64,000 bases of DNA from Alphaproteobacteria bacterium (GCA_964291285.2 OZ219786.1:960001-1024000), one strand, 5' to 3'. Counted from the stretch's first letter, positions 1 to 64,000 are shown. Numbers and translations are program-made. Notes: generated by a model from the sequence alone, not told the origin.

Positions 1-1
1 G

Positions 2-346
2 ATCTGGTGGTATCCGAAGGCCGACACGCGCGGTTGAACCATCGAAGGCAACGGGTTCCGTGACCGAATCCAGGACTTCGAGGCGAAGAACACGGCGATT
101 GTCGGATGCAGTTTCGACACGCCCGGGGACAACAAGGCGTTCCGCGACAAGCACTCTTTCCCGTTCGACCTGCTGAGCGATGCTGACAGGGCGATGTCGA
201 TGGCCTATGGCGCGACGGCGGACGCCGAAGCCGAGCGGCCGAAGCGCATCTCGGTGCTGATCGGCCCGGACGGGACGGTCGTGAAGCGCTACGACGCGGT
301 GACGCCCGCCGACCACCCGGACGAGGTGCTCGCCGACCTGGGCTGA
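2..346 (+). CDS. bcp: Peroxiredoxin (BCP/PrxQ family), 5'-truncated by the window edge; probable selenoprotein (UGA at 35-37)
   Basis: Frame 2 reads IWWYPKADTRG-UGA-TIEGNGFRD...VGCSFDT...FPFDLLSD...KRISVLIGPDG...HPDEVLADLG*. The UGA sits where Cys lies in the YPKxxTPGCT motif, and homology continues past it. Confidence 0.88.
42..67 (+). promoter_or_regulatory. Putative bacterial SECIS hairpin
   Basis: Stem-loop just 3' of the UGA: ACGG(51-54)/CCGT(58-61) with a GTT loop, extendable via GGC/G-CC and TCG/CGA. The apical G is ~18 nt from the UGA. Confidence 0.5.
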
Positions 347-356
347 CCGGCGCGCG

Positions 357-1517
357 TCAGTCCAGGATGAAATGCGGGACGAAACAGGCGTCGTCGGTGG
401 TGACGGCGCCTTCGTCTTCGCGAATGCACATCCCTGCCGGCTCGCTCGCCACCAGCCAGACGCCGCACATCGGCCGCCGGCCGTCGAATGACGGCAGCGG
501 CGCCAGCGCCTGGCGCACGAACCCCTCGGCGCCATACGGTCCGTCGAGGCCCGTGGACGCCCGTCCGTTCTCAACGAAGGTGATGTTCGCGCCTTCCCGG
601 GACAGCAACGGCTTGCGGACATAACGCCCGCCGAGGGACGACGCCTTCGGGTCGTCCTCGAAGAAGGCCGGCAGCAGGTTCGGGTGGCCCTCGAACATCT
701 CCCACAGCAGCGCCAGCAGGCCCTTGTTGGACAGCACCGCCTTCCAGCCGGGCTCGATGAACTGCGTGCCCGAGCCCGGAATGCGGCTGCCGAACTCCTC
801 CTCCATCAGCCATTCCCAGGGATAGAGCTTGAAAAGCCAGCGGACCGGCTCGTCGTCGAGATCGGTGAAGCGGCCATTGTCGGCAAGGCCGATATCCTCG
901 ATGAACAGGCGCCGGGTCGCCAGGCCTGCCTGCCGGCCGCAGTCCTCCAGATATTCGATGGTGCCGAGGTCCTCGTCCGTGTCGCGGGCGCAGGCGAGAT
1001 GCAGAGGGCCCTCGATGCCGAAACGCCCGAATGCTCCGATCAGCCGTTCGTGCAGCGAGTTGAACTGGTCCGCCCCTTCCGGGATGAGGCCCTGCTCCAT
1101 GGCCTGTTCGAGCCATATCCACTGGAAGATGGCGCTCTCGTAAAGCGACGTCGGCGTGTCCGCATTGTATTCGTAGAGCTTCGCCGGCCCATTCCCGTCA
1201 TAGCGGAAGTCCATGCGCCCGTAGAGGTTCCGTTCCCGGTTCCGCCAGCTGTCGGCCACATAGCCCCGGAACATCTCCGGGATCGCCAGCCGCTTCAGCA
1301 CCTCCTCGTCGGCCACGGCCCGCTCGACGACCTCGAAGCACATCTGCTCCAGCTCTTCCGCCGGGTCTTCGAGGTCGTCCTCGATTTCCCGGAGCGTGAA
1401 GCGGTAGGTGTGCGTCTCGTCCCAATAGCGCTCGCCGTCGGGCGTGTGGAAGGTAAACCCGTGCTCCTCCGCGACCTCGCGCCAGTTGTCGCGCGGCCTG
1501 ACCGGCAGGCGCTCCAT
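357..1517 (-). CDS. Glutathionylspermidine synthase family ATP-grasp protein (YgiC/YjfC-like)
   Basis: Motifs YGRMDF, YEYNADTPTSLYE, FKLYPWEW, VRKPLLSREGAN. Start at MERLPV overlaps the upstream stop. Confidence 0.9.
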   Translation of the reverse strand: MERLPVRPRDNWREVAEEHGFTFHTPDGERYWDETHTYRFTLREIEDDLEDPAEELEQMCFEVVERAVADEEVLKRLAIPEMFRGYVADSWRNRERNLYGRMDFRYDGNGPAKLYEYNADTPTSLYESAIFQWIWLEQAMEQGLIPEGADQFNSLHERLIGAFGRFGIEGPLHLACARDTDEDLGTIEYLEDCGRQAGLATRRLFIEDIGLADNGRFTDLDDEPVRWLFKLYPWEWLMEEEFGSRIPGSGTQFIEPGWKAVLSNKGLLALLWEMFEGHPNLLPAFFEDDPKASSLGGRYVRKPLLSREGANITFVENGRASTGLDGPYGAEGFVRQALAPLPSFDGRRPMCGVWLVASEPAGMCIREDEGAVTTDDACFVPHFILD

Positions 1518-2053
1518 CAGGCGCCGGCGCCGAATCCCGTGGCGCGCGCACGCGCGCCGAAGCCGCCCCGCTGTTGCGTGTAGAGCTTCTGGGCGGGACG
1601 CCCGGCGGCGCGTTCGGCCACCTGCGTGCGCCCGATCGCGCCGCCGACGGAGCGGTTGTTCGCCGTGCGGAAATTCTTGCCGTCGTCCCCCGAGCGGTAG
1701 AGCGGCTGCGTGTGCGCCCGGCCGCCCATCATCTGCCCCATCATGAAACCCGCCATGAGCGGCATGAACACGCTGCCGCCGGTATTGGTCGTGTATGGCG
1801 AGACCTCGCAGCCCTCGGCGCCGAAATCGGCCTCGCAATCGGCGCGCGAGGTGTATTTGGGCGCGACCTCAGCATGCTGCGCCTTCGCCGTATTAAATTC
1901 GCCATAGCACTGCTCCGCCGTGATGCCCTGTTCGGCGATGCACTGCTCCACCGTCTCGAAGATTGCCGCGTCCGTCCTCGGTTCCTCGCAAGCGCTAAGG
2001 GTGAGTGCCGAGGTTCCCATCATGACCAGGGCGATCCGGCTCGAGCGTTTCAT
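1517..2053 (-). CDS. DUF1190 / YgiB-like lipoprotein
   Basis: Lipobox LSAC, APKY..RADCEADFG...C, FMPLMAGFMMG and a Gly-rich RGGFG tail; usual partner of Gsp-synthase-like genes. Confidence 0.85.
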   Translation of the reverse strand: MKRSSRIALVMMGTSALTLSACEEPRTDAAIFETVEQCIAEQGITAEQCYGEFNTAKAQHAEVAPKYTSRADCEADFGAEGCEVSPYTTNTGGSVFMPLMAGFMMGQMMGGRAHTQPLYRSGDDGKNFRTANNRSVGGAIGRTQVAERAAGRPAQKLYTQQRGGFGARARATGFGAGA

Positions 2054-2082
2054 GGCAGGGCCCTCCTTCTGAGCAAAGACCT

Positions 2083-3252
2083 TCAGCGGGCGAGGCGCAT
2101 CTCGACCAGATTGGCGAAATAGCTCGACCCGACGGGCAGCACCTCGTCGTTGAAGTCGTAGCGCGGATGATGCAGGCCGGGATCGTCGCCCGTCACGCCG
2201 CCGCCGAGCCAGATATAGGCACCCGGCCGCTCGAGCAGCATGTAGGAGAAGTCCTCGCCGCCCATCACCGGCGGCACGGTGCTGTCCACCTTGGCCTCGC
2301 CGACGGTCGCGGCGGCGGCGGCCTCGGCGAAGCCGGTCTCGCGCTCATGGTTGACGGTCGGCGGATAGCCGCGGTCATAGTTGAAGTCCGCGCTTCCGCC
2401 CATTGCCGCCGCCACAGCCTCGGCGATGCGCGTCATGCCCGCTTCCATGGCGTCGCGCATATCGGGGTCGAAGGTCCGTACCGTGCCGTCGAGCGAAGCC
2501 GTGTCCGGGATCACGTTGAAGGCCGTGCCGGCGTGGAACATGGTCGTGCTGATGACCGCCGACTTGATCGGATCGGCGGTGCGCGACACCAGGGTCTGCC
2601 AGGTCGTGACGATCTGCGCGCCGATGGCGACCGGATCGACGGAAAGATGCGGCATGGCGGCGTGCCCGCCCTTGCCCTGGACGGTCAGCGAGAAACGGTC
2701 CGCCGCCGCCATCATCGGCCCCGGAACGACGCCGATGGTGCCCGCCGGAAGCATGGGAGCATTGTGCAGGCCGTAAACCTCGTCGCAGGGGAAGCGGTCG
2801 AACAGCCCCTCCTCGACCATCTTGAGCCCGCCGGCGCCGCCTTCCTCCGCCGGCTGGAAGATGAGGTGCACGGTGCCGTCGAAATTCCGCGTCTCGGCCA
2901 GATACTTGGCCGCACCCAGCAGCATGGTCGTGTGGCCGTCATGTCCGCAGGCATGCATCCGTCCGGGATTGACCGACTTCCAGGGAGACTCGTTCTCCTC
3001 GTCCATCGGCAGGCAGTCCATATCCGCGCGCAGCCCGATGGTGCGCCCGGAAGACCCGTTGCCCCAGATGACGCCGACCAGACCGGTCCCGGCGATATTC
3101 CGCGTCACCTCGACCCCCCAGCTTTCCAGCCGTTCGGCGACAAGGTCCGAGGTCCGGTGCTCCTCGTAGCCAAGCTCGGGATGCATGTGGAAGTCGCGCC
3201 GCCACTCGGTCAGCTGCTCATGATCGGCGGCGATGGAATTGACGATCGGCAT
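2083..3252 (-). CDS. M20 aminoacylase / hippurate hydrolase family amidohydrolase
   Basis: RRDFHMHPELG, LRADMD, MHACGHDGH, FQPAEEG, GGEDF, LHHP. Confidence 0.92.
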   Translation of the reverse strand: MPIVNSIAADHEQLTEWRRDFHMHPELGYEEHRTSDLVAERLESWGVEVTRNIAGTGLVGVIWGNGSSGRTIGLRADMDCLPMDEENESPWKSVNPGRMHACGHDGHTTMLLGAAKYLAETRNFDGTVHLIFQPAEEGGAGGLKMVEEGLFDRFPCDEVYGLHNAPMLPAGTIGVVPGPMMAAADRFSLTVQGKGGHAAMPHLSVDPVAIGAQIVTTWQTLVSRTADPIKSAVISTTMFHAGTAFNVIPDTASLDGTVRTFDPDMRDAMEAGMTRIAEAVAAAMGGSADFNYDRGYPPTVNHERETGFAEAAAAATVGEAKVDSTVPPVMGGEDFSYMLLERPGAYIWLGGGVTGDDPGLHHPRYDFNDEVLPVGSSYFANLVEMRLAR

Positions 3253-3258
3253 TGCTCC

Positions 3259-4653
3259 TCAAGCCTCCCTGGCTGCTTCCGTCTTGGACGGCCCGGCGAC
3301 GAGCGCCGCATTCTCCGTCTCGAGTTCCTGTTCGATCGCGGCGATCGCGGCTGCCTGGCCGGGCGCCGGCGGCGCCGGCGGCCGCCACTCCAGACTATCG
3401 AAAACCCCGCACTGGGGACAAGCGCCGCTCCAATCGGGCGACATGGCGCTGCACGCCCGGCAGATCCATGCCGGATCCCCGGGCGCCAGCCGCGCCCGCG
3501 CCAGCCAGTTTCTGGCCCCGTCCGTATCGCCGTCCGCCAGCGCAATGCTCGCCATCAGCCGGCAGATGCGCGCCGGCGCGCCTTCGCCCGCAAGGGGCTC
3601 GACCAGCCTGCGGGCTTCCGCCTGCTGCCCGGCCGCGAGAGCCAGATCGGCCAGCAGCGCGCGCGTCTCCGGCCGCGCGGTATCGCCCTTCAGCAGGCGT
3701 TGCCCCTGCGTGAAGCGCACGGCCGGCGTCAGCCGGCCCCACAATGCCGCCAGTGTCTCGCCCAGCATCGGGTGGGCGGCCTTCGTCCAGCCGTCGCGAA
3801 GGATCTTCTCCGCCCTGCTGCCATGACCGGCAGCGCCTTCCAGGCGCGCCACGCGGGCCGTTGCGGCAGGCATGGAAGGGGCGAGCTTCCAGGCGGTGCG
3901 GGCGTAGTTGAGGGCCGCGGCGCTGTCTTCGCGCTCCTCGGCAAGGCGGGACCGCTCCACCGCGATGACCGCGCGCCGGCGCCTCAGGTCCTCTCCCCGC
4001 ACGAGCTTCCTGCCCGCCAGCGCCTCCAGCGCCGCCGACGCGCCGTCCCAGTCGCCATTCGCCGTGCGCAGGTTGAACAGCGCCTCGAGGACCCAGGGTG
4101 TGCCCGGCCGCTCCTTCTGCGCGCGGGCGGCAATTGCGAGCGCTTCGGCCCGGTCGCCGGCGCGGTCGGCCTGCGCCATCAGGCCGCGCAGGCCGAGCAG
4201 GCTGGTCTCCGGCTCGTCCACCATCGCCTCGAAGAACTTGCGGGCCGCGCTGTCGTCGCCGTTCAATTGCGCCGCCTGCGCTGCAAGCAGCAGGGTCAGG
4301 GGGGCGCCGTCGAGCATCCGGTCGGCCTCGCGGGCGCGGCGCCTGGCTTCGTCGGCCGCGCCTGCCGCAACCGCCACCATGCCGAGGCTCAGCGCCCGGT
4401 ATCCGCGCTCGCGGCGGCGCCCGGCGCGCCCGAACCGCATGGCCTGCGGCGCGCGGCGGAGCGCCAGCCAGGACCGGTAAGCGAACGCTGCCAGCAGGCC
4501 GATAAGGAGGAGCGCCACCAGCAACCCGCCGGTCCGGGCATTAATACGCCACTGCCCAAGGCTGAATTCGCCATCGCCCGGCATCTGCGCCAGCAGGACG
4601 GCCGCAGCCACGACGAGCCCGATCTTGAGCAGCGTCCATAACAGGCGGATCAT
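3259..4653 (-). CDS. hemY: Heme biosynthesis-associated TPR membrane protein HemY
   Basis: Two N-terminal TM segments from MIRLLW, TPR-like helices, C-terminal WICRAC...W...CPQC knuckle; lies in the hem operon. Confidence 0.8.
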   Translation of the reverse strand: MIRLLWTLLKIGLVVAAAVLLAQMPGDGEFSLGQWRINARTGGLLVALLLIGLLAAFAYRSWLALRRAPQAMRFGRAGRRRERGYRALSLGMVAVAAGAADEARRRAREADRMLDGAPLTLLLAAQAAQLNGDDSAARKFFEAMVDEPETSLLGLRGLMAQADRAGDRAEALAIAARAQKERPGTPWVLEALFNLRTANGDWDGASAALEALAGRKLVRGEDLRRRRAVIAVERSRLAEEREDSAAALNYARTAWKLAPSMPAATARVARLEGAAGHGSRAEKILRDGWTKAAHPMLGETLAALWGRLTPAVRFTQGQRLLKGDTARPETRALLADLALAAGQQAEARRLVEPLAGEGAPARICRLMASIALADGDTDGARNWLARARLAPGDPAWICRACSAMSPDWSGACPQCGVFDSLEWRPPAPPAPGQAAAIAAIEQELETENAALVAGPSKTEAAREA

Positions 4654-5927
4654 CTGCCGTCCCCGGCGGTAAGCGCCTGCAACTCCGCATCGGCCGCCAG
4701 CCGGTCCCGGGCGGCGAGGCGCCAGCCGTCGAACGGCAGCGGCAGGTCGCCGCCGAGCTCCGCAACCGCGCCCGCCAGATTGCCGTCCTCGATATGGGCT
4801 TCCGCACGGCCGAGTGCCGCATCGGCGCCGTCGCCGGCCAGGTCCTTGGAAACCCGGCGGACGCTTACGACATCGGAGAGCCGCCCGATCACGTCGTCGA
4901 GCCAGGGCGTGCCGGTCGCCCCCTCGGGCCGGAGGGTGCGGGCGCGGGCCAGCTCCTTGAACCGCCGCGCCAGCGCGTCCGCCGTCGGCAGGCCCTGTTC
5001 GGCATGCGCCGTCCACGAGCCGAAGCCGGGGCCGCCGGCCGCCCGAAGCGCCTCCAGCTCCTCCTTGAACGGCACGCCGGAGTCCACCGCGAACCTGAGG
5101 CGCGCGGCGGCCAGCTTGACCCCGCCGCCCGCCTCGTCCGAGAGGGCGAGGTTCGCGACCGCGTCGCGCAGCACGGCCAGCTCCGCAAGCGCCTTGTCCG
5201 CAGACGCGCCGGCCTCGCCCGCGGCGCGGTCCGTCGCCGCCATCCACGCATCCAGATCGTTCGTCCTGCCGTCCGCTTCGAGGCCCTCCACACGCATGTC
5301 CAGCGCCGCGACCGCCGCCTTGAGCGACGCCAGCCCCGGGTCCGCAGCCGCAGAGCCGTCGGCCGTGGGCCGCGCCTCCAATGCGGCGAGCCCTTCCCTG
5401 AGGCCGGCAATCTCGGCGGCGACCGCCGGATCGACGACCGGCTCCGCCTGTTCGAGAGCCGCGACCCGCGCTTCCAGCGACTCCAGCCGGGCGTCGAGCC
5501 GCCGTTCGAATGCCTCCAGGGCTTCGCGCAGAGCGGCGGCTTCGCCGGCCACCGTTGCGATAGTCTCCCGGTTGCCCGTTATCGCCGCCGAGTGCGCGTC
5601 CAGATGCGCCCGGTCAGCCGATTCGACCTCCGCTTTCAGCACCCGTTCGGTCAGGCGCTGTATATCGTCTGTCGTCGCCATGTCGGGCGGCTGGCCGGCG
5701 AGGAAGGCGGCAAGGCGCTCCGGCTGAGCGGCGACCAGATAGCCCAGCGCCGCAATGAGCACGACCGGCAGGAGCCAGAGCAGCAGGAACAGCCGTCCGC
5801 GACGCCGGCGGCGGGCCGCCGCCCTTTCTTCCGGCGTTCCGGCGGATTCCGCGGCCGGGCGGTCCTCCGCGACCGCCTCGACCTCTATCGGCTCCGCCTC
5901 GTCTCCCGGTCGATCCGTCATCGGCAT
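4650..5927 (-). CDS. COG4223 / mitofilin (Mic60-like) membrane protein
   Basis: N-terminal TM helix, long coiled coil, C-terminal G.PF..EL / GLPT..L..RF / VSVRR block; located between hemD and hemY. Confidence 0.75.
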   Translation of the reverse strand: MPMTDRPGDEAEPIEVEAVAEDRPAAESAGTPEERAAARRRRRGRLFLLLWLLPVVLIAALGYLVAAQPERLAAFLAGQPPDMATTDDIQRLTERVLKAEVESADRAHLDAHSAAITGNRETIATVAGEAAALREALEAFERRLDARLESLEARVAALEQAEPVVDPAVAAEIAGLREGLAALEARPTADGSAAADPGLASLKAAVAALDMRVEGLEADGRTNDLDAWMAATDRAAGEAGASADKALAELAVLRDAVANLALSDEAGGGVKLAAARLRFAVDSGVPFKEELEALRAAGGPGFGSWTAHAEQGLPTADALARRFKELARARTLRPEGATGTPWLDDVIGRLSDVVSVRRVSKDLAGDGADAALGRAEAHIEDGNLAGAVAELGGDLPLPFDGWRLAARDRLAADAELQALTAGDGR

Positions 5928-6664
5928 CCTTCGCCGGCAATGCCGGGCGCTTCCAGGATACGGTCCACTTCCGCCATCATCGCCTCGTGATCCGGCCGGC
6001 CGGCAACACAGACCTCGCGCCAGGCAACGCCTTCCAGAGCCCGGCCCACGGCCTCGCTGAGGACGCAGGCATGAACGCAGCGGCAGGACTCTTCGACGCC
6101 GCTCCGCAGCGCCAATCTAGCAAACACCGCCGCCGTCCGGGGAGAGAAAAACAGGGCGAAGCCGAGACTCCCGACAGTCAATTCCTCCATGAGCGCCGGG
6201 CTGAACGCTTTGACGGCAAGGGCGCGGTAAAGCACCTCGCGCCGCACGACGAACCCCGCCTCCGCCAGACTGCCTGCCAGGTTCCCCGCAACGGCCTCGC
6301 CCGAGGCATGGAGCAGGGGCCCGGCCGAGGGAGCGCAGCGCGCCGCCGCCAGTCCCGCCAGTTCGCGGGCGCCGCCGGCCGCGCTGTCGATCCGAAGGAA
6401 GCCCGCCGCGCGCGCTTCCCGCGCCGTTGCATCTCCCGCCGCGAATGCCGGCAGGCCGCGCTCCGGCGAGGCGGCCGCGAAGGCGCGCACCCCGTTCGCG
6501 CTCGTGAACAGCAGGGCTTGCACATCCGTAATGTCGAGGACCGGCGCCGGCAGGAACTCGATCCTGAGCATCGGCTCGACCAGGGCGGCGACGCCGCGCG
6601 CCGCCAGCGCATCGGCAGTGCGGTCGGCGTCGGGCAACGGCCGGGTGACGAGGGCCCGGATCAC
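5918..6664 (-). CDS. hemD: Uroporphyrinogen-III synthase
   Basis: [29 protein letters not shown]; GTG start overlaps the hemC stop. Confidence 0.88.
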
Positions 6665-7566
6665 CCGTCGAGCGCCCCCGGCGGCGCGTCTGCGCGGAGC
6701 GCCTCCCCCGCTTCCAGCCCGATGGCCGCAGCCTCGTCGGCCGGCCCCGACCGGCACACTTCCCGCATCTCCGCCCCGTCCGGCGTCAGCAGCCGGCCCC
6801 GAAGCACGAGTTCGCCGTCCTGGAGGCGCGCATGGGCGGCAATCGGCGTCCGGCAGGACCCGTCGAGCGCCGCGAGCAGGGCGCGCTCGGCCGTCACGCA
6901 GCAGGAGGTGGGCCCGTGGTCGATGGCGGCGAGGCGCTCGCGCAGGGCGCAATCCCCGGCGCGGCACTCGATGCCGACCGCGCCCTGCCCCGCCGCCGGC
7001 AGCATGTCCTCCGGCGCAAGGGGGACGGCGCGCTCCGCCATGCCGAGCCGCGCGAGGCCGGCCATCGCCAGGAAGGTCGCGTCGAATTCCCCGGCGCGCA
7101 CCCGCTCCAGCCGCGTCCCGACATTGCCGCGGATGAGCGCGGGCACGAGATCGGGCCGCCGGGCCAGCATCTGCGCCTGCCGGCGGAGCGAGGCCGTGCC
7201 GACTCGCGCGCCCGGCGCCAGGTCGGCGAGTGTGGGCGCCCCGCCCGCCAGCCCGTCGCGGGGGTCTTCGCGCTCCAGCATGGCGGCCAGCACGAAGCCT
7301 TCCGGCAGCACCGTCTCCAGGTCCTTCACCGAGTGGACTGCGGCGTCGATCCGCCCCTCGGCCAGCGCCGCCTCGATCTCCTTTGCAAACAGGCCCTTGC
7401 CGCCGATATCGGCCAGCCGCGGGTCGCGTATCCGGTCCCCTGTCGTGCGGATGGCGACGATCTCGACATCGAGGTCAGGATCATGCGCCCGCAGGGCGGC
7501 CGCCACCTCTTCCGCCTGCCGGAGGGCAAGCGGGCTGCCGCGCGTGCCGAGACGGATTTTTGCCAT
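6661..7566 (-). CDS. hemC: Hydroxymethylbilane synthase
   Basis: [53 protein letters not shown]. Confidence 0.96.
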
Positions 7567-7662
7567 GCGCCGCGGGTTACCCCTTCCGGCGGCCGGGCGC
7601 AATCCGTCGCCGCGCCCGCCGACGGGCGCAATCGGTCATTGCGCGGGCAGGCGGGCCCTGTA

Positions 7663-8706
7663 ATGTCCGGCGCCATGCAGGTCCTCGGCATCGAGACGAG
7701 TTGCGACGAGACGGCGGCGGCCGTGGTGGACGCCGACCGGCGCATCCTCGCCGAGCGCCTGTTGTCGCAAATCCGCGAACACGAACCCTATGGCGGCGTC
7801 GTGCCCGAAATCGCGGCCCGCGCCCATCTCGACCATCTCGACCGGCTGGTCGCGGAGACGATGGCGGAGGCCGGCATCGGCTTCGCCGGACTCGACGGCA
7901 TCGCGGTGGCCGCCGGACCCGGCCTGATCGGCGGGCTGCTGGTGGGCGCGACCGCGGCGAAGGCGATGGCGCTGGCGAGCGGCCGGCCTTTCCTCGCCGT
8001 CAACCACCTGGAAGCGCACGCGCTGACCGCGCGGCTCACGGACGGGCTCGACTTCCCCTATCTGCTGCTGCTGGTCTCCGGCGGACACACGCAATTGCTG
8101 GCGGTCGAAGGCGTCGGCCGCTACCGGCTCTACGGCGAGACCGAGGACGACGCGCTGGGCGAGGCGTTCGACAAGGCGGCCCGCCTGCTCGGGCTCGGCT
8201 TTCCCGGCGGGCCGGCGGTCGAGAAGGCTGCGGAAGCGGGCGATCCGGCGCGATTCCGCCTGCCGCGCCCGCTCGCCGGACGGCCCGGCGCCGGCTTCTC
8301 CTTCTCCGGCCTGAAGACCGCGCTCCGCCGCGCCGTCGAGGCGCTGCCCGCGCCGCGCGACCGGGACATTGCGGACCTCGCCGCCTCGTTCCAGGCCGCC
8401 GCCGCCGACACGCTGGCCGACCGCACCGGCAATGCCGCCGCCATGTTCCGGCGGGACTGCCCGGCCGGCCGCACACTCGTAGCGGCCGGCGGCGTTGCCG
8501 CAAACCGGAGCCTCAGGACGCGCCTGCAACGGGTGGCCGAGGAACACGGTCTTGCCTTCGCCGCCCCGCCGCCGCGCCTCTGCACCGACAATGCCGCCAT
8601 GATCGCCTGGGCCGGGCTGGAGCGGCTGAGGCTGGGCGGGCGCGACGGCCTCGACTTCCGGCCCCGGCCGCGCTGGCCGCTCGCACCCGCGACCGGCGCG
8701 TCATGA
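7663..8706 (+). CDS. tsaD: tRNA N6-threonylcarbamoyltransferase
   Basis: [54 protein letters not shown]. Confidence 0.96.
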
Positions 8707-9557
8707 TGGTCGGCGTGCTGGGCGCGGGCGCCTGGGGACGCGCGCTGGCGAAAACGGCGGACCGCGCCGGGCACGAAGTCGCGCTCTGGGGCCGGGCCGA
8801 CGGTACGCACCGCTTCGAGGCCGCCGCCTCGGCCGAGGTCGTGGTCCTGGCGGTCCCGGCCCAGGCCATGGCCGCACTGGCGGACCGGCTCGACCCCGGA
8901 ACGGTGCACGGCGTGCCGGTGATCGCCGCCAAGGGCTTGGAGCGCGGCACGGGCCGGCTGATGAGCGAGGTGCTGGGCCCGGGTTTTGCCGCAGGCGTGC
9001 TGTCCGGCCCCAATTTCGCCGCCGAGGTCGCCGCCGGCCTGCCGACGGCGGCGGTGCTGGCGGGCGCGCCGCAGGCCGCCTTCGCCACGAGCGGCTTCCG
9101 CGTCTATGAGAGCCGCGATGTCGTCGGCGTGCAGCTATGCGGGGCGCTCAAGAACGTCATCGCCATCGCGGCGGGGATTACCGAAGGACGCCGGCTCGGC
9201 GAGAACGCCCGCGCCGCCCTGATGACGCGGGGTCTCGCGGAAATCCGCCGCCTCGTCATCGCCGAGGGCGGCGAGGCCGAAACGGTCGCCGGGCTGGCCG
9301 GCCTCGGCGACCTGATGCTGACTGCGACCAGCCCCACCTCGCGCAACTATGCCTACGGAGTGGCGTTGGGCGCGGCGGAGCCGCCGCCTGACGCGCTTGC
9401 CGAAGGCGCGACCACGGCCGAGCCCGCCCTGCTCCGCGCAGCGCGCGCCGGTGTGGAGTTGCCGATTGCAGCGGCCGTCGCCGATATTGTCGCGGGGCGC
9501 GTCGATATAGAAACCGCCATGAAGCGGCTGCTCGCCCGCCCCGCCGGCCGCGAATGA
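8703..9557 (+). CDS. gpsA: NAD(P)H-dependent glycerol-3-phosphate dehydrogenase (short form, 284 aa)
   Basis: [42 protein letters not shown]; directly follows tsaD. Confidence 0.9.
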
Positions 9558-9583
9558 CCGGACATGGAAGAGGAAACCGACCG

Positions 9584-9997
9584 ATGAATTACTGGCTGTT
9601 CAAGAGCGAGCCCGGCGCCTGGTCGTGGCAGAACCAGCTGGATGCCGGCACGGCCGAATGGGACGGCGTGCGCAACTATCAGGCCGCCAACAACATGAAG
9701 GCGATGAAGGTCGGCGACCGGGGCTTCTTCTACCATTCTGTCGGCGAGCGGGCGATCGTCGGCACGGTCGAGGTGGTGAAGGAATACTACCCCGACCCGA
9801 CGGACGCCTCGGGCCGCTTCGGCATGGTGGACGTGCGCGCCGTCGAGAGCGCGGCCCGCCCGGTGACGCTCGCGGAGATCAAGGCCGACCCCGATTTCGC
9901 CGAGCTTCCGCTCGTGCGCCAGTCGCGGCTGTCCGTCTCGCCGGTGCCGGCTCCGCTCTGGACCAAGCTCTGCGCGATGGCCGGCGTCTCCGGCTGA
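9584..9997 (+). CDS. EVE domain protein
   Basis: YWLFKSEP, WDGVRNYQA, GD..FFYHS, RQSRLSV. Confidence 0.92.
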   Translation: MNYWLFKSEPGAWSWQNQLDAGTAEWDGVRNYQAANNMKAMKVGDRGFFYHSVGERAIVGTVEVVKEYYPDPTDASGRFGMVDVRAVESAARPVTLAEIKADPDFAELPLVRQSRLSVSPVPAPLWTKLCAMAGVSG

Positions 9998-10007
9998 CCC
10001 GCCGCGC

Positions 10008-10883
10008 ATGGGCTGGCTCGACCGCATCGCCGAATGCAACCGGCACGACCTGTCCGGCTTCCTGCCGTTCGAGGTCGGGGAAAAGCGGATCGGCTGGGTC
10101 CGCCGCAGCCTGGCGGAACGGCTTGCCGGGCGGCCGGAAGTCTTCGCCGTCGGGGCCGGCTCGGCCGGTTTCGCGCCCGCCCTCGACACGCCCGAACAGC
10201 GGACCGCCGCGCTCGCCGGGATCGTCCGCGAATGGCACGGGAACGGCCTGCTGCGCCGGGTCAGCGGGGAGCTGCTTGCCGTCGGCGCAAGCCTCGCCGA
10301 GCCGCCGCTTTTCCTGATCGACCGCTCGGCCGTGCAGGCCTTCGGCTTCAGCGCGGTGGGCGTGCATGTGAACGGCTATGTGCAGCGCCCGGACGGGCTG
10401 CATGTCTGGATCGCCGAGCGCGCCGCCGGGCGCCACAGCTATCCGGGCATGCTCGACAACATGGTCGCCGGGGGCCAGCCGGCCGGCCTCTCGCTGATGG
10501 AGAACGTCGTCAAGGAAGCGGGCGAGGAGGCCGGTATCCCCTCTGCGCTCGCCGGGACCGCGCGGCCCGCCGGCGCCGTCACCTACTGCCTCGAAACCGA
10601 AGCCGGCCTGCGCCCGGATATCCTCTACGTGTACGACCTCGAGCTCCCGGCCGGGTTCCAGCCTCGCAACAGCGACGGCGAGGTCGCCTGCTTCGAACTC
10701 TGGCCGGCAGGACGCCTGGCCGAAACCGTGCGGGACACCGGGCGGTTCAAGTTCAACTGCAATCTCGTCATCATCGACTTCCTCATCCGCCGGGGCGTTC
10801 TCGGCCCGGAAGAGCCGGACTATCCCGCCATTCTCGCCGGCCTCCGCCCCGCTCTGCCCATCGACCCCTGGCGGTTGTGGTAG
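10008..10883 (+). CDS. DUF4743/Nudix hydrolase (thiamine pyrophosphokinase-related)
   Basis: GVHVNGY, YPGMLDNMVAGG, KEAGEEAG Nudix box, DGEV, FKFNCNLV. Confidence 0.85.
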   Translation: MGWLDRIAECNRHDLSGFLPFEVGEKRIGWVRRSLAERLAGRPEVFAVGAGSAGFAPALDTPEQRTAALAGIVREWHGNGLLRRVSGELLAVGASLAEPPLFLIDRSAVQAFGFSAVGVHVNGYVQRPDGLHVWIAERAAGRHSYPGMLDNMVAGGQPAGLSLMENVVKEAGEEAGIPSALAGTARPAGAVTYCLETEAGLRPDILYVYDLELPAGFQPRNSDGEVACFELWPAGRLAETVRDTGRFKFNCNLVIIDFLIRRGVLGPEEPDYPAILAGLRPALPIDPWRLW

Positions 10884-10915
10884 TCTGCGTTTATCCGGCG
10901 AAGCGGGAGGTTCCG

Positions 10916-11809
10916 ATGGTCCACGATGTCCTGAGTGACGGTTTCCTGGAGGTCGTCGACCCGGACGCGGCGCCGGAAAAGATCGGCGGCGGCTTCGATT
11001 TCACCGAGGGGCCGGTCTGGCATCCGCGCGACAGGACCGTGGTCTTCTCCGACATGCCGGGCAACCACATGCGCGTGTGGACCGAGGCCGGCGGCGTCGC
11101 CACCTTCCGCAAGCCCAGCAACATGGCGAACGGCAATGCCTACGACCTCGAAGGCCGGCTCGTCACCTGCGAGCACGCCACCAGCCGGGTGACGCGCACG
11201 GGCCATGACGGCGGCATCGAGGTGCTCGCCAGCCACTATGACGGCAAGGAGCTCAACAGCCCGAACGACATCATCGTGGCTTCCGACGGCGCGATAATCT
11301 TCACCGATCCGGGCTTCGGCCGCATGGCCTATTACGGCGTCGAGCGCGAGTCCCAACTGGATTTCCGCGGCGTCTACCGGCTGGAAGCGGGCGGCGGAGG
11401 ACCGCGCCTGCTGGCCTCGGATTTCGACCAGCCGAACGGCCTCTGCCTCTCGCTCGACGAAAAGCGGCTCTGGATCAACGACACCATGCGCGGCCACATC
11501 CGCGTTTTCGATGTCGGTGCCGGCGGCGCGCTTTTCTCCGGCCGCATCTGGGCGGAGGTTGCAGGCGAGGGGCCGGGCCTGCCCGACGGCATGAAGATCG
11601 ACGCGGAGGAGCGGATCTATTGCACCGGCCCCGGCCCCGGTATCCATGTATTCGACCGCGACGCGCAACCGCTGGGCGTCATCCGCATCCCGGAAGGCTG
11701 CGCCAATTTCTGCTTCGGCGGCGAAGATATGCGCACCCTCTTCGCCACCGCCTCCACCTCCCTCTACCGCATCCCCCTGCGCGCGGCGGGGCCGGCATTG
11801 CGGTTCTGA
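10916..11809 (+). CDS. SMP-30/gluconolactonase family protein
   Basis: FTEGPVW, LNSPND, FTDP, PNGL, PDGMKID. Confidence 0.92.
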   Translation: MVHDVLSDGFLEVVDPDAAPEKIGGGFDFTEGPVWHPRDRTVVFSDMPGNHMRVWTEAGGVATFRKPSNMANGNAYDLEGRLVTCEHATSRVTRTGHDGGIEVLASHYDGKELNSPNDIIVASDGAIIFTDPGFGRMAYYGVERESQLDFRGVYRLEAGGGGPRLLASDFDQPNGLCLSLDEKRLWINDTMRGHIRVFDVGAGGALFSGRIWAEVAGEGPGLPDGMKIDAEERIYCTGPGPGIHVFDRDAQPLGVIRIPEGCANFCFGGEDMRTLFATASTSLYRIPLRAAGPALRF

Positions 11810-11816
11810 AGCAGAC

Positions 11817-11890
11817 CGTTGCGAGACGGCTCGCTGCAGGAGAGGTTGTGAACTGTCAATATATGTTCGCCAAACGAACTTCTGAAGGTT
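11817..11890 (+). pseudogene. Frameshifted C-terminal remnant of a PIN/VapC-like toxin
   Basis: ETARCRRGCELSI followed by ICSPNELL in another frame; resembles the C..G..P.ICTPEEL end of a PIN family. Lower GC than the flanks. Confidence 0.4.
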
Positions 11891-11895
11891 ACGTC

Positions 11896-12033
11896 ATGGC
11901 GGCCGGAAAATCCGACCCGGTGATTGCCGAACTCCGGGCCGTCAAGGACCCCTGCGCGGCGGAATTCGACTTCGATATCGACGCGATTTGCGACCATCTG
12001 GTTTCTGCAGAGAAAACTTCCGGACAGACTTAG
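11896..12033 (+). CDS. Small protein of the type found next to PIN toxins (putative antitoxin-like)
   Basis: MAAGKSDPVIAELRAVKD..AAEFDFDIDAI..HL...EK.SG resembles the DP(I/V)..E.R..R...A..F..D..AI pattern of such proteins. Confidence 0.45.
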   Translation: MAAGKSDPVIAELRAVKDPCAAEFDFDIDAICDHLVSAEKTSGQT

Positions 12034-12251
12034 GTCCCTTATCTTCCGCGCCGTGTCCTGGTGGAAGCGCCGCACGGCGAGTGATCGTGTCCGGGACGGC
12101 CCCGGTGAAGTCGAACAAAGCGTGGCCTTGACCGGCATTTGGCGGGGTTTCCCGATCGGTATTTGGCGCGGCCGGTGACCGGGGCCGGGGCGGGAGGCAG
12201 TCCCCCTCCAAAGTCGCAAAGAATGAAAAAAATCTAATGATTTTGACTTTT

Positions 12252-12293
12252 GTTCGTGTTTTGATCTTGACATCTGGCGGATTGTGATATGAT
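12252..12293 (+). promoter_or_regulatory. Sigma70-type promoter with extended -10, preceded by a degenerate LexA box
   Basis: TTGACA 12267-12272, 15-nt spacer, TGnTATGAT 12285-12293. GTTC-N7-GATC at 12252-12266. AT-rich patch in GC-rich DNA. Confidence 0.6.
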
Positions 12294-12522
12294 GGTCCCC
12301 GGGGAAGCGGATCCGGAGCCGCGTCCCCGGGTGCCGCGCGGCCGAGCGGCGCTATTTCTGAAAACCCGTGAGAAGCCGACGGGAGACGTGCGCCCTCTGC
12401 CTCGCGCGCGCAATCAGGCGCGCGAACCGCGCCGGCGCCGACACGCGCCCGGGCAGGCGCGGGCGCCCGCGCAGGATACGCGCGGAAAAGGGACCCGCTC
12501 CCGGTCGGAGCAAGGAGGAACG
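12294..12522 (+). repeat. Conserved structured leader / candidate ncRNA, copy 1
   Basis: Shares ordered blocks with the reverse complement of 24484-24733, including 38 identical nt (12407-12444 = rc 24587-24624). Ends at RBS AAGGAGG + ATG 12523. Confidence 0.75.
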
Positions 12523-12538
12523 ATGACCGCAAAGCGCA

Positions 12539-12647
12539 ACCGTCACCCCGGCCGGAGCGGAGCGGAGAGCCGGGGTCCATCCTCCGCCCTCTCTACCGGG
12601 CTGCAACGGTCAGGGATGGGCCCCGGCTCCGGGGCCGGGGCGACGGT
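12539..12647. repeat. Alphaproteobacterial REP/RPE-like palindromic element
   Basis: Outer inverted repeat ACCGTCACCCCGGCC/GGCCGGGGCGACGGT; inner inverted repeat GAGCCGGGGTCCATCC/GGATGGGCCCCGGCTC. Confidence 0.7.
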
Positions 12648-12731
12648 GAACGCAAGACACAGAAGGAGACCGAAGAGTGGATGACTTCATGCCGGAAACG
12701 GCTACAGCATATAAACCCTGCGCATGGAAAA

Positions 12732-12801
12732 CATGACACTTCATGACATGTTGCGCAGTGTCCTGCGGGGCCCGCATGACAAAACATGACATCTCATGAC
12801 A
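12732..12801 (+). repeat. CATGACA direct-repeat array, 10-bp period
   Basis: CATGACA at 12732, 12742, 12775, 12785 and 12795. Confidence 0.85.
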
Positions 12802-12849
12802 TCGGCCGGGGAGGCGCGGCGCGTCCGCATTGCGGTCCTGCCGCTTTGT

Positions 12850-13881
12850 TCAGCGGTCGTCGGGCCAGGTGTCGGCGAGGCGGTAGCCGCGCGGCCAGGG
12901 GTCGTCGGGATCGACCATGATCTGGCGCGTGCCGGTGATCCAGGCGCGGCCGGCGAGCGAGGGCAGGATGGCCGGGCGGCCGCCCACCGTGGTCTCGCCC
13001 TCGATCAGGCAGTCGAAACGGGAATCGATCAGCGAGACGCCCACAAAGCTGTCACCCGCGCGGAGAACGCCCCTGGCGTGCAGCGTGGCGAGCCGGGCGG
13101 AGCAGCCGGTGCCGCAGGGCGAGCGGTCGATCTTGCCGGGGCGGATGGCGACCGCATTGCGGCCGTGAGGGATGCCGCCGCGGGTTTCGAGCGGGGCGGC
13201 GAACTGGCAGAAGGAGAGGTGCGCCCAGTCCGCCTGCTCGGGATGGCGGAAGCCGATCTGTTCGTTTGCGGCGCTGACGATGCGCATGCCGGTGACGGCG
13301 AGGTCGCGCGCCTCGTCGGGCCGGAGCACGAAGCCGAGCGCGGCCGCGTCCACGATGGCGTAGCTGTCGCCGCCATAGGCGGTATCGACCCGGAGCGTGC
13401 CGAAGCCCTCGACTTCGAGCGGCGCGTCGAGCCGGTCGGCGAAGGACGGGACATTGCGGATGCGCACCCGCTCGGCCTTGCCGTCCCGGCAGGCGGCGAC
13501 CGCCTCGACCAGCCCGCCCGGCGCCTCCAGCAGGAAGCGGGTCTCCGGTTCCTCCATCGCCACGATGCCGGTTTCCAGAGCCACGGTCGCGACGCACATC
13601 GCGTTGGAGCCGGACATGGGCGGCGTGTCCTCCGGTTCCATGACGATGAAGCCCATCGCCGCGGCCGGGTCCTTTGCCGGCACGAGCAGGTTCACATGGC
13701 GGAAAACGCCGCCGCGCGGCTCGTTCAGCACCACGTCGCGCAGCCAGCCGTCCCGCTCGATGAAGTTCCTCTGCTCCCAGAGCGTCGCCCCCGGCGGCGG
13801 CGCCACCCCGCCCACGATCACGTCCCCCACCTCGCCCTCGGCATGGCAGCCGACGACATGGATCAGCTGCGTCGTCCGCAT
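12850..13881 (-). CDS. Proline racemase / hydroxyproline epimerase family protein (Ser/Cys type)
   Basis: [31 protein letters not shown]. Confidence 0.88.
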
Positions 13882-13905
13882 GGTTCAGCGCGAGGCCCGG
13901 CCGGC

Positions 13906-15075
13906 CTATCCACCCGTTCCCGCGAACAGCGCCGGGTCGGGCGATTCGAGCAGGCGCTTCAGCCGCGAGAGGAAGCGCCCGGCGGGGGCGCCGTCGAGGG
14001 CTCGGTGGTCGAAGGTGACGACGAAGGTGGCGATGTCGCGGATCGCGACCTCATTGCCGGCCACGGCAGGCATGCGCCGCATCCGGCCGACGCCGAGAAT
14101 GGCGCATTGCGGCGGGTTGAGCACCGGCGTGAACCAGTCCACGCCGAGCGCGGCGAGGTTGGTGACCGTGAAGGTGGCGCCCTCGAAGTCCGCCGGGGCG
14201 AGCTTGCGGGACTTTGCCCTTGCCGCGAGGTCCGCCGCGGCGTGCGCGATGCCGCCGAGGTCCAGCCTGCCGGCGTCGCGCAGCACCGGCACCACGAGCC
14301 CGTCCTCGACATCCACGGCCATGCCGAGATTGATCTCCCGGTAGCGGTGGATCGCCCCGTCGACGAGGGCCGCGTTGAGCGCCGGGTTCGCCTCCAGCGC
14401 GGCGGCGGCGGCCTTCAGCACGATGTCGTTGAGCGCCGGCACGATGCCGTAGGCCGCGCGCCATTCGCTGCGGTTGGCGTTGCGGAAGGCCCGCATGGCG
14501 GTCATGTCAATATCGAGGCCTTCGGTCACCTGCGGCGCGCCGGTCCAGTGCGCGCTGAGGCGCTCGGCCGTGACCCGGCGGATGCCTTCGAGCGGCACCA
14601 CGTCATGCGCGGGCTCGCCCGAGGGCTTCTCTTCCAGCGGCGGGGCGTCACCCGAGTCGACGGCGCGCTGCACGTCCTCCTTGGTGACGCGCCCGCCGGG
14701 TCCGGTGCCCTCCAGCCGGTCGGCGTCCACGCCGTGCCGTTCCGCGAGGCGCCGCGCGACGGGCGTGACGCGCTGTTCGTCCGACACGGCCGCCGGCGCC
14801 GCCGCCGTCTCGTCCGTCCTGTCCGGCAGGTCCTCGCCCGCGTCGCCGATCCAGGCGAGCGTGGCGCCCACCGGGTATTCCCGGTCCGCCTCCGCGTCGA
14901 TGCGCAGCAGCACGCCGCCGGCCGGCGCCTCGACATCGACCGTCGCCTTGTCGGTCTCGACGGAGTAGAGCGGCGCGCCCTGTTCGACCGGAGCGCCTTC
15001 GGCCGCATACCATTCCACGATCCTGCCGCGCTCCATGGTGTGGCCGAGCGCGGCGAGCCTGAGGCGGACCGCCAT
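13906..15075 (-). CDS. 2-oxoacid/acetoin dehydrogenase E2 (dihydrolipoamide acyltransferase)
   Basis: Lipoyl ETDKA, E3-binding GTGPGGRVTKEDV, FTPVLNPP, FDHRALDG. Confidence 0.9.
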   Translation of the reverse strand: MAVRLRLAALGHTMERGRIVEWYAAEGAPVEQGAPLYSVETDKATVDVEAPAGGVLLRIDAEADREYPVGATLAWIGDAGEDLPDRTDETAAAPAAVSDEQRVTPVARRLAERHGVDADRLEGTGPGGRVTKEDVQRAVDSGDAPPLEEKPSGEPAHDVVPLEGIRRVTAERLSAHWTGAPQVTEGLDIDMTAMRAFRNANRSEWRAAYGIVPALNDIVLKAAAAALEANPALNAALVDGAIHRYREINLGMAVDVEDGLVVPVLRDAGRLDLGGIAHAAADLAARAKSRKLAPADFEGATFTVTNLAALGVDWFTPVLNPPQCAILGVGRMRRMPAVAGNEVAIRDIATFVVTFDHRALDGAPAGRFLSRLKRLLESPDPALFAGTGG

Positions 15076-16046
15076 CAGGCCATGACCTTCCGCACGGCTG
15101 CCGAGACGTCCCCGACATCGGGAACCGTGACGTTGACCAGTTCCTCGGCGAAGGGCATGGGCACATGCGGGCTGCCGACCCGCACGATGGGTGCGCGCAG
15201 GTCGTGAAAGCACTGCTCGGCGAGCGCGGCCGCGATCTCCGCGCCGGTGCCGGCGAAGGAGGAATCCATCTCGCAAACCACGGCGCGCCCGGTGCGGCGC
15301 ACGGATTCGCAGATCGTCTCCATGTCGAGCGGGGCCAGCGTCCTCGGGTCCACGACCTCGATGTCGTAGCCCTCGTCCTCCAGCGCGATGCCCGCCTCCA
15401 GCGCGCGGGGCACCATGCCGCCGATGGCGACCACGGTCGCGTCCTCGCCTTCCCGCTTGATGTCCGCCTTGCCGAAGGGGATGACATAGTCCTCCTCCGG
15501 CACCCCGCCCTCGCTGACATAGAGCGCCTTGTATTCGAAGAACGCCACGGGGTCGGGGCTGCGGATCGCGGTCTTCATCAGCCCCTTGGCGTCATAGGGC
15601 GTGCTCGGCGCCGCCACCTGGAGGCCCGGCACGTGCATGAACCAGGATTCCATGATCTGCGAATGCTGGGCCGCGACCAGCCGGGCGGGCCCGCAGGGCA
15701 GGCGGATGACGATGGGCACGCTCGCCTGCCCGCCGGTCATGTAGCGCATCTTGGCGGCCTGGTTGACGACCTCGTCCATCGCGCAGGTGATGAAATCGAC
15801 ATACATGATCTCGACCACCGGGCGCATGCCGGCGAGCGCGGCGCCGACCCCGAGGCCGACAATGCCCGCCTCCGCAATCGGCGTCTCGAAGATCCGGTCC
15901 GGCCACTTGTCCACGATGCCCTGGGTGACGGTATAGGGGCCGCCATGAGCGATCACGTCCTCGCCGATGACGAACACGCTCTCGTCGCGGGCCATTTCCT
16001 CGTGCAGCGCTTCCCGGAGCGCGTCGCGGAGCGCGATGGTCCTCAT
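15075..16046 (-). CDS. 2-oxoacid/acetoin dehydrogenase E1 beta
   Basis: GEDV, TPIAEAG, RPVVEIM, QHSQ, DPRTLAPLD. Confidence 0.92.
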   Translation of the reverse strand: MRTIALRDALREALHEEMARDESVFVIGEDVIAHGGPYTVTQGIVDKWPDRIFETPIAEAGIVGLGVGAALAGMRPVVEIMYVDFITCAMDEVVNQAAKMRYMTGGQASVPIVIRLPCGPARLVAAQHSQIMESWFMHVPGLQVAAPSTPYDAKGLMKTAIRSPDPVAFFEYKALYVSEGGVPEEDYVIPFGKADIKREGEDATVVAIGGMVPRALEAGIALEDEGYDIEVVDPRTLAPLDMETICESVRRTGRAVVCEMDSSFAGTGAEIAAALAEQCFHDLRAPIVRVGSPHVPMPFAEELVNVTVPDVGDVSAAVRKVMA

Positions 16047-17026
16047 GCCGAAACCCTCCATTCCGTATCCAGCACGTCGGTCAGCACGTCCTCCGGGTCC
16101 GGCAGCGGGCTCTCCTCGGCATAGGCCACGGACTTCGCGACCTCCGCCGTCACTTCCGCCTGGATCGCCTCGTCCTCATCGTCGCCCAGCCACTGGCGCT
16201 CCTTCATCCACGCGCTGAACAGCTTGATCGGGTCGCGGTTCTCGCGCCAGTCATCGACTTCCTCGCGCGAGCGGTATTCCTCCATGTCGCCGAGGCTGTG
16301 CCCGTAGAAGCGGTAGGTCCGCGCCTCGATCAGCGTCGGGCCCTCGCCGCGCCGGGCGCGCTCCACCGCCTCCCCGGCGGCGTCATAGACCGCCTCAAGG
16401 TCCTGCCCGTCCACCGAGACGCCGGGGATGGCGTAGGAGGCCGCCATGTCGGCCACCGAGTCCACCACGGCGACATTCCTGCGCGGCACCCATTGCTGGT
16501 AGCCGTTGTTTTCGCAGACATAGACGACCGGCAGCTTCCAGAGCGAGCCGAACAGGAGGCCCTCATGGAAGGGGCCGCGCGCTGCCGCCCCGTCGCCGAA
16601 GAAGACAACCGACACCTGGTCGCTCCTGCGGATCCTGCTCGCAAGCGCCGTGCCGGTGCCGGGGCCGATGCCGCCGGCGACGATGCCGTTCGCGCCCAGT
16701 ATGTTGCGGGAGAAGTCGGCGATATGCATGGAGCCGCCCTTGGCGCGGCAACTGCCGGTCGCGCGCCCGAACAGCTCCGCCATCATGCGGTCCATCGGCG
16801 CGCCCTTGGCGAGGCAGTGCCCGTGGCTGCGGTGGGTTCCCAGCACATAGTCGTCGTCGCGCAGATGCGCGCACACCGCGACCGCAATGGCTTCCTCGCC
16901 GCAATAGGTGTGGAGCGTGCCCTTGACGGAGCCGAGGCTGGTCTGGCGCAGCGCTTCTTCCTCGAAGAGGCGGATTCGCCACATGTCCGTGTAGATCCTG
17001 CGGCTGAGCTCGGCATTGAGAGTCAT
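16043..17026 (-). CDS. 2-oxoacid/acetoin dehydrogenase E1 alpha (TPP-dependent)
   Basis: THRSHGH, KGGSMH, FFGDGA, CENN, TYRFYGHS. Confidence 0.92.
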   Translation of the reverse strand: MTLNAELSRRIYTDMWRIRLFEEEALRQTSLGSVKGTLHTYCGEEAIAVAVCAHLRDDDYVLGTHRSHGHCLAKGAPMDRMMAELFGRATGSCRAKGGSMHIADFSRNILGANGIVAGGIGPGTGTALASRIRRSDQVSVVFFGDGAAARGPFHEGLLFGSLWKLPVVYVCENNGYQQWVPRRNVAVVDSVADMAASYAIPGVSVDGQDLEAVYDAAGEAVERARRGEGPTLIEARTYRFYGHSLGDMEEYRSREEVDDWRENRDPIKLFSAWMKERQWLGDDEDEAIQAEVTAEVAKSVAYAEESPLPDPEDVLTDVLDTEWRVSA

Positions 17027-17201
17027 GGCGCCTCCGGTTCGCTGTTCGGGCCTGTCGCCGCCTATATTCACGGAGACGCGCCCGGATGTCATCAGGAGTT
17101 GCGGCGGGTCGCAGACAGGCCCGGCTGCCGAAACGCAACCGGTTCAACCGGACGGGCCGCGGCCCGATGCCCGACGCCGGTTCCCGGAACCCCGGAAGGC
17201 G

Positions 17202-18287
17202 CTACTCCGCCGCCTCCGCCCCGAACGCCGGCGAGAAGTGGGGGGCGACTTCGCGGGCGAAGCGGGCCATGACTTCCCGTTGCAGGTCCTTGGGCATGCC
17301 GGGCGTGGCGGCGGAAACGAGCGCGTAGTCAAAGCCGAGCGCCGCATAGCCCCTGAGGCGCTCCACGGCGGTTTCGGGCGAGCCGACAAGGTTCATCTCG
17401 CAATAAGGGCCGAGCTCGTCCGGGTCCGCCATCTTGCGCAGATTGGCGAACATGCGGGAGAACTGCTGGTATTCTTCGATATTCTCCCAGGGGTTCGCGT
17501 CCGCTTCGTAATGGTCCGCCTGGATGGTGAAATAGGGCGGGAAATAGCGCCGGGCGAGCTTCAGGGCCTCGTCGTCGCTGTCGGCGATCAGCATCTTGAT
17601 CGAGATGGCCTTGGTCCGATCCGCCCTGGCGGGCGCGCTCTCGTTCCAGGTCCCGAGAATCCTCTCCAGAAGACGGGCCGGGAAGGTGGAGAGGCAGAGC
17701 GGCGGCAGCTCCAGCCCCGCCATCACGCCGGCGCTCTGCGGGCTGCCGATGGCGCCGTAGAACTTCACCGGCTTGCCCACCGGCTCCGGGCGCAGGCGGA
17801 CCGGGCGCGGCACCTTGTAGTAGGCCCCGTCATGGATGAATTCCTGCCCCGAGAGGCCCTTGCGGATGATGTCCAGCGATTCCGCGAACCGGCCCCGCGC
17901 TTCCGGCATGGACACCCCGTAAGCGTCGTATTCCGACTTCGCCGTGCCGCGCCCGAGGCCCAGATGCAGCGTGCCGCGCGTCAGCGAGTTCAGCATCGCG
18001 ATCTCTTCGGCAATCCGCACCGGATGGTACCAGGGCAGCACGAGCACCGAGGTGCCGAGCCCGATATCCGGGCAGAGCGCCGCCACATGCGCCATGAACA
18101 GCAGCGGGCTCGGCGTCGGGTAGTAGTCCGAGAAATGGTGCTCCAGCATCCAGACCGATTCGTAGCCCAGCGTTTCGGCGAGCTTCACGTCCTCGATCAC
18201 CTCGTCGTAGAGCACCTTGTCGGACTTGCGGACATCGGTGGAGGGCGCGGTCTGCACACCGAAGGTCATGGCTCGGACCGTCGTCAT
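17202..18287 (-). CDS. LLM-class flavin-dependent oxidoreductase
   Basis: W.LEHHFS, LPWYHPVRIAEE, LGLGRG. Confidence 0.9.
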   Translation of the reverse strand: MTTVRAMTFGVQTAPSTDVRKSDKVLYDEVIEDVKLAETLGYESVWMLEHHFSDYYPTPSPLLFMAHVAALCPDIGLGTSVLVLPWYHPVRIAEEIAMLNSLTRGTLHLGLGRGTAKSEYDAYGVSMPEARGRFAESLDIIRKGLSGQEFIHDGAYYKVPRPVRLRPEPVGKPVKFYGAIGSPQSAGVMAGLELPPLCLSTFPARLLERILGTWNESAPARADRTKAISIKMLIADSDDEALKLARRYFPPYFTIQADHYEADANPWENIEEYQQFSRMFANLRKMADPDELGPYCEMNLVGSPETAVERLRGYAALGFDYALVSAATPGMPKDLQREVMARFAREVAPHFSPAFGAEAAE

Positions 18288-18417
18288 GGGCGCGGCTTCC
18301 TTTGCTTGCGGGCCTGGAGAGCGGAGGCTACCCGCCAAGCGTCACGGTCGGCAAGCGCAAGCGGCGCTGCCGAACCGACAGCGCCGCCCGGACTGCGTCA
18401 GGGGCGCGAATTCTCCG

Positions 18418-20080
<1,663 letters not shown>

Positions 20081-20125
20081 TGCCGTTTCCGAACTCCTGC
20101 AGAGGACGACCGTTCCTCCAGAAAG

Positions 20126-20143
20126 ACGCAAATTGCGTGCCGT
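20126..20143 (-). promoter_or_regulatory. Sigma54 (-24/-12) promoter of amtB-glnK
   Basis: Minus strand CGGCAC-GCAAT-TTGCG = GG-N10-GC, ~45 nt upstream of amtB. Confidence 0.75.
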
Positions 20144-20170
20144 AAGGCGGCAATGTGCCGGGAGAACCGT

Positions 20171-20575
20171 CTATCCTCCCTTGCGCGGCCGCTCGGCGAC
20201 CGGCCCGCCGGCGTCCTTCCAGGCCGTGAAGCCGCCTTCGATATGGGCGACGGGCTCCAGGCCCATATCCTGCAGCGTTTCCGTCGCCAGGGCCGAGCGC
20301 CAGCCGCTGGCGCAGTAGAAGACGAACTTCTTGCCGCTCGCGAACACATCGCGGTGATAGGGGCTCGCCGGATCGACCCAGAATTCCAGCATGCCGCGCG
20401 GCGCATGCAGCGCGCCCGGGATCATGCCGTCGCGGTCGAGCTCGCGCACGTCGCGGATATCGACGATCTGCACGGACTCGCTGTCCTGGAGCGCCAGAGC
20501 CTCGGCGGCAGGGATTTCCTCGATCTTTGCGCGCGCGGCGGCGAGGAGTTGGTCGATGCCCTTGGTGATGGCCAT
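20171..20575 (-). CDS. Rhodanese-like protein
   Basis: VDIRD.RE, IPGA.H.PRGMLEF, YCASGWRS, GGFTAW. Confidence 0.88.
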   Translation of the reverse strand: MAITKGIDQLLAAARAKIEEIPAAEALALQDSESVQIVDIRDVRELDRDGMIPGALHAPRGMLEFWVDPASPYHRDVFASGKKFVFYCASGWRSALATETLQDMGLEPVAHIEGGFTAWKDAGGPVAERPRKGG

Positions 20576-20604
20576 GGGATACGGTCGCTTTCCTGGTTTG
20601 CGGG

Positions 20605-21663
20605 TCAGACGATGCCGACGGGGTTGGCGGGGGAGCCGACCGCGCCCGGCAGGCGCAGCGGCTGGCAGGTGGTGAAAAAGCGTGTCCGGCCGAGCTCGCG
20701 CAGGCGGCGGGCGAGATCGCCCAGATACCAGAGTTCGCCGAGCGGCACGCCGAGCTTGAACAGGCAGTGCTGGTGCAGCGGCGAGTGGGCGTAGCGCTCT
20801 CCCGGCGCCGGCCGGGCAGGCGATTGCTCGACGGCGTAGTTGTCGGCGAAGAGCGCCGCGACACCCGAATCCGTGATCCATTGCAGCAGCCGGTCGTCGC
20901 GCCCGTCGAGCGCCGCGCAGCTGTTTGCCAGGCGCGGGCCGTCCGGCTCCCTCTCCATCTCCAGCAGCAGGTCCGCGAAACCGGTATAGAAGAAGGCGAG
21001 GTCGCCTTCCTTGACGGCGGCCCCGGTTTCCTCCAGCACGCGCATCAGGTCTTCATAGGTGACGAGGTGGCGCCCCTCGCGCCCGAAGAAGCGTTCCAGG
21101 TCGATCATCACGCCCCGGCCCACCACGCCCTTCTCCGCGAAGGTCTCGATGCCGAGCCTGCGCGCGCCCATCGCTTCCGGGCGCGGGGTCTGCGAGCCGT
21201 CAGCGTGGTAGTCCACCGGCCCGATGATGTCCTCGCCGCCCCTGAAGCCGTTGTAGAAGCGGATTTCCGGGATGCCGTCGCCGTCCGCATCGAACATCTG
21301 CCCCATATGGCAGAAGGCGTCCCACTGCGAGGAATATTGCAGCGTCATCTGCACCCGGTCGTCGCAGCCGACATCGATATGGCGCGGGTCTTCGAGCTGG
21401 AGCGGAAAGTTGTAGCGCGGCGCGCCGTCGGGCCCCCGGGTCGGCTCCAGCACCGGCGGATGGCGGCGCGGATTGAGGACGTTGCGGCCCGGATAGTCCA
21501 GCGGCAGGGACAGGCAATAGACTTCGCCCAGGCGGATTTCCTCGCGCGCTGCCAGCACCCGCTCCGGCGTCAGCAGGTTCAACCGGCCGAGCTGGTCATC
21601 CGGCCCCCAGTCGCCCCAGGTGGACCCCTCCGGACGCCGTTTCCAGCGCGCATTTTCCCTCAT
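20605..21663 (-). CDS. Cyclase family (kynurenine formamidase-like) metal hydrolase
   Basis: WG.DDQLG.LN, QYSSQWD..H, GRGV..D, DNYAVE, LGELW, GSP.NP. Confidence 0.85.
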   Translation of the reverse strand: MRENARWKRRPEGSTWGDWGPDDQLGRLNLLTPERVLAAREEIRLGEVYCLSLPLDYPGRNVLNPRRHPPVLEPTRGPDGAPRYNFPLQLEDPRHIDVGCDDRVQMTLQYSSQWDAFCHMGQMFDADGDGIPEIRFYNGFRGGEDIIGPVDYHADGSQTPRPEAMGARRLGIETFAEKGVVGRGVMIDLERFFGREGRHLVTYEDLMRVLEETGAAVKEGDLAFFYTGFADLLLEMEREPDGPRLANSCAALDGRDDRLLQWITDSGVAALFADNYAVEQSPARPAPGERYAHSPLHQHCLFKLGVPLGELWYLGDLARRLRELGRTRFFTTCQPLRLPGAVGSPANPVGIV

Positions 21664-21740
21664 GCGTCCCTTTCTCCCGCTTGCCGCCGGCGCAGTTGCG
21701 GCTACGGTAACGGAACCCGAATGCATAAGGAAACGCCGAA

Positions 21741-22517
21741 ATGAGCAATCCCTTCAGCCTCGAAGGCCGCAATGTCCTGGTCACGGGCGCCGCACAGGGC
21801 GTCGGCCGGGAGGTCGCGCGCACCGTCGTCTCGATGGGCGGCCGCGTCGCTGTCGTCGATCTCAACAAGGAAGGCATCGACAGCCTCGTCGCCGAGCTCG
21901 GCGAGGACAGGGCGATGGGCTTCCACGGCTCGGTCACCGAACAGGACCTGGCGGACGGCATCGTCGAGGCGGTGGTGGGCGAGTGGGGCTCGATCACCGG
22001 CCTTGTCAACAATGCCGGCATCGTCCGTGCCGCCATGATCCACAAGATGAGCCGCGAATACTGGGACGAGGTCATCAATGTGAACCTCACCGCCGTCTAT
22101 CTGGTGCTGCAGTCGGTCGGCAGGCGGATGATCGCGCAGTCGGAGACCGGCGAGTTCGGCGTCTGCCCCGGCCAGATCGTCAATGTGTCCTCGATCGCCG
22201 GCACGGCCGGCACCATCGGCCAGATCAACTACGGCGCGGCCAAGGCCGGCGTGCTCGGCATCACCATGAGCGCGGCGCGCGAATGGGCGCGCTACGGCAT
22301 CTGCGTGAATTCGGTGGCGTTCGGCACTGTCGTCACCCCGATGACCGAAGTGATCCGGGGCCCGAAATTCGGCGCCCAGACGATGGCCCGCATTCCGCTC
22401 GGCCGCTATGCCGAGACCAGCGATGTGGCGCCGGCCGTCTGCTTCCTGCTCGCGCCGGGGGCCAACTACATCACCGGCAAGAACCTCACCATCGACGGCG
22501 GCATGACCGCGATGTGA
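21741..22517 (+). CDS. SDR family oxidoreductase (FabG-like)
   Basis: TGAAQGVG, VNNAGI, NVSS, NYGAAKAG. Confidence 0.92.
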   Translation: MSNPFSLEGRNVLVTGAAQGVGREVARTVVSMGGRVAVVDLNKEGIDSLVAELGEDRAMGFHGSVTEQDLADGIVEAVVGEWGSITGLVNNAGIVRAAMIHKMSREYWDEVINVNLTAVYLVLQSVGRRMIAQSETGEFGVCPGQIVNVSSIAGTAGTIGQINYGAAKAGVLGITMSAAREWARYGICVNSVAFGTVVTPMTEVIRGPKFGAQTMARIPLGRYAETSDVAPAVCFLLAPGANYITGKNLTIDGGMTAM

Positions 22518-22526
22518 GGCAGGGGC

Positions 22527-23414
22527 GTGACCGCTCTTTCGACGGGGCCCTGGCGGAGCTTCCTGTTCGCCCCGGCCAACCATGCGCGCATGGCGGAGAA
22601 GGTGTTCCGGGCGGGCGCCGACGCGGCGATCCTGGACCTTGAGGACGCGGTCGCGGTCGCGGAGAAGCCGGCCGCTCGCGCCGACGCGGTCGCCGCTCTC
22701 AGGCGGCCGCGGCCTTGCAAAGGCTTCGTGCGCGTCAACGCCGCCGAGACGGAGTGGTGCTTCGGGGACATGGAGGCGATCGTCGGGCCGTGGCTCGACG
22801 GCATCGTGCTGCCGAAGCTCGAGAGCGCGGCCATGCTCCGGACCATCGACTGGACGCTGGCCCAGCTCGAGCGCAAGGCCGGGCTGGAACCGGGCAGCAT
22901 CGACCTCATGCCCATCGTCGAGACCGGCCTCGGCATCTCCAACCTGAAGGAGATCGCCGCCTGCCGCTCGCGCCTCGGGCGGCTCTGCTTCGGGGCCGGC
23001 GACTACACGCTCGATGTCGGGATGCGCTGGTCGCTGGACGAGACGGAGCTGGCGCATGCGCGCGCGGCGATGGTGGTGGAATCGCGCGCGGGCGGGCTGG
23101 AGCCGCCGGTCGATACGGTGTTCATCGAGTTGCGCGAGACGGAGGCCTTCGCGGCCTCGGCGCGCCGCGCGCTCGCGCTCGGCTTCCAGGGCAAGCTCTG
23201 CATCCATCCGAGCCAGGTGGGGCCGGTCAACGACGCCTTCTCGCCGACGGAGGAGGAGACGACACGCGCGCGGCGCATCGTCGCGGCGTTCGACGAAGCC
23301 GAGGCCGCCGGCTCCGCCTCCATCCAGGTGGACGGCTATTTCGTCGATTACCCCATCGTCGAAAAGGCCCGCCGCACCCTGGCCCTGGCGGACCGCATAG
23401 CGGAGCGGGGCTGA
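22527..23414 (+). CDS. HpcH/citrate lyase beta (CitE/malyl-CoA lyase) family
   Basis: RSFLFAP, LDLEDAV, VRVN, IVET, GAGDY, GFQGKLCIHPSQV. Confidence 0.9.
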   Translation: MTALSTGPWRSFLFAPANHARMAEKVFRAGADAAILDLEDAVAVAEKPAARADAVAALRRPRPCKGFVRVNAAETEWCFGDMEAIVGPWLDGIVLPKLESAAMLRTIDWTLAQLERKAGLEPGSIDLMPIVETGLGISNLKEIAACRSRLGRLCFGAGDYTLDVGMRWSLDETELAHARAAMVVESRAGGLEPPVDTVFIELRETEAFAASARRALALGFQGKLCIHPSQVGPVNDAFSPTEEETTRARRIVAAFDEAEAAGSASIQVDGYFVDYPIVEKARRTLALADRIAERG

Positions 23415-23470
23415 GGGCGGGTATGTGCCGGGGTCCATGGACCGGCGCATAGGGGCCACTCCACGCGCCG

Positions 23471-23497
23471 TGTCATGGAATGTCATGATCTGTCATG
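23471..23497 (-). repeat. CATGACA direct-repeat array, 10-bp period
   Basis: TGTCATG at 23471, 23481 and 23491, overlapping the stop codon of the terS-like ORF. Confidence 0.85.
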
Positions 23498-24483
23498 TCC
23501 GGGGGCGAATTCGACGCTGTCGAACCGGTCGCCGCCCGCCGGTCCGGGTCGCCGGTCCAGTCCTCTTCCTCATCGCCGTCGCCGTCCCGGTCGCCGCTCC
23601 AGTCGTTGTCTTCGTCTTCGCCCCGCTCTTCCCGTTCGAGGCGGCTCTGCCTGCGCTCCTCGACCTGCTCCGGGGCCCAGGGGTCGTAGATGTCGTCGTA
23701 TCCGTTGCGGCGCTGGTAGAGCCAGTCATGTTCGGCGCCGTCGGCCCGGTCGTCGTCGGTGCTGTCCTCGTGGCCGGGCGCGGCGGCGGCGGCCCACGGG
23801 CAGTCTTCGTAGGTCTCCTCCGGCGGGTCGTCGGCCGGCGGCAGGTCGTTTGCCGGCGCGGGCGGGGGGCCGAAGCTCACGGGCAGGCGGGAGCGCTCCT
23901 CGACGGCCGCGGCGAGCCTGCGGGCGGCCTCCTCATGCGCGGCCCCGTCGAAGCCCTCCTGCGCCTCCATCTCCTCCCGTCGCTCGCGGTGGCGGGCGAG
24001 CGCTCGTTCGGCCCGGGCATGGCCGCTGCGCACGGCGTCTGCGAGCGGTCCGGGTTCGGTGCCGGTCTCCTGCGCCTCGCCCGCTTCGATCTCGCCGAAC
24101 TCGTCCTCGTGCGGCAGCGGCCAGAGGCGGGCCCGGTTCGCGCCGGCCGGACTGACAAGCCCGGCGATCTCGGCCTGGAAGCGCAGCACCCGGAGCATCA
24201 TGTAAGCCGAGCCGCTGGCGACGGCGGCGTCCCAGGCCTGCTCCGAGCGGGCGAGCAGGATGCGGGCCTCGTCGCGTTCGGTGCGCTTCCAGGACAGGCG
24301 GATGCGGCGCACGCGCTCGACGATCCAGGGCCGCTCCAGCAGGGCGCATCCGGTCTGTCGTGCGGAGCGCTCGGCATAGCCGGCCTGCCTTGCAGCGTCT
24401 GCGGCATTGCCGGAGGCGGTGTAGTGGCGGCAGAAGGCTTCCTGGCGGGTGGAAAGCGCGACGGCGGGGTCGATGACGGGCAT
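23473..24483 (-). CDS. Orphan terminase small subunit-like HTH protein with a long acidic tail
   Basis: LSTRQEAFCRHY...GNAADAARQAGYAERSARQTG..LL..P.I matches the P22/PICI-type TerS N-terminus. RBS AAAGGAG. No other phage genes nearby. Confidence 0.72.
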   Translation of the reverse strand: MPVIDPAVALSTRQEAFCRHYTASGNAADAARQAGYAERSARQTGCALLERPWIVERVRRIRLSWKRTERDEARILLARSEQAWDAAVASGSAYMMLRVLRFQAEIAGLVSPAGANRARLWPLPHEDEFGEIEAGEAQETGTEPGPLADAVRSGHARAERALARHRERREEMEAQEGFDGAAHEEAARRLAAAVEERSRLPVSFGPPPAPANDLPPADDPPEETYEDCPWAAAAAPGHEDSTDDDRADGAEHDWLYQRRNGYDDIYDPWAPEQVEERRQSRLEREERGEDEDNDWSGDRDGDGDEEEDWTGDPDRRAATGSTASNSPPDMTDHDIP

Positions 24484-24733
24484 GGTGTGCGGCTCCTTTC
24501 GTTCCGCTGGCGTTCGACAGGCAGGCCCGGCGGGGAGCGACCCTTATTCGCGCGTATCCTGCGCGCGCCTGTGCCGGCGCGGGCGGGTGTCGGCGCCGGC
24601 GCGGTTCGCGCGCCTGATTGCGCGGGCGCGAGGCGGGCGCAGGGCACACCTCGCCTGTCGGCTGAATCGGGGTCGTTCCGCACCGGGCCGGCGCGGGCGG
24701 GAAGCGGCTCCGGATGCCTCCTCCCTCGCACCC
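24484..24733 (-). repeat. Conserved structured leader / candidate ncRNA, copy 2
   Basis: Same ordered blocks as 12294-12522; lies between the promoter and the terS-like start. Confidence 0.75.
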
Positions 24734-24760
24734 ATCATACCACAATTTCTGAAAATGCAA
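24734..24760 (-). promoter_or_regulatory. Sigma70-type promoter with extended -10
   Basis: Minus strand TTGCAT-15nt-TATGAT. ATTGTG(G/A)TATGATGG is shared with the copy-1 promoter. Confidence 0.6.
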
Positions 24761-24869
24761 GCCCCATTATAAGAATTATTACATAAACTTCAGGAACGAC
24801 TTGTTATATGCCTTCATCACCCGCTCTCGCCTCCGGGCAGAGGCGCCGGTGCCTCGTGCGGCCGCAGCC

Positions 24870-25064
24870 TCACTGCCGGAGGTCCCGGCCCGCCCTCCGG
24901 CCGCCGGCGCAGGCGTCTTCCGTCAACAGGCGAGCGTCGCGGCGGTCGCGGTAAATCGCCCCGCCGATGAGTTGCCTATCCCTGAAATCGCGCCGGAGTC
25001 TCCTGTCCTGCGTGTAGAGGAGCCGGACGCCGGTGGCGCGGGCGAGCGCGACGACATGCGGGTC
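24870..25064 (-). pseudogene. C-terminal fragment of a PIN-like protein
   Basis: DPHVVALARATGVRLLYTQDRRLRRDF fits PIN C-terminal motifs D.H..ALA...LL.T.D..L. The 5' part is replaced by AT-rich DNA at ~25070. Confidence 0.55.
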
Positions 25065-25295
25065 ACGTGAGTATATATATTTGGAGCATCCTCTGATCCA
25101 TATGGATCGACTGTTTGTCGACGACCAGCCATCGGCTTTGCCTCATTTCGTCGCCTTGGGCCCCAATCCGAGGTGACGGTTGGGATCTACAGACGAGACT
25201 GTTTTAATTCGAACGGCTCATGCTCTAAATTGCGTATCACGTATTCCAAATATCATTAATGATAGTCATGGAGAAAATATTGCCTCAGACCAAAG

Positions 25296-25580
25296 TCAGA
25301 AAACAAAAAAATATCGCCTTCTTCTTCCTTCACCCTGTGCATTTACTGTAGGGTATGCATGATGTTTATCTTGAAAATTCCTGATAAAAATATGCTCCAT
25401 CAGCGTTGGAATTGTATTTCTCCAAGGACGAACAAGACATACAATCATTCGGACACCTGCCAAATATCCATGAACTTTCATAGGAAGTTTGTAACCATAT
25501 AAAACTAGGTAATTTCTTCGCATATCGTCGAGAAACCGATTGCCGAAATCGTTTGTCTTGCCGATGTAAACCACTTCCAT
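25296..25580 (-). pseudogene. GIY-YIG-like nuclease, probably degenerate, in an AT-rich islet
   Basis: VVYIGKT..F..R and a later E..FI..F...H...P..N pattern; no clean N-terminus. Confidence 0.45.
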
Positions 25581-25706
25581 TATCTCGCCGCAAGAAATCG
25601 AGGTAGTCCACTGGCCGCCCTATCCTTTTGTTCCCCAGCAGAGAACTGCCAACATCGTTTGTGCCTCATTTATATAGCGCAACTCCCGATGACCTGCTTT
25701 CGTGGA

Positions 25707-26504
25707 CTATCCAGCATCCTCATTGTCTACGGCCCACGGCGGCGGGCGCTTTTCGTTGAAGGCGTCTATGCCGGCGCGGGCGGCGGGGGCTCGGAGGAGG
25801 GCGGCTATGGTGTGCGCGGCGTCGTCCAGGGTTTCGTTCACCGGGCGGTCGGAGGCGGAGATGACCAGGCGCTTGGCCTGCGCGACGGCCCCGGGCTCCG
25901 AGCGGCGGACCTGATCGAGCACCCCGGCCAGCGCCGAATCGGCGTCCTCCCGGCTGGCCGCGAGAATGTGGGCGAGGCCGTCGCGGAGCGCGTCGCGGCC
26001 GTCCAGTATGGTGCCGGTCGCGACCAGCCGCCGGGTCCAGCCCTCGCCCATGCGCCGCACGATGTGGGGGATGACCTGGGCCGGGATGAAGCCGGAGCGC
26101 GCCTCGGGCAGGCCGATCTTCGCGTCCTCGGTGACGATCACGACATCGGAGCAGCAGGCCATGCCGAGGCCGCCGCCCGTGCAGGCGCCCTCGACCACCG
26201 CGATGACGGCCTGCGGCAGCGCGTTCAGCAACTCCAGAACATGGCCCATCCTGCGATAGACGGGAAAGAGCGGGTCCGGATCCGCGGCCGGCGGGACGTC
26301 TCCCAGCATCGACATGTCGCCGCCGGCCGAGAACTGCCCGCCCTCGCCCCGCAGCACGACGGCGCGCGCGTCCGACGCCCCGGCTTCCCGAAAGGCGGCC
26401 AGCAGCGCGTCCATTGTCTCCTGGGTCAGCGCGTTGCGGCGCCCGGGCCGCGTCAGCCGGACATGAAGGGCGATTCCCTCCCGCTCGACCCGGACCGGGC
26501 TCAC
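25707..26504 (-). CDS. Enoyl-CoA hydratase/isomerase family
   Basis: RRNAL, FSAGGD, GGGLG, GLPE, FNEKRPPPW. Confidence 0.9.
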   Translation of the reverse strand: MSPVRVEREGIALHVRLTRPGRRNALTQETMDALLAAFREAGASDARAVVLRGEGGQFSAGGDMSMLGDVPPAADPDPLFPVYRRMGHVLELLNALPQAVIAVVEGACTGGGLGMACCSDVVIVTEDAKIGLPEARSGFIPAQVIPHIVRRMGEGWTRRLVATGTILDGRDALRDGLAHILAASREDADSALAGVLDQVRRSEPGAVAQAKRLVISASDRPVNETLDDAAHTIAALLRAPAARAGIDAFNEKRPPPWAVDNEDAG

Positions 26505-28087
26505 GACGGGGACCCGAACCCGCCCGCGCCGGGGGTCTCGACGCGGAGCCCTTCACCCTCGCGCACAATGACGCCCGACGGCTTGATCTCAAGAGGGGTT
26601 TCGGACCCGGAGCCGTCCAGAAGCGCGAACCGGCCCCGGCCGCCGGGCTCTCCGCCGGCAAGGCCCCAGGGCGCGTTGGAGAAGCGCTCGCCCGCACCGT
26701 TGAAGAGGCAGTCATGCCCCACCGGCCTGACCACTCGATAGAGCCCACGCCCGCCCCGGAACCGCCCCGCGCCGCCGGAGCCTTCCAGCAGGCCGTAGCG
26801 CTCGACCATCAGCGGGTATTCGGTCTCGATGGCCTCGACCGGCAGGTTGGAGGTGTTGGTGATGCCGACCTGCACGCCGTCCTTGCCGTGCCCGCCCGGC
26901 CAGCCGCCGGCGCCGCCGCCGAGCGTTTCCAGATAGAGGTAGCCTTCGCCCGTTCGCGGGTCGATGCCGGAGAAGACGGCGGTGGTGTTGGCGCCGTTGC
27001 CGGCCGCCGGCGCACGGTCGGGCACGGCCGGCGCAAGCGCGCCGAACACGGTGTCGATGATCCGCTGGCAGGTATGCGCCCGCGCCGCCACCGGGGCGGG
27101 GAAGACGGCGTTGAGCAGCGAGCCGCGCGGGGCTGAAATCTCCACGCAGTCGATCACCGCCTGGTTGTTCGGCACTTCGGGGTCCAGCAGCGCCTTGAGC
27201 GTGTAGGTGACCGCGGCGACGGTCGCGTTCATGGTCACATTGACGTTGCCGGGCACCTGCGGCGCGGTGCCGGAGAAGTCGAAGCTGGCGCGCCCGCCCT
27301 TCTTCTCGACCGTCAGCACGATTGGGATGTCGCGGGCCTCCAGCCCGTCATCGTCCATGACGTCGTCGAAGCGGTAGGTGCCGTCGGGGATCGCGCGGAT
27401 GGCGTCCGCCATGCGTCCGGCAGTGCGCGCCAGCATGTCCTCGAAGGCGGCGAGCACGGTATCGGCGCCGTAGGCCGCGACGGTCTCCGCCATGCGCCTC
27501 ACGCCCAGATTGCAGGCCGCGACCTGGGCGAAATAGTCCCCGCGCCGCTCGTTCGGCAGCCGCACGTTCAGCAGTACGAGGTCGAACAGCTCCTGTTGCA
27601 GCACGCCCCGGCGGAAGAGCTTGACCACCGGCACGCGCAGCCCTTCCTGGTAGATCTCCGACATGCCGCCGGCCATCGACCCCGGCGCCATGCCGCCGAC
27701 ATCGGCATGGTGGGCGATATTGCAGACCCAGGCGACGATGCGCCCGTCCGCGAACACCGGCGCGGCCATGTTGATGTCGGGAAGGTGGGTGCCGCCGGCC
27801 GTGTGCGGATCGTTGGCGATGACGATATCGCCTTCCTCGATATCGTCGCCGTAGCGGGCCAGCAGGCAGTCCATCAGCCCGCTCATCGACGCGATGTGGA
27901 TCGGCAGGGACTGCTCCGCCTGCGCGATCAGCCGGCCCTGCGCGTCCATGACCGCGGTCGAGTGGTCGTGCCGCTCCTTTATGTTCGTGGAGTAGGCGCT
28001 CTTCATCAGCGCGGCGAAGGTTTCGTCGGTTATGGAGCGCAGCGCGTTGGCGAGGATTTCGAGGCCGATGGGGTCGAGGGCGGTCAT
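26501..28087 (-). CDS. Hydantoinase B / oxoprolinase family
   Basis: SAYSTNIKERHD, NDP..GGTHLPD, HHADVGG, EIYQEG, ETPGAGGFG. Confidence 0.92.
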   Translation of the reverse strand: MTALDPIGLEILANALRSITDETFAALMKSAYSTNIKERHDHSTAVMDAQGRLIAQAEQSLPIHIASMSGLMDCLLARYGDDIEEGDIVIANDPHTAGGTHLPDINMAAPVFADGRIVAWVCNIAHHADVGGMAPGSMAGGMSEIYQEGLRVPVVKLFRRGVLQQELFDLVLLNVRLPNERRGDYFAQVAACNLGVRRMAETVAAYGADTVLAAFEDMLARTAGRMADAIRAIPDGTYRFDDVMDDDGLEARDIPIVLTVEKKGGRASFDFSGTAPQVPGNVNVTMNATVAAVTYTLKALLDPEVPNNQAVIDCVEISAPRGSLLNAVFPAPVAARAHTCQRIIDTVFGALAPAVPDRAPAAGNGANTTAVFSGIDPRTGEGYLYLETLGGGAGGWPGGHGKDGVQVGITNTSNLPVEAIETEYPLMVERYGLLEGSGGAGRFRGGRGLYRVVRPVGHDCLFNGAGERFSNAPWGLAGGEPGGRGRFALLDGSGSETPLEIKPSGVIVREGEGLRVETPGAGGFGSPS

Positions 28088-30126
28088 GCGGCGATCCGTA
28101 TGGCGAGGTTGCCGTGAGCGTCCACCGCGGCGCTGTCGCCCGGATAGACGATGGCGGTGGCGTCGAGCTGCTCGATGACGGCGGGGCCGGCGATGCGGCT
28201 GCCGGCTCCGAGCGCCGCGCGGTCGTAAACCGGCGTCTCCGGGAACGCCCGTCCCGCAAAGCGGACGGGCCGGGTCTCCCTCGGCGGGGGCGGCCCGTCG
28301 GCAGGCGGCAGCGTGGTCATGGGCGCGCGGTAGAGGCGGGCTTTCGCCGTCAGGCGCAGATTGACGATCTCGACCGGGTCCTCCGGATTGCGGAAGCCGT
28401 AGGCGGACTCGTGCGCGTCGAGGAACCGGTCGCGCAGATCGTCGAGACTGTCCGGCAATGCCACCGCGAGCTCGAAATTCTGCCCGACATGGCGCATGTC
28501 GAGCGAGACCTCCGTCTGCCGGCCTTCCGCGGCACCTTCGCCCGCGAACCAGAGCCGGGCCTGTTCCTCCAGCGCCTCCAGGATGGCGGCGATGCGCGGG
28601 AACGCCTCGGGCGCCACGGCGATGCGCTCGCTGCGGGTGAAGGTCTCGCGCAGGTCCGAGACCAGCAGCCCCTCCGCGCAGACGATGCCGGGCGCCGGCG
28701 GCACGAGGATTTCGCCGATGCCGATGCCGGCGGCCACGTCGCGCGCATGCAGCGGCCCGGCCCCGCCGAAGGCGGCCAGCACATAGCCGCGCGGGTCGTG
28801 GCCGCGCTCCACCGAGACCGTGCGGATGGCGCGGATCATGTTGGCGGCCACGATGTCGAGCACGCCTTCCGCGGTGCGCTCGACCGAGAGGCCGAGGCGC
28901 CGGGCCGCCGGCTCGAAGGCGGCGCGGGCCCTCTCCTCGTCGAGGCTCATGCCGCCGTCCAGCAGGCCGCGCGCGCTGAGCCGGCCGAGCAGCAGGTTGG
29001 CGTCGGTGACGGTCGGCTCGGTGTTGCCGCGCCCGTAACAGGCGGGGCCGGGGTCGGCGCCGGCGCTCTGCGGGCCGACCTTCATCAGCCCGTCGCGGTC
29101 GAACCAGGCGATGGACCCGCCGCCCGCGCCGATGGTCGCGATGTCGATCTGCGGCAGGCGGATCGGGAAGCCCGCCACGGCCCGCTCATAGGCAATGTCC
29201 GCCTCGCCGCCCCGGATGAGCGCCATGTCGGCGCTGGTGCCGCCCATGTCGAGCGTGACGAGGTCGCGCAAGCCCGCGCTGCGGGCCGCGTGGACGGCGC
29301 CGACGACGCCCGCCGCCGGCCCCGAAAGCGCGGTGCGGACCGGGAAGGCCCGCGCGCGGTCCACCGACATCAGCCCGCCGCTCGACTGGTTGATGCCCAG
29401 CGCGGCACGGGGCGCGGTTTCGGACAGGCCCCGCTCCAGCCGGCCGAGATAGCGGTCCATCACCGGCTGCAGCCAAGCGTTCGCGGTCGTGGTCGAGAAG
29501 CGCTCGAACTCCCGGAACTCCGGCTGGACCTCGCAGGAGAGCGAGACATGCAGGTCCGGCAGCGCCGCGCCGAGCGCCTCGGCCATCGCGCGTTCGTGCG
29601 CGCCGTTCAGGTAGGCGAACAGGAAGCAGACCGCGCAGGCGTCCGCCCCGCTCGCCCGCACCGCCTCGACGGCCGCCCTTATGTCCGCCGGGGCCGGCGC
29701 GCGCACCGCCCCGCCCGCCGCGTCCATGCGCTCGGCAAGCTCGAAGCGCCGCTCCGGCGGCACCGGCGGCGGCGGGAAGCTGCGGCGGAAGTCGTACATG
29801 TGCGGGCGCACCTGCCGGCCGATCTCCAGCAGGTCCCGGAAGCCTTCGGTGGTCACCAGCGCCACCTTGCCGCCCCTGCCCTGGAGCAGCGCGTTGGTGG
29901 CGACCGTGGTGCCGTGCGCCAGGCGGGAGACCGCGTCCAGCCCGATCCCGCAGGCCGCCGCCATCTCCCGGAGGCCGTCGAGGATGGCGCGGCTCGGGTC
30001 GTCCGGCGTCGAGGGCCGCTTGAAAACATGCGTCTCGCCGGTGCGGTCGTTGACCGCGGAGAAGTCGGTGAAGGTGCCGCCGACATCCACCCCGACGATC
30101 CAGGACCCGCCCTCAGGCCCGTTCAT
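28084..30126 (-). CDS. Hydantoinase A / oxoprolinase family
   Basis: GVDVGGTFTD, HGTTVATN, LSGPAAGV, DMGGTS, IGAGGGSI, FGGAGPLH. Confidence 0.93.
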   Translation of the reverse strand: MNGPEGGSWIVGVDVGGTFTDFSAVNDRTGETHVFKRPSTPDDPSRAILDGLREMAAACGIGLDAVSRLAHGTTVATNALLQGRGGKVALVTTEGFRDLLEIGRQVRPHMYDFRRSFPPPPVPPERRFELAERMDAAGGAVRAPAPADIRAAVEAVRASGADACAVCFLFAYLNGAHERAMAEALGAALPDLHVSLSCEVQPEFREFERFSTTTANAWLQPVMDRYLGRLERGLSETAPRAALGINQSSGGLMSVDRARAFPVRTALSGPAAGVVGAVHAARSAGLRDLVTLDMGGTSADMALIRGGEADIAYERAVAGFPIRLPQIDIATIGAGGGSIAWFDRDGLMKVGPQSAGADPGPACYGRGNTEPTVTDANLLLGRLSARGLLDGGMSLDEERARAAFEPAARRLGLSVERTAEGVLDIVAANMIRAIRTVSVERGHDPRGYVLAAFGGAGPLHARDVAAGIGIGEILVPPAPGIVCAEGLLVSDLRETFTRSERIAVAPEAFPRIAAILEALEEQARLWFAGEGAAEGRQTEVSLDMRHVGQNFELAVALPDSLDDLRDRFLDAHESAYGFRNPEDPVEIVNLRLTAKARLYRAPMTTLPPADGPPPPRETRPVRFAGRAFPETPVYDRAALGAGSRIAGPAVIEQLDATAIVYPGDSAAVDAHGNLAIRIAA

Positions 30127-30276
30127 CGCTCGACCCCGCTTCCATGCGGCTTTCCCCCTGCGTCCCGGCCCGTCCCGGCGTTCCCGTCCGGCGGCGCGGG
30201 CCAATCTAGCCCACATTCCCCGCCGGGGTCACGGGCCGCGCGCCGCTACCGAGATGGTATTTTTCCCTAAAAGGGG

Positions 30277-30309
30277 TTGCATTCCGTGAGATATGTTCTA
30301 TATTAGTTC
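30277..30309 (+). promoter_or_regulatory. Promoter overlapped by a perfect alphaproteobacterial LexA (SOS) box
   Basis: GTTC-TATATTA-GTTC at 30295-30309 overlaps the -10 TATATT; TTGCAT at 30277-30282. Confidence 0.75.
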
Positions 30310-30539
30310 CAATCATGCCATTCGAGGGAGCCGGAAGAGGCCATGACTTGATAGCGAAAGCGGCGGTGCCGCTCCTGCAGAAGGCGAACGCGCGGTGGCG
30401 AGGGGGCGGCCGCACAACAGGGCAGGTGCGCGCGCCGGGCCGCGGCTATTCATCGGGGTTCGAACACTTCCGGGGCCGGGCGGGCGCAATGTTCATCGCA
30501 ACCGGGCAGGCGGCATCCGGGAAGGGAGACACGGGAGAC

Positions 30540-30974
30540 ATGGGGAACATGAAGGACATGACGGTGGTGAGCAGGCGGGGCCTTGCGATCGGCGAGCATC
30601 TCAGGCGCCGCGCGGTCGCGGCGGTGCTGGAGAAGGGGATGAGCATGCGCGCCGCGGCGCAGCTCTACGAGGTGAGCGAGACCAGCGTCTGGCTCTGGGT
30701 GCAGCGTTTCCGCGAGCGCGGCCATGTCCGGCCCGACAGGCAGGGCGGCGGCGGGGTCTCGCGGATCGAGCCGGAGCGGGAGCGGATTCTTCGCATTCTG
30801 GCGGCGCGGCCGGCACTCTCCATCCACGGGCTGTGCAAGGCGCTGGCCGCCGAGGGCCTCACCTTCAGCTTCTCAACGGTGCAGCGCTTCCTGAAGCGCC
30901 ACGGCCTCGAACGCAGCAAACGCCTCGCCGCCGCAGAGCTCGTCCGGAAGTCCCGGCCGCGGACAGGCGGGTGA
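30540..30974 (+). mobile_element. IS630-family OrfA-like HTH protein without a DDE domain
   Basis: LRRRAVAAV..GMSMRAAA..YEVS...V..WV.R.RERG.V.P...GG...STVQRFLKRHGL. No catalytic OrfB or terminal inverted repeats visible. Confidence 0.72.
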
Positions 30975-31119
30975 GTCCGGCGACCGCTCATCCTGAGCAG
31001 CCTGCCTCCGGCGGGCGAATCGAAGGACGGCCCGGCCACCCCCGCACAGGCCATATGCTCGCAATATGCTGCCGCTACTGGCAAAGTGCGGGCTTGCCGG
31101 CCGCGCCGTGCCGCCCCCT

Positions 31120-32310
31120 TCAGATCGCGCGGGCGGCGCGCATGTCGGCGATTTCGGCTTTCGAATAGCCGAGCTCGGCCAGGATTTCGTCATTGTGCTC
31201 GCCGAGCTCGGGCGTGGCGGTGCGGATCGCGGAGGGGGTGCGCGAGAGCTTCGCGGCCTGGCCTACGATCTCGAAGGTCCCGAGGCGGGGATGGTCCACC
31301 GGCACCGCCATCTCGACATGGCGCACCTGCGGGTCGGCGAACATCTCGTCCATGCGGTAGATCGGCCCGCAGGGCACGCCGGCGGCGTTGAGCGTCTCCA
31401 TCCATTCCGCGGAGGGCTTCTGCCGGGTGATGACGGCAATCTCCTCATGCAGGGCCGCGCGGTTGTCGGAGCGCGCCTTGCCGGTGGCGTAGTCGGGGTT
31501 CTGCAGCCAGCGTTCGGCCCCGAGCGCCGCCGCGAACCGCTTCCAGATAAGGTCCCCGGCCGCGGCGATGTTCACATAGCCGTCCGCGGTCTCGAACACC
31601 CCGGTCGGGATCGAGGTCGGATGGTCGTTGCCGGCCTGCTTCGGCACCTCGCCGTCCTTGAGGTAGCGGGCGGCCTGGAAGTCGAGCATCTGGATCATCG
31701 CCTCCAGCAGCGAGGTCTTCACCCACTGGCCGCGCCCCGATACCTCCCGCTCCAGCAGCGCCACCAGGATGCCCTGGGCGCAGAAGACGCCGGCGCAGAG
31801 GTCCGCCACGGGAATGCCGGCGCGCACCGGACCGCCGCCCCGATGGCCGGTGATCCACATGACCCCGCCCATGCCCTGCGCGATCTGGTCGAAGCCCGGC
31901 CGCGCGGCCGTCGGCCCGTCCTGCCCGAAGCCCGAAATCGAGCCCAGCACGATGCGCGGATTGACCTTCGAGAGCGCCTCGTAACCGATGCCGAGCCGGT
32001 GCTTCACATCGGGGCGGTAGTTCTCGACCACGACATCGGAGCGCTCGACCAGCCGGAAGAACGCCTCGCGGCCCTTGTCGGACTTGAGGTCGAGCGTCAT
32101 ACAGCGCTTGTTGCGGTGCAGGTTCTGGAAGTCGAAGCCGTCGCGCGGGCCCCCCAGCCCCTCTCCGGCAGCGGGGTCCGGCGGCGCCTCGATCTTGATG
32201 ACGTCCGCGCCCCAGTCGGCAAGCTGGCGCACGCAGGTCGGCCCGGCGCGCACGCGGGTGAGGTCGAGAACGCTGAAGCGCGAAAGCGGCATGCCGGTCG
32301 TCGCGGCCAT
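31120..32310 (-). CDS. Class III CoA-transferase (CaiB/BaiF)
   Basis: VLDLTRVRAGP, GADVIKIE, RNKR, ENYRP, SISGFGQDGP, GFDQIAQ. Confidence 0.93.
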   Translation of the reverse strand: MAATTGMPLSRFSVLDLTRVRAGPTCVRQLADWGADVIKIEAPPDPAAGEGLGGPRDGFDFQNLHRNKRCMTLDLKSDKGREAFFRLVERSDVVVENYRPDVKHRLGIGYEALSKVNPRIVLGSISGFGQDGPTAARPGFDQIAQGMGGVMWITGHRGGGPVRAGIPVADLCAGVFCAQGILVALLEREVSGRGQWVKTSLLEAMIQMLDFQAARYLKDGEVPKQAGNDHPTSIPTGVFETADGYVNIAAAGDLIWKRFAAALGAERWLQNPDYATGKARSDNRAALHEEIAVITRQKPSAEWMETLNAAGVPCGPIYRMDEMFADPQVRHVEMAVPVDHPRLGTFEIVGQAAKLSRTPSAIRTATPELGEHNDEILAELGYSKAEIADMRAARAI

Positions 32311-32464
32311 CTCGGGAGTCTCCAACTCGTCGGAAAGGAGGGCGTCTCATTAGCAGCCCCGCCGCCGGCCGTCACCCTGCGCGGGCGGCGAATCCCGTCA
32401 GCCGGCCGCGCCGCCCTGCCCGCTTGCGCGGGCCCGCGCGGAGGGCTAGGTTGCGCGCCTTCCG

Positions 32465-32541
32465 GGGTCCGTAGCTCAGGTGGTTAGAGCGCCGTCTTGA
32501 CATGGCGGAGGTCACAAGTTCAAGTCTTGTCGGACCCACCA
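32465..32541 (+). tRNA. tRNA-Val(GAC)
   Basis: Acceptor stem GGGTCCG/CGGACCC, D arm, anticodon arm CCGTC-TTGACAT-GGCGG, T loop GTTCAAG, encoded CCA. Confidence 0.95.
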
Positions 32542-32569
32542 TCCCCTTGATCCGATGGGCTTTTTCCTG

Positions 32570-33448
32570 ATGTTCGAAGGCTTCGAGGAACAGCGGGTCG
32601 AGGGCGACGGGGTCCCGATCCACCTGCGCACCGGCGGCAGCGGTCCGCCCGTGCTCCTGCTGCACGGCTACCCGCAGACGCACCTCATCTGGCACGAGGT
32701 GGCGCCCCGGCTGGCAGCGCGCTTCACCGTGGTCTGCCCGGACATGCGCGGCTACGGGCGCAGCGGCAAGCCCGCGAACGACGCACAGAACCGGCCCTAT
32801 TCCAAGCGGGCGATGGCGGTGGACATGGTGCGCGTCATGGAGCGCCTCGGCCATAAGCGCTTCTGCCTCGCAGGGCACGACCGCGGCGGGCGCGTCGCCT
32901 ACCGCCTGGCGCTCGACCATCCGGAGCGCGTCGCCCGCATCGCCGTGCTCGACATCGTGCCGACCCTGGAGCAGTTCGAGCGCCAGGGGCAGCGCGGAAG
33001 CCTGGATTCCTTCCACTGGTTTTTCCTGGCCCAGCCCGCGCCCTTCCCGGAGACCATGATCGGGCGCGACCCGGACTGGTTCCTGAGGAGCATGACGGGG
33101 CGGTGGTCGGGCAGCGACTGCTTCGCCGAGGCGGCGATGGCGGACTATCTGGCCGCCTTCCGCGACCCCGAGACGATCCGCGCGACCTGCGACGACTACC
33201 GCGCCGGCGCCACCATCGACTGCGAGCTCGACGCCGCCGACCGGGCGGCGGGCCGGCGCATCGCCGCGCCGCTGCTGGCGCTCTGGGGCGCGAAGGGGCG
33301 GCCTCACAAGCGCGACTCGGTGCTCGAAACCTGGCGCCTCTGGGCGGACCGGGTCGAGGGCGAGGGCCTCGCCTGCGGCCATTTCCTGCCGGAGGAGATG
33401 CCGGCGGAGACCGCGGAGCGCCTCGAGACCTTCTTCTCGCTGGCCTGA
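32570..33448 (+). CDS. Alpha/beta hydrolase, haloacetate (fluoroacetate) dehalogenase-like
   Basis: LLHGYPQT, YSKRAMA, GHDRGGRV, FHWFF, DYRA, GHFLPEE. Confidence 0.85.
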   Translation: MFEGFEEQRVEGDGVPIHLRTGGSGPPVLLLHGYPQTHLIWHEVAPRLAARFTVVCPDMRGYGRSGKPANDAQNRPYSKRAMAVDMVRVMERLGHKRFCLAGHDRGGRVAYRLALDHPERVARIAVLDIVPTLEQFERQGQRGSLDSFHWFFLAQPAPFPETMIGRDPDWFLRSMTGRWSGSDCFAEAAMADYLAAFRDPETIRATCDDYRAGATIDCELDAADRAAGRRIAAPLLALWGAKGRPHKRDSVLETWRLWADRVEGEGLACGHFLPEEMPAETAERLETFFSLA

Positions 33449-33476
33449 GCGTCCGGACGCTGCTATAGATGCCAGT

Positions 33477-33571
33477 GGAGACCGGCGGCGGGCGGACCCC
33501 TCGCCAACCCGGTCAGGTCCGGAAGGAAGCAGCCGTAACGAGTTTCCGGTCCGGGTCGCCTGCCGGCCTCC
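33477..33571 (+). ncRNA. ffs: SRP RNA (4.5S)
   Basis: CAGGTCCGGAAGGAAGCAGC core within a long hairpin (GGAG...CTCC), directly upstream of dnaX. Confidence 0.93.
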
Positions 33572-33632
33572 GCTTTCCTCCGAACGCACTCAACCTGATG
33601 ACGGCGCCGGGCTATGCGCTAGACTGCCGGCG

Positions 33633-35354
33633 ATGAGCGAGACCGCCGCCGCTTACCGGGTGCTGGCCCGCAAATACCGGCCCGCCGCCTTCGCCGATCT
33701 CATCGGCCAGGAAGCGCTGGTGCGCATCCTCACCAACGCGATCCGGGCGGACAGGATCGCGCATGCCTTCATGCTGACGGGCGTGCGCGGCGTCGGCAAG
33801 ACGACGACGGCGCGGATACTGGCGCGCGCGCTCAACTGCCTCGGCCCCGACGGCGACCGCGACGGGCCGGCGGAGGAGCCCTGCGGCGTCTGCGAGGCCT
33901 GCACGGCGATTGCCGCCGACCGCCATGTCGACGTCATCGAGATGGACGCGGCCTCGCATACCGGCGTGGACGATGTGCGCGAGATCATCGAGGCGGCGCG
34001 CTACCGCCCGGTCTCGGCGCGCTTCAAGGTCTATATCGTGGACGAGGTCCACATGCTCTCGCGCCAGGCCTTCAATGCGCTGCTGAAAACGCTGGAGGAG
34101 CCGCCGGGGCATGTGAAATTCATCTTCGCGACGACCGAGATCCGCAAGGTGCCGGTCACGGTGCTGTCGCGCTGCCAGCGTTTCGACCTCCGCCGCGTCC
34201 CGGCCGGGATGCTGGAGGCGCATTTCGCGGGCGTGGTCGCGAAGGAAGGCGCGGAGATCGAACCGGAGGCTCTGGCGCGGATCGCGCGCGCCGCCGACGG
34301 CTCGGTGCGCGACGGCCTCTCCATGCTGGACCAGGCGATCGCCGAGGCCGACGGCGGCAGGATCGCGGCCGACGCCGTGAACGAGATGCTGGGGCTTGCC
34401 GACCGGCTGGACATTTACGACCTGTTCGAGGCGCTGATGCGCGGCGAGCCGGCCGCCGCGCTCACCCGCTTCGACGAGATGTACCGGGCGGGCGCCGATC
34501 CGGGCCTCGTGCTCCAGGACATGGCGGAACTGGTGCATCGGCTGACCCGCGCGAGCGTCGTGCCGGCAGAGGCCGAAGACGCCGCGCTGCCGGAGGCCGA
34601 GCGGGTGCGCGGCCGCAAGCTCGCCGAGGCGCTGTCCCTGCCGGCGCTCACCCGCGTCTGGCAGCTCGTGCTGAAGGGCATCCAGGAGGTGAATGCCGCG
34701 CCCTCGGCCAAGCCGGCCTTCGAGATGGTATTGCTGCGCATCGCCTATGCCGCCGGCCTGCCGACGCCGGCCGAGGCGATAGCCGAACTCCGCTCCGGCG
34801 CGCCGGCCGCGGCGGCGCCGCAGGCGCGGGCCAAGCCGGCGCCGTCCGCCGGTCCGCCGCCGCCCGTCGAAGAAGGCATGGCGGACGCAGCGGCCGCGGA
34901 ACCCGCCCCGGAAGCCCCCGCCGCTCCGGCTGCGCCGGACGTTGTCGAGCTTGCGGATTTCGACGCCGTGGCGGCGCTGTTCCAGGAGCGGCGCGAGCCG
35001 CGCCTCCATTCGCATCTGGTCCACGACGCGCATCTCGTTTCCTTCGAGCCGGGCCATATCGCGCTCAGGCTCGGCGAGCGGGCGCCGCCGGACTTCGCCG
35101 CCGAGGTCGCCAGGCGCCTGACCCGCTGGACCGGCGCGCCCTGGACGGTGTCGGCGGTCGAGGAAGGCGGCGAGGCCACGCTCGCCGAACAGCATGAGGA
35201 CGCCCGGCGCGACCTGTTCGAGCGCGCGCGCCAGCACCCGCTCGCGCAGCGCACGCTGGAGATATTTCCCGATGCCGCCATCGCCGATATACGCCCGATC
35301 CAGCCGGGCGAGGCGCTGGCGGAGCCTCCCGAGGAGCAGGATGACGAGCGATGA
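33633..35354 (+). CDS. dnaX: DNA polymerase III gamma/tau
   Basis: LARKYRP, GVRGVGKTT, DEVHMLS, LLKTLEEPP, SRCQRF. Confidence 0.97.
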   Translation: MSETAAAYRVLARKYRPAAFADLIGQEALVRILTNAIRADRIAHAFMLTGVRGVGKTTTARILARALNCLGPDGDRDGPAEEPCGVCEACTAIAADRHVDVIEMDAASHTGVDDVREIIEAARYRPVSARFKVYIVDEVHMLSRQAFNALLKTLEEPPGHVKFIFATTEIRKVPVTVLSRCQRFDLRRVPAGMLEAHFAGVVAKEGAEIEPEALARIARAADGSVRDGLSMLDQAIAEADGGRIAADAVNEMLGLADRLDIYDLFEALMRGEPAAALTRFDEMYRAGADPGLVLQDMAELVHRLTRASVVPAEAEDAALPEAERVRGRKLAEALSLPALTRVWQLVLKGIQEVNAAPSAKPAFEMVLLRIAYAAGLPTPAEAIAELRSGAPAAAAPQARAKPAPSAGPPPPVEEGMADAAAAEPAPEAPAAPAAPDVVELADFDAVAALFQERREPRLHSHLVHDAHLVSFEPGHIALRLGERAPPDFAAEVARRLTRWTGAPWTVSAVEEGGEATLAEQHEDARRDLFERARQHPLAQRTLEIFPDAAIADIRPIQPGEALAEPPEEQDDER

Positions 35355-35674
35355 AGAACCTCGCCAGCATGATGAAGCAGGCCCAGGAAATGCAGCAGAA
35401 AATGGCCGAGATGCAGGACGCGCTGGCCGGCCATGAAGTGGTCGGACGGGCCGCCGCCGGCATGGTCGAGGTGCGCATGAACGCCAAGGGAGAGTTGCTC
35501 GGCCTCAGGATCGACCCGAGCCTGATCGACCCGGCCGAGGCCGAGGTGATGGAGGACCTGATTACGGCCGGCTTCAACGACGCGCGCGCCAAGGCCGAGC
35601 AGCATGCGCGGGAGGAAATGCGCAAACTGACCGGAGGGCTGGAACTGCCGCCCGGCTTCAGCCTGCCGTTCTGA
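35351..35674 (+). CDS. ybaB: YbaB/EbfC nucleoid-associated protein
   Basis: [23 protein letters not shown]; dnaX-ybaB-recR synteny. Confidence 0.93.
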
Positions 35675-35675
35675 G

Positions 35676-36269
35676 ATGCCGCCCGGCGACCTGGAGACGC
35701 TGATCCGCCTGCTGGCACGCCTGCCGGGACTCGGGCCGCGGTCGGCCCGGCGCGCCGCGCTGCATCTCATCAAGCGGCGCGAAGGCCTGATGGTGCCGCT
35801 CGCCCGCGTGCTGGAGGCGGCGTCGGACTCCATCACCGTCTGCTCCGAATGCCGCAATCTCGACACGACCGACCCTTGCGGCATCTGCGCCGATCCGTCG
35901 CGGGACCCCGCCGCGCTCTGCGTCGTCGAGGATGTGTCCGACCTCTGGGCGCTGGAGCGCACGGGCGCCTTTCGCGGGCGCTACCATGTGCTGGGCGGCG
36001 TGCTCTCCGCCCTTGACGGCGTCGGGCCGGAGGAACTCGGCATCGCCGCGCTCGTCGCGCGCGCCGGGGCGCCCGGCATAACCGAGGTCGTGCTGGCGAC
36101 CGGCGCCACCGTCGAGGGCCAGACCACCGCGCATTACCTGGCCGAGCGCCTTAGCGATTGCGGCGTGGCCGTCACGCGCCTCGCCCACGGCGTGCCGGTC
36201 GGCGGCGCGCTCGACTATCTGGACGACGGCACGCTGACCACGGCGCTGCGCGCCCGCCGGCCGCTGTGA
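35676..36269 (+). CDS. recR: Recombination protein RecR
   Basis: [12 protein letters not shown]4 zinc finger, [27 protein letters not shown]. Confidence 0.96.
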
Positions 36270-36390
36270 CGGACCCCTCCTTCAGATGCGTTTCGCAGCA
36301 GATGCCTTTTGCGCTGCCGCGATATGTCGTATCCGGCATACCGTGAATGATTCGCGCCGGCGCAGCCCGGCAGCAGAATGGATTGGGCGA

Positions 36391-38445
36391 ATGCCAGGGG
36401 GTCTTGTCCGGGCGGGACTCGGGGCGGCGCTGGCCGGCTGCGCCCTGGCGCTTTCCACCGCATGCTCGTCGGCGGCCCCGAACGCGCCGCCGCCTGTCCC
36501 GAGCGAAGCCCGCGAGGCGCGGAAAATCGCGAATGGCATTCTGGACGGTGCCGGATGGCGGCACTTCCGGGCGGCGCTCGATGCCGCCGCGCGCGGCGAG
36601 TGGCGGCAGGCCGCCCGGAGCGCCGGGCAGGCCGGGCATCCCCTGGCCGCCGCCCTGATCGAGTGGCAGCGTCTCCGGGACCCGGAAGCCGTCATATCCT
36701 TCACCGAAATCGAGGCGTTCCTTGAAGCGCATCCGGACTGGCCGGGCCGCGCCGCACTTCTCCGGCGGGCCGAAGAGCTGATGCCGGAGGCCTATCCGGA
36801 CCGCGCCGCCCGCGCACGGTTCGACCGGTTTCCGCCGCTCACCGGCCCCGGCAAGCAGCGCCTGGCGGAAGCCCTGATCGCGGACGGGGAAACGGATGCC
36901 GGCATCCGGCTCCTGCGCGAAGCCTGGATCGGTGGCGACTTCCCCCGCGATCTGGAGCGCCGCTTCATCGGGCGGCACCGCAACGCGCTCGGCGCACAAG
37001 ACCATAACCGCCGGCTCGACCGGCTGCTCTGGGACGAGCGCGCCGGGGCCGCGCAACGCCAGCTCCGCCGTGCCAGCAAGGCGGAGCGCCGGCTGGGGGA
37101 AGCGCGGCTCCGGCTGATGAAGCGCCGGCGCGGCGTGGACTGGGCGATCCGGCAGGTGCCGGACCGCCTGCGCGGCCATCCGGGCCTCGTGTTCGAGCGC
37201 ATACGCTGGCGCCGGCTCGCCGGCAAGGATGCGGGCGCGCGCGACCTGCTCCTCGACCGGCCGGCGGAACTGGTCCGCCCCGGCAAATGGTGGCCCGAGC
37301 AGAGCTACCAGATCCGCGAGGCGATAGAGCGCCGCCTGTTCGACCAGGCCTACGCCATCGCGTCCCGGCACGGGCAGACCGCGAGCCGTCCGTTCTCGGA
37401 GGCCGAATGGCTGGCCGGCTGGCTGGCGCTCCGCTTCCTGAACCGGCCCGGCGATGCCGCGAAGCATTTCCAGGCCATGTACGACCGGGTGCGCTTCCCG
37501 ATCAGCCGCGCCCGCGCCGCCTACTGGTCCGGCCGCGCTGCGGAGGCGGCGGGCGACCGGGACCGGGCCACGGAGTGGTACCGGCGCGCCCTCGGCCACC
37601 CGACGACCTTTTACGGGCAGTTGGCCGGCAAGGCCCTCGCGCTCGAAAGCCGCTTCCCGGCCGGGGAGCCTGCCGTCGCGCCCGAAGAGCGGGAGCGCTT
37701 CGAGGCAAACCCGCTCGTCGAAGCCGCGCGCCTGCTGGGCGAAGCGCGGGACTTCGAGACCATGCGGACTTTCGTGACCCATCTGAGCCGGCGCGCAAAG
37801 ACGCCCGGCGAGCATGTGCTCGCAAGCCGGCTGGGGCTGGCTTACGGGGCGCCGCACATCTCGGTCAGCGCGGCGAAGCGGGCCTGGCGCAACGGCGTCC
37901 CGCTTGTCGCCGAAGCCTGGCCGCTGGCCTTCGGCAAGGCCGATACCGCCCGTGCGCCCGACCCGCCGGAGCTCGCCCTGCTGCTGGGGCTCGCCCGGCA
38001 GGAAAGCGAGATGAACCCCTATGCGCGCAGCCGGTCCGGCGCCGTGGGGCTGATGCAGCTGCTGCCCGGCACTGCCCGGGACGTGTCCGGCAGGCTCGGC
38101 CTGGCCTACAGCCGCTCCCGGCTCCGGGAGGACCGGGGCTACAACATCACGCTCGGCAGCGCCTATCTGGCCGAACTGCTGGAGGCCTTCGAGGGCGACC
38201 GGGTGCTCGCTCTCGCCGCCTACAACGCCGGACCGAACCGCGTCCGGCAATGGCTCGTCACCTTCGGAGACCCGCGCCGCGGCGAGGTCGATCCCATCGA
38301 CTGGATGGAGCTCGTGCCGTTCGCCGAAACCCGCAACTACATCCAGCGCGTGCTCGAAAGCACCGCCGTTTACCGCCTCCGGCTGAAGGGGCCTCCGGAC
38401 TCCGCAAGCGCCCCGGCTGCGGTCCGGACTGCCGCCATCGACTGA
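36391..38445 (+). CDS. Soluble lytic murein transglycosylase (Slt70-like)
   Basis: Signal/lipoprotein N-terminus, RQES, GLMQLLP, AYNAGP, ETRNY. Confidence 0.9.
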   Translation: MPGGLVRAGLGAALAGCALALSTACSSAAPNAPPPVPSEAREARKIANGILDGAGWRHFRAALDAAARGEWRQAARSAGQAGHPLAAALIEWQRLRDPEAVISFTEIEAFLEAHPDWPGRAALLRRAEELMPEAYPDRAARARFDRFPPLTGPGKQRLAEALIADGETDAGIRLLREAWIGGDFPRDLERRFIGRHRNALGAQDHNRRLDRLLWDERAGAAQRQLRRASKAERRLGEARLRLMKRRRGVDWAIRQVPDRLRGHPGLVFERIRWRRLAGKDAGARDLLLDRPAELVRPGKWWPEQSYQIREAIERRLFDQAYAIASRHGQTASRPFSEAEWLAGWLALRFLNRPGDAAKHFQAMYDRVRFPISRARAAYWSGRAAEAAGDRDRATEWYRRALGHPTTFYGQLAGKALALESRFPAGEPAVAPEERERFEANPLVEAARLLGEARDFETMRTFVTHLSRRAKTPGEHVLASRLGLAYGAPHISVSAAKRAWRNGVPLVAEAWPLAFGKADTARAPDPPELALLLGLARQESEMNPYARSRSGAVGLMQLLPGTARDVSGRLGLAYSRSRLREDRGYNITLGSAYLAELLEAFEGDRVLALAAYNAGPNRVRQWLVTFGDPRRGEVDPIDWMELVPFAETRNYIQRVLESTAVYRLRLKGPPDSASAPAAVRTAAID

Positions 38446-38455
38446 GGCCGCGACC

Positions 38456-39427
38456 TCACATCGTCACCACGACCTTGCCGGTGGCCTGCCGTTCCGTCAG
38501 GCGGCGGATGGCTTTCGGCACGTCGTCCAGGCTCCAGGTCTCGGTCACGCGCGGCGTCACCTTTCCTTCGCGGTACCAGGCGGCGAGTTCCTCCATGCTG
38601 TGCAGCAGCAGGTCGGGGCGCTCGCGGCGGAAATAGCGCATGGAGGAGCCCATGGCCGAGCGGTGCTTGACCAGCAGGCGGTTGGCGGGGATGCGCGGCA
38701 CGCCGGCGACGAAGCCGATCAGCAGGATGCGTCCGCCCCAGGCGAGCGAGGAGAGCGCCTCGTCGAACAGCGGGCCGCCGACCGGATCATAGACGACATC
38801 GACGCCCTGCCCGTCCGTCAGCGCGGCCACCCGCTCCTTCAGGCTTTCGGCGCTGTAGTCGATGCCCTCGTCCGCGCCGTGCCGGGCGGCGAGCGCCAGG
38901 CGTTCCGGGCTGCTCGCCGCCGCGACCACCCTTGCGCCGAGCGCCTTGCCGCACTCCACCGCCGCGAGGCCCACGCCGCCCGCCGCGCCCAGCACCAGCA
39001 TGGTCTCGCCCGCCTTCAGGTCCGCCTGCCAGCGGATCGCGACATGCGAGGAGACCCACGCGGTCGGGAAGGCGGCGGCTTCCACGTCCGACATCCCCTC
39101 CGGCACGAGGAAGGCTTCGGTCTCGCGCGCGACGGCGGTTTCCGCATAGCCGCCCCACCAGAGGATCGCCATGACCCGGTCGCCCACGGCCAGCCGCTCG
39201 CAGCCGGGGCCGAGCGCCGCGACCGTGCCTGCGACCTCAAGCCCCGGCGCGAAGGGATGCGCCGGGCGGGTCTGGTAGTTGCCGGCGACCATGATCGCAT
39301 CGGCGAAATTGACGCCGGCGGCCGCGACCCGGATGGCGACCTCGCCCTCGCCGGGCTCCGGGGCGGGCATGTCGCGGACTTCGAGGCTTTCGACCTCGCC
39401 CCAGGCGGAGCAGACGGCGGCGCGCAT
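38456..39427 (-). CDS. NADPH:quinone oxidoreductase (MDR family)
   Basis: [32 protein letters not shown]. Confidence 0.9.
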
Positions 39428-39497
39428 GCGTTATGGATTCCTTGACGGCGGGGACGGGAGCCCGGAGTTTAGCGCCTTCCGCAAACGGAGCCAGTCG

Positions 39498-40082
39498 ATG
39501 CTCGACGATGCCGCCCTCGACCTGATTTTCCGCAAGGCCCGCACCCACAACGCCTGGCGCGACCGCCCGGTGACCGACGACGACATCCGCCGCATCTACG
39601 AGCTGATGAAGTGGGGGCCGACCAGCGCCAACATGTCCCCGGCCCGCTTCGTTTTCGTGCGCTCGCGCGAGGCCAAGGAGAAGCTCGCCCCGGCGCTCTC
39701 CTCCGGCAATCTGGACAAGACGATGGCAGCGCCGGCAACCGCGGTGATCGGCTACGACGTGCGGTTCTTCGAGCGCATGGACTACCTCTTCCCGCATGAC
39801 GACTTCATGGCCAACCTCTACCGCGGCGACCCGGCGGCGGCGGAGGAGGCGGGCTTCCGCAACGCGACGCTGCAGGGCGCCTATTTCATGATCGCGGCCC
39901 GCGCGCTCGGCTTCGACATCGGCGCCATGTCCGGCTTCGACAAGGACAAGGCGACCGCCGCCTTCTTCGCCGGCACCAGCGTCAAGGCCAACTTCCTCTG
40001 CAATATCGGGCACGGCGACGAATCGGTGCTGTTCCCGCGCCATCCGAGGCTCGATTTCGACGACGCCTGCCGCTTCGCCTGA
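39498..40082 (+). CDS. Nitroreductase family, malonic semialdehyde reductase (RutE-like)
   Basis: [39 protein letters not shown]. Confidence 0.85.
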
Positions 40083-40106
40083 CCGCCCGGCGGACCGCTC
40101 GACATC

Positions 40107-40787
40107 ATGGCTGCACAAAGCAGGATCGAGGTGTTCGGGCGGCGGAACGCAAGCAATGTCCTGCCGGTCATGTGGACCGTCGGGGAGCTCGAAATCCCCT
40201 GCACCCGCCACGATACGGGGGGTTCCTTCGGCGGAACCGGGACCGCGGATTACCTGGCGATGAACCCGAACGGGAGAATCCCCACCCTCAGGGACGGGGA
40301 TTTCGTCCTGTGGGAATCGAACGCCATCGTCCGCTACCTGTGCAGGCGCCATGACGGGCACGGCATCCTGCTGCCCCGGTCCGAGGAGGGCTATGCGCTC
40401 GCGGACCAGTGGATGGACTGGCACAGGACCACGCTCTACCCGCCCTGCATCGACCTGACATGGGCGCTTGTCAGGACCGAGCCGGCGGTTCGCGACCGCA
40501 GGAAGATCGAGGACCTGCAGGCGCAGACCGAAACCGGCCTCGCCATTCTGGACAAACACCTCGCCCGGACCGGCCACGTGGCCGGCGACCGGTTCACGAT
40601 GGCGGACATTCCGCTCGGGGCGCTCGTCCATCGGTATCTGAACCTCGAAATCGAACGGCCGGCCTTCCCGCAGATCGCATCATGGCATGCGCGGCTGTCG
40701 AAGCGCCCGGCCTTCATCGAGCATGTGATGTTCCCGTTCGGGAACGATCCGGGCGAATGGTACCGCCTGGAGCGCGAGACCCCGTGA
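40107..40787 (+). CDS. Glutathione S-transferase (GstB-like)
   Basis: GRRNASNV, MNPNGRIP, LWESNAIVRYL, DQWMDW, FTMADI. Confidence 0.9.
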   Translation: MAAQSRIEVFGRRNASNVLPVMWTVGELEIPCTRHDTGGSFGGTGTADYLAMNPNGRIPTLRDGDFVLWESNAIVRYLCRRHDGHGILLPRSEEGYALADQWMDWHRTTLYPPCIDLTWALVRTEPAVRDRRKIEDLQAQTETGLAILDKHLARTGHVAGDRFTMADIPLGALVHRYLNLEIERPAFPQIASWHARLSKRPAFIEHVMFPFGNDPGEWYRLERETP

Positions 40788-40794
40788 CGGCTCT

Positions 40795-42171
40795 CTAACC
40801 CCCACGCTCCGCCAGCATTGCCTCGGCGGCGCGCAGGCCGGTGGCGACGGCCTTGGCGAGGCCGCCCAGATAGGCGGCGCGCGGGCCGCCCTCCATGCCG
40901 CCGGCGGTGGAGCCGGCTGCGAACAGGCCGGGTATCGGCCGCGAATTCCCGTCAAGCGCGCGCGCCTCGCGGTCGATGGTGATCCCGCCCATGCTGTAGG
41001 TGATGCCGGCGGCGGCGCGGATGGCGCGGAAGGGCGGCTCGGCCAACGGCTTCGCCGGGAAGCGGGCGACGGTGCGCGCCGGCTCATGGCGCCCGGCATT
41101 GTGCGCGGCCACGGTTTCCGCCAGCGCCGGCATGGCGAGGGCTTCGGCGAGCCGCTCGATAGTCGGGGCCTCGAATACATGCCCGCCCGCCGCCGGGAAG
41201 CTCGGGTTGAGGGCGGGCGGATAGCGGTTGTCGGCGGCGTCCTCGCGCCAGTGCCGGTCGTCGAAGATGACGGCCGCGCCCTCCGGGTCGTCCAGCCGCG
41301 CGAGTTCGTTCGCCATGAAGACGCCGCCGAGGCCCTCGTCGCAGAAGCGCCGCCCCGCCCCGTCCACCAGCAGCGACACGGCGGCCAGCGCATCCAGCGT
41401 CGGATAGGGCCAGAGCTTCTCGTTGCCGAAGGCGTCGAGCCCCAGCAGATGGCCGTAGAAGCGGTCCATGCCGACCGTCGCCGCGCCCACTTCCGCCGCC
41501 ATGGCGAGGCCGTCGCCCCGTCCCCCGCCCGCGCCGCGCTTGAACAACCGCTCCGGCTGCGGAGAGAGATGGCGGCGGACCAGTTCCGGATTGTCCTGGA
41601 ATCCGCCGTCCGCAATCAGCACGAAGCGCGCCTGCTCCACGCCGGCGGCGGTCCTGACACCCGCAACCCTGCCGCCCTCCACCGCCAGCGCCTCCGCCGG
41701 AGAGCCGAGGCGCAGCACCCCGCCGCGCGCCGCGAGATTGCGCGTGAGCCGGCGCAACAACGCGTCCGGCCCGCGCCCCTTCCAGTCGAGGCCGCCGCGG
41801 CGGCGGCGGGGCGGGGCCATCACCCAGCGCATGAACTCGGGCGCGCCGCCGCGCACGAAGGCCCCGCCTTCGGCGCGCAGCCATGCCAGCACCCTGCCGG
41901 CATCCTCGGCCAGGAGGTCCGCCAGCGCCGTCGCCGGGTCGCCGGCCCCGCCCACAGACTCCGCGACGGATGCGCGGATTTCCTCCGCCGGGCGCGTCAT
42001 GTCCCGGAAGGCCACATGCAGAAGGCCGCCGGCGATGCGCGAGTTGCAGAAATAGTCGGGCTCGGCCCGGCGCTCCATCACCAGCACGGAAAGTCCGCCT
42101 TCCGCGGCCCGGTTGGCGGCAGTCAGCCCCGCAAGGCCGCCGCCCACCACGATAAGGTCCGGCCCGCTCAC
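40795..42171 (-). CDS. FAD-dependent oxidoreductase (TcuA/fumarate reductase flavoprotein-like)
   Basis: VVGGGLAGL, IADGGFQ, TYSMGG, IPGLFAAG. Confidence 0.85.
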   Translation of the reverse strand: MSGPDLIVVGGGLAGLTAANRAAEGGLSVLVMERRAEPDYFCNSRIAGGLLHVAFRDMTRPAEEIRASVAESVGGAGDPATALADLLAEDAGRVLAWLRAEGGAFVRGGAPEFMRWVMAPPRRRRGGLDWKGRGPDALLRRLTRNLAARGGVLRLGSPAEALAVEGGRVAGVRTAAGVEQARFVLIADGGFQDNPELVRRHLSPQPERLFKRGAGGGRGDGLAMAAEVGAATVGMDRFYGHLLGLDAFGNEKLWPYPTLDALAAVSLLVDGAGRRFCDEGLGGVFMANELARLDDPEGAAVIFDDRHWREDAADNRYPPALNPSFPAAGGHVFEAPTIERLAEALAMPALAETVAAHNAGRHEPARTVARFPAKPLAEPPFRAIRAAAGITYSMGGITIDREARALDGNSRPIPGLFAAGSTAGGMEGGPRAAYLGGLAKAVATGLRAAEAMLAERGG

Positions 42172-42395
42172 TCCGGCAGCAGCATGTCGGCGATGATGAC
42201 GGTCAGTTCGACGAGCAGGCGGGTGACGAAGGCAAATGCGATGCCGGCCAGCAGCCCGACCGCCATCCAGAACCAGTGCCAGCCCTCGATCCCGATGCCG
42301 AGAAAGGCGGCCAGCACGGGCAGCGCGCCCGCCGCAGCGACCAGCAGCCGGCCGCGCCTGACCACGAAGCGGACGGTCGGAAAGCGGTCGATCAC
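42168..42395 (-). CDS. Small two-TM membrane protein
   Basis: Two hydrophobic helices ending ELT.IIADMLLPE; 4-nt overlaps with both neighbours. Confidence 0.65.
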   Translation of the reverse strand: MIDRFPTVRFVVRRGRLLVAAAGALPVLAAFLGIGIEGWHWFWMAVGLLAGIAFAFVTRLLVELTVIIADMLLPE

Positions 42396-43630
42396 GCGTC
42401 CAGGCCGTGCGGGAGGAAATCCCAGCCGAAGATCGACTCGGCCGGGCCCGACTCGCCGACAATGGCGATGTCCTCGAGCCACATGCGCTCGCGCCGGTCG
42501 CCCGGATAGTAGATGTGGGTCGCGATCGCCATGCCGGCCGCGACCGCGAAATCGCCGGTGACGGCGCCCTCGGCATCGACCTCCTGGTCGAGATGGCTGA
42601 GGCCGAGGCCGTGGAAGAAGATCAGCGCATCCTCGGCGAGCGAAAGCCCGTGCTTGCGATAGACCGCGCGGCCCGCCGCCTGGAGCGCCGAAATGCGCGC
42701 GCCGGGCACCATGAGGGCCTCGATCTCGGCCATTGCGTCCGCCGTCGCCTGCGCCAGCTTGCGCGCCGCGCCCGCGCCGCCGGAGCCGACGATCCAGGTC
42801 TTGCCGCCGTCCCAGCAATAGCGGTCCTTCGTGCCGTGGCAGTCGAACATGATCCGCATGCCGGCTTCGAGCTCGTAGTCGTCCGACTCCGAGGCGATGA
42901 CAGGCACGGGGCTGTCGGAGCCGTTCGCCAGCACCATCGCGCCCGGATCATGGACGAAACCGCCGCGCGCGAGCGCCGCCGCGTGGTAGGCGGCGCGCAG
43001 ATCCCTCCAGGTCATGCCGGGCGTCCATGCGGCGATGCTTTCCTCGATGGCCGCGCGGTTGACGGCCGTCGCCGCGCGCATGAGGTCCACTTCGGCGGGC
43101 GTCTTGATGCTTCGGGCGGACATCAAGAGGCCGTAGCCGTCCTCGACATCGATGCCGGAGAGGCGCGCCGCCAGCCTCGGCTCGTCCGCCGCGATGCGCT
43201 TGCCGGCAAGGCCGAGATCGGCGACGGCGCGCTCCAGCGCGGCCACCATGTCCGGCGCGTAGCGGTCGGCTGCGGCGGAGAACCAGTTCGGCCGATCCCC
43301 CGGTGCGACGAAGCGGTCGAGGTCCGCCCTGCCGCGGGACGGCTGGTCGAAGGGCAGCAGGATGGCGCGGAAGGGGCGGATATCCTCGATCCAGCACGGC
43401 GCGGCCATGACAGCGCCCAGATAGAAATCGGGCAGCACCATCACAGGCGATTCGGGCGCTTCGCGGGCGAGCAGCACGGCGAGCGGGCGCGGCTCGTCGG
43501 ACTTGTGCGCCGGCAGGTTGAAGCCCGAGAGCCAATAGACATTGTTGGGCGCGGCCGCGAGCACGGCATCGACGCCTCTTCTGTCCATCAGGTGGAGCAG
43601 CCGGTCGAGATTGCAGAAACGTTCGGTCAC
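42392..43630 (-). CDS. M24 (Xaa-Pro peptidase-like) family protein
   Basis: NVYWLS, RSIKTPAEV, FDC/CWDGGKT, HGLGL, LED. Confidence 0.8.
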   Translation of the reverse strand: MTERFCNLDRLLHLMDRRGVDAVLAAAPNNVYWLSGFNLPAHKSDEPRPLAVLLAREAPESPVMVLPDFYLGAVMAAPCWIEDIRPFRAILLPFDQPSRGRADLDRFVAPGDRPNWFSAAADRYAPDMVAALERAVADLGLAGKRIAADEPRLAARLSGIDVEDGYGLLMSARSIKTPAEVDLMRAATAVNRAAIEESIAAWTPGMTWRDLRAAYHAAALARGGFVHDPGAMVLANGSDSPVPVIASESDDYELEAGMRIMFDCHGTKDRYCWDGGKTWIVGSGGAGAARKLAQATADAMAEIEALMVPGARISALQAAGRAVYRKHGLSLAEDALIFFHGLGLSHLDQEVDAEGAVTGDFAVAAGMAIATHIYYPGDRRERMWLEDIAIVGESGPAESIFGWDFLPHGLDA

Positions 43631-43650
43631 CGGCGCGTCTCCCGCCCGTC

Positions 43651-44535
43651 TCAGGCGACGTCCTCATACTGATCGAAGAACCGGCCCGTGAGCGTCTTCT
43701 GGTTCTCGTAGATCGAGCCCTGCTTCGGCGCGACCGGCAGCGGCATGCGCACCGGCGCGGGCTCGAGGCGCGGCTCCAGGGTGGGCCTGCCCCGGCAGAT
43801 GCGCTTGTCGAACTCTTCGAGCGTCGCGCCTTCCAGACCCATCAGCGGCCAGGCGTCGGCGGCGAAATAGCTGTAGAGCAGGAGCCGGCGCGGGCGGTTC
43901 GAGCGGTTGAGCGCCGAGCCGTGGACGGCGCGCACATGGTGCAGGGTGAAGGTGCCCGCCGGGCCCGCCATCTCCGCCGCCCGCTCATGGCCGACATCGT
44001 GGAGCCCGGGGTCGATGCCGCCGCAGAACGCGCCGCCGCTGTGGTGGTCGAAGACGGGCCCCCGGTGCGAGCCCGGCACCGCCATCATCGGGCCGTTGTC
44101 CTCGCCGACATCGTCCAGATAGATGCCGAGCGCCAGGCCCGTGTCGTTGGTGTGGGGGTAGAAGGCCCAGTCCTGGTGCCACTCCACCGCCGCGCCGAAA
44201 CGCGCGGACTTCATGTTGAGCTTGCTGTTGTGGATGCGGATATCGGGGCCGAGCAGCGGCTCGACCGCATCCAGCACCGCGGCCGAGCGCATCAGCCGGT
44301 CGAAGAACGGCCAGTGCTCGAACGGGGTCTTCAGCCGCCGGACGCGCGGCGCACCGGGCCGGTGGCTGTCCTCGAGGTCGTAGCGCGCATCCGACGCCTC
44401 AAGGCCCCGCGCCCCCTCGGTCGCAAGGTTGGCCTCCCGCTGGAGCTCCGCCAGAAGGTCCGCCGGCAAGGCCGCCGGCAGCACGAGATAGCCCGTTTCC
44501 CAGAAGCGCTCGATCTGCTGCCGCGTAAGCGTCAT
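43651..44535 (-). CDS. Phytanoyl-CoA dioxygenase (PhyH) family
   Basis: F.ETGY, WHQDW, PGSH, HGS..N.S. Confidence 0.9.
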   Translation of the reverse strand: MTLTRQQIERFWETGYLVLPAALPADLLAELQREANLATEGARGLEASDARYDLEDSHRPGAPRVRRLKTPFEHWPFFDRLMRSAAVLDAVEPLLGPDIRIHNSKLNMKSARFGAAVEWHQDWAFYPHTNDTGLALGIYLDDVGEDNGPMMAVPGSHRGPVFDHHSGGAFCGGIDPGLHDVGHERAAEMAGPAGTFTLHHVRAVHGSALNRSNRPRRLLLYSYFAADAWPLMGLEGATLEEFDKRICRGRPTLEPRLEPAPVRMPLPVAPKQGSIYENQKTLTGRFFDQYEDVA

Positions 44536-44760
44536 GGCGCCCGCCTCCCCTGCCCTCAGGCTCCGCGCCCCCGGCCGCGCCGGGAGCCGCGCAAGCCTAA
44601 CCTGCCGGCACAGGCCTGCCTATCCCGCAAATTCAACCGACGCAGACGCCCGGCCGCTCCCCGGCAGGCACCCGCCATAGAGGTGAAGATTGACCTTGGC
44701 GCGCCCGGTGTCCATGCTGGCGGCAATCCCGTATCCGCCCGAAATTAGGCCGTCCGCCCC

Positions 44761-45576
44761 ATGCGTCTCTTCCTCTTCGCGCTCGCGGCCGTCCTGGTCC
44801 CGGCGCTCGCTCCCGCCCAGACCGGCGACCCGGTGGTCGCCAAGGTGAACGGAGAGCCGGTTTACCAGTCGGACGTGAACCGGCAGGCGGCCGAGATCGC
44901 GCCGACCATGCAGGGCGCGCCGCCCTCCCTCATCCGCCGCACGGCCCGCCAGCGCGTGATCGAAAGCCTGCTGATCCACGCCGCCGCCGAAGCCGCGGGA
45001 TTCGACCGGCGGCCGGACTTCCAGCGCCAGCTCGCCCAGCAGCGCCGCACGCTGCTGACCCAGTACTACATGCTCAGCTACCTGCAGGAACGGATCGACG
45101 ATGCCAGGATAAGGGCGCTCTACAAGGAGAGCTATCCGGACGGCAAAGGCAGGGTGGAAATCCACGCAAGCCATATCCTGGTCGCGGACGAGGATGCTGC
45201 ACGCGCGGTCATCGCCGAACTCGACAAGGGCGGCGATTTCACCGCGCTCGCGGAACAACATTCCATCGGCCCCACCAAGTCGCGCGGCGGGGACCTCGGC
45301 ACGTTCGGCAAGGGCAGCATGGTGCCGGCCTTCGAGAAGGCGGCGCTGGCGCTCAAGCCGGGCGCCTACAGCAAGGAGCCGGTCAAGACCCGGTTCGGCT
45401 GGCATGTCATCCTGCTTCACAGTGCCGAACGCCCGCCGGCGCCGGACTTCACCCAGGTGCGGGGCCCGCTCGCGCGCCAGCTCAGCGAGCAGATCCTCCA
45501 GGAGCATCTGGACGAGTTGCGCGCCGGCGCCCGGATCGAATTCCTCAATGCCGACGGAACGGCGGACTCCCAATGA
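44761..45576 (+). CDS. Parvulin-type peptidyl-prolyl isomerase
   Basis: Signal peptide, ASHILV, GGDLG, MVPAFE, TRFGWHVI; upstream of argJ. Confidence 0.9.
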   Translation: MRLFLFALAAVLVPALAPAQTGDPVVAKVNGEPVYQSDVNRQAAEIAPTMQGAPPSLIRRTARQRVIESLLIHAAAEAAGFDRRPDFQRQLAQQRRTLLTQYYMLSYLQERIDDARIRALYKESYPDGKGRVEIHASHILVADEDAARAVIAELDKGGDFTALAEQHSIGPTKSRGGDLGTFGKGSMVPAFEKAALALKPGAYSKEPVKTRFGWHVILLHSAERPPAPDFTQVRGPLARQLSEQILQEHLDELRAGARIEFLNADGTADSQ

Positions 45577-46796
45577 ACACGGTTTCTCCCCTGGCGCCCG
45601 AGCGCTTTCCCGACATGCCGGCGATCGGCGGCGTCCGCACGGCGACCGTCGAGGCCGGCATCCGCTACAAGGGCCGCGACGACCTGCTGCTGGTCGAGCT
45701 TGCGCCCGGCACGGCGATCGCCGGCGCGCTGACCCGCTCGCTCACCGCCTCGGCGCCGGTCGAGTGGTGCCGCGAGGCGCTGGCCGGCGGGCGGGCGCGG
45801 GCCGTCGTGGTGAATTCCGGCAATGCCAATGCCTTCACGGGCCGGCTGGGCCAAGCCGCGGTGGAGCAAACCGTGGCGGCTGCGGCGCGAGGGCTCGGAT
45901 GCGCGGAAGCCGAGGTCTTCGTCTCCTCGACGGGCGTGATCGGCGAGCCCCTGCCGGCCGAAAGCACCATCGTCGAGAAGCTGCCGGGGCTGGTCCGGGC
46001 GCTTTCGTCCGGCGCATGGGAAGGCGCCGCACGCGCCATCATGACCACCGACACCTTCCCCAAGGGCGCCTCGGCGACCGCAAGGATCGGCGGCAGGACG
46101 GTGACCATTGCCGGCATCGCCAAGGGCTCCGGCATGATCGCGCCGGACATGGCGACCATGCTCGCCTATGTCTTCACCGATGCGGCGGTGCCGCCCGGCC
46201 TGCTGCAGAGGCTCACGAGCCGGGCCGTGGAGCGCAGCTTCAACGCCATCACCGTGGACAGCGACACCTCGACCAGCGACACGGTGCTGGTCGCGGCAAC
46301 CGGCGCCGCCGGCAATCCGGAGCCCGACGCCGCCATGCTGCGCGGCTTCGCCCGGGCGCTCGAAGCGGTCTGCCGCGACCTTGCACACCAGATCGTCCGC
46401 GACGGCGAGGGGGCCTCCAAGTTCGTGGAGATCGCCGTGTCCGGCGCGGCATCCGCCCGCGCCGCGAAGCGCATCGGTCTCGCCATCGCAAACTCGCCGC
46501 TGGTGAAGACCGCCATTGCCGGCGAGGACGCCAATTGGGGCCGGATCGTGATGGCGGTCGGCAAGGCCGGCGAGAAGGCGGACCGCGACGCGCTCCGCAT
46601 CGCCATCGGCGGGGTGGAGATCACCCGCGGCGGCCATGTGGTGCCGGACTATGACGAGACCCCCGTCGCCCGGCACATGCAGGGGCAGGACATCGCCGTC
46701 GCGGTCGATGTCGGCGTCGGCCGCGGCAAGGCCACGGTGTGGACCTGCGACCTGACCCACGGCTATATCGACATCAACGGGTCCTACCGCTCTTGA
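45573..46796 (+). CDS. argJ: Ornithine acetyltransferase / N-acetylglutamate synthase
   Basis: NSGNANA, STGVIGE, IMTTDT, KGSGMIAPDMATML, DTSTSD, RDGEGA, TCDL. Confidence 0.97.
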   Translation: MNTVSPLAPERFPDMPAIGGVRTATVEAGIRYKGRDDLLLVELAPGTAIAGALTRSLTASAPVEWCREALAGGRARAVVVNSGNANAFTGRLGQAAVEQTVAAAARGLGCAEAEVFVSSTGVIGEPLPAESTIVEKLPGLVRALSSGAWEGAARAIMTTDTFPKGASATARIGGRTVTIAGIAKGSGMIAPDMATMLAYVFTDAAVPPGLLQRLTSRAVERSFNAITVDSDTSTSDTVLVAATGAAGNPEPDAAMLRGFARALEAVCRDLAHQIVRDGEGASKFVEIAVSGAASARAAKRIGLAIANSPLVKTAIAGEDANWGRIVMAVGKAGEKADRDALRIAIGGVEITRGGHVVPDYDETPVARHMQGQDIAVAVDVGVGRGKATVWTCDLTHGYIDINGSYRS

Positions 46797-47194
46797 GCCG
46801 TGTGCTGCTGGTCGTCGCCGCCGCCCTGGTGGACCGCGACGGGCGCGTACTTCTGGCCCAACGCCCCGAGGGCAAGGCGATGGCCGGGCTCTGGGAGTTT
46901 CCCGGCGGCAAGCCCGCGCCCGGCGAAACGCCCGAAGCGGCGCTCCTGCGCGAGCTCAAGGAAGAGCTCGATATCGACACGGACGCATCCTGCCTCGCCC
47001 CGCTCACCTTCGCGAGCCACGCCTATGCCGATTTCCACCTGTTGATGCCGCTTTATGTGTGCCGCGTCTGGCAGGGCGTGCCCCGGCCGAGGGAGGGCCA
47101 GCACCTCGCCTGGGTCCGGCCGCGCGAGATGCGCGACTGGCCGATGCCGCCGGCCGACCGGCCGCTGGTGGCTATGTTGCGCGACCTGCTCTGA
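46793..47194 (+). CDS. mutT: 8-oxo-dGTP diphosphatase (Nudix)
   Basis: WEFPGGK...ETPE.AL.RELKEEL, MPPAD; argJ-mutT synteny. Confidence 0.88.
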   Translation: MSRVLLVVAAALVDRDGRVLLAQRPEGKAMAGLWEFPGGKPAPGETPEAALLRELKEELDIDTDASCLAPLTFASHAYADFHLLMPLYVCRVWQGVPRPREGQHLAWVRPREMRDWPMPPADRPLVAMLRDLL

Positions 47195-48140
47195 GGGGGT
47201 CCGCGGCGCCGCCTGCCAGCAGCCTGCGCGCGGTGTCGCAATCGGCGGCGATCTGCACCTTCAGCGAGTCGAGGCCGTCGAAGCGCCGTTCCGGGCGGAT
47301 GAAGTCCAGCATCCGCACGCGCAGCATCCGGTCGTAAATGTCGTTCGAGAAGTCGAAGACATGCACCTCGAAGGCGAGCCTCTCCCCGTCCACCGTCGGG
47401 CGGACGCCGAGATTGGCGACGGCATCCCGCCATACCCAGCCGCCCTCCTCTTCCAGCCCGGCGCTGACGGCATAGACGCCGCGGGCCGGCTCCAGCAGGT
47501 CGCCGAGGCCGAGATTGGCCGTGGGAAACCCGATGGTCCGCCCGAGCCGCTTGCCGGTCTCGACCCGGCCCACGATCTCCCAGGGATGGCCCAGCAGGCG
47601 CGCAGCCTCGACGGGGCGCCCTTCCGCCAGGTGCTCGCGCACCCGCGTCGAGGAAAAGCCGATGCCGTCCGGCGCAATCACGTCCGGCATGACAGTGACG
47701 GCAAAGCCGCAGTCCCGGCCCAATGCCGCCAGGTCCTCGGGCCTGCCGGTCCGCCCCTTGCCGAAGCGGAAGTCGTCGCCGACGACGGCATGGGAAATGC
47801 CAAGTCCCCCGGCCAGCACGTCGCGGGCGAAGGACCCGGGCGAGCGCACCGCCATCGCCTCGTCGAATTCCAGCACGAAGACCAGGTCGAGGCCGAGCGG
47901 CTCCAGCTGGTAGATCTTGCCCTCGAACGACGTCAGCCGGAATGGCGGGTCGTTCGGACGGAAATAGCTGCGCGGATGGGGCTCGAAGGTGACGGCGGCA
48001 AGCGGGGTTTCGCCGGCGATCTCCCGGCAGGCCTCGAACACAGCGCGGTGGCCGCCATGCACGCCGTCGAAATTGCCGAGCGCTGCGACCGCACCCCGCG
48101 CGTCGTCGGGCAGGCCGGAGAATTGCCTGAAAACCCGCAT
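47172..48140 (-). CDS. ribF: Riboflavin kinase / FAD synthetase
   Basis: GNFDGVH.GH, TFEPHP, SSTRVR, GRTIGFPTAN, GVRPT. Confidence 0.95.
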   Translation of the reverse strand: MRVFRQFSGLPDDARGAVAALGNFDGVHGGHRAVFEACREIAGETPLAAVTFEPHPRSYFRPNDPPFRLTSFEGKIYQLEPLGLDLVFVLEFDEAMAVRSPGSFARDVLAGGLGISHAVVGDDFRFGKGRTGRPEDLAALGRDCGFAVTVMPDVIAPDGIGFSSTRVREHLAEGRPVEAARLLGHPWEIVGRVETGKRLGRTIGFPTANLGLGDLLEPARGVYAVSAGLEEEGGWVWRDAVANLGVRPTVDGERLAFEVHVFDFSNDIYDRMLRVRMLDFIRPERRFDGLDSLKVQIAADCDTARRLLAGGAADPLRAGRAT

Positions 48141-48347
48141 CTGGCCTCAGCCGGCGGCAGGACGGAACGGGGGCGCGGAACCGGAGGACATCGAGGCGGC
48201 GACGGGTAGCGGAGATGCTCTCTATAGCCGAGCGCCGGCTTCTGCGAAAGGCCGGCCTTCTCCCGGCGGCAGGTCGTCGGGAGGGCCTGCGGGGCTTGCT
48301 TTCAGCCTCGTTCTTGCCGGAAAATGGCGCTTCGGGAGCACAGCAAA

Positions 48348-48740
48348 ATGTATGAGAAGACGACAGCCAGGGTGCGTGTGCGCGTACGGCCGGAATATCT
48401 GGAGGGCCACTCCGATCCGTCGGAAGGGCGCTATTTCTGGGCCTATCACATCGAGATCGCCAATGAAGGCGATAGCACCGTGCAACTGGTCTCGCGCTAC
48501 TGGCGGATCACCGATGCATTCGGCCGCGCCGAGGAGGTGCGCGGCCCCGGCGTCGTCGGCAAGCAGCCCGTGCTGAAGCCGGGCGAAAGCTTCTCCTATT
48601 CCAGCGGCGCGCCGCTGCCGACGGCCTCCGGCTTCATGGTCGGGCGCTACCAGATGGTGCGCGAGGACGGCGAAGGCTTCGAGATAGACATTCCGGCCTT
48701 CTCACTCGACAGCCCGTGGTCCTCGGAGTCGATCCACTGA
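48348..48740 (+). CDS. apaG: ApaG protein
   Basis: WAYHI.I.N, QL.SRYW.ITD, GPGVVG.QP, M.G.Y, IPAFSL. Confidence 0.93.
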   Translation: MYEKTTARVRVRVRPEYLEGHSDPSEGRYFWAYHIEIANEGDSTVQLVSRYWRITDAFGRAEEVRGPGVVGKQPVLKPGESFSYSSGAPLPTASGFMVGRYQMVREDGEGFEIDIPAFSLDSPWSSESIH

Positions 48741-48756
48741 GCAGCGGCTCTCTTCC

Positions 48757-50226
48757 ATGATCGACGTCCGGCCGGTCTTTTTCATTATCGGCTGGCTCCT
48801 GGTCATGCTGGCGGGAGCCATGCTGCTGCCCGCCGCAGTCGAATACGGCCGGGCCGAATCGGAATCGACCGTCTTCCTGATCAGCGGGGCGATCACTCTC
48901 TTCGTCGGCGGGCTTCTGGTCGCCGTCTGCCGCTCCGTCAGGCCGAATTCACAGCTGCACCGCTATCTCACCCTCAGGCAGTCCTTCCTGATGGCGGTGT
49001 TGAGCTGGGTGGTGCTCGCGGCATTCGCGGCGCTGCCGCTGCTGCTGCTTTCGGATATCGACCTGAGCGTGACGGATGCGATGTTCGAGGCGGTTTCGGG
49101 CATCACGACCACCGGCTCGACCGTACTCAGCGGCCTCGACGGCATGGCTCCCGGCATCCTGCTCTGGCGGGCCCTGCTGCAGTGGCTAGGCGGCATGGGC
49201 ATCATCGTGACCGCGATCGCGGTCTCCCCCCTGCTCAGGGTAGGCGGCATGCAGATTTTCCGGATCGAATCGAGCGACCGGTCCGAAAAGGTGCTGCCGC
49301 GGGCCGCGCAGATCGCAGGCCATATCGGCGTCATCTACCTGGTCATGACCGCCGTGCTGGCCGGCGCGCTGACGTTTGCCGGCCTCAGCCTGTTCGATGC
49401 CGTCGTTCATGCCATGACCACCATCGCGACCGGCGGCTTCTCGACCATGGACGGCTCCGTCGGCGCGTTCGCCAATCCGACGGTGGAATGGATCGTCATC
49501 GCGGGCATGGTCTCGGGCTCGCTGCCCTTTGTGCTCTATATCCAGCTCATGCGCGGGCGGCGGGGGCGGCTGCTGGCCGACAGCCAGGTCCAGGCCTTCC
49601 TCGGCATACTGGGCATCTCGATTGCCGTTCTCACCGCGGCCCATGCGCTGGTGAATTCCGTGGAACCGTTCGAGGCGCTCCGGCAGGTGGCCTTCAACGC
49701 CACCTCCTACATGACCGGAACCGGCTATGTGACGACCGATTTTTCCATGTGGGGCGGTTTCGCGCCGGCCGCCCTGTTCTGCCTCATGTTCATCGGCGGC
49801 TGCGCCGGCTCGACGACCTGCGGCATCAAGGTGTTCCGCCTCCAGGTCCTGTTTGCCGAGGCCCGCGCGCAGATCGGCCGGCTGCTCCACCCCCACGGCG
49901 TCTATGTTCCCCATTACGCCGGCAAGCCGATCCCGGCGGCGGTGGCCGCCTCGGTGACGAGCTTCGTGTTCCTCTTCATCGCCTCTTTCGCCGTGATTAC
50001 CGTGGCGCTTGGCATTGCGGGCCTCGACCTGGAGACGGCCGTCTCCGGCGCCGCGACGGCCATCTCGAATGTCGGCCCCGGCCTCGGCGAGACCATCGGC
50101 CCGATGGGCAATTTCTCGACGCTCAACGATCCCGCCAAATGGGTGCTGATCTGCGGCATGCTCCTCGGCCGCCTCGAAGTGCTGAGCGTCCTCCTCCTCT
50201 TCACCCCCGGCTTCTGGCGGTCGTGA
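48757..50226 (+). CDS. trkH: Trk-type K+ uptake membrane protein
   Basis: FEAVSG.TTTG, QWLGGMG, ATGGFS, GGCAGST.GIK, NVGPG, GRLE. Confidence 0.94.
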   Translation: MIDVRPVFFIIGWLLVMLAGAMLLPAAVEYGRAESESTVFLISGAITLFVGGLLVAVCRSVRPNSQLHRYLTLRQSFLMAVLSWVVLAAFAALPLLLLSDIDLSVTDAMFEAVSGITTTGSTVLSGLDGMAPGILLWRALLQWLGGMGIIVTAIAVSPLLRVGGMQIFRIESSDRSEKVLPRAAQIAGHIGVIYLVMTAVLAGALTFAGLSLFDAVVHAMTTIATGGFSTMDGSVGAFANPTVEWIVIAGMVSGSLPFVLYIQLMRGRRGRLLADSQVQAFLGILGISIAVLTAAHALVNSVEPFEALRQVAFNATSYMTGTGYVTTDFSMWGGFAPAALFCLMFIGGCAGSTTCGIKVFRLQVLFAEARAQIGRLLHPHGVYVPHYAGKPIPAAVAASVTSFVFLFIASFAVITVALGIAGLDLETAVSGAATAISNVGPGLGETIGPMGNFSTLNDPAKWVLICGMLLGRLEVLSVLLLFTPGFWRS

Positions 50227-50299
50227 GGGAGCCCCGCCCGCTTTACGGGGGCGGAAACATCTATAGCCTTGGCGGGGCGCGTGCGCGGGGAGGAAGGCG

Positions 50300-51193
50300 A
50301 TGGCGTTCGAAATCGTTCCGAGCGGGGATGCGCTCGGGGCCGAAGTCCGGGGCGTGGACCTGTCCCGGCCGCTGGATGCGGAAGCGCTGGAGCGGGCCTG
50401 GTCGGACCATCTGGTGCTGCTCTTCCGCGGCCAGAAACTCGCCGACGAGGACCTGCTGGCGCTGGCCGAAGCGATGGGCGGGGCCCAGGAGGCGGGCTCG
50501 CGCTCGTACTACCTCAAGGGCGGCTACGGCGTGGAGACCGGGCGCGTCAGCAGCTTGCCCGGCATTTCCATCGTCTCCAACCTCGACGAAACCGGCAAGC
50601 CGGCGAAACGCCATGCCGGCACGGGCAGCCAGGAGCTCACCTGGCACACCGACAACTCCTATGTCGAGCAGCCGCCCAAGGGCTCGATCCTCTACGCGCA
50701 TAAGGTGCCGGTGGACGGCGGCGGCGACACCTCCTTCGCCAACCAGTACGCCGCCTATGAGCGCCTGCCCGAAGCGACCCGCCGCCGGCTTCCGGGCCTC
50801 ACCGTCCGGCACGACTCCTCGCGCAACACGGCCGGCGGCCTGCGCCCCACCGTCACCGCCCCCGCCTCGCGCGCCGAGGTGCCCGGCCCGGTCCACCCGC
50901 TGCTGCGCCGCCATCCGGTCACCGGCCGCGCGGCGCTCTATCTCGGGCGCCGCTACAAGGCGCCGTCGAGCCATATCGTCGAACTGGACGAAGCGGAGAG
51001 CGAGGCGTTGCTGGACGAGCTCTGGGCGGCCGCAACCGACCCGGGGATCATCTGGACCCATGTCTGGCGGCCGGGCGACGTGCTGATCTGGGACAATCGC
51101 TGCACCATGCACAGCCGCACCGAAGTCGATCCCACCCAGCCGCGCGTGCTGCACCGGACGCTCATCCGCGGAGAGCGACCGCTGGCGGCCTGA
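50300..51193 (+). CDS. TauD/TfdA family Fe(II)/2OG dioxygenase
   Basis: WHTDNS, GGDT.FAN, HPVTGR, IWDNRCTMH, LHRT. Confidence 0.92.
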   Translation: MAFEIVPSGDALGAEVRGVDLSRPLDAEALERAWSDHLVLLFRGQKLADEDLLALAEAMGGAQEAGSRSYYLKGGYGVETGRVSSLPGISIVSNLDETGKPAKRHAGTGSQELTWHTDNSYVEQPPKGSILYAHKVPVDGGGDTSFANQYAAYERLPEATRRRLPGLTVRHDSSRNTAGGLRPTVTAPASRAEVPGPVHPLLRRHPVTGRAALYLGRRYKAPSSHIVELDEAESEALLDELWAAATDPGIIWTHVWRPGDVLIWDNRCTMHSRTEVDPTQPRVLHRTLIRGERPLAA

Positions 51194-51226
51194 CACTGGC
51201 TCCCGGCTGGCAGAGGAGCCGGAATC

Positions 51227-52471
51227 ATGGACAGCAAACCGTCCTTCGCAGTCGTGGGCGCCGGCATGGTCGGCGCCTGCTGCGCGCTCTACCTCCAGAG
51301 CGAGGGATTCGACGTTACCCTGGTGGACCGCGGCGGGCCGGGCGAGGAGGCCTCCTTCGGCAATCTCGGCGGCTTCGGCGTGGCCTCCTGCCCGCCGGCC
51401 GCCATGCCGGGCGTGCTCCGAAAGGTGCCGGGCATGCTGCTGGATGCGGACGCGCCGCTGAAACTCCGCTGGGGCCATGCGGTGAAGGCCCTGCCCTGGT
51501 TCCTCCGATTCACCGCCAATGCCCGCCGGGACCGGGTCGAGGCGAACGCCGCCGCCCGGCAGAGCCTGCTCGACAAGGTGCATGAGGCGGTCGATCCGCT
51601 GATCGCGGAGGCGGGCGCAACGCACCTGATGAGCCGCACCGGGCTCATGTTCACCTTCGAGAGCGAAGAGAGTTTCCGGGCCGCGTCCTACGCCTTCGAC
51701 CTCCGCCGGCGCAACGGCGTGCAGATGGACCTGCTCGACGGCGACGAGGCGCGCCAGGTACAGCCCGCGCTCAGCCCCGCAGTGGTTCGGGCATACCGCG
51801 TTGCCGACTTCTCGCACACGGTGGACCCCGGCGGGCTGGTGAAGGCGCTGGCCTCGCTGTTCGAGCAGCGCGGCGGCCGGCTGGAGCGGCGGACAGTGCG
51901 CAGTTTCGACCTCGGCCCGGACGGCGTGCGCGCGCTCAGGACAGATGCGGGCGACATGCCGGTCGGGAATGTCGTGGTGGCGGCCGGCGTCTGGTCCAGG
52001 CGGCTTGCGGCCATGCTCGGCGCGCGCGTGCCCCTGGAAGCCGAGCGCGGCTACCACGCCATGTTCCGCGACACGGACGTTTCCATGAACGGCGGCATCA
52101 TCTCTGTGGACCGGTATCTAGCAGTGACGCCGATGGCCGACGGCGTGCGCGTCGGCGGTGTCGCCGAGTTCGCGCCCCCGGAGGCGCCGCCGGACCCGCG
52201 GATTGCCGCGCGCGTCCGCCGCCACGGGGAAGCGCTGTTTCCCGGCCTGAAGGGCGGGCGCGTCACCGAGTGGGTGGGCCCGCGCCCCTCGCATCCGGAC
52301 TCGAAGCCGGTCATCGGTCGCTCGCCGCGCTTCCCCAATGCCTATTTCGCCTTCGGTCACGACCATCTGGGCCTCACCATGGGCGGCATCACCGGAAAGC
52401 TGATCGCCGAGCTCGCCGCCGGCCGCCCGCCGGGCGTGGACCTCGCGCCCTTCCGCCCGGACAGGTTCTAG
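51227..52471 (+). CDS. FAD-dependent D-amino acid dehydrogenase (DAO family)
   Basis: GAGMVG, ASFGN.G, ERGYH, G.RP..PDS.PVIG, FGHDHLGLT. Confidence 0.88.
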   Translation: MDSKPSFAVVGAGMVGACCALYLQSEGFDVTLVDRGGPGEEASFGNLGGFGVASCPPAAMPGVLRKVPGMLLDADAPLKLRWGHAVKALPWFLRFTANARRDRVEANAAARQSLLDKVHEAVDPLIAEAGATHLMSRTGLMFTFESEESFRAASYAFDLRRRNGVQMDLLDGDEARQVQPALSPAVVRAYRVADFSHTVDPGGLVKALASLFEQRGGRLERRTVRSFDLGPDGVRALRTDAGDMPVGNVVVAAGVWSRRLAAMLGARVPLEAERGYHAMFRDTDVSMNGGIISVDRYLAVTPMADGVRVGGVAEFAPPEAPPDPRIAARVRRHGEALFPGLKGGRVTEWVGPRPSHPDSKPVIGRSPRFPNAYFAFGHDHLGLTMGGITGKLIAELAAGRPPGVDLAPFRPDRF

Positions 52472-52472
52472 C

Positions 52473-53396
52473 CTAGACCCGCGCGAGCCGAGCCCAAGCG
52501 ACGTCGTCCGGGGGAAGGCCGAGGCGGAAGCGGCCCGGCATGTCCGGGAAGCTGCGCACCCAGAGGCCCTGGCGGGCGAAGCGCGCCACGCCGCCTTCGC
52601 CGGCGACGAAGCGGAACAGCGGCGTGCCGCCCAGCAGTTCGAAGCCTCGCGCGGCCAGCGCCTCGTCCAGCCGCGCGGCGGCCCGCTCAAGGCGGATGCG
52701 GGTTTCCGCGGCCCAGGCCCCGTCGCGATAGGCACGGGTGCCGAGTTCGAGCGCGGGGCCGGAGACGGGCCAGGGGCCGAGCCGGGCCTCCAGCCTGTCC
52801 AGCAGTTCGGCCGGCCCCAGCGCAAAACCGAGCCGGAGCCCCGGCAGGCCGTAGAACTTGCCGAAGGACCGCAGCACGACGACATGCCGATGCGCCGCGA
52901 GCGAAAGCTCCGGGGTCGGATCGACGAAGGACTCGTCCACGACCAGCAGGCCGCACTCCACCGCGAGAAGCTCTTCGGGACGCCAGCGACGGCCGTCGGG
53001 ATTGTTCGGATTGGCGACGACCAGCACATCGGCCGGCTCCGGCTCCGCGACCGGGCGCACCCGGCGGCCCGCCGCCTCCCATGCCGGGGCGTGTTCATTG
53101 TAGGTGGGCGAGACGACCGCGACATCGCCCGGCGGCGCGCAGAAGGGCAGGTGCTGGATCGCCGCCTGCGCGCCCGGCACCGGCAGCGCCCGGCTTGCGC
53201 CGAAGGCCCGCGCGGCAACGGCGGCAAGATCGTCAAGCCCCTCTTCCGAAGGCAGCCGCGTCAGCGCCTCGGGCGGAAGCGCCAGCGCGGGCCAGGGCCA
53301 GGGGTTGACGCCGGTGGAGAGGTCGATCCAGCCGCCCTCCGGCTCGCCGAAGGCCCGGCGGGCATCGCCCAGGTCCCCGCCATGGGGACGCTTCAC
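52473..53396 (-). CDS. Threonine-phosphate decarboxylase (cobalamin CobC/CobD type)
   Basis: HGGDL, DLSTGVNP, NPNNPDG, VDESF.D, RSFGKFYGL.GLRLG, GPWPVSGPAL. Confidence 0.88.
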   Translation of the reverse strand: MKRPHGGDLGDARRAFGEPEGGWIDLSTGVNPWPWPALALPPEALTRLPSEEGLDDLAAVAARAFGASRALPVPGAQAAIQHLPFCAPPGDVAVVSPTYNEHAPAWEAAGRRVRPVAEPEPADVLVVANPNNPDGRRWRPEELLAVECGLLVVDESFVDPTPELSLAAHRHVVVLRSFGKFYGLPGLRLGFALGPAELLDRLEARLGPWPVSGPALELGTRAYRDGAWAAETRIRLERAAARLDEALAARGFELLGGTPLFRFVAGEGGVARFARQGLWVRSFPDMPGRFRLGLPPDDVAWARLARV

Positions 53397-53998
53397 GCGG
53401 CGGCGAGCGCGCGCTCGACGAAATCCAGCCGGTCCTGGCCCCAGAAGATTTCGCCATCCACGACATAGCTCGGAATGCCGAACACGCCGCGCGCCAGCGC
53501 CTCGTCGGTATTCGCGCCGAAGCGCTCCAGTGTTTCCGTGTCGTCGGCGGCGCGGAGCAGGATGTCGCCGGGCAGGCCGCATTCCTCGCAGATGGCGGTC
53601 AGGACGCCCTTGTCGGCGATGTCCCGGTCCTCGGCCCAGACGGCGCGCGGCAGCGCCAGCACGAGCGGGGCCACATCCGCGCCGAACCGGTCGGCGGCCA
53701 CCACCACGCGCGCCGCCAGATGCTGCGAGACGGGGTAGTAGCGCGGCTCGTCGGAGAGCGGCAGGCCGTAGAACGCAGCCCAGCGCTCCATGTCGCGCTT
53801 GCCGTAGGCCCGGTGCAGTTCCGAGCGTTCCGGCGGGTCGTCCATGCCGATCAGCCTGAGCATCATCTCCCGGAGGTCCACCGGGTGGTAGACGATGCTT
53901 GCGTCCTGCCTCCCGGCGATCTCCTCAAGCCGGCGCTGGCTGAGATAGACCCAGGGCGAGTTCATGCAGAAGAAATAGTCGACGGTCTTGCCGGCCAT
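53393..53998 (-). CDS. 2-hydroxychromene-2-carboxylate isomerase / kappa-GST (DsbA family), paralog 1
   Basis: SPWVYL, GVFGIPS, FWGQDRL. Confidence 0.85.
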   Translation of the reverse strand: MAGKTVDYFFCMNSPWVYLSQRRLEEIAGRQDASIVYHPVDLREMMLRLIGMDDPPERSELHRAYGKRDMERWAAFYGLPLSDEPRYYPVSQHLAARVVVAADRFGADVAPLVLALPRAVWAEDRDIADKGVLTAICEECGLPGDILLRAADDTETLERFGANTDEALARGVFGIPSYVVDGEIFWGQDRLDFVERALAAA

Positions 53999-54005
53999 GG
54001 GGGCC

Positions 54006-54638
54006 TCACGCCTCCTCGGGCAGCGCGATCGGCTCGGTCTCGCCCGCCAGCGCCCGGGCGAGGAAGTCCAGCCGGTGTTGGCCCCAGAACGGCTCGCCCC
54101 GCCAGACATAGGTGGGCGCGCCGAACACGCCGGCGGCCTTGGCCTGCCCGGTCTGCGCCCGGTAACGCTCCTGCACTGCATCGCTGCCGGCTTCCGCGAG
54201 CAGCGCCGCCCCGTCGAATCCGGCCGCATCGGCGATGGCCGCGAGGTCGCCGTCATCGCCGATATTGCGGTCCTCGGCCCACACGCCGCGCATCAGCGCG
54301 CGCGCCAGCGCCGCCGCGTCGAGGCCGCCCATGACGGCTGCGACCGCCATGCAATTGGCCCGGTCCGCCGGGGCCGGGAAATGCTTCGGATGGACGTTGA
54401 GGTCCGCGCCGCGCCGCGCCCGCCAGCGCTGCAACTCGACCAGCCGGTAGGCCCGGCGCTGCGGAGCGCGCTGCGGCAGCGGCAGCCCGCCGGAAGTCGA
54501 GAACACGTCGGCGAGGTCCACCGGCAGGATGTCCACGGCGACGCCGTGCTTGCGGCAGAGCGCCATCGCCTCGTCATGGCCGAGATATGTCCAGGGCGAG
54601 GCCATGGTGAAGTAGTAGGAAAGTCGTTCGTCCGGCAT
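54006..54638 (-). CDS. HCCA isomerase / kappa-GST (DsbA family), paralog 2
   Basis: SPWTYLG, GVFGAPT, FWGQHRL. Confidence 0.85.
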   Translation of the reverse strand: MPDERLSYYFTMASPWTYLGHDEAMALCRKHGVAVDILPVDLADVFSTSGGLPLPQRAPQRRAYRLVELQRWRARRGADLNVHPKHFPAPADRANCMAVAAVMGGLDAAALARALMRGVWAEDRNIGDDGDLAAIADAAGFDGAALLAEAGSDAVQERYRAQTGQAKAAGVFGAPTYVWRGEPFWGQHRLDFLARALAGETEPIALPEEA

Positions 54639-54656
54639 CGGTTCCATGCTCCGGGT

Positions 54657-55589
54657 TCAGGCGAGGATTCGTTTGAGCCAAAGGGCGCCGTCGGCAAGGC
54701 AGCGCTCCGCCTTGGCGACCGAGGCGGCGGCCCTCAGGAATCCGTGGGTGACGCCCTCATAGAGCGCATATTCGGTGTCCACGCCGGCGAGCCGGGCCTT
54801 TTCGGCCAGTGCCAGGCTCTCGTCCGCCAGCACGTCCAGCTCCGCCGCGGCAATGCGCAGCGGCGGCAGGCCGGCAAGCTCCGCGCGGAGCGGCGCCGCC
54901 AGCGGATGGGTCATCTGGTCGGGCGAGCGCACATAGTTGTTCCAGAAGAAGCGCATGAGCCGCGTCGAGAGATAGAGGTCGCCGCTCCCGTAGAGCCGGT
55001 AGCTCCCGCGGGTGAAATCGCTGTCGAACACGCCGTAGTTGAGCAGCGCGCCGCGAAGCCAGTCCTCGCCCTCGTCGCGGAGCATGAGTGCTGCGGCGAG
55101 CGCCAGGTTGCCGCCGGCCGAGTCCCCGCCGACGGCGATCCGGTCCGGGTCGATGCCCCACTCCTCCGCCCGGGCGCGCACCGCCCTGAGCGCCGCCACG
55201 CACTCGTGCAGCGCCTGGGGAAACTTGTATTCCGGGGAGAGCGAATAGTCGGGCGCGATGACGGCCGCGCCCGCGCGGGCGGCATATTCCCGCGCCGTGC
55301 GGTCGCCGGTATAGATCGTGTTCCAGGTCCAGCCGCCGCCGTGCAGCAGCACGAAGGCCGGCAGCGGCCCGTCGGCCTCGGGCATGTTGAAGCGCGCGAG
55401 GATGAGCCGCCCCGGCCCCTCCAGCGCGCGGTCCACGGCCTCGCGCATGGGCGGCCCGCCGGCGGCATAGCCGATGCGCCCGGCCTCCATCGCCCGGCGC
55501 ATCTGCGGCAGCGGCGTCCCGAGCGGGTCCATCTCCTGCGTCGCGTTGTCGGTTGTCGCGTCGAGGAAGGCCCGCATCTCCGGGTCCAT
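54657..55589 (-). CDS. HSL-family alpha/beta hydrolase (acetyl esterase-like)
   Basis: HGGGW, DY.LSPE..FP, GDSAGGNL, DVL.DE, HGF. Confidence 0.9.
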   Translation of the reverse strand: MDPEMRAFLDATTDNATQEMDPLGTPLPQMRRAMEAGRIGYAAGGPPMREAVDRALEGPGRLILARFNMPEADGPLPAFVLLHGGGWTWNTIYTGDRTAREYAARAGAAVIAPDYSLSPEYKFPQALHECVAALRAVRARAEEWGIDPDRIAVGGDSAGGNLALAAALMLRDEGEDWLRGALLNYGVFDSDFTRGSYRLYGSGDLYLSTRLMRFFWNNYVRSPDQMTHPLAAPLRAELAGLPPLRIAAAELDVLADESLALAEKARLAGVDTEYALYEGVTHGFLRAAASVAKAERCLADGALWLKRILA

Positions 55590-55734
55590 CGGCGCCCGTT
55601 CCCGCAGCCCGCTCACCCGGCGTCCGCCCGTTCGACAATCGGCCTGCTGCGTGCCATTTTCCGTCCCCTCCCGCGAGCCGCGGCAGTCTGTTCGCAAACC
55701 GCGCCGCATTCAAGGACGACGGACCGTTGCAGCC

Positions 55735-56337
55735 ATGACCGATGCCCCCGCGCTGACCGTCTATATCGACGTCAAGAGCCCCTACGCCTATCTCTCCATC
55801 GCGCCGACCCGGGCGCTGGCGGCGGAGTTCGGCATCCGCCCGGTCTGGAAGCCCTATACGCTGGAGATCCCCGATTTCCTGGGCGCCGTGGAGACCCGCA
55901 ACCCGCACCAGTGGCGCCGCGTGCTCTACAGCTACATGGATGCGCGGCGGCTCGCCAACCAGGTCGGGCTGACGGTGCGCGGCCCGCAGAAGATATTCGA
56001 CAGCTCCATCGCCCATATCGGCATGCTGCGCGCCCAGGACCACGGGCGGTTCGAGCCCTATATCGACCGCGTGTTCGAGCGCTTCTGGAAGCGCGAACTG
56101 GACATCGAGGACCCGGCCGTCATCGCCTCGGTGCTGGAGGAGGCGGGCGCGCCCGCTGCCGATTTCGCCGAATGGGCGGCGGGCGAGGGCCGGCGGCGCC
56201 ACGACGCCAACCAGAAGGAGGCGGAGGAAGCCGGCATATTCGGCGTGCCGAGCTATCTCTTCAGGGAAGAATTATTCTGGGGCGGGGACCGCCTCGGCAT
56301 GTTGCGCGAACGGATCGAGGAGGCGCTCGCCCGGTGA
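55735..56337 (+). CDS. HCCA isomerase / DsbA family, paralog 3
   Basis: DVKSPYAYL, GIFGVPS, FWGGDRL. Confidence 0.85.
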   Translation: MTDAPALTVYIDVKSPYAYLSIAPTRALAAEFGIRPVWKPYTLEIPDFLGAVETRNPHQWRRVLYSYMDARRLANQVGLTVRGPQKIFDSSIAHIGMLRAQDHGRFEPYIDRVFERFWKRELDIEDPAVIASVLEEAGAPAADFAEWAAGEGRRRHDANQKEAEEAGIFGVPSYLFREELFWGGDRLGMLRERIEEALAR

Positions 56338-57257
56338 TCGAACTCTGGATTCCGGTCACGATCTTCGCCGCCTTCTGCCAGAACCTCCGAAGCGCCGTCC
56401 AGAAGCACCTCAAGGGCTCGCTCTCCAACACGGGGGCTACTTTCTCGCGGTTCGGCTACGGGTTTCCGGTGCTGGTCGCCTATGTGCTGGCGCTGCATTA
56501 CGGCGCCGGGATGGAGTTGCCGGCGCCGCGGGCGGAGTTCTTCATTTACGGCCTTGTCGGCGGTGTAACGCAGATCGGCGCCACCTTCTGCCTGGTGTGG
56601 CTGTTCTCCTTCCGCGACTTCGCGGTCGGCACCACCTATTCCAAGACGGAAACCGTGCAAGCGGCGCTGTTCGGGCTGGTCATCCTCGGCGACGGCGTGG
56701 GTCTGGCCGGGGCCGTGGCAATCTTCGTCAGCCTGATCGGGGTCGTGCTGCTCTCCACCGCGAAGAGCGAACTCGACTGGCGCAGGCTGTGGCTCGGCTG
56801 GACCGAGCGGACGGCGCTCATCGGCATCTTCTCCGGCACGCTGTTCGGCGTCTCCGCGGTTACCTTCCGGGCGGCCTCGCTCTCGCTCGGGGACCCTGCG
56901 TCGGGGCAAGGGCCGGGCTTCCTGATGCAGGCGGGCTTCACGCTTGCCTTCGTCATCCTCGCCCAGACGGTCGGCATGGCGCTGTGGATGGCGTGGCGGG
57001 AGCCCGGCCAGCTCGGCGCCGTGCTGCGGTCCTGGCGCTGGGCGAGCCTCGCGGGCTTCGCCGGCGCGCTCTCCTCCATCGGCTGGTTCACCGCCATGAC
57101 GCTCCAGAACGTCGCCTATGTCCGCGCGCTCGGCCAGATCGAGCTGGTCTTCACCTTCGCCGCCGGCATCCTCATCTTCAAGGAGCGCAGTTCGCGCCTC
57201 GAAATCACCGGCATCCTCCTGGTCGTAGCCGGCATCCTCATCCTGGTGAGCGGGTGA
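56334..57257 (+). CDS. DMT/EamA family transporter
   Basis: About 10 TM segments; RS..QK.L, FAVG..YSKTE, YVRALGQIE. Confidence 0.85.
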   Translation: MIELWIPVTIFAAFCQNLRSAVQKHLKGSLSNTGATFSRFGYGFPVLVAYVLALHYGAGMELPAPRAEFFIYGLVGGVTQIGATFCLVWLFSFRDFAVGTTYSKTETVQAALFGLVILGDGVGLAGAVAIFVSLIGVVLLSTAKSELDWRRLWLGWTERTALIGIFSGTLFGVSAVTFRAASLSLGDPASGQGPGFLMQAGFTLAFVILAQTVGMALWMAWREPGQLGAVLRSWRWASLAGFAGALSSIGWFTAMTLQNVAYVRALGQIELVFTFAAGILIFKERSSRLEITGILLVVAGILILVSG

Positions 57258-57388
57258 GGCGTCCACCCGCCGGGGCCTGTACGGCGCGCCCGGGGCGATG
57301 ATTGCGGCGCGGAGACCGGGCCACCGCGGCCGTGCGGATTGTGCGGCGCGGGGGTTTTGCTACAGTCCCGGCGGCAAGGAGGCAGGCA

Positions 57389-58282
57389 ATGGCTGAGTTC
57401 GGTCCGGGCGCGATCCGGGGAATCGTGCCGCCCATGACGACGCCGTTTTCGGCGGATGGCGCAATCGAGGAGGCGGCGTTCCGGGCGGAGGCGCGCTTCC
57501 TGCTGGGCGCCGGCGTCCACGGCCTTGCGGTCGCGGGCAGCACAGGCGAGGGCCATGCGCTCTCCACCGACGAGGTCTGCCGGTTGACGGCAATGGCGGT
57601 CGAGGAGGCGGACGGGCGCGTGCCCGTCGTCGCCGGGATCATCGTCGATTCGACGGCGCAGGCCGTCGAGCGCGGCCGGGCGGCGGCGGAGGCCGGAGCG
57701 GCCGCGCTGCAGGTCACGCCCGTGCACTACCTCTTCCGGCCCGACGACGCCCACATGAAGGAGCATTTCCGCGAGATGGCGGACGCCGTCGCCTCGCCCA
57801 TCATCATCTACAATGTCGTGCCCTGGACCTATCTCTCGCCGGAACTCCTGGTCGAGATCATGACGGACATTCCGGGTGTGGTCGGCGTCAAGCAGAGCGC
57901 GGGCGACCTCAAGCTGTTCGCCGACCTGATGGCGACCGCCCCGGAGGGCTCCCGCATCATGAGCGCGGTCGATGCGCTCATGTATCCGTCGTTCACGCTC
58001 GGCGCACACGGCGCGGTCGCGGCGATCCTGACGGCCGCGCCCAGGGCGTCCGTGATCCTCTGGGACGCGGTGGCGGACGGCGACCACGCCGCGGCGCTGG
58101 ACCTGCATCTCAGGCTGCTCGCGCTCTGGAACGCGATGATCGACGACAACCTGCCGGCGGCGGTCAAGGCGGCGCTCGACTTCCAGGGCCTTGCGGGCGG
58201 CCTGCCGCGCCGGCCGATGCCGGCCGCGTCCAACAGCCAGCGCAGCGCCATCGCCGCGGCGCTGAAGGAGTTGCCGCAATGA
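57389..58282 (+). CDS. DapA/N-acetylneuraminate lyase family aldolase
   Basis: TPF, GSTGE, IYNV, GVKQS. Confidence 0.88.
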   Translation: MAEFGPGAIRGIVPPMTTPFSADGAIEEAAFRAEARFLLGAGVHGLAVAGSTGEGHALSTDEVCRLTAMAVEEADGRVPVVAGIIVDSTAQAVERGRAAAEAGAAALQVTPVHYLFRPDDAHMKEHFREMADAVASPIIIYNVVPWTYLSPELLVEIMTDIPGVVGVKQSAGDLKLFADLMATAPEGSRIMSAVDALMYPSFTLGAHGAVAAILTAAPRASVILWDAVADGDHAAALDLHLRLLALWNAMIDDNLPAAVKAALDFQGLAGGLPRRPMPAASNSQRSAIAAALKELPQ

Positions 58283-59538
58283 GCGCGGTCGGGACTCCCG
58301 GCGACATCATGCCGGCCTGGCCGGAGGGCGGCGTCTCCCGCGTGCCCTACCGGCTCTTCTCGGACCGCGACGTCTATGCGCTGGAGCAGGAGCGGCTCTT
58401 CCGGGGGCCGGTCTGGAACTATCTCTGCCTGGAGCTGGAGGTGGCGGAGCCGGGCGACTTCCGCACCGCCTTCATCGGCGAGACGCCCATCGTCGTCGCG
58501 CGGGACGAGACGGGCGCGCTGCGCGGCATGGTCAACCGCTGCGCGCACAAGGGCGCGCTGGTCTGCCTCGCCGAACGGGGCAACCGCAAGCACTTCTCCT
58601 GCATCTACCACTCCTGGACCTACCATCTCGACGGGCGGCTCCGGGGCGTGGCCTTCCGCGGCGGGCTGAAGGGCAAGGGCGGCATGCCGGAGGATTTCGA
58701 CCCCGCCCGCCACCGCATGCAGCCGATCCGCGTCGAGACATTCTGCGGCCTGGTCTTCGGCACCTTCGAGCCCGACATGCCCCCGGTCGAGGAATGGGTC
58801 GGGCCGACCATGGCGCATTTCCTCAAGCGCAATCTCGGCTCGCGCCCGCTGAAGGTGCTCGGCACCCACAGCCAGATCATCCACAACAACTGGAAGCTCT
58901 ACGCCGAGAATGTGCGCGATTCCTACCACGCCACCCTGCTGCACACCTTCTACACCACCTTCAAGGTGAACCGGCTGGACATGGACGGCGGCATCCTGCT
59001 CTCGGAAGGCACGCCCTGGCACCATATCAGCTACGCCAAGCGCGCCACTTTCGAGGAGGCGGCGGAATACACCGAGGCGCAGGTCCATTCGGCCAGCTAC
59101 GATTCGAAGCTCAACGGCCCGGAGCTTCTGAAGACCGAGGACGAATTCGACGACGGGATTACGCACTCCGTCCAGTCGATCTTCCCGACGCTCGCGGTGC
59201 ATTTCACCCTGAACTCGCTCTGCGTGCGCAATTTCGTGCCGCGCGGGCTGGAGGAGACCGAGCTCGTCTGGACCTATCTCGGCTATGCGGACGACAGCGA
59301 GGAGATGACGGCCATGCGCGTGCTGCAGGCGAACCTGACGGGCGCGGCCGGGCTGGTCTCGCTGGAGGACGGCTGCATCAACGAGTTCGTCCAGCGCGGC
59401 ACCAGGGGCAGCGGCGACGCGGCGGCCGTGCTGGAGATGGGCGGGCGCGGGCTCGAGTCGAGCGAAAGCTCGCGCGCCACGGAAGTCTCGATCCGGGGCT
59501 TCTGGAGCGGCTATCGCGGCCTGATGGGCTACGCATGA
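58279..59538 (+). CDS. Rieske ring-hydroxylating oxygenase alpha subunit (salicylate 5-hydroxylase NagG-like)
   Basis: NRCAHKG...C.YHSW, NWK...EN.RDSYHATLLH, G.AG.VS.ED. Confidence 0.9.
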   Translation: MSAVGTPGDIMPAWPEGGVSRVPYRLFSDRDVYALEQERLFRGPVWNYLCLELEVAEPGDFRTAFIGETPIVVARDETGALRGMVNRCAHKGALVCLAERGNRKHFSCIYHSWTYHLDGRLRGVAFRGGLKGKGGMPEDFDPARHRMQPIRVETFCGLVFGTFEPDMPPVEEWVGPTMAHFLKRNLGSRPLKVLGTHSQIIHNNWKLYAENVRDSYHATLLHTFYTTFKVNRLDMDGGILLSEGTPWHHISYAKRATFEEAAEYTEAQVHSASYDSKLNGPELLKTEDEFDDGITHSVQSIFPTLAVHFTLNSLCVRNFVPRGLEETELVWTYLGYADDSEEMTAMRVLQANLTGAAGLVSLEDGCINEFVQRGTRGSGDAAAVLEMGGRGLESSESSRATEVSIRGFWSGYRGLMGYA

Positions 59539-60008
59539 TCGACGCGGAAGCGCGCCAGCGGATCGAGGACTTCCTGCTTGACTGCGCCTGGGCCATCGAC
59601 GAGGACGAACTGGAGGCCTGGCCGGGCTTCTTCGCGGGCGACGGACGCTACCGCATCACCACGCGCGACAATGAGGAGCGCGGCCTGCCGGTCGGCATCA
59701 TGCTCTGCGAGGGGCGCGGCATGATGGAGGACCGGGTGCTGGCGCTGCGCACCGCCAACATCTTCGAGCCGCACCGCTACCGGCACATTCTCGGCCGTCC
59801 GCGCCTGCGCGAGGCCGAAGACGGGCTGGTCCGCTCCGACAGCAGCTTCATCGTCATGCGCACCATGCAGGACGGCCGCATGGACCTGTTCGCCGCCGGC
59901 AATTACCGCGACCTGCTGCGCGTGGAAGACGGCCGGGTGCTGTTCCAGGAGCGCGCGGCGGTGCTCGAATCCCGCCGCGTGGATGTGCTGATCGTCATTC
60001 CGATATGA
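59535..60008 (+). CDS. Ring-hydroxylating oxygenase beta subunit (NagH-like)
   Basis: ID.D.LE.WP.FF, M..DRV, FEP..YRH; 4-nt overlap with the alpha subunit. Confidence 0.88.
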   Translation: MIDAEARQRIEDFLLDCAWAIDEDELEAWPGFFAGDGRYRITTRDNEERGLPVGIMLCEGRGMMEDRVLALRTANIFEPHRYRHILGRPRLREAEDGLVRSDSSFIVMRTMQDGRMDLFAAGNYRDLLRVEDGRVLFQERAAVLESRRVDVLIVIPI

Positions 60009-60027
60009 CGGGCTGGAGGGCTCGGTG

Positions 60028-61047
60028 ATGCAACCCTTGACCGACTCGACCGGGATTCAAGACAACGGGCTGAAGCTGCGAGAGCGGGCGGAGGCGGATG
60101 GCTATGTGCTGGTCCGGGGCCTGCTGCCGCGCTCGGTGCTGGAGGAGATCGCGGCTGAAATTGCCAGGCCGATGGCCGATGCCGGCTGGATCGAACCGGG
60201 CGCACCGCTGGCGAGCGCGAAGCCCGACCTCTCGAAATTCTGCGTGGAGCCGCAGCCGCCTTTCATGGAGGTCTTCTACAGGCAGCTGTCGCTGCGCTCG
60301 CTGCATGCGCTCAAGCTGCACGAGAACCTGATGGGCTTCTTCGGGAGGCTGTTCGGCGAGGAGGCGTTCTGCCCGCCGCATTTCGTGATGCGGCTGGCCT
60401 TCCCCTGCAGGGACGAATACGCGACCCCGGCGCACCAGGACTACACGCATTTCGAGGGCAGCCGGCGCAACTGGGCCGCCTGGATTCCCTTCACCGACAT
60501 CGACGAGAAGCGCGGCGGCCTTGCCGTCGCGGCCGGCTCGCACAAGGGCGGCGTGCTGGACATGCGCCCGGCCTTGGGCGCGGGGCAGATGGTCATCGAC
60601 GCGGACCTCGACGCCTGCGACTGGCGCTGGAGCCCGATGCAGGTCGGCGACGTGCTCATCCACAACTGCCAGACGATCCACAAGGGCCTGCCGAACTCGT
60701 CGGGCGCGATGCGGGTCTCCATGGACTGCCGCTACCAGCCGCTGTCGGAACCCGTGGGCGAGAAATATCTCGGCGTTTCGCACCAGATGCGAAGCTGGGA
60801 AGACCTTTACGCCGGTTGGGAGGAGGACGACCCGCTCAAATATTACTGGCGGGACCTCCCCCTGACGGTCCAGCCCTTCGAATATCGCTGGTACGACCGG
60901 CGGGACGAACGCGCCATCGAAATGGGCGAAGCCGGAGACCCGGAAGCCCTCCTCGCGCTCGAAAACATATCCCTGAAGCACCGCTCCCCGGCGGTCCGGC
61001 ACCGGGCCGAGGCCGCCCTGTCACGCCTGCAGGCGGCGTCGGGCTGA
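60028..61047 (+). CDS. PhyH family dioxygenase
   Basis: DGYV, TPAHQD, AWIP, GSH, GDVL, H, R.S.D.RYQ. Confidence 0.85.
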   Translation: MQPLTDSTGIQDNGLKLRERAEADGYVLVRGLLPRSVLEEIAAEIARPMADAGWIEPGAPLASAKPDLSKFCVEPQPPFMEVFYRQLSLRSLHALKLHENLMGFFGRLFGEEAFCPPHFVMRLAFPCRDEYATPAHQDYTHFEGSRRNWAAWIPFTDIDEKRGGLAVAAGSHKGGVLDMRPALGAGQMVIDADLDACDWRWSPMQVGDVLIHNCQTIHKGLPNSSGAMRVSMDCRYQPLSEPVGEKYLGVSHQMRSWEDLYAGWEEDDPLKYYWRDLPLTVQPFEYRWYDRRDERAIEMGEAGDPEALLALENISLKHRSPAVRHRAEAALSRLQAASG

Positions 61048-61066
61048 GCGGGCAACGGTCCGGCCG

Positions 61067-61792
61067 TCACTCCTCCGCCGCCATCACGGCTTCCGCCCGG
61101 TCGGGATAGATGATCCGCTCGGCGAAGCGGTGCATGAGGTCGATCTCGTCCTGGCTCCGGTATCTGGGGGTGCTGCCCTTAATCGCGGCCAGATGTTCGG
61201 CGATGATGTTGCGGCGCACCTCGGCGGCGAAGGAGGTCAGCCGGTGGTAGGCCTCGGAGATCGTCCGCCCGAGGGTCGTGACGCCGTGCCCGATCAGCAC
61301 CACGCAGTTGGTATCGGCGATGAAGTCCTTGACCGGTCCGACATCGGTTTCGACGTCGATATCCGCAGCCACATAGTAGGGCGGCTTGCCGTGGATGAAC
61401 GGCATGTCGAGCGAGAGGATCCGGACTTCCTCGAAGGCCCCGGAGCCGAAGAAGGCGATGGTGTCGTCGTGATGGACATGGATGACCGCGTGGATGTCGG
61501 GCCGGAGCCTGAGGATCTCGCGGTTGAGGTTGTGGCCGACGCTCGTCACCGCCTCGCCATGCAGCAGACGGCTTGTCGGGATGTCGGTGATGACGATGTT
61601 GTCCGCGGTCATTTCCTCAAGCGAGATTTCGGCATGCTTGGTGTAGGCCACGCCGTGTCCGAAGTCCGGATGCGGCTTGCGGATCACCATGTTCCCGAGC
61701 GTGTTGTGGACATAGCCCCGCCTCGCGACCATATGCGCATAGCGGACGAAGGTAGCGCCGGTCTCTGCGTCGAATTCGACCCGGTTGTCCAT
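61067..61792 (-). CDS. Class II aldolase/adducin family protein
   Basis: GN, RPDIHAVIHVH, L.GHGV...G.T..EA. Confidence 0.8.
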   Translation of the reverse strand: MDNRVEFDAETGATFVRYAHMVARRGYVHNTLGNMVIRKPHPDFGHGVAYTKHAEISLEEMTADNIVITDIPTSRLLHGEAVTSVGHNLNREILRLRPDIHAVIHVHHDDTIAFFGSGAFEEVRILSLDMPFIHGKPPYYVAADIDVETDVGPVKDFIADTNCVVLIGHGVTTLGRTISEAYHRLTSFAAEVRRNIIAEHLAAIKGSTPRYRSQDEIDLMHRFAERIIYPDRAEAVMAAEE

Positions 61793-61886
61793 CCTGCTTC
61801 TCCTCCTTACCGCAATCCAATATCCCGTAAATTTCAACGGATTGTATGCCTTTAAGGCAATCGCCATGAACTATGGACTGCGCTCC

Positions 61887-62927
61887 TCACGCCGGGCGGA
61901 TCGTCCAGAAGAGGGCGTCGCCTTCGGCCTTGGCATCGACCTCCATGAATTGGCGGTGCGAGGCGACGGCGCCGCGCCAGAGCTCAATCCAGCAGGCGAG
62001 CAGGGTCCCGCGTCCGGAGCCCTCGATACCGCGCACGATCCTGAGCCCGGTGTGACGCAGGGAAACGGCGCCGCCCCCGGCGTCCTCGACCTCCGCGCCG
62101 TCGCCCATGCCCCGGAACATGGCGGCGAGGAAGTCGGCCGCTTCCTTCGGCCCGCCGTCCACGCTGCCCACGGCCCCGGCCATCTGCCGATAGTGTTGCA
62201 GGCCGGTCAGCCGGGCGGCGCGCCTGCCGTGCTCCAGCGCCTTCGCCTCGCCGACCGTTTCGATGAGTTCGCCGATGCCGGTGCGGATGAACTCGGCGGC
62301 GTAATTCCGGTTGGCCTTGGCGAGCCGTTCTTCGCTCCAGTCGGCCTCGGGCGCGGCGGGCTGCCGGCCGGGGTCGAAGGGCGGCGGACGTTCGTCGGGG
62401 GCGAAGACAAGGCGCTCGTCATCGGCGAGGTCGCGGTCGTATTCCCTGAAGTAGCCGCAGAACCCGAACTGGCCGGTCACGTCCTCCGAAACGCAGACGA
62501 AGCCGAGCCGGGGATTGCCCAAGGTGACGCCGTTCTGCGCATACCAGCCGCGCAGGAAACCCCGGCCCGCCTCGACCGGCATGCCGCAGATCGCCGGCCC
62601 GTCGAACATCCAGCGCGGATAGCGGAAGCGGACCCAGGCCTTGCGGTCGGACTCTTCCATATACTCCACGGGGACGCCGCCGATGACGTTCGAGAGCGTG
62701 TGATACCGGGCGCAGGCCACCGCATCAGGCAGGCCTTCCAGCCCCAGTTTCCTGAAGCTCGAAAGGAACTTGTCCTCATGCAGCCGGCGGAAGAGACGGC
62801 ACAGCCAGTCGCCGACGACCTCCGGCCCCTCGCGCATCGCCACCGTGAGTTGCAGGCCCAGCAGATACTGGTGGTGAAGCTCCGCCTGGGCGGACATGGC
62901 GGCGGCCTCGGGGGCTTCGGTGGACAT
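61887..62927 (-). CDS. Conserved-looking hypothetical protein
   Basis: 346-aa ORF with RBS GAAGGA and normal composition; no family recognised with confidence. Confidence 0.65.
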   Translation of the reverse strand: MSTEAPEAAAMSAQAELHHQYLLGLQLTVAMREGPEVVGDWLCRLFRRLHEDKFLSSFRKLGLEGLPDAVACARYHTLSNVIGGVPVEYMEESDRKAWVRFRYPRWMFDGPAICGMPVEAGRGFLRGWYAQNGVTLGNPRLGFVCVSEDVTGQFGFCGYFREYDRDLADDERLVFAPDERPPPFDPGRQPAAPEADWSEERLAKANRNYAAEFIRTGIGELIETVGEAKALEHGRRAARLTGLQHYRQMAGAVGSVDGGPKEAADFLAAMFRGMGDGAEVEDAGGGAVSLRHTGLRIVRGIEGSGRGTLLACWIELWRGAVASHRQFMEVDAKAEGDALFWTIRPA

Positions 62928-62945
62928 CGTTCGGCGTTCCTTCGT

Positions 62946-64000
62946 TCAGGCTTGCCCGGCGGGGCCCGCCGCCAGCAGCGCCAGGCCGTCCGCGGCATCC
63001 GGCGGCAGGTCCCAGAGGATAGCGCGTATTTCCGCGCGTTCGAGCACGAGACCGGCCTTGCGGCGCGGCGCGGGGCGGACCGCGTCGAACGCGACCTCGA
63101 GCACCAGCGCCGGCTCGACCGCGCGGACGGGGCCGTAGCGCCCGGCGGTGTGCGCGCGTATCCAGCGGTCCAGCCGCTCGCGTTCCGCGTCGGCCAGCCC
63201 GCAGGACGCATCGCCGACCGCCACCGGCCCGCCGTCCCCCAGGAGGGCGACGCTGTAGCTTGAACCGCCTGCCCCCGTTGCCGCGGGCTTCGTCGAAAGC
63301 AGCAGGGCGCGGGCGGTTCGCGGCGCGGACTTGCGCACGAGCCAGGGCGGCCCGCCGGGAAGGTAGGACGCGCCGGCCGGCTTCAGCACGATGGATGCGC
63401 CCTGCGCGCAAAGGGCGTCGAGCGTCCCGGGCCCGTCGATGGCGAGCAGCGGCGACAGGTCGAGGCGCGGCCTGCCGGCAATCCGTGCCTCCAGCCGCGC
63501 CCGGCGCTCGCGGAGCGGCAGGGCGCGGATGTCCTCGCCGGCGTCGAACATCAGGTCGAAGAGGCGGACGAAGACAGGGGCCTCGGCCGGCAGGCGGCGC
63601 GGGACGGTCTTGCGGCCGAGCCGCCTTTCGAGCGCTTCCGGCGGCCCCGGCCGGTAGGGCGGGCCGTCCGGGCCGGCGGCCGCCATGAGCACGCCGTCGA
63701 AAACGCCCTCCAGCCCCTCCATGGCGGCGATGACCTCCGGGAACAGGAAGGAGATGTCGTCTCCCGACCCGCTGTAGAGCCGGCGCCCCCCGGCCTCCGA
63801 GACAAGTTGCACGCGCAGGCCCGGCCATTGCCGCTCGGCCCGATAGCGGGTGAGGTCGAGACCCCTGGCAGTCGCGTCATCGAGCGGGCGGACCGGCATG
63901 AGCGGCCGGAAGCCGGCGACCGCCTCGGGGCGCGGCGCACGGCCTTCCAGCCAGGCGAAGAGCGGGCCGTAAGGTGGGGCCGATCCGTGCCAGACCTCCT
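62946..64000 (-). CDS. ATP-dependent DNA ligase homolog (adenylation + OB domains), 5' end outside the window, catalytic motifs degenerate
   Basis: GDDIS..FPE, RLFDL....ED.R.LPL.ERR.RLE, YGPVR.V.P.LVLEVAFD, R.AG......I.WD. Motif I reads ERQWPG. Confidence 0.78.
   Translation of the reverse strand, partial: EVWHGSAPPYGPLFAWLEGRAPRPEAVAGFRPLMPVRPLDDATARGLDLTRYRAERQWPGLRVQLVSEAGGRRLYSGSGDDISFLFPEVIAAMEGLEGVFDGVLMAAAGPDGPPYRPGPPEALERRLGRKTVPRRLPAEAPVFVRLFDLMFDAGEDIRALPLRERRARLEARIAGRPRLDLSPLLAIDGPGTLDALCAQGASIVLKPAGASYLPGGPPWLVRKSAPRTARALLLSTKPAATGAGGSSYSVALLGDGGPVAVGDASCGLADAERERLDRWIRAHTAGRYGPVRAVEPALVLEVAFDAVRPAPRRKAGLVLERAEIRAILWDLPPDAADGLALLAAGPAGQA

Follow-up and report, generated by a model that had tools for sequence, protein, structure and literature searches.

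What is the stretch at 12294-12522 (+) of the window, by which we mean the whole 64,000 nt analysed here (G000:C2:960001-1024000, from a genome of 6.13 Mb in 5 contigs with 68% G+C), and what keeps its hairpins alike in a second copy at 24727-24500 (-) while the sequence around them changes? The original prediction took the two stretches as a pair of leaders of a conserved structured RNA. Both stretches exist: their mean column identity is 79%, some 50 nt form a block that is identical between them and, as had been described, the linkers have indels; the likeness is far above chance. They are not a pair, however, but 2 of the 108 family members in this genome. An iterated nucleotide profile of the leader finds these 108 pieces at E <= 0.001, 95 of them with the 5' end and 84 close to full length; copy 2 as a BLAST query finds 44 places. 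The leader is part of a new repeat family, present at about 100 copies per genome, in uncultured sponge-associated Alphaproteobacteria.

How far does the family extend? A covariance model (R1), a check proposed with the original prediction, finds 86 leaders in this genome, and from 36 to at least 88 copies in each of 13 of the 16 sister genomes of the genus, with 0 matches in 20 genomes from two other genera of the family and order. Searching at the DNA level gives the same 13 of 16 sister genomes, plus weak matches in 2 of 24 that are more distant. All public carriers of the TerS-like gene that some units bear are, by their public records, uncultured Alphaproteobacteria or Rhodospirillaceae bins; one such record is labelled as coming from a sponge (Spongia), and the sequencing runs that contain the leader stretch are largely labelled sponge metagenomes. 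In distant genera, whose TerS-like proteins are 44-57% identical, the same promoter type and RBS are found, and the long leader is absent at 12 of 12 loci, where the order is promoter, about 30 nt, a GAAC-N6/7-GAA box and RBS. It would seem, then, that this genus has gained the leader as an extra module. The upstream flanks of the TerS-like gene in more distant MAG genera (L123-L141) contain further families of dense repeats, among them GTCGAAATGACGG-type repeats and the palindrome CCGTAGGGGAGGGTTTCAAACCCTCCCCTAC. In those parts of the literature that were open to full-text search, no published description of this repeat element was found.

A modular unit and its cargo

All units are built in one order. 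AT-rich DNA forms the left end; it is followed by a promoter of the extended -10 type, by the leader, about 230 nt long, and by an RBS; then comes a gene, which may be missing, and last the CATGACA heptamers. The leader always lies between promoter and RBS, and unit lengths run from 347 to 1608 nt. The left end is marked by a TTGTTC motif and AT-rich DNA some 60-90 nt upstream of a -35-like hexamer; homology from copy to copy reaches left to -55 nt from profile position 1. The 3' end is made of two to four CATGACA heptamers with a 10-nt period. A cluster of these lies on the same strand within 1.5 kb downstream in 76 of the 95 matches that have the 5' end, and of the 164 clusters in the genome (75 double, 84 triple and 5 quadruple) 89 are the first to be met downstream of a leader match.

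In copy 1 the AT-rich left end occupies 12185..12266 (+), with TTGTTC at 12250-12255, and homology with subfamily B begins about here. The promoter-like site follows at 12267..12293 (+), with TTGACA at 12267-12272, a 15-nt spacer, TGn at 12285-12287 and TATGAT at 12288-12293. The leader opens with hairpin P1 (12298..12331, +), an inverted repeat that would form a 5'-terminal stem with an ATCCGGA apex; the arms of this palindrome, 12298-12314 and 12315-12331, are 17 nt long and 88% complementary with 0 nt between them, and it begins 5 nt after the -10 TATGAT. Hairpin P2 (12331..12352, +) pairs GUGCCGC with GCGGCGC around the loop GCGGCCGA. Further downstream a long-range helix (12388..12423, +), in which GUGCGCC at 12388-12394 pairs with GGCGCGC at 12417-12423, encloses a variable insert and AAUCA. 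Its 3' strand is common to the AATCAG hairpin (12405..12424, +; CGCGCGC-AATCAG-GCGCGCG), and the AGGATAC hairpin, P7, lies at 12467..12485 (+; CCGCGC-AGGATAC-GCGCGG). The RBS AAGGAGG, an ATG at 12523 and a 53-codon remnant of a class-B gene take up 12512..12684 (+); two and then three heptamers with 10-nt period, at 12732..12801 (+), form the 3' end of the unit. Copy 1 is most likely a relic whose gene has been lost. Its orthologue in the sister genome G007 (L045), beside the proline racemase gene, has the same promoter and leader, an intact class-B gene of 198 aa and CATGACA clusters.

Copy 2 is a complete unit leading a TerS-like gene. The promoter-like site at 24734..24760 (-) has TTGCAT at 24760-24755, a 15-nt spacer, TGG, and TATGAT at 24739-24734. 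The 5' domain of the leader (24596..24733, -), with P1, P2 and the long-range helix, matches the covariance model at 118.5 bits. In its P1, at 24725-24699 (-), GGGAGGAGGC and GCCGCTTCCC flank the same ATCCGGA apex, so that both copies carry, directly after the -10, the 5' hairpin with different stems and a common apex that had first drawn attention to them. Just before the RBS stands GAACgccagcgGAAC (24501..24515, -), of the form GAAC-N7-GAAC. A TerS-like protein of 336 aa, with an N-terminal small-terminase-type HTH and an acidic tail, is encoded at 23473..24483 (-), and three CATGACA heptamers at 23471..23497 (-) overlap its stop codon. A prophage context was considered for both copies and is ruled out by the ordinary metabolic genes around them.

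What do the units carry? Most leader copies have no intact gene downstream. The TerS-like gene is carried by 10 copies and encodes proteins of 329-347 aa, in which residues 11-72 match PF03592 at 42.7 bits (cut-off 26.1) over profile positions 2-63 of 141; a full-length match to PF03592 that includes the oligomerisation domain was not found. The protein also matches PHROG terminase small subunit families. Beyond the HTH it is helical or disordered and acidic, and its AlphaFold model, with a mean pLDDT of 59.7, is confident only at residues 10-60, the HTH. It is conserved among 312 close relatives, which their sources name 'terminase small subunit' and assign to uncultured Alphaproteobacteria. 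Neither a large terminase nor phage genes lie beside the TerS-like gene in the window, its neighbours being metabolic. Class-B cargo, an acidic protein about 200 aa long with MTATDPRP at its start and no family match, is present, whole or decayed, in about 8 copies. Elsewhere the leader is followed by a gene that, judged from its translation alone, resembles an isochorismatase or a DNA methylase. NCBIfam and PADLOC returned nothing for the cargo proteins.

The heptamers themselves affect how this DNA is annotated. CATGACA holds an ATG and a TGA, and the heptamers put both in all three frames; with the 10-nt period, many long ORFs on the element strand therefore start with MTFHD, MTSHD or similar inside the repeats. 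An example lies downstream of window 12775-12801. Several such ORFs have low third-position G+C and are probably not genes. The CATGACA repeats are thus a likely source of false N-terminal extensions in annotation.

Is the leader preceded by a promoter? The extended -10, TGnTATGAT, is conserved across the family when read by eye. A simple sigma-70 scan with a 16-18-nt spacer calls no promoter at either copy, because the TTGACA or TTGCAT hexamer lies 15 nt from TATGAT, outside that range; the promoter is a putative one, read by eye and from family conservation of the extended -10. In RNA-library contigs of the metatranscriptome X20, leader depth relative to unique flanks is similar to that in two DNA runs, and these contigs, with the same copy-number profile as the DNA runs, are indistinguishable from DNA carry-over. 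An exact GAAC-N7-GAAC, which we take to be the alphaproteobacterial LexA box consensus, lies 6 nt before the RBS in 10 of 10 TerS-bearing copies, and SOS control of these copies is a lead suggested by that sequence. The motif is not enriched genome-wide (111 occurrences against about 106 expected), and upstream of recA in this genome there is only GTTC-N7-ATTC. The recA upstream region (G000 C2:932541-932940) contains TGTTCCTGAAATATTCC, which resembles the left-end motif of the cassette (GTTCCTGAAGTTTATG in copy 2); a common regulator site or chance may account for the likeness.

Structure and constraint in the leader

Does the structure persist while the sequence changes, as had been predicted? 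It does for P1 and P2, which are kept by compensating base changes. Two alignments were used. The sequence-only alignment A3 holds 77 leaders, non-redundant at 90% identity, from 135 distinct ones in this genome and other genomes of the genus. In A3 the 10 pairs of the P1 core are 87.5% paired and 6 of the 10 are changed on both sides. Taken jointly, three helices show 45 both-side-changed cells as against 22.7 +/- 3.6 in shuffles, where 0 of 500 reach 45, and 8-22 with slid partners; the leader copies are related, so that such shuffle counts are not probabilities. The model-fitted alignment A5 holds 98 distinct sequences; it is fitted to, and leans towards, the given structure, and it misplaces P2 of some subfamilies. 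With that bias, A5 has 86.8% of cells paired in P1, with 7 of 10 pairs changed on both sides, and 76.9% in the outer 5 pairs of P2, with 5 of 5 so changed. Its covariation score of 0.191 compares with 0.147 +/- 0.004 in shuffles (0 of 500 reach 0.191) and 0.063-0.080 with slid partners, and its 78 both-side-changed cells with 38.4 +/- 5.1 in shuffles and 19-61 with slid partners. P1 keeps its pairing although the 98 sequences hold 77 distinct P1 stems. On the sense strand, G-U exceeds A-C by 76 to 40 in P1 and by 88 to 22 in P2. By eye, a hairpin stands at the place of P2 in every subfamily, with differing sequences: CCGCGCCG/CGGUGCGG, GUGCCGC/GCGGCGC, UCGCG/CGCGA and UUCU/AGAA.

The long-range helix is conserved in another manner. 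It is strongly kept and closes the invariant core, GUGCGCC/GGCGCGC being 98.7% paired in A5, with wobble changes only and 0 of 7 pairs changed on both sides; G-U exceeds A-C by 148 to 4, and 91 of the 148 are one constant U-G. P3, P6 and P8 were considered as conserved helices and rejected. P3 is poorly paired (60.3% of cells in A5, 1 of 4 pairs changed on both sides), with A-C (52) exceeding G-U (10), and P6 and P8 fold no better than shuffles, the mean segment folding z being -1.42 for P1, -1.10 for P2, -0.66 for P3, -0.23 for P6 and -0.45 for P8. ACCC and GGGU, invariant on both sides, could form an alternative closing helix that competes with P3. In copy 2, 24521-24549 and 24664-24692 are 79% complementary over 29 nt, joining the linker/P3 region (GACCCC) to the conserved GAAUAAGGGUC motif.

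The two hairpins with CGCGC stems, also part of the original prediction, are present in both window copies and fail as a structure of the family. The AATCAG hairpin is intact in 28 of 76 leaders, with uncompensated G-G (22), A-C (12) and G-G (10) on its 5' strand, and the GUGCGCC box upstream, with which its 3' strand can pair instead, is complete in 67 of 76; the core of the AGGATAC hairpin is intact in 36 of 74, and no both-side change occurs in it. The invariant core is rich in CG repeats, so that many registers and alternative helices are possible, and because it is both invariant and CG-repeat rich, covariation does not settle its fold. General methods recover little: RNAalifold on plain MAFFT alignments gives only the long-range helix or nothing useful, averaged pair probabilities recover only P1, and all-against-all column covariation is swamped by subfamily structure. 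Folds of the single sequences are modestly better than shuffles for both copies (z -2.75 and -3.34). A search of the whole window with Rfam 15 returned only tRNA and SRP RNA (a tRNA-Val (GAC) at 32465-32541 and a small SRP RNA at 33479-33572, both ordinary), and a sensitive scan of 12150-12900 gave best E values of 0.94-7.1, far below gathering scores, so the objection that the leader might belong to a known family does not apply.

P1 has two further properties. In every subfamily it keeps phase with the -10 box, and its apex is palindromic (TCCGGA, CCGCGCGG or CCATGG). The P1 palindrome of subfamily B extends 4 nt past the likely start site, and a palindrome at the level of DNA would account for this as well.

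Where along the leader, and in which copies, does selection act? Single-copy variants per 30 columns are spread rather evenly (9, 14, 10, 13, 14, 8, 12 and 6), while mean column entropy, 0.9-1.4 over the promoter and P1-P3, is down to 0.3-0.5 in the core. Across 14 genomes the core hardly varies from one subfamily to another, even where these differ by about 30% outside it. Even private mutations together with low core entropy indicate that the dispersed copies decay neutrally and that the core constraint acts on source copies. This pattern fits a proliferating element whose active copies need the leader, and argues against every copy being a working small-RNA gene.

Sites, ends and neighbours of the units

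Have the units moved? Copy 2 gives the clearest comparison. Its flanking genes, for an aldolase and an enoyl-CoA hydratase, are 2.3 kb apart in G000 (window 23422 to about 25725), and lie 24-46 nt apart in 9 sister genomes (G003, G004, G005, G008, G009, G011, G014, G015 and G016); G007 has a decayed version of the unit at the same site. The borders of the insert are not clean, as 37 nt are replaced, about 250 nt upstream of the promoter are included, and the G000 insert has an extra AT-rich 0.6-0.9 kb. Beside copy 2, window 24830-25725 begins with about 250 nt common to G007 with a short ORF remnant; beyond that, 25001-26000 is only 54% G+C, and the whole 24830-25725 block is missing from the 9 sister genomes. 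No paralogous empty site was found in the genome, and no terminal inverted repeats join the left end to the CATGACA end in either window copy. Many units stand at the same site in different genomes, which indicates vertical inheritance. At the copy 1 site (window 11300-13700) the flanking SMP-30/gluconolactonase-like and proline racemase genes are far apart in relatives, so that the repeat there lies at a rearrangement junction.

One locus has ends of another kind. A comparison of L109 (filled) with G000 C3 (empty) shows a 22-nt duplication, with inverted ends of its own 180 nt outside the cassette: the TerS cassette lies within a 1.68-kb insert (L109:1052-2735) with 20-nt inverted ends (GGGYAGTGTCSCRGTTTGAC), and the duplicated 22-nt target, at the empty site G000 C3:1259850-1259871, is palindromic. 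Inverted ends of this type were not found at any other locus compared.

The units favour the 3' side of genes. By crude gene calls the upstream neighbour is co-oriented with the unit in 41 cases and opposed in 14, and 20 units lie between convergent genes, 8 between divergent genes. Of the downstream neighbours, 34 read the same way as the unit and 34 the opposite way, where the genome background is 2318 co-oriented of 3509 adjacent pairs. Called genes lie within 600 nt on both sides in 50 of 76 units. One might think that the ATGs of the CATGACA repeats serve as a general supply of start codons for the next gene; the 34/34 orientation downstream and the convergent enrichment give this no support.

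The leader is itself a target of other elements. An IS110-family element, placed between GACAGGAGAG and the conserved GUGCG box and encoded on the strand opposite to the leader, splits leader copies at G000 C3:1276389-1277767, C1:640044-641408, C1:858809-860153, C2:876690-878083 and C2:1145076-1148614. The inserts are about 1.1 kb in four of these copies and 3.2 kb in one, and the encoded protein, of 343 aa, scores 85.4 bits with PF01548 and 72 bits with PF02371. This family seems to use the invariant core of the leader as its landing site. An IS4-like element, with ends CCCGACTTCCGCAACTCGG and a 599-aa protein matching DDE_Tnp_1 at 51 bits, lies in either orientation at one leader position (...GCGCGAAnnAG | GGG), in nine copies as judged by downstream ORFs; five junctions were read (G000 C1:257955, C3:941317, C3:685815, C3:831662 and C2:676626). 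As landing site of two IS families, the leader core would be a natural case for studying site-specific IS targeting.

What the leader may do

What role accounts for a leader of this kind? Beyond the family, its copy number, its spread through the genus, its modular build and its presence or absence at one site among sister genomes, all of them observed, we favour, with moderate confidence, the reading that the leader is a cis-acting 5' UTR module of a genus-specific, high-copy, proliferating cassette-like repeat element. The unit's own promoter would drive transcription of the leader, and the leader would act in cis as a 5' UTR. Standing at the extreme 5' end, P1 may protect the transcript from 5'-end-dependent decay, as 5' stem-loops such as that of ompA do, and the conserved core together with the hairpin before the RBS may set translation of the cargo gene.

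The main rival is a role at the level of DNA, in which the hairpins are folded single-strand DNA or palindromic protein sites, forming a cis-acting left end for movement, and transcription is incidental; the ends of IS200/IS605, the attC sites of integrons and transfer origins are analogues. We consider this unlikely, though it accounts for a good deal. Cargo-less copies keep the whole 330-nt left part and the CATGACA end, as DNA elements do in their non-autonomous derivatives, constraint on the core is confined to source copies, and the palindromic apex of P1, with the upstream extension in subfamily B, is what a DNA site might show; even the excess of G-U is compatible, as the G-T wobble is tolerated in same-strand single-strand DNA. 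Against it, no HUH, tyrosine or serine recombinase gene occurs in any cargo tested, there are no terminal inverted repeats, and a pure DNA site needs neither the phasing of P1 to the -10 nor the placement between promoter and RBS. An equally improbable reading is that the leader has no function of its own and hitch-hikes in a recently expanded repeat, its hairpins a product of GC-rich, (CG)n-rich DNA. The modest gain of single-sequence folds over shuffles, with none for P6 and P8, agrees with this, as do the many alternative helices that the CG-repeat core allows and the one helix that RNAalifold finds on the plain alignment. Yet the both-side changes in P1 and P2 lie above both controls, pairing is kept through 77 distinct P1 stems, and the near invariance of the core holds between otherwise divergent subfamilies.

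Might the leader instead act in trans, as an abundant small RNA made from some 100 promoters, or as a guide or scaffold RNA for a protein encoded in the cassette or elsewhere? About 100 promoter-bearing copies share the nearly invariant 50-nt core, and most of them have no gene to regulate, which would suit such a role. It is nevertheless rather less probable than either reading just given. Neither window copy has a sense-strand terminator after the leader, a variable 'guide' segment was not identified, and private mutations fall evenly across the dispersed copies, core included, which argues against selection on each copy. A guide or scaffold for the cargo protein, a role raised by the original prediction, is made unlikely by the cargo, which differs between copies and is without an enzyme domain: two or more unrelated small proteins stand behind the same leader, mostly there is no intact gene, and no nuclease or recombinase domain, RuvC and DEDD included, was found in any cargo protein tested. 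In the end the observation that started this work is confirmed, and its interpretation as a structured RNA is partly supported.

How does a cassette-like element with a 5' UTR module compare with known systems? Correia elements of Neisseria, considered here by general features, not by sequence, are also of high copy number and mostly intergenic, with shortened derivatives of gene-bearing units and an outward promoter. Unlike Correia-like MITEs, the present unit has no terminal inverted repeats and no defined target duplication; it is also much longer (347-1608 nt), has a conserved structured leader of about 230 nt and variable cargo, and its ends are asymmetric, an AT-rich promoter end facing phased CATGACA heptamers. 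Integron gene cassettes are likewise modular units with varying small genes and a conserved 3' end that resembles a recombination site, but here each unit has its own promoter and leader, the 3' end is a set of tandem direct heptamers and not an attC palindrome, and the units are dispersed, not arrayed, with no integrase found in linkage to them. The omega RNA of IscB/TnpB and the bridge RNA of IS110 are guide RNAs of mobile elements, and they too are structured non-coding RNAs of about 200 nt that lie 5' of a small gene in a multi-copy element. The cargo here, however, is an HTH or family-less protein, with no RuvC or DEDD domain and no Rfam match for the leader, and the IS110-family genes are separate opposite-strand insertions into the leader. 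Stabilising stem-loops of the ompA type share with P1 a stable hairpin at or near the predicted 5' end, P1 being kept by compensating changes; P1 differs in being just a part of a larger leader that is conserved as well, and a stabilising function for it is putative. The unit is without the hallmarks tested of MITEs (inverted ends), guide-RNA systems (a partner enzyme) or any Rfam family. Closest in kind are promoter-bearing non-autonomous repeats of the Correia type, gene cassettes, and 5' UTRs with a terminal stabilising hairpin.

The cargo raises a further comparison. Like phage small terminases (PF03592), the TerS-like protein has an N-terminal HTH that scores above the curated cut-off, and phased repeats at the 3' end of a gene recall phage pac or cos binding sites; it differs in that only the HTH part matches, no large terminase or phage genes adjoin, and there are 10 copies per genome. 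One may imagine a scheme in which the invariant core brings in a copying enzyme, either the host's or one encoded in trans, the TerS-like HTH protein and the phased CATGACA repeats act as a pac-like site by which the cassette and neighbouring DNA enter phage or gene-transfer-agent particles, and the GAAC-N7-GAAC box sets the timing, so that the leader would be an essential RNA or single-strand module of a self-spreading cassette without a recognisable transposase. We regard this scheme as very improbable, the least probable of the readings given here.

What does the family mean for the bacteria that carry it? The present work describes, on solid ground, a new repeat family, and gives partial support to its RNA structure. 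Should the leader prove to be a working RNA, it would represent an undescribed family with about 1000 copies in one genus of sponge symbionts, tied to a cassette element that places strong promoters at about 100 sites per genome. This would bear on how annotation, gene expression and rearrangements are read in these genomes.
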